Positions 1 through 38,358 of a stretch of DNA of 38,358 nucleotides are shown in pieces (the stretch's first letter is position 1; each line of letters opens with the position of its first letter). The position numbers and the translations under genes are program-made. The stretch is from the NCBI GenBank assembly GCA_003166335.1, contig PMWA01000021.1:1-38358 (forward strand). The letters run 5' to 3'. The notes below the pieces were generated by a model that did not search any database, was not told the DNA's origin, and saw nothing but the letters and a program-made list of their open reading frames with translations. This DNA is from Methanobacterium sp. GTDB taxonomy: Archaea; Methanobacteriota; Methanobacteria; Methanobacteriales; Methanobacteriaceae.

Positions 1-95
1 TTATTTGTTCTAAATTTATTTTATTTAGTTTTTCACTTAAATAATTCTATGATTTATGGAAATATTTTAATATTTATTACTATAATTTAATATTC

Positions 96-596
96 ATGAG
101 TAGTGTAAATCTGGTTTTGGATAAGATTAAAGATTTGCAATTGGAGTTTCCGGATGGTGTTCCGGTTAATATTTTGTTACAGGAATTGAATTTATCTGAT
201 GAGGAACTTAAGGCTACTTTGTTGAGTCTGATGGATGATGGTGTTATATTTATTGAAGAGGAGTCTGTTAAACTGGTTGAGCAAGTGTCTGAAGATGATA
301 TGGTTTCAGGGGATAGTATTGGATTGGATGATTCAGTTAATGTTTCTGATGAAACAGTAATAATGGATGAGGTAAAGATAGAGGATTTAAGTGAGAGGGA
401 GTTGAAGGCTTTAGAGATTATTAAGGTTTTAGCTGGTGATTCTAAGCATGTTTCTAAATATTTATTAGAAGGGAATCTTCTTTATGGTGATTTAAAGCTT
501 AGTGCATTGGGTACTTATAATTTAATATCGTCTCTGGAGAATAAAGGTCTTATAAAACATGTTAAATTGAGCGATGGTGAATATTACACCATTTAA
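96..596 (+). CDS. Hypothetical protein, probably two winged-helix domains joined by an acidic linker
   Basis: 166-aa ORF. The N-terminal ...LKATLLSLMDDGVIFIEE and C-terminal ...YNLISSLENKGLIKHVK...YYTI segments both fit the wHTH recognition-helix plus wing pattern; the linker is D/E-rich. Confidence 0.6.
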   Translation: MSSVNLVLDKIKDLQLEFPDGVPVNILLQELNLSDEELKATLLSLMDDGVIFIEEESVKLVEQVSEDDMVSGDSIGLDDSVNVSDETVIMDEVKIEDLSERELKALEIIKVLAGDSKHVSKYLLEGNLLYGDLKLSALGTYNLISSLENKGLIKHVKLSDGEYYTI

Positions 597-858
597 TCTG
601 CTTATTCTCTTTTTCATTAATTTTGATTTATATATAATTCTTGATTGACTTATTATAGTGAGATTTTATCTCGGCGTTGTATTCATCTTGTTTTATTGAT
701 AATTACAGAATTTTATTTTTGTATTTCAAATTTTTAAGTTTCCATATTTTTTTTTAATTACTTTAACCATATTTCTAAAACTAATTATCGGATTTTAAAT
801 GAGAAAATTTTTATGAACTATTAACCATATTAATATTATAAAGGAGTGGGAAAAAATA

Positions 859-1815
859 ATGGTTAAAATTGGATATAAATTATCCAGTGAAGATACTCAT
901 CCATTAAATTTGGTGAAATATGCTGAAATGGTTGAGGAGGCTGGTTTTAGCTTTGCTATGATTTCAGATCATTATCATCCTTGGGTTAATAAACAGGATC
1001 AAAGCCCATTTGTTTGGAGTACTTTAGGCGGTATTTCACAGGCCACTACTAATTTGAATTTAGGTACAGCTGTGACTTGTCCTACAATAAGAGTGCATCC
1101 GGCTATTGTTGCTCAAGCGGCTGCTACAACTGCTTCGATGATGCCTGGTAGATTTATGTTGGGTGTGGGTTCTGGTGAGAATTTGAATGAGCATATTCTA
1201 GGGGATCATTGGCCGCCTGCACCGGTACGTATTGCAATGTTGGAGGAAGCGGTGAAGATTATTCGAATGCTTTGGCAGGGTGATATTCATAATTTTAAAG
1301 GTAAATATTATACTATTGAGAATACGCGAATCTATACTTTACCAGCAGAACTTCCGCCTATTTTAATGTCTGCGGATGGTGAGGAAGCGGCTGAAACAGC
1401 GGGTAGAATTAGTGATGGTTTAATTACCCCTGGTATTAAGGAGAGTCTTGTTAAGATTTTTAAGAATACTGGTGGTAAGGGTAAACCTTGTTATGCTGAG
1501 GTTTCAGTTTGTTGGGCGGATGATATGGATTATGCTAGAAAGATAAGTTATGATTATTGGCCTATACTTGCTAATAAGAATGGTTTAAATTGGGAGATAC
1601 CTACACCTAAATATTTTGAGGAATTAGCTAAAATGACGGATCCTGATAGTTTAACACGGGAAATTGTTTGTGGTAATGATCCGCAGAGTCATATTGATGA
1701 GATTAATAAATTTGTTAAGGCTGGTTATGATCATGTGTTTATTCATCAGTTAGGACCTTATCAAGAGGGTTTCATAAAATTTTATGAAGAGGAAGTTCTC
1801 CCTGAATTCCAGTAA
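859..1815 (+). CDS. F420-dependent LLM-class oxidoreductase (TIGR03557 / G6PDH-like family)
   Basis: Motifs ISDHYHPW, GTAVTCPT, GRFMLGVGSGENLNEH and MLEEAVKIIRMLW; SD AAGGAG at about 841-846. Confidence 0.9.
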   Translation: MVKIGYKLSSEDTHPLNLVKYAEMVEEAGFSFAMISDHYHPWVNKQDQSPFVWSTLGGISQATTNLNLGTAVTCPTIRVHPAIVAQAAATTASMMPGRFMLGVGSGENLNEHILGDHWPPAPVRIAMLEEAVKIIRMLWQGDIHNFKGKYYTIENTRIYTLPAELPPILMSADGEEAAETAGRISDGLITPGIKESLVKIFKNTGGKGKPCYAEVSVCWADDMDYARKISYDYWPILANKNGLNWEIPTPKYFEELAKMTDPDSLTREIVCGNDPQSHIDEINKFVKAGYDHVFIHQLGPYQEGFIKFYEEEVLPEFQ

Positions 1816-1914
1816 AAAAAAATATTCATAATAATTAATTTTTTTTCAGAATTAAGTATTAGGAATATTTTTTTTTTTAAATGGATTTTAAATATTTTTA
1901 CCTAAAAAATGTAC

Positions 1915-2214
1915 TTAGAATTCTACATTTGCGTATTCATTCTGATAATTATCAACAATTTCTTCAATATCTGTATAATCTCCAGCTAAAATATAATTTA
2001 AGTACTTTAAATAGGAATCGAAATGATTTTTTGAATCAGGTGTAGTTTGTACTGCTTTATCGATAAGTATTCTAATAAAAAACACTTCATCTTCCGGGGA
2101 ATCCGTAAGTTCTCCAGTTTTTAGAATAGGAGTAAATAAATCTTCAATGGAACTACTAATTATAGCATCTAGAACCTCTGAAGTTTCTGAATCTCTATTT
2201 TTTGAATCATTCAA
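1915..2214 (-). CDS. Small acidic hypothetical protein
   Basis: 99-aa ORF with a TTG start preceded by a strong SD (GAGGTGG) on the minus strand; no recognisable motif. Confidence 0.65.
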   Translation of the reverse strand: MNDSKNRDSETSEVLDAIISSSIEDLFTPILKTGELTDSPEDEVFFIRILIDKAVQTTPDSKNHFDSYLKYLNYILAGDYTDIEEIVDNYQNEYANVEF

Positions 2215-2580
2215 TTTACCACCTCTAGTTTCATTATTTAGAATTGTTTTTTTGTAATATTTAGATTCTTCTAAAAATCAAATTGTACTGCTAATATTTT
2301 GAGTTTTTCGTTAATTACTCTGTCTAAGAAATGTTGTTTAGTATGTTATTGTGGATAAAGGTTATTTTATCTGAATTTATTTTCGTTTAGGTTGTTATTA
2401 TGGGGTTTAAATTATTTCTGGGCGTGTTGAGTAATGCGTCATACGTGTAATGATATAGTATGTAGGAGATTAAATGGAATGGTGGAAAACTTTTGATCAT
2501 ATTTGCTCTGCAACATATTTATGATGGGATTTCATAGGAGATGCTGTTTTTAGAGTTTGTTTATTAAATAAAATTTTTGT

Positions 2581-2667
2581 GGATGACCTGCTATTGCATG
2601 TGAGGTTTGACGGGCCTGTTTATGCCGATCATGCAGTAGAACCGATGACCTTATATGAATTTTTTTT
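2581..2667 (+). ncRNA. Candidate structured small RNA (K-turn / box C/D-like or pseudoknot-forming)
   Basis: 36 of 70 bases are G+C in 2581-2650, inside very AT-rich intergenic DNA. 10-bp stem 2591-2600/2630-2639; 11-bp stem 2597-2607/2647-2657 capped by U.U, G.A, A.G; TATA-like TTTATTAA at 2560-2567; T8 tract at 2660-2667. Confidence 0.4.
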
Positions 2668-3317
2668 AATATTTTATAGTTTTATTTTTTTTTTATTACC
2701 ACATTATATGACAACCAGAGTATAGGTTGAGGGGGTAAAAAAACTAATAATTTCTTCCTTTAAATTTAGAATCATCTTAGAAATAATACTAAATTAGATT
2801 TTTTTATATAGAAATATTTGATTTTGGTGCAGAAATGGTCAAGAAAAAGTCAAGTTTTTTGATATTGAAATTTTCGATTAATGTTAGCTTTTTTTGAGTG
2901 AAAGTATTACTTTGATAGTGAAATTAGAAATAAAAAAAATTAAAAATCTGAGGATTATTAAGGCTTTAAAACATTATTAAATAATTAATTATTCTTATTG
3001 GTATATGTTATATGTTCCTTATATACACCTTAGCAAATTTTTTATTTTAAATTTTTTTTATTAAAAGTATTACATATCAGTGAAGAATCTTTTTTTTATG
3101 GTGTTTATTTTATAGTTTTATTTTAGTACTCCTTCGGCTACGATAAAGTGAACTTATTTGTGTTTATAGTGCAGAATAGTAATGTAATAGGAAAAATAGA
3201 GTATTTGTTTAGTATTTATGAACACGTAAAGAAAGTATTCATCATTAATGAAATATTATAATAAATTATGAAATTTTAAGTTAAAAAAATTTTAAGACAT
3301 TAGTTGGTGATTGTGTT

Positions 3318-4283
3318 ATGATTTTGATTGTGGGTGGAGCAGGTTATATTGGTTCTCATGTTAATAAGATGCTTAGTCTTAATGGTTTTGAGACGGTTGT
3401 TTTCGATAATTTGAGTTATGGTCATCGTGATTTTGTGAAGTGGGGTGTCTTGGAGGAGGGTGATCTAGGTGAAATTATTGACATAAGACGAGTATTCCAA
3501 AAATATCATATAGATGCCGTAATGCAATTTGCAGCATTCACTTATGTAGGTGAATCCGTTGAAGATCCGCAGAAATATTACCTCAACAATCTCCGTAACA
3601 CGTTGAATCTTTTAGAGGTGATGTTGGAGGAGAAAGTTAAATATTTTGTATTCTCCTCAACCTGCGCAACTTATGGCGATCCTAATGAGATTCCTATTAC
3701 AGAAGATCATCCTCAAAATCCTATAAATCCCTATGGGAAAGGAAAATATATGGTGGAGCAGATTTTAGAGGATTATAGTAAAGCTTATAATTTACGGTAT
3801 GCGGCTTTACGTTATTTTAATGCTGCCGGGGCAGATCCTGATGGTGAAATAGGGGAATTACACCAGCCTGAAACTCATCTTATACCATTGATTTTGGATG
3901 TTGCATTGGGTAAAAGAGATGATATTAAGATATTTGGAACAGATTACCCTACTCCTGATGGTACCTGTATAAGGGATTATATACATGTCCTTGATCTTGC
4001 AGATGCTCATATTAAAGCTTTGGAACGATTGCAGAATGGTGGTGAGAGCGATGTTTTTAACTTAGGTAATGGTCAAGGATTTTCTGTAAGAGAAGTGATT
4101 GGTACTGCTGAGAAAGTTACCGGTAAAAAGATTAAAGCATCAGAAGTTGGTCGCAGGCCTGGTGATCCACCAGTTTTAGTGGGTAGTGCTTTGAAGGCGC
4201 GTGAACTGTTGGGTTGGCAGCCACGGTATAATGATCTTTCTTTGATTGTTGATACAGCGTGGCGTTGGCAGCAGAAACTTTAA
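3318..4283 (+). CDS. galE: UDP-glucose 4-epimerase
   Basis: GGAGYIGSH NAD-binding motif, FSSTCATYG, catalytic YGKGK (YxxxK), LRYFNAAGA, DGTCIRDYIHV; SD GGTGA at 3306-3310. Confidence 0.95.
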   Translation: MILIVGGAGYIGSHVNKMLSLNGFETVVFDNLSYGHRDFVKWGVLEEGDLGEIIDIRRVFQKYHIDAVMQFAAFTYVGESVEDPQKYYLNNLRNTLNLLEVMLEEKVKYFVFSSTCATYGDPNEIPITEDHPQNPINPYGKGKYMVEQILEDYSKAYNLRYAALRYFNAAGADPDGEIGELHQPETHLIPLILDVALGKRDDIKIFGTDYPTPDGTCIRDYIHVLDLADAHIKALERLQNGGESDVFNLGNGQGFSVREVIGTAEKVTGKKIKASEVGRRPGDPPVLVGSALKARELLGWQPRYNDLSLIVDTAWRWQQKL

Positions 4284-4287
4284 ATTT

Positions 4288-4539
4288 TTAGGCTAATGTT
4301 CTATAAAATAAGAAGTAAGCTAGAATCATTAAAATTATAGCTAGTATAACAACTGTTATTATAGAACCTGTATCATTTCCGAATATGATGGGTATGGGTC
4401 CAATTAGAATTACACCACCCGTTTTAACTTCTCCAGTTTTAGATGCAGTTCCTTGTAGGAATGTGCCGATAAATATTAGGATGAAGCCAATAAATATTGC
4501 AATGATTCCCGCTATAATGATACTGCTTCCTTTAATCAT
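4288..4539 (-). CDS. TIGR00304/DUF131 family small membrane protein
   Basis: Two hydrophobic helices flanking the signature GGVILIGPIPIIFG. Confidence 0.85.
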   Translation of the reverse strand: MIKGSSIIIAGIIAIFIGFILIFIGTFLQGTASKTGEVKTGGVILIGPIPIIFGNDTGSIITVVILAIILMILAYFLFYRTLA

Positions 4540-4605
4540 GACAGATCAACAAATAAATATTTCTTTTTTTACGAAGTTTAGAAAATCAATAAATTTTCAA
4601 TTCAG

Positions 4606-5097
4606 TTAATTATTATCTTTTAATCGGAATTCTATTCTGTTATCCCCGTTTCTGGATTCAACTATATTCTGCAAGCATAGTTTATTTAAACTTTCTTCTA
4701 ATTCATCTAAAACACAGTTTTTATTTTCAGAATTCTGGCAGAGTTGTGCTTGACAGGGACATTCTATTAAATCTTCAATTTCATTTATAGTCATCCATGT
4801 ATTTGTTTGGCTTAACACATTATAAATTGAAAGATAAGTTAATATAATATTTCTTTCAGAGTTTTCTAAGTCTAATTTACTTATAATGCCCTTTATATCC
4901 TGTGAAACTGATTCAATAATAAGTTTATCCTCTTCGGGGATTATTAGCATTACTTGTACTTCTTCTGATAGATAAGATTGGCCCCGGCTGATGTGGAAAT
5001 AATCTTTTCTAAGTACCAATCCACCTACATCTTCCACAATTTCAGCTAATTCATCAAATCTGTACACGCCACCGCTGAATAGTATAATTTCATACAT
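4606..5097 (-). CDS. Methanogenesis marker 7-like N-terminal domain fused to a Cys-rich, wHTH-like C-terminal domain
   Basis: N-terminus MYEIILFSGGVYRFDELAEIVEDVGGLVL resembles the marker-7 N-terminus; the C-terminal half contains CPCQAQLC...C. Confidence 0.6.
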   Translation of the reverse strand: MYEIILFSGGVYRFDELAEIVEDVGGLVLRKDYFHISRGQSYLSEEVQVMLIIPEEDKLIIESVSQDIKGIISKLDLENSERNIILTYLSIYNVLSQTNTWMTINEIEDLIECPCQAQLCQNSENKNCVLDELEESLNKLCLQNIVESRNGDNRIEFRLKDNN

Positions 5098-5510
5098 TCG
5101 AAAAACTACTTCTAAGATTTTTTCAAAATTTTAAAGTTTAGAGTATTGTTTTTGTTTATTATCAAATTCAATATTAATGAATTTTATTGTATAAATTTCC
5201 TAAATTCTTATAAAACTAAACTGATAGAATATTTTTCTATAAATTTAATGAGTTCATTTTAATAAAAATTTTTTAGAAATAAGAGAAATATTTTGAAAAT
5301 TTATATAACTTTTCTAGAAAAGGATTTAAAAAGATAAAAAAATAGTTTAAGAGATTATTTTCTTTTTTTTAAATACAAAATGGGTGATGATTAAATATAC
5401 TAAGTAAATTTTCAAATTAGGTTTATAGGAAGTTAAATCTATCATAATCATACTTTGGATTGATTATGGTATTGATAAATAAAAAATTTTTTAACCATCA
5501 ATTTTTGTAG

Positions 5511-6485
5511 TTATATGATGCTGCCTTTTAGGAAGTAGGATAAGATTATTCCTATTGATCCAAATAGAATGCCAATTAACCATATGACGATTACAACTTT
5601 TTCTTCACTCATGGGATGGCGTAGCACAGATCTTATAAGTGAGTTGAAACCTCCGTCTGGAGCGAAAAGTTTACCGTCTTTTCCCACTTCTGTTGGGTGA
5701 TGGTCTTGTCTTTCCATTATTCCTACACTGTAGAATTTTAGTATACTATCTATTATATTGGGTATAAGTACGATGAGAGCTATTATTTTTACTCTACCTA
5801 TGAAAGCAATTACTATTATGGTAGCACCGATGATTAGCGTCCCAACGTCTCCCGGGAAGACGCGAGAGGGATGTTTATTATAGATTAGGAAGGCGATTAA
5901 GGCACCGAGCATAGTCATGGATATTATAGATACATTAAATTTATCAAGTATTAAACAGGATATAGTTAAGGCAGTCATAGCTATGACTCCAAGTCCTGAT
6001 TCTATACCGTTTAATCCGGCGAGCATGTTTGTTAAATTAGCTGCAACGGATACAGCTATGGGTATTATGATTAAATATATAATTCCAAGACTCGTGGGTG
6101 CAATCCAGACTAAAGGAATACCTGCTAACCATAGTAAGAAGAGTTTCTCCTTGGATGATAATGTTATTAAGTCATCCACCATGCCGATCATTCCTACGAG
6201 TAGGATCACCAGTAAAGTTACTATAAGGGTGAATTGAAGTGGAGGGTATAGATAGGTTGCAACAAATAATCCAATAGTGAAGCCGAAGAGGATGCCAATA
6301 CCACCCATCTCTGCGACTTGAGGTTTACTAGGTTTGTGAATGTCTTCTCCAACTATATGTGCATCTTTGAGTTTTTTAATTAATTTAGGCATGGCCAGGT
6401 AAGTGGTAATGAAGGCTACTAGGCCGCAGATACTGGAGATTATTATTATTTCTTGGTAATGTTGTAGAATTATTTGGGAGACCAT
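5511..6485 (-). CDS. Polyprenyl-phosphate GlcNAc-1-phosphate transferase (glycosyltransferase 4 / MraY superfamily, GPT/AglH-like)
   Basis: Multi-TM protein with GEDIHK, EMGG, MVDD, NMLAGLNGIE and FPGDVG motifs. Confidence 0.88.
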   Translation of the reverse strand: MVSQIILQHYQEIIIISSICGLVAFITTYLAMPKLIKKLKDAHIVGEDIHKPSKPQVAEMGGIGILFGFTIGLFVATYLYPPLQFTLIVTLLVILLVGMIGMVDDLITLSSKEKLFLLWLAGIPLVWIAPTSLGIIYLIIIPIAVSVAANLTNMLAGLNGIESGLGVIAMTALTISCLILDKFNVSIISMTMLGALIAFLIYNKHPSRVFPGDVGTLIIGATIIVIAFIGRVKIIALIVLIPNIIDSILKFYSVGIMERQDHHPTEVGKDGKLFAPDGGFNSLIRSVLRHPMSEEKVVIVIWLIGILFGSIGIILSYFLKGSII

Positions 6486-6521
6486 TTTAAATCAAATCTT
6501 GAAAATAAAGTATTCAAAATT

Positions 6522-6980
6522 TTATTTCTTAATTATACTATAAACAGTTCTTAAAGGTATTCCTAATTTTTCAGAAATCTTTTTTACACGTAAACCTTCA
6601 TCATATAATCTTTTAACTTTTTCTTCGGTTTCAGGAGTATATTTAGGTTTTCTACCCCTTCTAAGCGGAGTTTCTTTAAGATAGTACACAGTTTTAATTG
6701 GTAAATTTAGCTTTTCTGATATTTCACTCGGATTTGAACCATCATTTAACATTTTCTGGATAAGTTTAACTTCTAATTCTCCATACTTTTTAGGCCTGCC
6801 GCTTTTTACCACTGGTTCGACTTCAACTCCCAATTTTGATAAGACATCCAAATATTTCTTGGAGATGCGAAGATAAAGGCTGCTAGGGCACTTTATACGT
6901 TTTATATGAGGATTTTCCTCCAGAATTTCCATAATTATCCTAGATGATAATGGTTCATTCACATAAACTTCATCAACCAA
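6522..6980 (-). CDS. DNA-binding protein with two Hin/resolvase-type HTH repeats and a DUF1699-like N-terminus
   Basis: Two repeats, GRPKKY...ISEKLNLPIKTVY and GRKPKY...ISEKLGIPLRTVY; TTG start with SD GGTGA. Confidence 0.75.
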   Translation of the reverse strand: MVDEVYVNEPLSSRIIMEILEENPHIKRIKCPSSLYLRISKKYLDVLSKLGVEVEPVVKSGRPKKYGELEVKLIQKMLNDGSNPSEISEKLNLPIKTVYYLKETPLRRGRKPKYTPETEEKVKRLYDEGLRVKKISEKLGIPLRTVYSIIKK

Positions 6981-7044
6981 AAAACAATCACCAACTAAAA
7001 ATTTTTTTCATCATTATAAATAAGAAAAAATGGTTAAATTTTTT

Positions 7045-8613
7045 TTAATCTTTTATCATCTCCAGAAATTTCTGGGCTTTACGGGTAACGGGCTTTTGGA
7101 AGGTTTGAATTTTATCTTTTTCACATATAACTTCTTCAGTAGTCAATGAGAATATCTGGGATGATTCCTCTATCGATAACTTTCCAATGTTATGTAATAT
7201 AACTGCACCTACAGCAGGAGTATTCATCTTAAGATGTAAACCTTTCATTTTCTTTTCAATTTCAAACTTTTGATTTAATAATTCATTCATATGATATATG
7301 TATTCAATTTTTTCCTCAGAGTATTCTTTTAAACATTCCACCAATGACTCTGGAAAATCAGTGAAGGTGTTTATTTGAGTTTTATCTAAAACGGGACGTA
7401 AATTAGGGAATGGACCTGAATATTTACTGCGACGGTCATAAGATGTGGATAAGTAGTATTTTACTAGATCCCATAAAATTAAAATCCGGGGAGCATCCAC
7501 TAATAATTTCTCTTCAATTTTCTTTCGAAGAAAAAGATCTTCTTGAAGTTCTTTATCCATTAAACCATTATATATTAATCCTTCTTTAACGAGTTTTTCA
7601 GTTATTAATTCTTTTTCTAATGTTTTCTGATCCTGAACATCCTCACCCATTCTACGTCCAGTTTCTCTGGCGATTTTAAGGATTTCATCATAATTTTTAA
7701 GTTTATCACTATTTTTAAGGCTTTTATTAAGAATTATTGGTATAATATTCTCAGCTTGTTTTTCCGAAAATTTCACATAACCCAATGCTAATGCATTTTG
7801 AACATGCTTATCATTAATTATAGACGGTTTTTTACGATGGAATTGCAGGAATTCTATACGAGCGTTTGAACCATACTTTTTTCTTATTTCCTTCTCGTAA
7901 TTAAGCTGATCACTGCAATCCAAATTAACTCTCTTCCTAACCCATCTACCGCCCTCTAAAACTTTAACAACCATGGATACGGTTTTAACAATTCCTCTTT
8001 TCTCTTGTTTCAGGATTCTAACTATCTTACGGAAGGCATCCCTACCAAGTGGTGAGAGTTCTGACATCTTCACCATATACTCACCGGAAAGTGGCAGATA
8101 TTTAATTATCTTTAACCTGTAAACACCCTGATAATCTATTTCTAATTCAAGATTCAAGGAGCCACAGACACACTTTTTGGTTGTTAAGTCAGCGATTTCA
8201 TGTCTCGTATAATCTCTTTTACAAATTGGACATTTAATGGTAGCGAATTCTTCTAAATGCCCTACTGCTATTTTATGAGAGGCAATGGATGATTTAACTC
8301 GATCAAGAATGTTTTTTTTAAGAGCCGCTCGCATTCGGAAATGTTGAGTGTGCCGGCTGATGTCATGCAAATCCTCAACTTTCATTTCCACGGACGAAAC
8401 ACGCCCAAACTTCATTAGAGAACTGTAAGGTGCTTTGTAACCTTTAATTTCCATAGTGTCCCTAAATTCTTGTAACTCATATAAATTATCCTTTAAATAA
8501 ATATAAATAGCCATGAAACTATCTAAATCACGAATATCATCTGCATTTATAGATTTTCGTCTTATAATGCCTAAAAACTTCTCTGCCCTTCCAATAAGAA
8601 CCGATTCAGTCAT
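7045..8613 (-). CDS. DUF530 family protein with a zinc ribbon
   Basis: 522 aa; CPIC...CVCG ribbon; start overlaps the metG stop (ATGA). Confidence 0.75.
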
Positions 8614-10589
8614 TTTATTTTTTCACCAACAGCAGCGCCTTCTGCACTTAAAACATTAAGAGTATCCTTGGTTGCCAATATCATTCCTTCAGATTTAATA
8701 CCGAAAAGTTTAGCAGGCTTCAGATTTACTAAAATAATTACTTTTTGGTTTAATATATCTTCTGGTGAATAATTTTTAGCGAGACCAGCAACCACCTGTA
8801 ATTTTTTATCTTTCACATCCACTATGAGTTTTAAGAGATTATCAGAATCTTTAACCTTCTCTGCACCAATTATATTCCCTACTCTAAGATCTATTTTGGC
8901 AAAATCTTCTATACTGATTATTTCTTTCACTGTATCAACCTCTTTCTGATTTTGATAAAGGGTTTCTTTCTGCATTCTAATCACTTTATCTTCTATTTTA
9001 GAGAAGATCGGTTCCGCTGGGAGTATTTTATGACCGGATGGAATGAAACTATTGGCAGAATCCCATTCAAGTTTTTCTTCAATATTTAATACTGCAATGA
9101 TTTCCAGAGATTTAACTGGAAGATAAGGATTTAAAACAATAGCTAAAGTTTTACATAGCTGATTGCAAATATATAAAGAAGTAGATGCTATTTCAGGATC
9201 TGATTTCACGGTTTTCCAAGGTTCTTTATCATTAAAGTATTTATTCCCCTGCTTAGCTAATTTAATTATTTCCACTAATCCTTCTCTGAACTTAAAATTT
9301 TCTATATACTCCCCTACTACTATGGGTAGTTTTTTAATTTTATCCACCATTTCCTGGTCGTAGTTATCCATCTGAAATGCTTCAGGAACTTGTCCCTGAT
9401 AAAAGCGGTTGGTGAATGTGAAAGTGCGGTGTAAAAAATTTCCCACCACATCAGCTAATTCATCATTAATTCTTCTTTGGAAGTCATCCCAAGAAAAGTC
9501 AGTGTCTCGGGTGAGTGGAGCGTTAGCCATTAAGTAATACCTTAAAGTATCAGATTCAAATGTTTCCAAGAAATCTGAAGTCCATATAACCCAATTTTTA
9601 CTAGTAGACATTTTACGGCCCTCAAGGGAAAGATAATCCCCTGCAATGATGGTGTAAGGTAATTTACATCCATAAGCCATTAGTAATGCTGGCCAGAATA
9701 TAGAATGATGGTAGATTATGTCTTTACCTATAAAATGGATGGCTTTATCATCCCAATATTTTTTCCAGGATTTATTATTCCGATGAGCCCACAAAGCAGC
9801 GGAGGTAATATACCCTAATAATGCTTCAAGCCAAACATAAATAATTTTACCTTCAGTTTCATCTAATGGTACGGGTATACCCCATTCCATATCTCTAGTT
9901 AGTATCCAATCATTCAAACCTTCTTTAATCCATTGGGAAACATAATTTTTCACGTTAGGAGGTAATGCATCATTTTCATTTAGCCATGATTCAATTTCAT
10001 TTTGGAAATGGCTTAAACGGAAGAAATATTGTTTAGAATCTCTGATTTCAGGGGTTGATTGGCAGATGAGACAACTGGGATCTTGCAGCTGTATAGGATC
10101 CAAGTGCCTGCCGCAAACTTCGCAGTGATCTCCTCGTGCTCCTTCACCACCACAGTAGGGACATACCCCTTCCACGTAACGATCAGGTAGAAAACGATTG
10201 CATTCATCGCAGTAAGGTTGTTTTATGGTTTTAGCATATATGAAACCATCCTGATAAAGTTTTAAAAAGAAGTTTTGAGAGATTTGATAATGCAATGGGT
10301 CTGTAGTTCGAGCGAAATTGTCGAATGAAATATTACAAGATTCCAAGTCGTTTTTTATCATCTGATAATATCTTCCAGCAATTTCTTTAGGTTTTTTACC
10401 TTCTTTTTCCGCTTTCACAGCAATAGGAGTCCCATGTTCATCAGTTGCACATACAAAGAGTACTTCTCGTCCTTTCATACGATTATAACGAGCATAAATA
10501 TCAGCAGGAATATATGTCGATCTTAAATGACCTAGATGAGTGGGACCATTAGCATACGGTAATGCACAAGTAATAAAGACTTTACTCAA
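8610..10589 (-). CDS. metG: Methionine--tRNA ligase with C-terminal tRNA-binding domain
   Basis: ALPYANG, HLGH (HIGH), TDEHG, two zinc knuckles, IGKDI, KMSTS, and a C-terminal Trbp111-like domain ([15 protein letters not shown]); TTG start. Confidence 0.97.
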
Positions 10590-10766
10590 ATTTATTTCCT
10601 CCTAAATTAATCTACAAATATTGACATTAATATCAAAAATATTATAGAATTACTTTCACTTTAACAATATGTAAGAGAGTGAGAATTTATTTTAAACGAT
10701 TTTAATTCACTAGTATATCTGAGATAAACAGTATTAGAAAGTATTATTGTACTTTATTTATAATAT

Positions 10767-10780
10767 TTTTATATATAAAA
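10767..10780. promoter_or_regulatory. Palindromic TATA element between divergent metG and priL
   Basis: Perfect palindrome TTTTATATATAAAA that reads as a TATA box on both strands. Confidence 0.4.
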
Positions 10781-10903
10781 TCTAGCTTCATAAAATTTCT
10801 AAAAATAAATATTTTTTTTATCCGAAAAATTTTTTTTTATTCATTCTACATTTTTTTTTGGATAACTATTATTTTATCTATCGTTGAAAACAAATTATAA
10901 ATC

Positions 10904-12241
10904 ATGGTTTCAGTGGCATTTATTAATCCTCTTTCTGTTGAGGGTCGGCAAGTAGTTAGAGAAATGGGTAATTTAGACTCTTTTCGCGAGGAAAATGGTG
11001 ATATAATAAATGTAGTTATTCACACTAGATCTCAGGATATTTCTGATGAAGAATCCATACCACATAACTATCTAGATTTAGCGGTTAAAAGATTAGAATG
11101 GTACATTAAGAAGAGAAACGATCCTAACTTTGATTATAATAAATATTCATTCCTTTTCAATTATAAAATTACTAGATTTGATGTAATATCCTTTTATTTA
11201 TTATGCCAAGCTGTAGGAGTTAAATTCGGCCCAAATTCCAGAGAGAGCAGGGCTATGGTTGAATCTCAGGGAAAACTTATGGAAAGTCGTTTGAGTGAGT
11301 TTTCAAGAATTGATCGGGAAGAATTAATTAAAAAGATATTAGATAGCCTCTTGAATGATGAAAGAGTGAAATGGACTTTCTTTGAGGATATTCTTAGTTC
11401 ACATAAACTCAAATTAGAGGATCTGGTAATGGATCATGGGAATATAATATTGAACAAAGAAGATTTCATTGAAAGCTTCAGTTCCAAAATTCAGCATAGA
11501 GACCCGGATAAGATTTATAATATGATGATAGGGGATAAAATAAAGGAACTTATCATGAATAGGATGATTATGCAGAAAACCGAGGATTACATATATAAAG
11601 TTCATCAAAAATCCAGGAGAGAGATAGAACCTAATCCAATACTTTTAGAATTGGCAGAAAAAGTATCGAATGTTTTAAGCGAATCATTCACAAGTTACGG
11701 GTATAAAGTTGGAGTTAATGGTGAAGTTAAAGCTGCTCCATTAAATTCTAATGCATTTCCTCCCTGTGTTAAATTGGTTTTAGAAGGTATGAAATCAGGG
11801 GGAAGGAATGATGCCATAATTCTCTTCTTCACGCCCTTTGTATCTTATGCACGTCTTTATCCGGATGTGTTCCGTAAAAATGTAACTGTTAAAGTTTCAG
11901 ATGTAGATCCAAACTTATCTGTGGTGCAAAATGAAATATTACCGCTAGTGTATGGTGCGGCTGAGCAGTGTACTCCTCCTTTATTTGAGGATCAGCCACA
12001 GGAGAAAGTTAACATTAATGCTAAACTTGGTTTTGGAATGCACACTACAGTGGATCTTAAACATGAAGGTGAATCCATATGGTATACTCCTATGAGTTGT
12101 GAAAAAGTTAAATTACATCTTCCAAGTCTTTGTAAACCTGATAAAACTTGTAAAAGGATTGGAAACCCGCTTTCTTACTATATCAGGAAATTATGGGAAT
12201 CAGGAGAAACTAATGGTGATCATGAGGGTAATGAAGAATAA
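10904..12241 (+). CDS. priL: DNA primase large subunit
   Basis: FPPCV, GGRN, and C-terminal Fe-S-type Cys pattern (C..PP, SCEK, LC..DKTC, NPLSYY); directly upstream of priS. Confidence 0.88.
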   Translation: MVSVAFINPLSVEGRQVVREMGNLDSFREENGDIINVVIHTRSQDISDEESIPHNYLDLAVKRLEWYIKKRNDPNFDYNKYSFLFNYKITRFDVISFYLLCQAVGVKFGPNSRESRAMVESQGKLMESRLSEFSRIDREELIKKILDSLLNDERVKWTFFEDILSSHKLKLEDLVMDHGNIILNKEDFIESFSSKIQHRDPDKIYNMMIGDKIKELIMNRMIMQKTEDYIYKVHQKSRREIEPNPILLELAEKVSNVLSESFTSYGYKVGVNGEVKAAPLNSNAFPPCVKLVLEGMKSGGRNDAIILFFTPFVSYARLYPDVFRKNVTVKVSDVDPNLSVVQNEILPLVYGAAEQCTPPLFEDQPQEKVNINAKLGFGMHTTVDLKHEGESIWYTPMSCEKVKLHLPSLCKPDKTCKRIGNPLSYYIRKLWESGETNGDHEGNEE

Positions 12242-12302
12242 TTCATCTTATTTTTGATATAAACATTTTTTAATAAAATCGTAATTTGGAAAGGTAATTA
12301 AA

Positions 12303-13280
12303 TTGGTAGAAAATCATCATCTGAAACCAGCCACTACTGAAGAACGGCGCATATATTACAGGGAGGAATGGAATGTAGAGGAAATCCCGGATTTCATAAA
12401 GAATTCATTGGATAAAAGAGAATTCGGATTTGATCATTTAGGTCGTGGACCTAATGATCGTTATCGGGTATTCGGGTCTTTAGATTTGTTAAGGAAATTT
12501 TTAAGATACCGTACACCATTCGCTGCTTATTCTTCTGTGGCTTTTTATGAGAAACCTCGCCGAAGGGATGGTTGGATTAAATCGGAGTTAGTGTTTGATG
12601 TAGATGCTAAGGATATTCCTTTAAGAAAATGCAACTGTAAGGGTGTATGTGAAGTATGTTTAAATCAGGCACAGGAGATCGTCTGTAGTTTAATGGATAT
12701 ATTGGAAGGGGATTTGGGTCTTAATGATATTCATGTAATTTATTCAGGGAGAGGTTACCATCTGCGTGTGCTTGATGAATCGGTGATGAAGATGAGTAGT
12801 GAAGTAAGAGGGCAGATTGTTAAATATATTATCGGGGCGGAAGTTCCTCAAAGTGAATATGCAGGTGATGGTATGACTTATAAATTGGAACACTTCTCCT
12901 TGCCCTTTGGATATCCACAAGTATTCACAGAGAGAGTTAAATATGCTATTCTTCATATAACTGAATCCACAGAAATTGATGGAGTTAATAATAAATTATT
13001 AAAAGATGTTATTAAATACTGTAAATATATAAATGATGATGAATGGGGACTTTTTAGGGGAAAAGTGGGCCCCATCAGATATCAGAGATTAATTAAGGGT
13101 ATAGCTTCTTTAAATATGGGATGGGTGGATGCCAAAGTTTCCATAGACCTTAAAAGAATTTTACGTCTTCCATCTTCCCTGCATTCCATGGTTAGCATGA
13201 AGTGCATGGAAGTGAATAACCTGGAGAATTTTGATCCATTCCGTGATGCAGTTCCCCGTTTTGTTTATGAAAGAAAATAA
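12303..13280 (+). CDS. priS: DNA primase small (catalytic) subunit
   Basis: REFGF, ELVFDVD, zinc knuckle CNC..VCEVC, YSGRGYH, RILRLPSSLH; TTG start. Confidence 0.96.
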   Translation: MVENHHLKPATTEERRIYYREEWNVEEIPDFIKNSLDKREFGFDHLGRGPNDRYRVFGSLDLLRKFLRYRTPFAAYSSVAFYEKPRRRDGWIKSELVFDVDAKDIPLRKCNCKGVCEVCLNQAQEIVCSLMDILEGDLGLNDIHVIYSGRGYHLRVLDESVMKMSSEVRGQIVKYIIGAEVPQSEYAGDGMTYKLEHFSLPFGYPQVFTERVKYAILHITESTEIDGVNNKLLKDVIKYCKYINDDEWGLFRGKVGPIRYQRLIKGIASLNMGWVDAKVSIDLKRILRLPSSLHSMVSMKCMEVNNLENFDPFRDAVPRFVYERK

Positions 13281-13737
13281 TTTAATAAAAACTATTTAAA
13301 AAAATTCCTAATAATAGCTTTTCTGAGATTTTACTTTAATTATGTGATACTATCCGATTTTTTTTGAATAAAATATAATTGCTTATTTTTGGTGTTAATA
13401 GGCGTTAAAGAATCTTCAAATAAGTTTCCATAAATCCGTTCTGTATCCATACTGTTTGATGTTTAATACTAAATTATTTCTATCATAAATTTCATATTAA
13501 TAGTACAAATCGTATATAAATGTAAGTTGTCTTGATATAACAACATCTATTAAGACTAAATTAACTCGAAAACTCATAAAAAACCTCAAGTTAAACGGAA
13601 ATAATGTTTTAAAGTTATTATTTTGAAGGGATTATAAAAAACGAAAATAAATCCCATAAATAATTGTGAAAAAATATAATTCTCGATAAAAAAGAATCTT
13701 TTCTAAGAAAATTTTAAATCTAAAATAAAAGTTTGAG

Positions 13738-15348
13738 GTGAGTAAAATCAATGCACATGACGGTGAAGGTTATGAAGTCGTTTTAACCGCTGACAGAACA
13801 CTTATGAGTCATTATAATGGCTTAGTATTCCTAGGTTTTAGTGCCTGTGTACCTAAAGGATTGATACCAGATATAATGTATTTTTCGATGCTCTGTCCAT
13901 CCATCGAATCCAATAATGATGGATCAGTTAAATATGCCCCCTGTGGAACAAGGAAAATTGAAGCTGCACTGTTAAATAAGGGCTTCAAAAGGGAAGACGT
14001 TATTGTAGCACATCCTGAACATTTAGATAAAGTAATTGGTCCAAACACTAAAGTATTGGCGATAAGTGGATTTGATCCTCTTGGAATTGCACCTGCCACT
14101 TCAACATTTACACAGCTCCTTGGAGGCAATAATAATTACATGTCAGTGAAGTTTGAAGAATTATTAAATCATCCTGCAGTACAACATTATCAGCCGAAAA
14201 TTATTGTAGGTGGGCCTGGAGCCTGGCAGCTAGAAGATGATGAACCTCGAAATAGACTAGGATTAGATTGTGTAGTTATTGGTGAAGGGGAAAAAGTGGT
14301 GGATACCCTCTTTAAGAAAGCAATAAATGGAGAAGAAATTCCAAATATTGTCCATGGAGAAGTACTTGAAGAGGAAGAGATACCTAGTATTAAAGAGCCA
14401 ACTATAGAAGGAATTGTTGAGATCGCTCGCGGATGCGGTCGTGGCTGTGCATTTTGCGTTACAACACTCCAGCGCTATCGTTGTTTGCCAATTGAACATA
14501 TATTAGAAGAAGTAGAAGTTAACCTCAGGGCTGGAAAACAACCAATACTTCACGCAGAAGATGTACTCAGATACAAGGCTAAAGGTTTCAATGTTAACAA
14601 AGAAGCTGTAACTGACTTATTCAGGCAAGTACATGATTATCCTGGCGTTGAAGCAGTGGCTATGAGTCATTTCGCGTTATCATCCGTTGCCAGCGCCTCT
14701 GAAGTAGTTGAGGAAGTTTCAAACATTCTCGGAGCCAATAAAAATGAATGGTTAACCGGTCAAACAGGAATAGAAACTGGCAGTCCAAAGTTGATTAATG
14801 ATGGTATGAAAGGTAAATGCAAGCCTTTCAAACCTGAGGATTGGCCAGAAGTTGTGGTTAATGCATTCCAGATTTTATCTGATAATAATTGGGTACCGAT
14901 TGCAACATTAATTATTGGACTTCCAGGTGAGGATGAAAACGATGTACAATTGACTATAGATTTGATTAGTGAATTAACTGATTTTAAGAGTATTATTATT
15001 CCACTTTTCTTTGTCTCGGAAGGTAGATTAGAGGGATTAAAGTCATTTTCAGTAGAGGAGATGACACATAAACAATGTGAACTTATGTTAAGGTGTTGGG
15101 AACATAGTCAGAACTGGACAGAAACTTTACTCGATGAATATTTTCATATGACTAATGTTAATTCTATTAGTACGTTCGGTGCGAAGCGAGTGTTTACTTA
15201 TGCTCTTGGAAAATCTAGGAAGCTAGTGAAAATGTGTGAAGATGATTATGGGTATGATATACAAAAAATGCTCCAAGATGCTAGAAATGGTGAGATTACC
15301 ATGATACCTAAACCGTTACAAGTCATCTATAATCATTTCGTACAATAA
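13738..15348 (+). CDS. B12-binding-domain radical SAM protein, Grs/Gms (GDGT lipid modifying)-like family
   Basis: CxxxCxxC (RGCGRGCAFC), IIVGGPGAWQ, VVIGEGE, GIETGS, IIGLPGE; N-terminal VLTADR...LGFSACVP...AP.G.RKIEAAL signature; GTG start. Confidence 0.8.
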   Translation: MSKINAHDGEGYEVVLTADRTLMSHYNGLVFLGFSACVPKGLIPDIMYFSMLCPSIESNNDGSVKYAPCGTRKIEAALLNKGFKREDVIVAHPEHLDKVIGPNTKVLAISGFDPLGIAPATSTFTQLLGGNNNYMSVKFEELLNHPAVQHYQPKIIVGGPGAWQLEDDEPRNRLGLDCVVIGEGEKVVDTLFKKAINGEEIPNIVHGEVLEEEEIPSIKEPTIEGIVEIARGCGRGCAFCVTTLQRYRCLPIEHILEEVEVNLRAGKQPILHAEDVLRYKAKGFNVNKEAVTDLFRQVHDYPGVEAVAMSHFALSSVASASEVVEEVSNILGANKNEWLTGQTGIETGSPKLINDGMKGKCKPFKPEDWPEVVVNAFQILSDNNWVPIATLIIGLPGEDENDVQLTIDLISELTDFKSIIIPLFFVSEGRLEGLKSFSVEEMTHKQCELMLRCWEHSQNWTETLLDEYFHMTNVNSISTFGAKRVFTYALGKSRKLVKMCEDDYGYDIQKMLQDARNGEITMIPKPLQVIYNHFVQ

Positions 15349-15560
15349 AGAAAACTTGATAGAGAATTCTTTTGGTGATTAGTCTATTATAGAACTGATT
15401 TATTATTTCAATAATGCATTAAAAAATTAAAATGTAAACAAAGAGAAATGTGACAAATTATCTTTATTTGAAATAGTGCCCAAAAAAAGGGTTGAAAGAA
15501 CAAAGTCCAGTTTATATCTATTAAAAATTTAAATAATTTTATATCATTTAAAGACGGTAT

Positions 15561-16943
15561 TTATCTCCATAAAATCTCGCTTTTATTTAAATAAGTGTGT
15601 AAAAATGTTAATACAAGATTATTATATTTATTGGATTCTAAAAGTTCCATTAAATCAGTTAATTTATGTTCTTTTAAAATTTCATTTTTTACATGTTTTC
15701 CAAATCTAAGGTAACCGATTTTTATATCTGTTAAGGAAACTTCTAGAAGAGATTCCACTTCAGGATATTCTCTTTCCACTGCTGCAACCCATCTATCGCC
15801 TTCAATCCACGCTTTATCTTTATATTTCTTTAAATATTTTTCTTGATCATCTTTAAACCATAATTGGGGTCCATAATGTTTTTTAATCTTAGGAAGTTTC
15901 CAGATGCTGAATTCTAAAAGTATAATGACTAATTTTTTCTCATCACTCCATGAATCACTGCCAAAAATTTTAAATCCCTTTCTTTCCATCAAATTAACTA
16001 TTGACTTTTCAGTTTTTCTAATCTGAGGATATAATGCATCAATAGGTACATCAGGAGTTTTGAATGATAATAGTAAAGTTTTGGTACCTCTTTTAGTGAA
16101 TTCCTTTTTTATACTATTTAAATGAGCTGTTACATCTTTAAAATAAAAATATAATGTGGATGGTTTTTTAAGATAATTTCGCGAGGCTGCTACAAACTCT
16201 GACATTTTCTGCAGGCTTACAGCTGCGGCTACGTTTCTGTTTTTATCTACGGGATCAATTACTACTAATGGTTCGTTGAATAATGGAGAATTATCATATT
16301 CAATTAGATCTATATGATATCCGGGTTTCCATTCAGTAGAAGCGGATTCTAAAACTTGTTCAAAAGAATTATAATGTAGGATTAAGAGTTCACAGAGGTA
16401 ACCAGCGAAGCCTCCTACCTTGAATTCTGATCCATAGGTTCCAATGGATTTCATGAATTGTTTGAGTAATATTACTTCATCGGCTTGTTGGTGATTTAAA
16501 TTTTTTTTAACGTATTTAGTATGGGGTATGGTTCGATCTACCGCTGATTTAAGTTCTTTGGGATGTTTTATATTATAGCAGGGTACAAAATCAATTTCAT
16601 GACCATCTATAAGTCCTGTAATATAAGGATGAGATGCATAACGACATTCATATTTTCCATTCATTTTCTTTATACATTTATACCCTAAATGTAAGCCTTT
16701 TTCTTTAAGATAATCCGGAGAAGTGTTTAAAGGAAATTTTATGAATAAATCAATATCAGCTTTTCCAAGCCAAGTATTTTTAGCAACAGAACCCACTAAT
16801 ACTGTTTCTGCATTTATATTTTCATCTATTGTAATTTGATTTATTATACTAATTAATTTGTTTGATAGAGACTTCACCTTATTTATTTCACTTTTTGAAG
16901 GCTTTATTTCCTCTAAAATCTTTTTATAATCTATTTTAGTCAC
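15561..16943 (-). CDS. cca: CCA-adding enzyme, archaeal class I
   Basis: VGSVAKNTWL..ADIDLF, YASHPY, SAVDRTIPH, GGFAGYLCELL, DPVDKNRNVAAA. Confidence 0.96.
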   Translation of the reverse strand: MTKIDYKKILEEIKPSKSEINKVKSLSNKLISIINQITIDENINAETVLVGSVAKNTWLGKADIDLFIKFPLNTSPDYLKEKGLHLGYKCIKKMNGKYECRYASHPYITGLIDGHEIDFVPCYNIKHPKELKSAVDRTIPHTKYVKKNLNHQQADEVILLKQFMKSIGTYGSEFKVGGFAGYLCELLILHYNSFEQVLESASTEWKPGYHIDLIEYDNSPLFNEPLVVIDPVDKNRNVAAAVSLQKMSEFVAASRNYLKKPSTLYFYFKDVTAHLNSIKKEFTKRGTKTLLLSFKTPDVPIDALYPQIRKTEKSIVNLMERKGFKIFGSDSWSDEKKLVIILLEFSIWKLPKIKKHYGPQLWFKDDQEKYLKKYKDKAWIEGDRWVAAVEREYPEVESLLEVSLTDIKIGYLRFGKHVKNEILKEHKLTDLMELLESNKYNNLVLTFLHTYLNKSEILWR

Positions 16944-17086
16944 AAGAAGTCACCTTAAGAAAATATGAATTAAATGATTGTTTATTTATAAGTTTTGAAT
17001 AGTTGATTTATATTTTATTTATCAAACATAAAAGTTAAAAAAAAAATTTTTAGATTTAATTGTAAATTAAATAATCTTATTTTTTT

Positions 17087-17635
17087 TTAGAGTTTAAATT
17101 CTTTTAAGTTAGTATAAATAGGACCGACAGGTGTCAGTTCACTTTTTTTAAGCACTAATTTATCCACCAACATATCTCCAATATAAACATTCTCCATTTC
17201 CTTAATTAGATTAATTAGAGCTTCTTTATTCTTTGCTCCTTTAACTCTAGCTATGGTTAAATGGGGAATGTAACTTTTCTCCTTTTTAAAACCTAATTTC
17301 AGAAATTCCTCATCTAAATCCATTTGCATCCGTGAGTAAGCTTCTGTGTTTTCCACACCCAACCAGAGCACCCTTATATATCCGGAATGAGGGAAAAAAC
17401 CAGTTTTTTTAATGGAAAGTTTAAAAGGCTCGTATTCCACGATTTTATTTTCGATCATTACTTTTATGTCTTCTACTTTACTATCTGAGATTTCACCTAA
17501 GAATTTAAGGGTGAAATGGAGATTTTCAGGTTCTACAAATTTGAGTTGAGCATTTGCACCCATGATTCTCTTTTGAACTTGGGATACTTCATCTTCTAGT
17601 TTTTCATCTAAATCCACAGCTAAAAAAGCTCTCAT
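17087..17635 (-). CDS. thpR: RNA 2',3'-cyclic phosphodiesterase (2H family)
   Basis: MRAFLAV, HFTLKFLG and PHLTIARVK (two HxT motifs), GPIY. Confidence 0.95.
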   Translation of the reverse strand: MRAFLAVDLDEKLEDEVSQVQKRIMGANAQLKFVEPENLHFTLKFLGEISDSKVEDIKVMIENKIVEYEPFKLSIKKTGFFPHSGYIRVLWLGVENTEAYSRMQMDLDEEFLKLGFKKEKSYIPHLTIARVKGAKNKEALINLIKEMENVYIGDMLVDKLVLKKSELTPVGPIYTNLKEFKL

Positions 17636-17641
17636 ATCCGT

Positions 17642-18584
17642 TCACCTTTTTCCTAATTCTATTATCCTACTAAGACTTTCAGCGGGTTTTTCTATAGTAT
17701 TCAAAACATGTACATTTACTCTGGAGAATAAATCTAAGAAAAACTTTTTTCTAAGGTTAAACTTTCTTTCATCCCTAACAAGTTGGTGAGGATTACAGAA
17801 ATCCTTTTCTACATTGAAATTCAATGCTTCATCAACATTTAAATCTCTAAATACAGGATTATCAGGATTCCTCTCTAATAATACCACACTTTTTAGAGTT
17901 GAACTTTCCCTTACTCGTTCCTTGAATAAAGTGTTTACATCTGCGATTCCCCTGCTGTGAGGATCGAGTTTAACTTGCTTCAATATCAAAGAAAAAACTC
18001 TTCCAAACATTTTCAATATCATCTCGAATGTATGAATTTTTTTCTGATGAATACACAACCACTCTATTATCAAATAGCCGGGTGAAAAACCAGTCATCGG
18101 AGATGTAATTAAATTCATCATCTTGTAACAATCCATAAGTTAATGTTGTTTTACCAGTTCCTGGAGGTCCAATAATAGCCATTCCATGACCAGAACAATC
18201 CACAACTGATCCATGGACTGAATATCTTCTATGAACGGAATGATATTCCTCAAAAAAATCTGAAATAGCAGCCAAGGCAATGCTCTTAATCCAACCATAA
18301 TAATCAGTATTTTTAATAATACAAGTCTTAGAGATGGGTTCATACATTACACTAAGATTACCGCCGTCTTCAATAGAGAATACTTTAGCGTGAGGTCGTA
18401 TATCTTCACTCATAAATTTAAAATTATCTTCCCATTCTTCTTTAAACTCATGGTTATCCGTTAATAATTTGACGCAGGCTCCATGAATATTAGCTTTTCT
18501 TTCAAATTTAACTTTAGCTACAACTTCCTGGAATAGATCATCTTTCATTTGAGGAGTTATCAATTCTACTTCATAGCCATCCAT
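17642..18584 (-). pseudogene. HPr-kinase/PEPCK-like P-loop kinase split by a single frameshift (real lesion or assembly error)
   Basis: ORF 17970..18584 carries HGSVV...IIGPPGTGKTT...ISDDW and continues in the +1 frame of ORF 17642..18136. Removing one base from the A6 run at 17992-17997 gives a continuous 313-aa protein. Confidence 0.8.
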
Positions 18585-18745
18585 ATTATAACACTCTAAA
18601 ACTTTTTTTTGAATAAAAAAAAATAATTCAAATTAGATTTTAAACAATTATTATTATGGTTTCAGGAAATATAAAACCATTTTAATGCACTATTCATCTA
18701 AAAAAAAGCTAAGGAAAAAATTCTTAATCAAAAAAAAGTTTTATT

Positions 18746-19870
18746 CTATTTCTCGATTATGCTTTCTTCAATAGCCATGCCAAAGTGTCTAGCGTGAGGA
18801 TCCAGGTAAACCATAATTTTATCCCCAACTTTAAGTTCAGACACTGAAATAGGTGTTCCATTTTCTTTAACCAGTCTTATGGTTTCAGCGTTTTGAAGAA
18901 GTGTTCTTAAAATTGTTCCATTATATTCTGCTTCCACTAGCATTAAGGGCCGTTTTTCGATTTTAACCCGTCCCACAACTACATTTTTAGAATTTCCTTC
19001 CTTATCAACTATTAACACTTCATCTCCTGCTTCGATTTCAGATAAATATCTAGTTTTATTGTCCGGAGTCATAACATAAGCGTGTACGGGGCCTGCATTA
19101 ACTCGGAAAGGTCTTGATGCTACGTATTCACTTTCTAGAGATTCGCTATGAACCAGGAATAAACCTTTTGAATATGATCCAATGAGCATTCCTTCCCCCA
19201 TACCCATCATAGAGCAAGTATCAACACAAACTCGATCACCCGAACCTACGGATTCCACACGAGTTACAGTACCAGCTTTAAGCTGGTAAATATCAGATTT
19301 AATCTTCTCGACTAATTGAGCAACCTTTTTTATCTGAGATAAATCTTTAGGACATAAAAGAACTCCATCAGTACCATATTCCAGGGTTTCCAAGGTTAAC
19401 TTCGCCTCTTCATAATCTGAAACAGCTGCAAGTAATTTAACATTCTCGTTTTGCAGTTCTGCTATAATGTTTTCTAATGGAATTACTTTCCAATCTTTAC
19501 CTAATAGAATCAAATAATCAGCATATTTTCCCAGGTAAGATGCTAATTTTTCATGCTTTTTACTACTAATCTCCACGTAAGCAGTCACTATTTTACCTTT
19601 TCTTTTAAGCCTCTTAATGCTAGCTAAATCTTTTGATTCGGATAAGTCTTCAACTAAAGAAAGTGAACCATCTCCTTCACCATTTCTACCCACGAGGATT
19701 ATGTCTGAACCTTCCATATCAGAGATGAGAGTAATATTCCCAAGTCGTTTGATATTCCCTATATCAGTAAAATCCACTATATGATTGATTCCTGATTCTA
19801 AGGCAGTGGTTATGAATTCCTTTTTTTTACTCCACTCCATACCTTCAGCCATCATCCATGCAAATTTCAT
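18746..19870 (-). CDS. aroB': 3-dehydroquinate synthase II
   Basis: [46 protein letters not shown]. Confidence 0.96.
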
Positions 19871-19930
19871 TTTATCTAAACCTCGAAATTATAATTTATG
19901 TTCACATCAAAGAAAAACATATGAGGAGTT

Positions 19931-20725
19931 TTATCCTTGCAATATCTTTAAAGCATCATCTACTTCAGCATCATTATGAACTATCTCAGTAATGGCTCTA
20001 GTGGTTTTTCGGGGAGATTCTGCCTGGAAAACATTCCTACCTATAGCTACACCAGCCCCACCTACATCAACAGCATTTTTAACCATTTCTAAAAGTTCAC
20101 GATCAGTTTCTACCCGAGGTCCACCTGCAATCACCAATGGAACTGGACAACCATCTACTACTTCTTTAAATGTTTCTGGGTCTCCCGTGTAATTAGTTTT
20201 GATTATGTCTGCTCCTAATTCTGCTCCTGCCCTGGCAGCGAGTTTTACTACTTCGACATTATGTTCATTTTTAATTTTCGGTCCTCTAGGGTACATCATG
20301 GCGATAAGTGGCATTCCCCAATTGTCACAAAGTTCTGACGTGTTTCCTAGTTTCTTGAGCATTTCAGGTTCTTTTTTTGATCCAACATTCACATGTACTG
20401 AAACTGCATCTGCACCTACTTGTAAGGCTTTTTCAACTGAGGTTACCATTACCTTGTTGTCTGGATCAGGTCCCAGAGATGTGCTCGCTGATAAATGTAT
20501 TATAAGACCAATATCATTTCCATATCCTCTATGTCCACTTCCAACCATTCCTTTATGCATTATAACGGCATTAGCGCCCCCACTTGCAACTTCATCTATG
20601 GTTTTTGTCATATCGATGATACCTGGGATGGGTCCCATTGCAACACCATGATCCATAGGTACAATGACACTTCTTCCTGTTTTTCTGTCCAATATCCTTT
20701 CGATTCTAATTTTTTTACCTATCAT
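19931..20725 (-). CDS. aroA': 2-amino-3,7-dideoxy-D-threo-hept-6-ulosonate synthase (DhnA-type class I aldolase)
   Basis: [21 protein letters not shown] (Schiff-base Lys), IAGGP, IGRNVFQ; adjacent to aroB'. Confidence 0.93.
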
Positions 20726-20744
20726 GAGAAAAATACCCTCCTAC

Positions 20745-21272
20745 TTAAATTTTTGTTGACCAAAGTCCGAGTTCCTTTAATCGAGTTGGAATTCCATCAT
20801 TTCCTGAAGATTCTAACCATCCATTCTTAGATTTTATAATTTCATTAGCGGATGATGATTGAATAAAATCTATTAATCCTCTATTTCTTATTATAGTGTC
20901 TCGTGGCTTTAAAGTTGATGACCAAATGAAAAAGACTTTGAAGGTGGTGTCCGGGTGATAGCCACCTCCTAGATCAATTGATAATACATCGCATTTTTTT
21001 ATTTTATTAAAAACTTCTTCTAAAGTTTCATGAAGTCTTACATCTCTTTTCATGAATTCAATATTGGATTTTTCTTTCATCAAGGAATCCATTCTATCTG
21101 GGGATTCGAGGCTTTTATCTAAGGCGATTATCTTCCCATTATATGCTAAATGAGATATAATTCTGGTTGAATTACCAACATGACATCCTAACTCTACTAC
21201 TAAATCATCAGCTTTAATGACATCTTTTAAAACTTCCCTATAAACTCTGATATCATAAACTATTTTGATCAT
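20745..21272 (-). CDS. Class I SAM-dependent methyltransferase
   Basis: Motif I VVELGCHVG, acidic end of strand 2 (IALD), SIDLGGG; 19 bp upstream of aroA'. Confidence 0.75.
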   Translation of the reverse strand: MIKIVYDIRVYREVLKDVIKADDLVVELGCHVGNSTRIISHLAYNGKIIALDKSLESPDRMDSLMKEKSNIEFMKRDVRLHETLEEVFNKIKKCDVLSIDLGGGYHPDTTFKVFFIWSSTLKPRDTIIRNRGLIDFIQSSSANEIIKSKNGWLESSGNDGIPTRLKELGLWSTKI

Positions 21273-21371
21273 TATAAATACATTATTTATATTATATTAT
21301 TATTAATTATTTTTTTTTTAAGTAACAAATAGACCAAGTTTTAATAAATTTCATATTTAAAAAAAAAGGAT

Positions 21372-21583
21372 ATGATGATAATCTTCACTGCAGTCTACTT
21401 TCAATCAATTCCCTCGTAAACATTGCAAATATCAAATGGCACTTACAATGGAATTATAAGAAAGATTGCAACAGGATCTTCAACTGAGGGTAATTATTAT
21501 AAGTACCTTTCATTCTTCGAATCATGAGATTTATGGAATTTCAGTGGAGGGAATTATCGGAATAATGTTTTTATTCGATATTC
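21372..21583 (+). pseudogene. Possible decayed ORF remnant (Asn/Gly-rich)
   Basis: One frame from ATG 21372 (AGGA upstream), interrupted by TAA 21417-21419 and TGA 21525-21527; reads ...ISNGTYNG...EGNYY...DLWNFSGGNY. Confidence 0.25.
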
Positions 21584-22831
21584 TCACGATTCTTTGTTGG
21601 ATGCAGCTTCACCTGCAAGATAACCGGTGGAAAATGCTTGCTGTAAATTATAACCTCCACTAGGTGCACAACCCTCAATAATTTCCCCCGCGAAATATAA
21701 GCCGGGGATTAACTTGGATTCCATAGTTTGTGGATTTATTTCCCTTCTTGAAACACCCCCACAGGTAATCATAGCTTTATCAACTCCCAACGAACCAGTG
21801 ATAGTTAAAGGAAAAGCTTTTAATAAGTTAATAATGGAATTTCTTTCTTCTTTTTTAATTTGATTTACTTTTTTCTTAGGATCCATACCCAATAACTTTA
21901 TAAATACTGGGATCATCCGATTAGGTAATAAAAATTTCATGAAATTCTTGAATTCACTTTTTCTTCGAATTTCGAATTCTTTGATTAATTTCTCTTCAAG
22001 TTCTTGTATGGTAATTTCTGGTTTAGTATCAATGAAAAACTGCACTGTTTCAGTTTTTTCAAGGATTGAAATTATTTGATTACTCAAATCCAGAATTAAG
22101 GGACCTGAAATTCCAAAATGTGTAAAGATTAAGTTTCCATTATCTGAAATAACCTTTTTTTCCCCATATTTAATGATTATCCGAATATTTTCCAGTGATA
22201 TTCCCTGTAATTCCTTAACCCAAGATGCACTGAATTTTAAAGGGACTAAACCTGGTTTTAATGTTGTGATGTTATGACCCATCTTTTGAGCAATGTCCAA
22301 TCCATCACCAGTAGAACCTGTAGCCTTATAAGAGACTCCTCCCGTAGCTAATATGACTTTTATGGTAGCCATATAATTATCATTCCCTAAATCTAGGCTA
22401 AAATAATCTTTTTTCTTTTTAATATTTATTAAACGAGTATTATAGTTCTTTATAACATTATTTTCTGATAAATACTCTTTTAAAACTTTTATAACTGATC
22501 TAGATCTGTCAGTTACTGGAAAAACTCGTCCATCATCTTCAACTTTAAATTTTAATCCTTTAACCTTAAAAAATGTTATTAACTTTCTACTCGAAAAAGT
22601 AGAGAAAGCTGATCTAAAAAAAGATCCTCGTTTTCCAAACTTTTCCAGGAATATGTTGAATGATGCTGTATTGGTAATATTACATCTGTTGCTACCGGTG
22701 ATTTTAAGTTTTTTACCTAAGATATCATTTTTTTCTATTAAAACCACGCTTTTACTTAGCTGTCCAATCCGAATTGCTGCCATCATGCCCGCCGGACCTG
22801 CGCCAACTACCACTACGTCATAAAGTTTCAT
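21584..22831 (-). CDS. HI0933/YhiN family NAD(P)/FAD-dependent oxidoreductase
   Basis: VVVGAGPAGMMAA, GKKLKITGSNRCNITN, GRVFP, ATGG.SY..TGSTGDG, FTHFGISGP, GGYNLQQAFSTG. Confidence 0.93.
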   Translation of the reverse strand: MKLYDVVVVGAGPAGMMAAIRIGQLSKSVVLIEKNDILGKKLKITGSNRCNITNTASFNIFLEKFGKRGSFFRSAFSTFSSRKLITFFKVKGLKFKVEDDGRVFPVTDRSRSVIKVLKEYLSENNVIKNYNTRLINIKKKKDYFSLDLGNDNYMATIKVILATGGVSYKATGSTGDGLDIAQKMGHNITTLKPGLVPLKFSASWVKELQGISLENIRIIIKYGEKKVISDNGNLIFTHFGISGPLILDLSNQIISILEKTETVQFFIDTKPEITIQELEEKLIKEFEIRRKSEFKNFMKFLLPNRMIPVFIKLLGMDPKKKVNQIKKEERNSIINLLKAFPLTITGSLGVDKAMITCGGVSRREINPQTMESKLIPGLYFAGEIIEGCAPSGGYNLQQAFSTGYLAGEAASNKES

Positions 22832-22982
22832 ATAATCTCCAGATTAGTTAAAAATTAGTTTTAAATTATTTAATATTGATTATTTAAACAAAATAAAGTA
22901 ATATATATTGTTAAATTCAATTCATTATCATTATTTTTACTGCAGTAATTCATTCCAAAATTTTTTTCTAAAAAAAGTAGGA

Positions 22983-24302
22983 TTATGGAATAAGCCGTCT
23001 CCTATCCCTAGGGAAGAGAACAGTTTCTCTGATATTTTTAACCCCAGTTAAACACATGGTAAATCTCTCCGCACCCAACCCCCAGCCAGCATGGGGAGGC
23101 ATACCATATTCAAAAGCTGCCAAATATCTATTGAAGGAATCTGGATTTAAACCCTGTTTTTTAATTCGATCCACCAATAAGTCATGTAAATGTACCCTCA
23201 TGGCACCTGAAGATATTTCCAAATCCCGGTACATTAAGTCAAAAGCACAACTTCTTTTAGGATCCTCTTCACTGGGCATTACATAGAATGGTTTAATATC
23301 GGTGGGCCATCCTGTTATAAAATAATATCCTTCCATTAATTCTCCCATGGCTTTCTCAGCTGCTCTGGATAGATCTTCACCATGATTGAGTGGTACTCCG
23401 TGGGAATTAACCATATCCACGACTTCATCATATTCTACCCTTTCAAATGGTAATTCAGGTATCTTTAGATTTATATCCAAAGTTTTTAGTTCATCTTTGC
23501 AGTGCTCCGTTACATCATTAATAGCAGTGGATACTAATCTTTCTAAGATATTCATTACATCTTCATGATTACAGAATGCAGCCTCTAAATCAATTGATAT
23601 GACTTCATTTAAATGTCTGAGAGTATCATGCTCTTCAGCCCTGAAAATAGGAGCTATTTCATAGACTTGGTCAAAACCAGCTGCCATCATCATCTGTTTA
23701 TAAAGTTGAGGGCTCTGCCCAAGAAAAGCCTCTCTTTCAAAATAAGTTATTGGAAATAATTCCGTTCCACCTTCAGTTGCAGATGCAACTAATTTAGGTG
23801 TGTTAATTTCAAGAAAATCATTTTTTTCCAGGAATACTCTTACCGAATGGAGCATTCGACTTTTTATCTTGAATATTGAACTTACATTATGTTTTCTAAG
23901 ATCTAGAAATCTAGAATCTAATCTGGTATCAATTTCAGCCCTAACTTTCCCTGTGGTATCCAATGGTAAAGGTAGTTTACTTTCATTTAACAGTTCAACT
24001 TCCTCAGGAATGATCTCAACTCCTCCTGGAGCCTTAGATGAATCCTGGACTATACCTTTAACTGTTATTACTGACTCCTTTTTAAACTTGCGTATATTTT
24101 CAAAGAGTTCTGAAGAAATTTTTTTGCTGGGGGCAGTTACTTGGATTACACCATCTCGATCTCGTATAAGTAAAAATATGATTCCACCTAAATCTCTTAA
24201 TTCATGAATCCAGCCCATAATGATTACTTTTTTTCCATTTAACTCAGGAGTTATTTCTTTTGAGTATTGAGTTCTTCTACATTTTTGCAAAGGGTCAGTC
24301 AA
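22983..24302 (-). CDS. aspS: Aspartate--tRNA ligase, archaeal, likely non-discriminating (Asp/Asn)
   Basis: [31 protein letters not shown]; His in GWIHE and Pro in KAPGG match non-discriminating anticodon-domain signatures; TTG start. Confidence 0.96.
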
Positions 24303-24410
24303 ATTTAATCACTTCCAAAAAATAAATTTTAATAGATTTAAAAAAGAAATAATATTGCAACAATTTTTTCTAGTAATATTTTTTTTTATTCAAAAAAAAT
24401 TTTTATAAAT

Positions 24411-24448
24411 TATTAATAATTATTTTTTTTATTAATAATTATTTTTTT
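24411..24448. repeat. Two-copy tandem AT-only repeat (about 19-bp unit)
   Basis: TATTAATAATTATTTTTTT occurs twice back to back between aspS and hisD. Confidence 0.5.
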
Positions 24449-24525
24449 CTTTTAATATCTTATTCGTATCATAAATTATATTATATTATTTATATTATTT
24501 TAATAAAAGGTTTAGATTTACTAAT

Positions 24526-25818
24526 TCAATGTTTCAAACGTTTTTTAAAAGATTCTGCATGGGCATAGAGTCCTTCATATTCTGCTAGTGTCACCACTAC
24601 TTCTTTAAGATTCTCTAATCCTTCTTTGGAAAGTTGTTGTATTGTTGGTTTCTTGAGGAATGATTCAGTAGAGAGTCCAGAATATAAGCGTGCGCATCCT
24701 GAAGTGGGTAGAACGTGATTGGTGCCTGATCCGTAATCTCCAGCTGCTACAGGTGTTAATTCACCTAGAAATATTGAACCTGCGTTATTTATATCTTTCA
24801 AGACTTCTTCTGGTTGAGAAGTCATGATTAATAGATGTTCTGGAGCATATTCATTCGAAAATTTCGCAGCTTCCTTTAAAGTATCCACAAGGATGATCCT
24901 ACCATAATTTTCTAAGGATTTTTCTATTATCTCTTTTCGTGGTATAGATAGAATTTTATCATTTATAATATTATTAACAGTTTCAGCTAAAGTTTTTGAA
25001 GTAGTTACTAGTACTGCGGCTGCGTTAGGATCATGTTCAGCCTGTGCTAGCATATCCAATGCAATATAGTTTGGATTTGATTCATTATCGGCAATTATGA
25101 GAACTTCAGATGGTCCTGCTGGGAAATCTATATCCACGTCACCGTAAACAAGTTTTTTTGCAGTGGTAACGTATATGTTTCCAGGACCTACAATTTTATC
25201 GACTTTAGGTATGGATTCTGTACCATAAGCCATGGCAGCTATGGCTTGAGCTCCTCCAACTGAGTATATTTCATCGGCACCAGCAATACTAGCCGCCGCC
25301 AGTATTTCATTCTTAATCTGACCATTCTTGGCTGGTGGGGTACAACATATAACTTTGGATACTCCGGCTATTTTAGCAGGTATAACCGTCATAAGGATTG
25401 TTGAGGGATATACTGCCCGGCCTCCGGGTATATAACAACCTACTATTTTTAATGGGCGGATTATTTGGCCTGCTGTGATCCCTTTATCAACATTACATAT
25501 CCATTCTTGTGGTAGTTGTGCTTTGTGAAATTTTTTTATGTTGTTTGCTGCTTTTTCTAATGCTTTGATAAGTTTATTGTCCACCTTGCTGATGCTTTTT
25601 TTGATTTTCTGTTCTTCTAATTTGAAATTTTCTATTTGTACGTTGTCTAATTTTTGTGTGTAACTTTTTAGTGATTGATCTCCTTTGTTACGAACGTCGC
25701 TTATTATATTACCTACGGTGTTTAAAACTTTTTCAGCGTCAATTAGTGACCTTTTCAGAAGTTTTATTCTATCCTGCGTTTTTTGGTTTTTTAGTTCAAT
25801 TATTTTCATCCTTATCAA
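24526..25818 (-). CDS. hisD: Histidinol dehydrogenase
   Basis: [52 protein letters not shown]; the true start may be the ATG at 25809. Confidence 0.97.
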
Positions 25819-26058
25819 AGATTAATTAGTGTTAATGGGTTAAATATCTTGCTATGGACTAGTTTTTATTATGTGAATAAAACGTTTAAATGGTCAAAAA
25901 CTTTATTTACTAATAATTTTTAATATTATATTAGCATGTTGTTACTGGGTGAAACAAATACTGTCAAATTATATTTTTTTATATATTAATACGATGTAAC
26001 GTATATAACATGCTTTAAATCTTTAATTAATTGAATAGGGTAGAGGTATCTGATAAAT

Positions 26059-26379
26059 ATGTACAAGGATGAACTCATACAACTACATCAGTTTTTGGTA
26101 TATGTTTTAAAAAATATGGATGAAGAATATGAGCTGAAGGAGGAGTGCAAAGATTATCTGTGTCTTAATATAAGTCCTCATCACATTCACCGAACTAAGG
26201 CTGAACATAAACATGCTATATTTGTATTATCTAATACAATATCAGAGGTTCTTGCCAGTAATAACGGTGGTGGATCTAATATTTCTAACGGTCTTTCTGA
26301 ACTGATAAAAAGATCTAAAAGAGAGCTTATAAAATTTCAAGATGATGGTAATTTGAATTATCAAAAAGTCGAGTTATGA
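26059..26379 (+). CDS. UPF0058 family (His-rich, putative metal-binding) protein
   Basis: MYKDELIQLHQ...ISPHHIHRTKAEHKHAIFVL signature; SD GAGGT. Confidence 0.85.
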   Translation: MYKDELIQLHQFLVYVLKNMDEEYELKEECKDYLCLNISPHHIHRTKAEHKHAIFVLSNTISEVLASNNGGGSNISNGLSELIKRSKRELIKFQDDGNLNYQKVEL

Positions 26380-26636
26380 AAAAAAGATTTTTATAAAATT
26401 GCTAAGGATTTGTATGATAAATTTATAATGTCAGTTTAACTTATGATATCTATATAATAATAAATTATGAAATAGTAATAATATAATTTATTTTAACTTC
26501 ACACTTTTCTAAAATATTTAAATTATAAATTAATAATAGCAATTTCACTATAATTTTTTTTGTATGATTATCAAAAAAATAATCTCTTATTATTTATACC
26601 TATTTAATACAATCAAACTTTTTAGGATGTTTAAAG

Positions 26637-28016
26637 ATGCATGGTTTAAGAAGAATGGTTTGTTTAGTGGATGGGGAACATTACATCCCCGTAACAAAAG
26701 CAGCATTAGACACCTTAGATAGTCTCGAACATAACGAAGTAGTAGCTGTTATATTTATAGGTGGCACCGAAAAATTAAGAGAAACATCAGATAAAGCAAT
26801 TCAAGAAAAACTGGGAAGACCCGTTCATTTCGGCGCGGATCATCATAAAATACCCTACGATCTCATTGGAGAAATTATTGAACAATATAATGCAGAAGTA
26901 GTTATGGATTTAAGCGATGAACCTATCGTTGACTATTCTAAAAGATTTAAAATAGCAACCATAATCCTAGAGCAAGGAATAAATTATGAAGGACCAGATT
27001 TTAAATTTTATCCCATATCCGAACATGATGTTCTTCAAAAACCATCACTTAAAATACTGGGTACAGGTAAACGTATAGGCAAAACTGCAGTATCAGCTTA
27101 TGCTGCAAGAATAATCAATCAAAAACAATACAACCCCTGCATCGTAGCCATGGGACGAGGAGGTCCAGAGGAACCAGAAATTGTTAGAGGAGACCAAATA
27201 GAACTTACCCCTGAATATTTAATGGAGCAATCAAATAAAGGGATCCACGCTGCATCAGACCATTGGGAAGATGCACTCATGAGCAGAATATTAACCATCG
27301 GCTGTAGAAGATGTGGTGGCGGTATGGTGGGGGATGTTTTCATAACTAACATGAAAAAGGGAGCTCAACTAGCCAATGAAGTTGAAGCGGGTTTCGTGAT
27401 TATAGAAGGAAGTGGTGCAGCAATTCCCCCTATAAAAACAGATAAACACATCGTATTAGTAGGTGCAAACCAACCGTTGATAAATATAGAAAAATTCTTC
27501 GGTCCATTCAGAATAAAAATGGCAGATTTAGTGATAATAACCATGTGTGAAATGCCTATGGCTAGTCCAGAGAAAATAGAAAGCATAGAAAAATTCATTA
27601 AGATCATTAACCCTAAAGCAAAGGTTATTTCCACTGTTTTCAGACCAAAACCACTTAGCTCAATTAAAAATAAGAAGGTTCTTTTCGCAACCACTGCACC
27701 AGATTCTATTAAAACTGTTTTAACTGAATATTTAGAGGAAAAATATAGTTGTAAAGTGGTTGGGACCACTTCACACCTTTCTAATAGACCATTACTACAA
27801 AAGGATATAGAAAAACATATTGGTCAGGCTGAAGTGATGCTTACAGAATTAAAGGCAGCAGCAGTTGATGTAGCCACCAAAGATGCATTGGAAGCAGGAT
27901 TAGAGGTGGTGTACTGTGATAATATACCCAAGGTCATTCAAGGAACTTATCCAAAACTTTCCGATGCTATAATTAAAGTTGTAGATGAAGCTATATCTGA
28001 CTTTAATAAAAGGTGA
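26637..28016 (+). CDS. cpgS: Cyclic 2,3-diphosphoglycerate synthetase
   Basis: [64 protein letters not shown]. Confidence 0.95.
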
Positions 28017-28022
28017 ATTATT

Positions 28023-28556
28023 TTGGTTTATAGTGATGAATACGAATTAAAAAAACAATTATCATTTAACCATCAAGAAGAGAAGATTATAAAGAAGTTG
28101 GATTTAACACCAGAAGCATTTTTACCCTTGATTTTCTCCATTAAATTTGGAGGAGATTGGAGTTTCAAAACAAAATCATTAAAGGTTTTAGCTGTAAAAG
28201 ATAAGTTAACTCGATATGATCAGCAAAAAATGGTAGGTTACACCATAGAAACTGTTTTTCTTTTTGTAAATCCTAAAATATTGAATGAAGAAGGTTTAGT
28301 CCATCGTCTAGAAAAATGTGGGGATAAAAAAGAGCGGGAAATTGTTAAAAGACCCTTTAAAATTGAAGTTGATGCAGAAGATATAATAAAAGCTGTTATA
28401 AACCCATTAACATTAAAAATAACAGTAAAACATGTTAAAGGCCCTTTATTCTTTGAGGGTTCGAGTGCTTATGGAGTATCTCATGAAATGAATCATCTGC
28501 AAGGAGTAGAAGTTAATGGAAAATCTTTATGGGACTTCAGCTATGAACTAAGATAA
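28023..28556 (+). CDS. Peptide-deformylase-fold metalloprotein of unknown function
   Basis: FVNPKI...EKCG...VKRP.KIEV.A...HEMNHLQG follows the order and spacing of PDF motifs; TTG start with SD AGGTGA overlapping the cpgS stop. Confidence 0.7.
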   Translation: MVYSDEYELKKQLSFNHQEEKIIKKLDLTPEAFLPLIFSIKFGGDWSFKTKSLKVLAVKDKLTRYDQQKMVGYTIETVFLFVNPKILNEEGLVHRLEKCGDKKEREIVKRPFKIEVDAEDIIKAVINPLTLKITVKHVKGPLFFEGSSAYGVSHEMNHLQGVEVNGKSLWDFSYELR

Positions 28557-28645
28557 ATAAAGTTATAAAATATTTTTTTAAAATTAAATTCTAAATTTTT
28601 TTTTATTAACAAAAGTAAGTTTATTACGAAATTTTAGGGGTAAAT

Positions 28646-28678
<33 letters not shown>

Positions 28679-28698
28679 AGAAAAGAACAAAACTGGAG

Positions 28699-30354
28699 AT
28701 GATAATTGTGGCGCAATTAGGAGGGCAAGGACAACAAGGCCAGCCAATATTAATCTTACCTGAAGGTACTAATAGACTTTTAGGAAGAGATGCTCAAAGT
28801 ATGAATGTAATGGCAGGTAAAATTCTTGCAGAAACCATTAGAACAACATTAGGTCCTAAGGGAATGGATAAAATGCTTGTAGATTCCTTAGGTGACATAG
28901 TTGTGACTAATGATGGAGTTACTATTTTAAAGGAAATGGATATTGAACACCCCGCAGCTAAAATGCTCGTAGAAGTGGCTAAAACTCAGGAAGATGAAGT
29001 AGGAGACGGAACTACCACTGCGGTGATAATAGCCGGTGAACTACTTAAAAAAGCAGAGGATTTACTGGAACAGGATATACACCCCACAGTAATTTCGATG
29101 GGTTACCGTAGAGCTGCTACCAAAGCACTGGAAATCTTAAATGATATCTCTATTGACAGAAATGATCGAGAAACTTTAATCGAAGTAGCCATGACTGCCA
29201 TGACTGGTAAAGGTACAGAAAAAGCCAGAAAACCACTTGCTGAAATCATTGTTAATGCAGTGAAACAGGTGGAAGAGAATGGAGAAGTAGATCGGGATCA
29301 TATAAATATTCACAGGATTCAAGGAGCAACCGTAGATGAATCCCAACTTATTAGAGGAGTAGTGATTGATAAAAGCAGAATCGATCCATCCATGCCTAAA
29401 AAAATTGAGGATGCACGGATTGCATTATTAAAATATCCTATAGAAGTTAAGGATCTGGAAACCGATGCTAAAATCAAATTAACTGCTCCTAATCAAATGC
29501 AGGCCTTCATTGAACAAGAAGAGTCCATGGTTAGACATATGGTGGAAAAAATCATAGCTACTGGAGCTAATGTTGTTTTCTGTCAAAAAGGTATAGATGA
29601 TTTAGCCCAACATTACCTCGCCCGAGAAGGAATTTTAGCAGTTAAGAGAGTGAGAAAATCTGACATCGAAAGACTGGAGAAAGCCACTGGAGCTTCCGTA
29701 GCAACTAACATTGAAGATCTAAGTTCGGATGATTTAGGTAATGCAGGACTGGTTTACGAGAAGAAGATTTTTGATGAAATCATGATCTTTGTCGAGGAAA
29801 ACCCTGATCCTAAGGCAGTATCCATTATACTACGTGGAAGTACTAAACATGTAGCTGAAGAAGTGGAAAGAGCTGTTGAAGATGCTATAGGAGTGGTGAC
29901 CGCTACTGTAGAAGATGGTAAAGTAGTAGCAGGTGGTGGAGCTGCAGAGATGGCTATTGCTCGTGGTCTCACTGATTACTCTGACACTATTAGTGGAAGG
30001 GAACAATTGGCTGTGGCTGCTTTTGCCAAAGCTTTGGAAATAGTGCCTAAAACTTTAGCGGAAAATGCTGGAATGGATAGTATTGATGTTCTAGTGGATA
30101 TTAGGGCGGCACAGGAAAAATCACCTTATATGGGGCTTGATGTTTTCCAGGGTAAAGTAGCTAATATGAAATTAGCCACTGTAATTGAACCTCACCGAGT
30201 GAAGAAGCAAGCTATTCAATCTGCTGCTGAAGCAGCTGAGATGATTTTAAGGATAGATGATGTGATAGCTTCCAGTGGTGCTGGTAAACAACCAGATATG
30301 GAAGGAATGGAAGGAATGCCCCCAGGTATGGGTGGAATGCCTCCAATGATGTAA
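28699..30354 (+). CDS. thsA: Thermosome (group II chaperonin) subunit
   Basis: [36 protein letters not shown]-rich tail; GTG at 28708 after SD GGAGATGA is the likelier start. Confidence 0.96.
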
Positions 30355-30385
30355 AAAGGTTATATACCTTTTTTATTCTTTTTTT
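30353..30385 (+). terminator. Hairpin plus oligo-T terminator after the thermosome gene
   Basis: AAAAAGGT-TATAT-ACCTTTTT (30353-30373) followed by T tracts. Confidence 0.6.
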
Positions 30386-30655
30386 ATTGAATTTTTAATT
30401 TTTTTTTATTTTAAATTTTAATTCTGTTATTTTTTAAGTTAATTTAGCATTATCCATATTTTTTGTTTTATTAATATAACAAAAAGTTTTTAATGTTTGT
30501 TTTTTTTTTTTATTTATAAAAAATATTTGGTGAGTTATTATTTTTAAATAATTATTTTCTAAAAATAAATTTGTCATGATTAATAATACTAAAATATATA
30601 TGGAAAGTTCAACTTAATATTAATTAGAAATAATGAAACTAAAGGCGGGAAGATA

Positions 30656-32557
30656 ATGGCACAAGATACAGATGTTCTTCTCAACGAGAAAAGAATTTTT
30701 AATCCTGACGAACAAGTAATCAAAAGAGCGAATGTAGACAAATGGGAATCAGAATTAAATAAAGGAAAAGACCTGGAAAAATATTGGGCTAATAAAGCCG
30801 AACAATTTGAATGGTTCCAAAAATGGGATAAAGTCTTAGACGATAGCAATAAACCATTCTATAAATGGTTTGTTAATGGTAAAATCAACTTAGCCTACAA
30901 TGCTGTAGATCGCTGGATCAAAACCCCTAAGAGAAATCAGGTAGCCATACTCTACGCAAACGAGAGAGGTGACGAGAGAAAAATCACCTATTACGAATTA
31001 TATCGGGAAGTCAATAAATTCGCTAATGGACTTATAAATCTGGGAGTTAAAAAAGGAGATAGGGTATCCATGTACCTACCCATGTGCCCAGAGCTCCTGG
31101 TTTCAATGCTAGCCTGCACCAAAATCGGGGCAATACACAATGTAGTCTACTCCGGATTAAGCGTAGGTCCCTTTGTAGAACGAATGAACGAACTAAAAGC
31201 AAAAATATTAATAACCGCTGACGGAACCTACAGAAGAGGTAAAATTATAGATCTTAAAAAAATAGCTGATGAAGGCTTACTCCAATCACATACCGTTGAA
31301 ACCGTAATAGTTGTAAATCATACTGGAAACTCCATAGAATCCTCTGATTTAAGTGGTAGAGAAATATCCTATGATAGACTTATAGAAGGAGAATCAGATG
31401 AATTCAAAGCTGAATTAATGGATGCTGAAGACCCTTTATTCATATTACACACGTCTGGAAGTACAGGTAAACCTAAAGGAATATTACACACCACTGCAGG
31501 TTACATGGTGGGTGTAGCCACCACTCTCAGAGATATATTTGATATACACGACGATGACTTATGGTGGTGCACAGGAGATATCGGTTGGATAACCGGACAC
31601 AGTTATGTAATCTACGCACCACTATTACTTGGCACAACTACTCTCGTTTATGAAGGCGCCCCTGATTATCCTGATCCCGGTATATGGTGGCGTATGGTGG
31701 AGAGATATGGTGTAACTAAATTTTATACAGCACCAACAGCCATCAGACACCTTATGAGATTTGGTAATCGATATCCTAAAATATATAATACATCATCCTT
31801 GAAGATACTAGGAACGGTTGGTGAACCTATAAACCCCGAAGCATGGATGTGGTTTTATAAAAATATTGGAAAAGAAAAAATACCTATCATGGATACTTGG
31901 TGGCAAACAGAAACAGGCATGCACCTCATATCACCCCTACCCACCACTCCACTAAAACCCGGATCAGCCACCAAACCAGTACCAGGAGTAGAGGCTGACG
32001 TTGTTGATGGAAAAGGTAATCCTGTGCCCTTAGGTAAAGGGGGATTCCTAATTATTAAAACACCATGGCCCGCCATGTTCCGAAACTTATATCATGATGA
32101 AGAACGATTTATCAATAGTTACTGGAAGGATTACCCTGGATATTACAATGCAGGAGATATTGCCCGTAAAGATGAAGACGGTTACTTCTGGATCCAAGGA
32201 AGATCCGACGATGTTTTAAAAATAGCAGGCCATAGGATAGGTACTTCAGAAGTTGAATCAGCTTTCGTAAGCCATCCAGCCGTTGCAGAGGCAGCTGTCA
32301 TTGGAAAATCAGACCCAGTAAAAGGGCAGGTTGTAAAAGCTTTTTTAGTATTAAGAGAGGGATATCAACTTAAAACTAAACTCATCGAAGACCTGAAACT
32401 ACATGTTAGATACGAATTAGGTCCAGTAGCAGTTTTAGGAGAATTAGATCAGGTTAAATCACTCCCTAAAACAAGAAGTGGAAAAATCATGAGAAGAATA
32501 TTAAGAGCCAGAGAAGAAGGTGAAGATCTTGGAGATACCTCCACCCTCGAAGAATGA
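30656..32557 (+). CDS. acs: Acetyl-CoA synthetase (AMP-forming)
   Basis: [54 protein letters not shown]. Confidence 0.96.
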
Positions 32558-32591
32558 ATTTATGAATAAAAAAGTTATTATTGGATAAAGA

Positions 32592-33156
32592 GTGGTAGAA
32601 GAAGAATATATTACTATCACTATAGATGGTCGGAAGCTTATTAAACATAACTACGCTAATCCAGCTTCTTTAGGACTGTTAGCTTTTGGAATGACCACAG
32701 TTCTCTTAAATTTCTCTAATGCAGGATTTTTTGGGTTAAGTAATATGATATTGGCTATGGTATTAGCATATGGTGGAAACAGCACAGATAATTGCTAGTG
32801 TAATGGAATACAGGAATGGAAACACCTTCGCCACACTAGCATCTGGTTCATTCGGATTTTTCTGGTACTTCTTTGTCATATATTACTAATATTACCCTAA
32901 TTGAATCTGGCAGCCGCGCCTAATTCAGCATCACTCGCGGGTGGGGTGTTTTCACCGCAGTAATGTTTGTAGCAACACTTAAAATAAGCCGCGGATTACA
33001 GGAAGTATTTTCTACCTGGCCATACTATTTTTCCTATTAGAACTAGGAGAAATAACTGGAAATAGCACCATAACATTAATAGCAGGTTATGAAGGTATAT
33101 TTGTCGGATTAAGTGCAATGTACGATGTTTTTGAGTTATTTTTGACACAAATTTGA
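32592..33156 (+). pseudogene. satP: Acetate uptake transporter (GPR1/FUN34/YaaH, SatP family) pseudogene
   Basis: Colinear fragments [19 protein letters not shown] / YGG-AQIIA..MEY..GNTF / WGVFTAVMF / [14 protein letters not shown], broken by four frameshifts and an in-frame TAA at 32898-32900. Confidence 0.92.
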
Positions 33157-33284
33157 CTTTTTTTTTACTTTATTTTCTTATAATCTAATTCCTTATGATT
33201 TAATTTTTACTTTGGCATGATATATTCTCAAAAATTTTTTTTTATTATAAACATTTTAAAATCAATTAAATATTTAAAATTCAT

Positions 33285-34487
33285 TTAAATTCTCTCATTT
33301 AATAAATATTTAGCCAGTCTTTTCGCCAAGGCTATTATAGTTAATACTGGGGGTGCTCCAGGAGCTTCAGGAAAAACACTAGCATCAACCACAAAAAGTC
33401 CACTTATACTGGTTTCTAAATTTTCATCCACTACATTTCCTAGAGCAGCAGTACCTCCAGGATGAGCTCCACGAGGAGGTGTGGATACCAGACTCGTTGA
33501 ATCAACCCCTGCATTCATTAAAATAGATCCTGCAATAGCTGAACCTTTACTTAGAAGCTCGACATCTTTTGATGTATTATTTTTCACGACACTATTCTCA
33601 GTGACTATGCCGGAGGATTCATCTTTTATCTTAACCATAATCCCTAAGATATCCTTTTTTTGGACTCTAAAATTCTTAAGTTTCTCTACAAGGATTTTTG
33701 AAAAATGAGGGGAAAGAATTATATCATCCAACTTTATTAGCGCGTTCATTGGTACTTCTTTATTGAATTTAATTTTTTTCATTACACCTCCTATAGTTAC
33801 AAATGTGTCAACGAAAAGTTTTTCGCCAGCGTTTATACCTGATTTGATTAAAATTCTGGGAGTGTTAAGAGCTCCGGCACATAAAATAACTAAATCAGCT
33901 TTGAATTCCTGATTATAACTTTTAACACCTACTACCTTTTGATTTTGTATGATTAATTCAGTAATCGGTGTTTTTTCAATTACTTTTGCCCCTAGTTTTA
34001 TTGCTTCATCTAAATATTTCATACTAGTCCATTTAGCATCTCTTTGACAGCCAAAGGCACATTCACCACAAGGTTTACAAATATTAGGGTCTATAAATTT
34101 CGGCATCCTCTCCATACTAAAACCAAGTGATGAAGCAGATTCCATTAACTTTATAGTGCCAGATCCAAAATGTGAATCTGGAAGAGTACTTACTTTTAAA
34201 TCATGCTCCACTTCCATAAACTCTTCCTTAAGATCTATACCCATTGTCTTGAATGCATCTTCAGATGTTCGCACTGCATTCCCCAAAGTTACCATGGTGG
34301 TGCCGCCTAAACAAATGGTCTGCATAACTTCCAGATTCGTTTGGATAGTTTCATAACATTTAAACGCATTTCTAGACCTAATAATACGTCCTCTATCAAT
34401 TATAGTGACATTTACTCCATTTCTTGCAAGTTCTCTGGCTATGCTACTGCCGCCAGCACCAGATCCCACTACTATTACATTTAACAT
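33285..34487 (-). CDS. GMC family flavoprotein oxidoreductase
   Basis: VVGSGAGG, LGGTT, CKPCGECAFGC, CAGALNTPRIL, HPGGTA, GLFVVDASVFP, PPVLTIIALA. Confidence 0.9.
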   Translation of the reverse strand: MLNVIVVGSGAGGSSIARELARNGVNVTIIDRGRIIRSRNAFKCYETIQTNLEVMQTICLGGTTMVTLGNAVRTSEDAFKTMGIDLKEEFMEVEHDLKVSTLPDSHFGSGTIKLMESASSLGFSMERMPKFIDPNICKPCGECAFGCQRDAKWTSMKYLDEAIKLGAKVIEKTPITELIIQNQKVVGVKSYNQEFKADLVILCAGALNTPRILIKSGINAGEKLFVDTFVTIGGVMKKIKFNKEVPMNALIKLDDIILSPHFSKILVEKLKNFRVQKKDILGIMVKIKDESSGIVTENSVVKNNTSKDVELLSKGSAIAGSILMNAGVDSTSLVSTPPRGAHPGGTAALGNVVDENLETSISGLFVVDASVFPEAPGAPPVLTIIALAKRLAKYLLNERI

Positions 34488-34803
34488 AATTTAGTATCTC
34501 CAAACATATTAAAAAATTTTTTTTGATGCTGAAATATAAAATATAATGTTTATCTAAATTTTTTTTTAAATAAAAAGAGTTTAAATGTTTTTAATAATTT
34601 AATTCATATTTAAAGGTAGATATCTATATTTAGTTTTGGTTTTATAGTAAAATATTAAATCTTTTCTAAATGTGTTATATAACATATAATAATCCAATTT
34701 ATTTCTTCTGCTAAATATAAAAATTTTTTTTAATGATTAAAAAAAAATTGAATGATAAACATATAATAATAATATTAAATATTTCATAAGGGGGATTAAT
34801 ACT

Positions 34804-35511
34804 GTGAGCAATAAGCGACCTGAAGTGGATATTGAACGGTATGAATCAGAGAGGAAAATTAAAAATCTTATTAAAATATTGATTCAAGGTGATGATGATA
34901 CGTCATGGAAAGCTGCTCAAGCTTTGGGTAGAATAAAAAGTACAGAAGCAGTAATACCACTTATTAAAGCTTTAAATTATGATAATAGTGATTTAAAGTT
35001 GAATGCTGCATCATCATTGGGTAAAATAGGTGATGAAAGGGCGATGGAACCATTAATCAAACTTTTAAAGGATGAAAAATGGTACGTGAGAATACATGCC
35101 GCTGAGGCATTAGGAATAATCTCTGATAATAGAGCTGTGGAACCATTAATTGATGCATTAGATGATAAAAGAATTAGAAACGAAGCAGCTATGGCTTTAG
35201 GTAAAATTGGTGATAAAAAAGCAATTAAACATCTTATAAAAGCTATATCAAATCAGGATCCCACTTTCAGAAGCGCTGCAGAAGAAGCATTAGGATTGAT
35301 TGGTGATGAAGAAGCAGTACCTCCACTGATAAAAGCTTTAGAAAATGATGATATAAGCGTTCGTAGACATGCTGCAGGCGCACTTGCAAAGATTGGTGAT
35401 GATAAAGCATTAGGACCATTAAAAATAGCAGCATTAAAGGACAGAAGATGGTATGTTAGACTCCAAATGGAGGAAGCCATAACTGAAATCTTATCAAAAA
35501 AAATTGAATAA
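34804..35511 (+). CDS. PBS-lyase HEAT repeat protein
   Basis: About six 30-31-aa repeats of consensus VR..AA.ALG.IGD..AV.PLI.AL; GTG start after GGGGGA. Confidence 0.92.
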   Translation: MSNKRPEVDIERYESERKIKNLIKILIQGDDDTSWKAAQALGRIKSTEAVIPLIKALNYDNSDLKLNAASSLGKIGDERAMEPLIKLLKDEKWYVRIHAAEALGIISDNRAVEPLIDALDDKRIRNEAAMALGKIGDKKAIKHLIKAISNQDPTFRSAAEEALGLIGDEEAVPPLIKALENDDISVRRHAAGALAKIGDDKALGPLKIAALKDRRWYVRLQMEEAITEILSKKIE

Positions 35512-35611
35512 ATAAATAGTTTTCAAATAATTAATTAAAAAAAAAATAAAACCGAGGAAAAAATTATAAAACCCTCATTTTTATTCCAAGTATAAAAATT
35601 CCTGTTTTTTT

Positions 35612-36952
35612 TTATTCACTCATAATCTCTTTTATATCTGCCTCGGGTGTTGTAATTGGTTTCAAGTCATATTTTTCAACTAATAAGTGGAGTATATCAT
35701 CATTAGCCCAGGCTGGTAGAACAGGTCCAAGATATATTCCTTTCATGTTCAAGGCTAAGAGACTCCATAATATAGCTGCTGCTTTTTGCTCCATCCAACT
35801 AATCACTAATGTTAATGGCAATTCATTAAGTTCGACTCCAAAGAGTTCAGTTAATGCTACTGCAACATCAATGGCTACGATGGCATCATTACATTGGCCA
35901 ATATCAATTAATCGTGGAACTCCTTCGATATCACCTAAATCCATATCTGAGAAACGGTATTTACCGCAAGCTAAGGTTAAAACCACTGTGGTTTCAGGTA
36001 ACTGCTTAACGAATTCAGTGTAATAAGTGGCTTCAGGCCGAGGTGAGTCACATCCCCCTACTAGGATGAATCGTTTAATTTTACCAGCCTCAACGAGTTC
36101 TTTTATTTTAGGGGCTAGGGATAGGATGGTTGAAGCTCCAAATCCCGTGGTGAGAACAGTTTTACCAGTTTCATCCTCGAGTTCAGGAAGTTCCAGTGCC
36201 TTTTCAATAACTGGAGTGAAATCATAATCATCAATATGTTCTACTCCAGGTAATCGTGCCTCTCCACATGTGAATATTCGCTCTTTATAAGATTCCATTG
36301 GCGGTAATACACAATTAGAAGTTCCTAAAATAGCCACGGGGTATTTACTGAAGACTTGTCGCTGGTCAAACCAGGCTCCTCCAAGTTGACCTACTAACTG
36401 TTTATATTTTTTTAATTCAGGGTATCCGTGAGCGGGTAGCATTTCAGAGTGAGTGTAAATATTTACTCCTTTTCCTTCAGTTTGTTTCAACAATTCTTCC
36501 ATCGCTTTTAAACTGTGACCGGTAACTACTATTCCATGTCCTTTCACAGATCCGGTGGGCACTTCTGTAGGAACTGGTTCCCCGTACGTTTCGATATGTG
36601 CCTTTTTTAAAAGCTTCATAGTTTTAATATTCATTTCACCAGCTTCTAATGCTAATTTAACCAGTTCTTCAGCATCAAAATTTACATTAGTCAAAGTATC
36701 GTATAATACCCTTTCTATAAATGCATTTACTTCATCATCAGTGTATCCTAATTCCCTTGCATGGTACAAGTAAGCTGATATTCCTTTAATTATAAATAAT
36801 AGGTTATCTTGTAATCGAGCTACAGTTGCGGGTTTACCACAAACTCCTTGAACTGTACAGCCAGTTCCCTGGGCTGTTTGGGAGCACTGGTAACAAAACA
36901 TATCCAGGCTTTCTGCTTTATTTATGCTTTCTAATTGGGATTGTTTTTCCAT
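35612..36952 (-). CDS. hcp: Hybrid cluster protein (hydroxylamine reductase), short class III type
   Basis: N-terminal Cx2Cx8Cx5C; hybrid-cluster ligands in TGH, THSEM, SNC, GGCD, LACG, GQCND and WMEQKA; length 446 aa. Confidence 0.96.
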
Positions 36953-37339
36953 TTCTTTAATTCCTCCTATACGGTGTTTTTTTGCTAAAGCTAAAATTTA
37001 TTCCAAACATTTTTTTTATTAAAAAAAATTTTATATATTATTTATTTTAAAAACTAAAACTCTGCAGAGGGAGGATAAAATAATCCGTAAGATATTAAAT
37101 AGATTTTAATGAATAAAAAGATTTTATCATTTCTCATTTCTTTTGGATAATGAGTTAAATTATTATTTAATCTCTATTCATTGTCGTTTTATCTTCCAGA
37201 TATTTTTTCCTATATTAATCCTTAACGGTAAAATATAAATAGTTTTTGTCACTAGAAGAATATAAAATGAAACAAAATAAATTTATTAAATAAAAAATGA
37301 ATTTAGAACAATATTCTTATAAGGAGTATATAGAAAAAA

Positions 37340-38128
37340 ATGACTTTGGAAACTAAAACGTGGAATACATTGAAAATTATGGGTTTAACAGACTATGAAG
37401 CTAACACTTACTTAGCATTAGCCTCAATGATTTCAGGAACAGCCACGGAAATTAGCATGGGTTCAAAAGTTCCCCGCTCCAGAATTTATGAAATATTAAA
37501 AGGAATGGCTCGTAAAGGATTCGTTGAAATCGAAAGAGGAAGACCATTAAAATATACTATAATCCCACCCGCTGAAGTTTTCCAAAGAAAAAAACAGGAA
37601 CTCATAGAAGACATGATAGAGGCGGAATTAGAATTAACTACATTATATGAAACACAAATATCTAAAATTCCAGCACCCATCTGGCTGATACATGGCCAAG
37701 AAAAGATTATCAAAAAAGAGTTGGAGATAATCAGCCGAGCTAAAGAAAAAATAAATATACGGGCAGGGTTCATGTTTAATGGTGAGGTAGAACAACTGAA
37801 AGAGAAAATTAACAAAGCATCACGTAGAGGAGTAGTAACTAAAATAATGGCTGCACCTTACACTGTAATAAATGATGAGAACGTGAGTATAGAAACGAAA
37901 TTAGAGGGAATTCAAGCTGAATTTAGGATTTACAGGATACCATTTGTGAAAATGATTGTCAGAGACGGGATAGAAATGATGCTGATATTCTCTAAATTCT
38001 CGGGAGAGAATAAAAAAGTAGTCCATCACAGCGCGATAGGAGTCTGGAATCAATACAAGGAAATCGCCCAAAATTATATGAATGTTTTTGAAACACAGTG
38101 GAAAGAAAATAAAACTAAGCAAAGTTAA
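37340..38128 (+). CDS. TrmB family transcriptional regulator
   Basis: MGLTDYEANTYLAL...VPRSRIYEIL..M..KGFV...GRPLKY N-terminal wHTH plus a C-terminal effector domain; SD AAGGAG. Confidence 0.92.
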   Translation: MTLETKTWNTLKIMGLTDYEANTYLALASMISGTATEISMGSKVPRSRIYEILKGMARKGFVEIERGRPLKYTIIPPAEVFQRKKQELIEDMIEAELELTTLYETQISKIPAPIWLIHGQEKIIKKELEIISRAKEKINIRAGFMFNGEVEQLKEKINKASRRGVVTKIMAAPYTVINDENVSIETKLEGIQAEFRIYRIPFVKMIVRDGIEMMLIFSKFSGENKKVVHHSAIGVWNQYKEIAQNYMNVFETQWKENKTKQS

Positions 38129-38133
38129 TTTTA

Positions 38134-38358
38134 CTAATTTCTAGATATGAAATCTTCAATTACTCTGCGCGCTTTTTTTAATTCATTAATACCTAGATGA
38201 CCCAAAACTGAATTATATATAAATAATTTTGAATCATTTATTGACTGAGAAAGTGAAATAGTATCTATATCAGGTGGGAAGAATTGATCACCATCAATTC
38301 CTATGACCAGAGTTTTAGCTTTAATTTTAGATAATTTTTCTTGGACATCAAATGAAAT
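38134..38358 (-). CDS. 3' end of an alpha/beta hydrolase, homoserine O-acetyltransferase-like (start lies outside the window)
   Basis: Manual translation ...LSKIKAKTLVIGIDGDQFFPP...YNSVLGHLG...DFISRN* shows the catalytic Asp (D..FPP) and His (S..GH) motifs; not in the ORF track. Confidence 0.8.
   Translation of the reverse strand: MSFDVQEKLSKIKAKTLVIGIDGDQFFPPDIDTISLSQSINDSKLFIYNSVLGHLGINELKKARRVIEDFISRN

Follow-up and report, generated by a model that had tools for sequence, protein, structure and literature searches.

A probable acquired ring synthase of the Grs family between priS and cca in a peat Methanobacterium

The locus and its insertion site

In the window, that is, the whole stretch of DNA analysed here (38,358 nucleotides), a radical SAM gene separates priS from cca, with the following features.

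12303..13280, plus strand: priS, left flank, above the TIGR00335 cut-off
13283..15560, no strand: accessory insert separating priS from cca; the site is empty in relatives
13361..13447, minus strand: stretch that may be left over from a decayed TrmB-family regulator gene, a weak match to the TrmB of genome G016
13738..15348, plus strand: 536-aa radical SAM gene of the Grs (GDGT ring synthase-like) family, GTG start
13774..14352, plus strand: N-terminal Rossmann-type domain, approximately residues 13-205, predicted to bind cobalamin (AlphaFold model, Foldseek)
14434..14457, plus strand: CxxxCxxC radical SAM cluster motif (C233, C237, C240), invariant in alignment A1
15163..15249, plus strand: basic, amphipathic C-terminal helix (476-504) that may anchor the protein to the membrane (model)
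15561..16943, minus strand: cca, right flank, convergent, above the TIGR03671 cut-off

No gene lies between the Grs-like ORF and priS, nor between the ORF and cca. With both flanks above cut-off, the preliminary description of a lone ORF between priS and a convergent cca is borne out. The GTG start is common to 7/7 same-genus orthologues examined, and the members of the 90% cluster of the window protein are named Methanobacterium sp. The gene is single-copy in its assembly (G000; 2.49 Mb, 126 contigs, 99.4% complete).

Among 16 same-genus genomes with priS, the next gene is cca in seven, the Grs-like gene in seven and another gene in two. Both alleles occur in peat run X16: a contig of an approximately 96% identical relative (record 10) joins position 13282 to 15561, which is the empty site, and other contigs of the run match the Grs-like gene exactly. 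A functional tie to priS or cca was rejected because the site is empty or otherwise occupied in 9/16 same-genus genomes, and because other Methanobacteriaceae copies occupy different loci. The gene that fills the gap in G007 and G009 (L248:603-1406 and L252:2565-3356) is a different one of approximately 265 aa without a Pfam family, and a homologue of it lies on contig C68 of G000; its presence there suggests that the site is prone to insertion.

G016 has a TrmB-family gene between priS and its Grs-like gene, and the possible remnant at 13361..13447 weakly matches this same-site TrmB, with 47% identity across 30 aa and an E value of 0.003 from a small search. In G008 (contig C22, L032:6773-7616), a frameshifted and truncated second tes, 64-73% identical to the Tes of G000, lies directly upstream of the orthologue; a TrmB-like fragment also precedes the orthologue, and the whole cassette is inverted relative to G000. 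The arrangements in G016, G008 and G000 suggest a putative original cassette of regulator, tes and grs.

Elsewhere in the window, two overlapping ORFs of 204 and 164 aa with a weak HPr kinase-like match lie at 17642-18584 on the minus strand. Their counterpart in G016 is a single 313-aa ORF, 90% identical across the first part, and the split is probably a frameshift or an assembly error. A 459-aa ORF without a Pfam family occupies 26637-28013 on the plus strand, with a putative ATP-dependent zinc protease gene next downstream.

Family membership and predicted fold

We compared the window protein by BLASTP with GrsA (33.2% identity over 473 aa, E about 2e-87), GrsB (31.9% over 461 aa, E 2e-84) and TK0167 (37.8% over 466 aa, E 2e-95). 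These three are 29.8-32.1% identical among themselves, and the window protein is equally close to them. The two Grs proteins of G898, a genome that we take to be Archaeoglobus profundus in view of its two-copy, gmm-adjacent pattern, match at 44% and 43%. The GrsA (Saci_1585, Q4J8I0) and GrsB (Saci_0240, Q4JC22) references come from a Sulfolobaceae genome and have the database cluster names Q4J8I0_SULAC and Q4JC22_SULAC; each contains 5/5 test peptides of a proteome table (PMC12107092), and they were told apart by genome position and the locus numbers given in PMC13459092. L301, which is BAD84356.1 of T. kodakarensis KOD1 and its single Grs match, was taken as TK0167 by position.

Published work defines Grs homologues by BLASTP to GrsA and GrsB at E <= 1e-40, at least 70% coverage and at least 20% identity (bioRxiv 2022.08.15.504015), and the window protein lies within these limits with about 460/536 residues aligned. 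A profile of five ring-synthase references recovers it at 499 bits (E 1.7e-150), the next G000 ORF scoring 43.5 bits, and a profile of five methylase-type proteins gives it 34.5 bits. In tblastn searches of G000 with GrsA and GrsB, the window gene is the sole strong match. The protein keeps 58/61 invariant positions of the five references in one alignment and 57/61 in a second, in which 108 family members have a median of 55 and four methylase outgroups keep 25-28; members throughout the family retain about as many, so the figure does not separate ring synthases from members with other chemistry. The altered core residues are the Tyr of APY-G (C69), a Ser (T121) and a Pro (S427).

The N-terminal motifs that the preliminary description listed are indeed those of the Grs family, and all ten strings tested were found, in order: VVLTADRT at residue 14, LGFSACVP at 32, LIP at 42, DG....AP.G.RKIEAAL at 61, V.V.HPEHLDK.I at 88, TKV..IS..DPLG..P at 104, LLGG at 127 and KIIVGGPGAWQ at 154, with the cluster motif CGRGCAFC at 233. 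The GF on the same list is two letters long and uninformative. GrsA and the window protein share the N-terminal motifs LxADR, APxGxRKxEAxL and GGPxxWQ, as well as the domain order, the CxxxCxxC motif, the lack of a SPASM domain and a basic C-terminal helix. Unlike GrsA, the window protein has Cys for the Tyr of APYG and about 30-40 more conserved C-terminal residues, and it lies on a separate, well-supported branch.

Pfam assigns only Radical_SAM to the window protein (E 2.4e-7), and NCBIfam returns B12/radical SAM models below cut-off only, TIGR04013 being the best. An AlphaFold model from a 15-row alignment (pLDDT 87.4, pTM 0.88) folds into a Rossmann-type N-terminal domain with strands at 14-18, 88-91, 106-110, 154-158 and 178-181, a partial TIM barrel and long C-terminal helices, a fold also described for GrsA and GrsB in PMC13459092. 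Foldseek matches the model to MgmA (9CCB, E 7e-16), MiaB/RimO, TsrM, CysS, OxsB and TokK. A sequence search of the PDB returned no solved Grs structure, the best match being 9CCB (E 2.8e-11). Of the B12-binding plus CxxxCxxC architecture claimed earlier, the cluster motif stands at 233-240; the B12 domain is missed by Pfam, as it is in GrsA and GrsB, and is supported through the predicted fold and the below-cut-off NCBIfam matches. The predicted combination of a Rossmann domain, a CxxxCxxC barrel and a C-terminal helix, with no auxiliary cluster domain, is that of Grs proteins. The best 18-mer of the C-terminal helix (481-498) has a hydrophobic moment of 0.53 and a net charge of +6, compared with 0.72 and +7 in GrsA and 0.57 and +4 in GrsB, and, following PMC11186832, it is a candidate membrane anchor.

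The preliminary description had placed the gene in a single Grs/Gms family and titled it a cross-linking enzyme. These are two unrelated groups: Gms is a SPASM/Twitch enzyme related to AhbD, with a COG4001 N-terminal extension and two auxiliary clusters, and Grs and Gmm belong to the radical SAM proteins that bind B12, according to PMC11214058 and PMC11186832. Comparison of the window protein with three Gms-like proteins of Methanobacteria reveals no similarity (E 0.56 or worse), and Pfam finds in the window protein no SPASM domain, which is present in the Gms-like protein of G017; the title of cross-linking enzyme is therefore unsupported. A profile of the three Gms-like proteins does not return the window protein at E < 1e-3 and finds the G000 ORF C59:13324 at E 3e-103. 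Gms and the window protein share only the radical SAM type and, as predicted for the latter, action on GDGT; a product lighter by 2 Da would be common to both. A bridge synthase (Gms) making GMGT is practically excluded by BLASTP and profile together. The window protein is a Grs-family radical SAM protein and not Gms, as judged from its sequence.

Gmm, Cgm, Pgm and the desaturase Ted resemble the window protein in their broad B12/radical SAM architecture and in the class of substrate, and its top Foldseek matches include cobalamin-dependent methylases. A chain methylase of the Gmm/Cgm/Pgm type is nevertheless very improbable. Identity to Cgm and a Gmm-like protein is 21.8-24.2% (E about 1e-6), short of the level of about E <= 1e-60 used for Gmm/Cgm membership in PMC11214058 and bioRxiv 2025.10.20.683597. 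Both of those proteins match the Pfam B12-binding family, which the window protein, GrsA and GrsB do not, and G000 already has three Gmm-like genes that score 434-823 bits on the methylase profile, to which one of them belonged. The E value and the 34.5 bits on that profile rule out a Gmm/Cgm identity. The Cgm reference is the single Gmm-like match in the Sulfolobaceae genome used for GrsA and GrsB; for Gms and Gmm, the references are encoded by neighbouring genes in Methanobacteria and were assigned from their context and domains, and are not the characterised Thermococcus proteins. A mark of Ted is overlap of its gene with an AttH-like hgs gene; a scan of 41 neighbours and references, drawn in part from 387 neighbour ORFs, found no AttH-type family.

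Phylogeny, origin and distribution

Four trees were built: one of 222 rows with FastTree, one of 115 rows, picked out of 302 with an identity filter of 66% and with four outgroups added, and two of 49 hand-picked rows, a quick one and a careful one with a mixture model. To our knowledge they contain no bacterial Grs-like sequence; distant and bacterial homologues are incompletely sampled, and Halobacteriota beyond Archaeoglobaceae entered only through a 251-genome cross-domain sample. In all four, the Methanobacteriaceae copies make up a single clade (100/100). This clade joins the Bathyarchaeia-named P0046, P0106 and P0077 and a Thermoproteota locus (97/91), in a surrounding group that includes proteins named Methanomassiliicoccales, Hadesarchaea and Nitrososphaerota.

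The window protein belongs to a 31-row branch (98/99) without GrsA, GrsB, TK0167 or the A. profundus-like pair, whose function is assigned by correlation only. It falls outside both GrsA branches, that of S. acidocaldarius and that of TK0167, and outside the GrsB branch, which is long and separate. TK0167, with GrsA activity in T. kodakarensis (bioRxiv 2025.10.20.683597), is the closest relative with genetic evidence and groups with the Methanothermus-type Grs of Methanobacteria, apart from the window protein. As an alternative, the preliminary description had allowed for an uncharacterised paralogue, which is fair, since the branch holds no characterised enzyme. Midpoint rooting nests the 31-row branch among the characterised enzymes; rooting with methylase outgroups puts the root on the side of this branch, with a long-branch warning, and we are unsure of the root.

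In AU tests (28 rows, LG+G4), a single clade of all Methanobacteria Grs was rejected (p 1.7e-7), as was a clade of the seven Bathyarchaeia-named rows without Methanobacteriaceae (p 2.6e-4). The groups were named after inspection of earlier trees and the second test is also sensitive to the placement of Methanomassiliicoccales, so that acquisition of the Methanobacteriaceae Grs by transfer from Bathyarchaeia is likely and we put it no higher. Horizontal transfer within the grs family has been noted before (bioRxiv 2022.08.15.504015). A recent transfer has no compositional sign: gene GC is 38.0% against 35.3 +/- 4.4%, and GC3 is 27.1% against 26.8%, for 851 long ORFs.

Grs matches occur in 22/294 other Methanobacteriota genomes at least 80% complete. 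Nineteen are among 279 Methanobacteriaceae genomes, in three genera (7/15, 3/24 and 9/22), and the remaining three are distant matches of the TK0167 type (38-40%). Within the genus, 7/18 genomes have the Grs-like gene. Four same-genus genomes carry an intact second copy (62-63%), and another, G002, a broken one. Cultured M. bryantii carries a copy, WP_069584888.1, that is 66.5% identical to the window protein. Some Grs match is found in 271/301 Thermoproteota genomes, with a best match of 54% or more in only 16, and a match above 50% identity over full length in 1/251 Thermoplasmata genomes. Against the 7/7 orthologues, dN/dS is 0.09-0.13, indicating purifying selection, and on this comparative evidence the window gene is old, maintained and accessory.

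The broken paralogue of G002 (G002:C2:433178-434550) is interrupted by stops and frameshifts and adjoins TMEM175-like genes, which likewise flank the intact second copies in G017, G005, G012 and G004. In G476, the gene next downstream of a copy 66% identical to the window protein is gmm-like. Neighbours resembling gms or gmm occur at 2/46 clade-side loci outside Methanobacteria's own Grs, so gene context is mostly uninformative. Several members of the branch from Thermoproteota or metagenomes (L051, L091, L092, L093 and L262) have a PadR-family regulator just upstream or a few genes off, and near another member lies a radical SAM gene with an intein and a LAGLIDADG domain (L099:8689-11397). 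Four genomes of one archaeal genus (G682, G704, G724 and G743), each 1.3-1.4 Mb in size, carry three to four divergent paralogues of Grs.

A different reading, possible though rather doubtful, is that the branch acts on the same lipids with changed chemistry: a ring of other position or size, a desaturation, or a methylation, including one of the glycerol backbone that would lead to butanetriol tetraethers (BDGT). The branch, which contains no characterised enzyme, has 13 specific invariant residues, C500 and Y504 among them, none of which occurs in the five references, and its conserved C-terminal part is longer than theirs. A second Grs in several Thermoproteota carriers (G470, G394, G351, G542 and G584) would allow a division of labour. 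Methanomassiliicoccus is among the BDGT producers. Bathyarchaeia and Methanomassiliicoccales are both named in the branch, and Bathyarchaeia include BDGT producers (PMC12694404). The sister Gmm family offers a precedent: Cgm, Pgm and Ted are described as Gmm homologues, and Ted is a desaturase at 31% identity within that family (bioRxiv 2025.10.20.683597), which indicates that divergence at such a level can change chemistry. In Ca. Bathyarchaeota B1_G15 a grs gene adjoins ted. Against changed chemistry, the tight branch does not track Thermoplasmata (the 1/251 above), a set in which M. luminyensis was not recognised, and the known methylating and desaturating enzymes are Gmm-like, where the window protein scores 34.5 bits as against 499. 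Tentatively, the Bathyarchaeia-Methanobacterium-Methanomassiliicoccales branch could be a distinct lipid-tailoring class, with a new ring type or position or as the missing butanetriol-backbone methylase, which moved by transfer into peat methanogens in the form of a regulated tes-grs cassette; M. bryantii would then be its cultured host.

Lipid genes, predicted ring formation and environment

Tetraether synthase, which the preliminary description had proposed to look for, is present in G000 (Tes, C100:19853-21343, E 4.5e-169 to PDB 7TOL). A gms fragment of 183 aa at C59:13324-13872 (minus strand) is cut at the contig end and 93% identical to the whole gms of G017. It lies directly upstream of a gmm-like gene (C59:11832-13265, minus strand), in the same arrangement as in G017; the N-terminal part of gms was not found in assembly G000. 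Two more Gmm-like genes lie at C76:166-1611 and C81:12758-14107, and the count matches the 2-3 Gmm homologues reported for Methanomada in PMC11214058. A gms match is found in 13/18 other same-genus genomes and in 5/5 other Grs carriers checked. With tes and a separate gms-gmm pair, the gene content makes it likely that the organism produces bridged GMGTs. The earlier suggestion of bridged lipids thus probably holds for the organism, through the gms on C59, and fails for the window gene. In the Methanobacteriaceae genome G101, two full-length Gms-like genes (G101:C1:1933415-1934935 and 2481768-2483219) are present beside a Grs-like gene.

We consider the window gene to be an acquired cyclopentane-ring (GDGT ring) synthase with a probability of about 0.65. 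Every Grs member with a tested function in the literature examined is a cyclopentane ring synthase, the window protein keeps the invariant core, the enzyme that would make its substrate is present, and some relatives abut gmm or tes; we favour the ring-synthase reading for these reasons. Tes, and likely Gms, would supply tetraether lipids, in whose biphytanyl chains the Grs-family protein would close cyclopentane rings. In the scheme proposed for Grs enzymes in PMC13459092, the protein would dock at the membrane through its C-terminal helix, and its single [4Fe-4S] cluster would make two successive 5'-deoxyadenosyl radicals; the first lipid radical would be parked on cobalamin, or as an olefin, before a methyl carbon is joined to a chain carbon.

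The tree gives no reading of ring position. C-7 (GrsA-like), formed on ring-free GDGT-0 or GMGT-0, appears likelier than C-3, because the assembly has no second Grs and GrsB is described as poor on GDGT-0 (PMC13459092). GrsB needs a pre-ringed substrate, according to the same account, and no such substrate could come from a single Grs; with ring-free lipid as its necessary starting point, a Grs on its own would behave like GrsA. The host is a moderate-temperature anaerobe, unlike the GrsA host S. acidocaldarius, and ring formation here is a predicted function whose likely role would be membrane tightening under acid or other stress.

We found no report in the literature of ringed GDGT in a Methanobacterium culture, and for M. 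bryantii the supplement rows of PMC7137397 list only diether and tetraether. Together with the patchy, accessory nature of the gene (7/18 same-genus genomes) and the broken second copy in G002, this would suit an enzyme whose substrate is a different isoprenoid (archaeol, a polyprenol or an apolar one), or one so nearly silent that no useful ringed tetraethers result. We regard this as unlikely. Purifying selection is strong, the gene is maintained in three Methanobacteriaceae genera with two copies in four genomes, and in G008 it once adjoins a tes copy. A. profundus, moreover, is reported to make ringed GDGT/GMGT, with rings nearly absent at 70 C but more frequent at 85 C (PMC11214058), a temperature dependence by which a lack of ring reports under standard growth says little.

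Ringed and bridged tetraethers serve as environmental (climate) markers. GMGTs, including ringed and methylated forms, are reported from environments including peat in PMC11214058, which names Bathyarchaeota and Methanomicrobia as the main gms carriers there. If the ring-synthase reading is true, GDGT-1 to -4, as well as GMGTs bearing rings or methyl groups, have a candidate source in a peat Methanobacterium that combines tes, gms, gmm and grs. Peat ring signals would then be partly set by which strains carry the accessory gene. Moderate-temperature methanogens could then make ringed lipids; a survey of 76 archaellum-bearing genomes reported Grs mainly in thermophiles and as absent in mesophiles (PMC12107092). 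Since Bathyarchaeia are difficult to grow, the copy in M. bryantii provides a culturable proxy for a large Grs branch without a characterised enzyme.

A full-text literature search, with most subscription papers outside its reach, found no paper on the Methanobacterium Grs or its branch. Garcia et al. class many homologues as GrsA, GrsB or unclassified, and the name Methanobacterium is absent from the five spreadsheets of that work (bioRxiv 2023.10.20.563219); sequences of the branch may already stand on published Grs trees, such as those in its supplement. The gene is a new member of a known family, in a branch without a characterised enzyme, and was likely transferred into moderate-temperature methanogens.

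The stretch is present at 0.98 or more of its words in 14 DNA runs, 13 from peat and one from permafrost, all flagged as possible sources. Six peat RNA runs contain it at 0.33-0.85 of words, and contigs of the RNA libraries span the Grs-like gene in 4/4 runs examined, which were selected by matching this stretch. In X15 and X16 the RNA contigs also span the intergenic stretch upstream of the gene, so DNA carry-over is possible there. In X17 the contigs cover the gene and leave out 12660-13739, which hints weakly at transcription.
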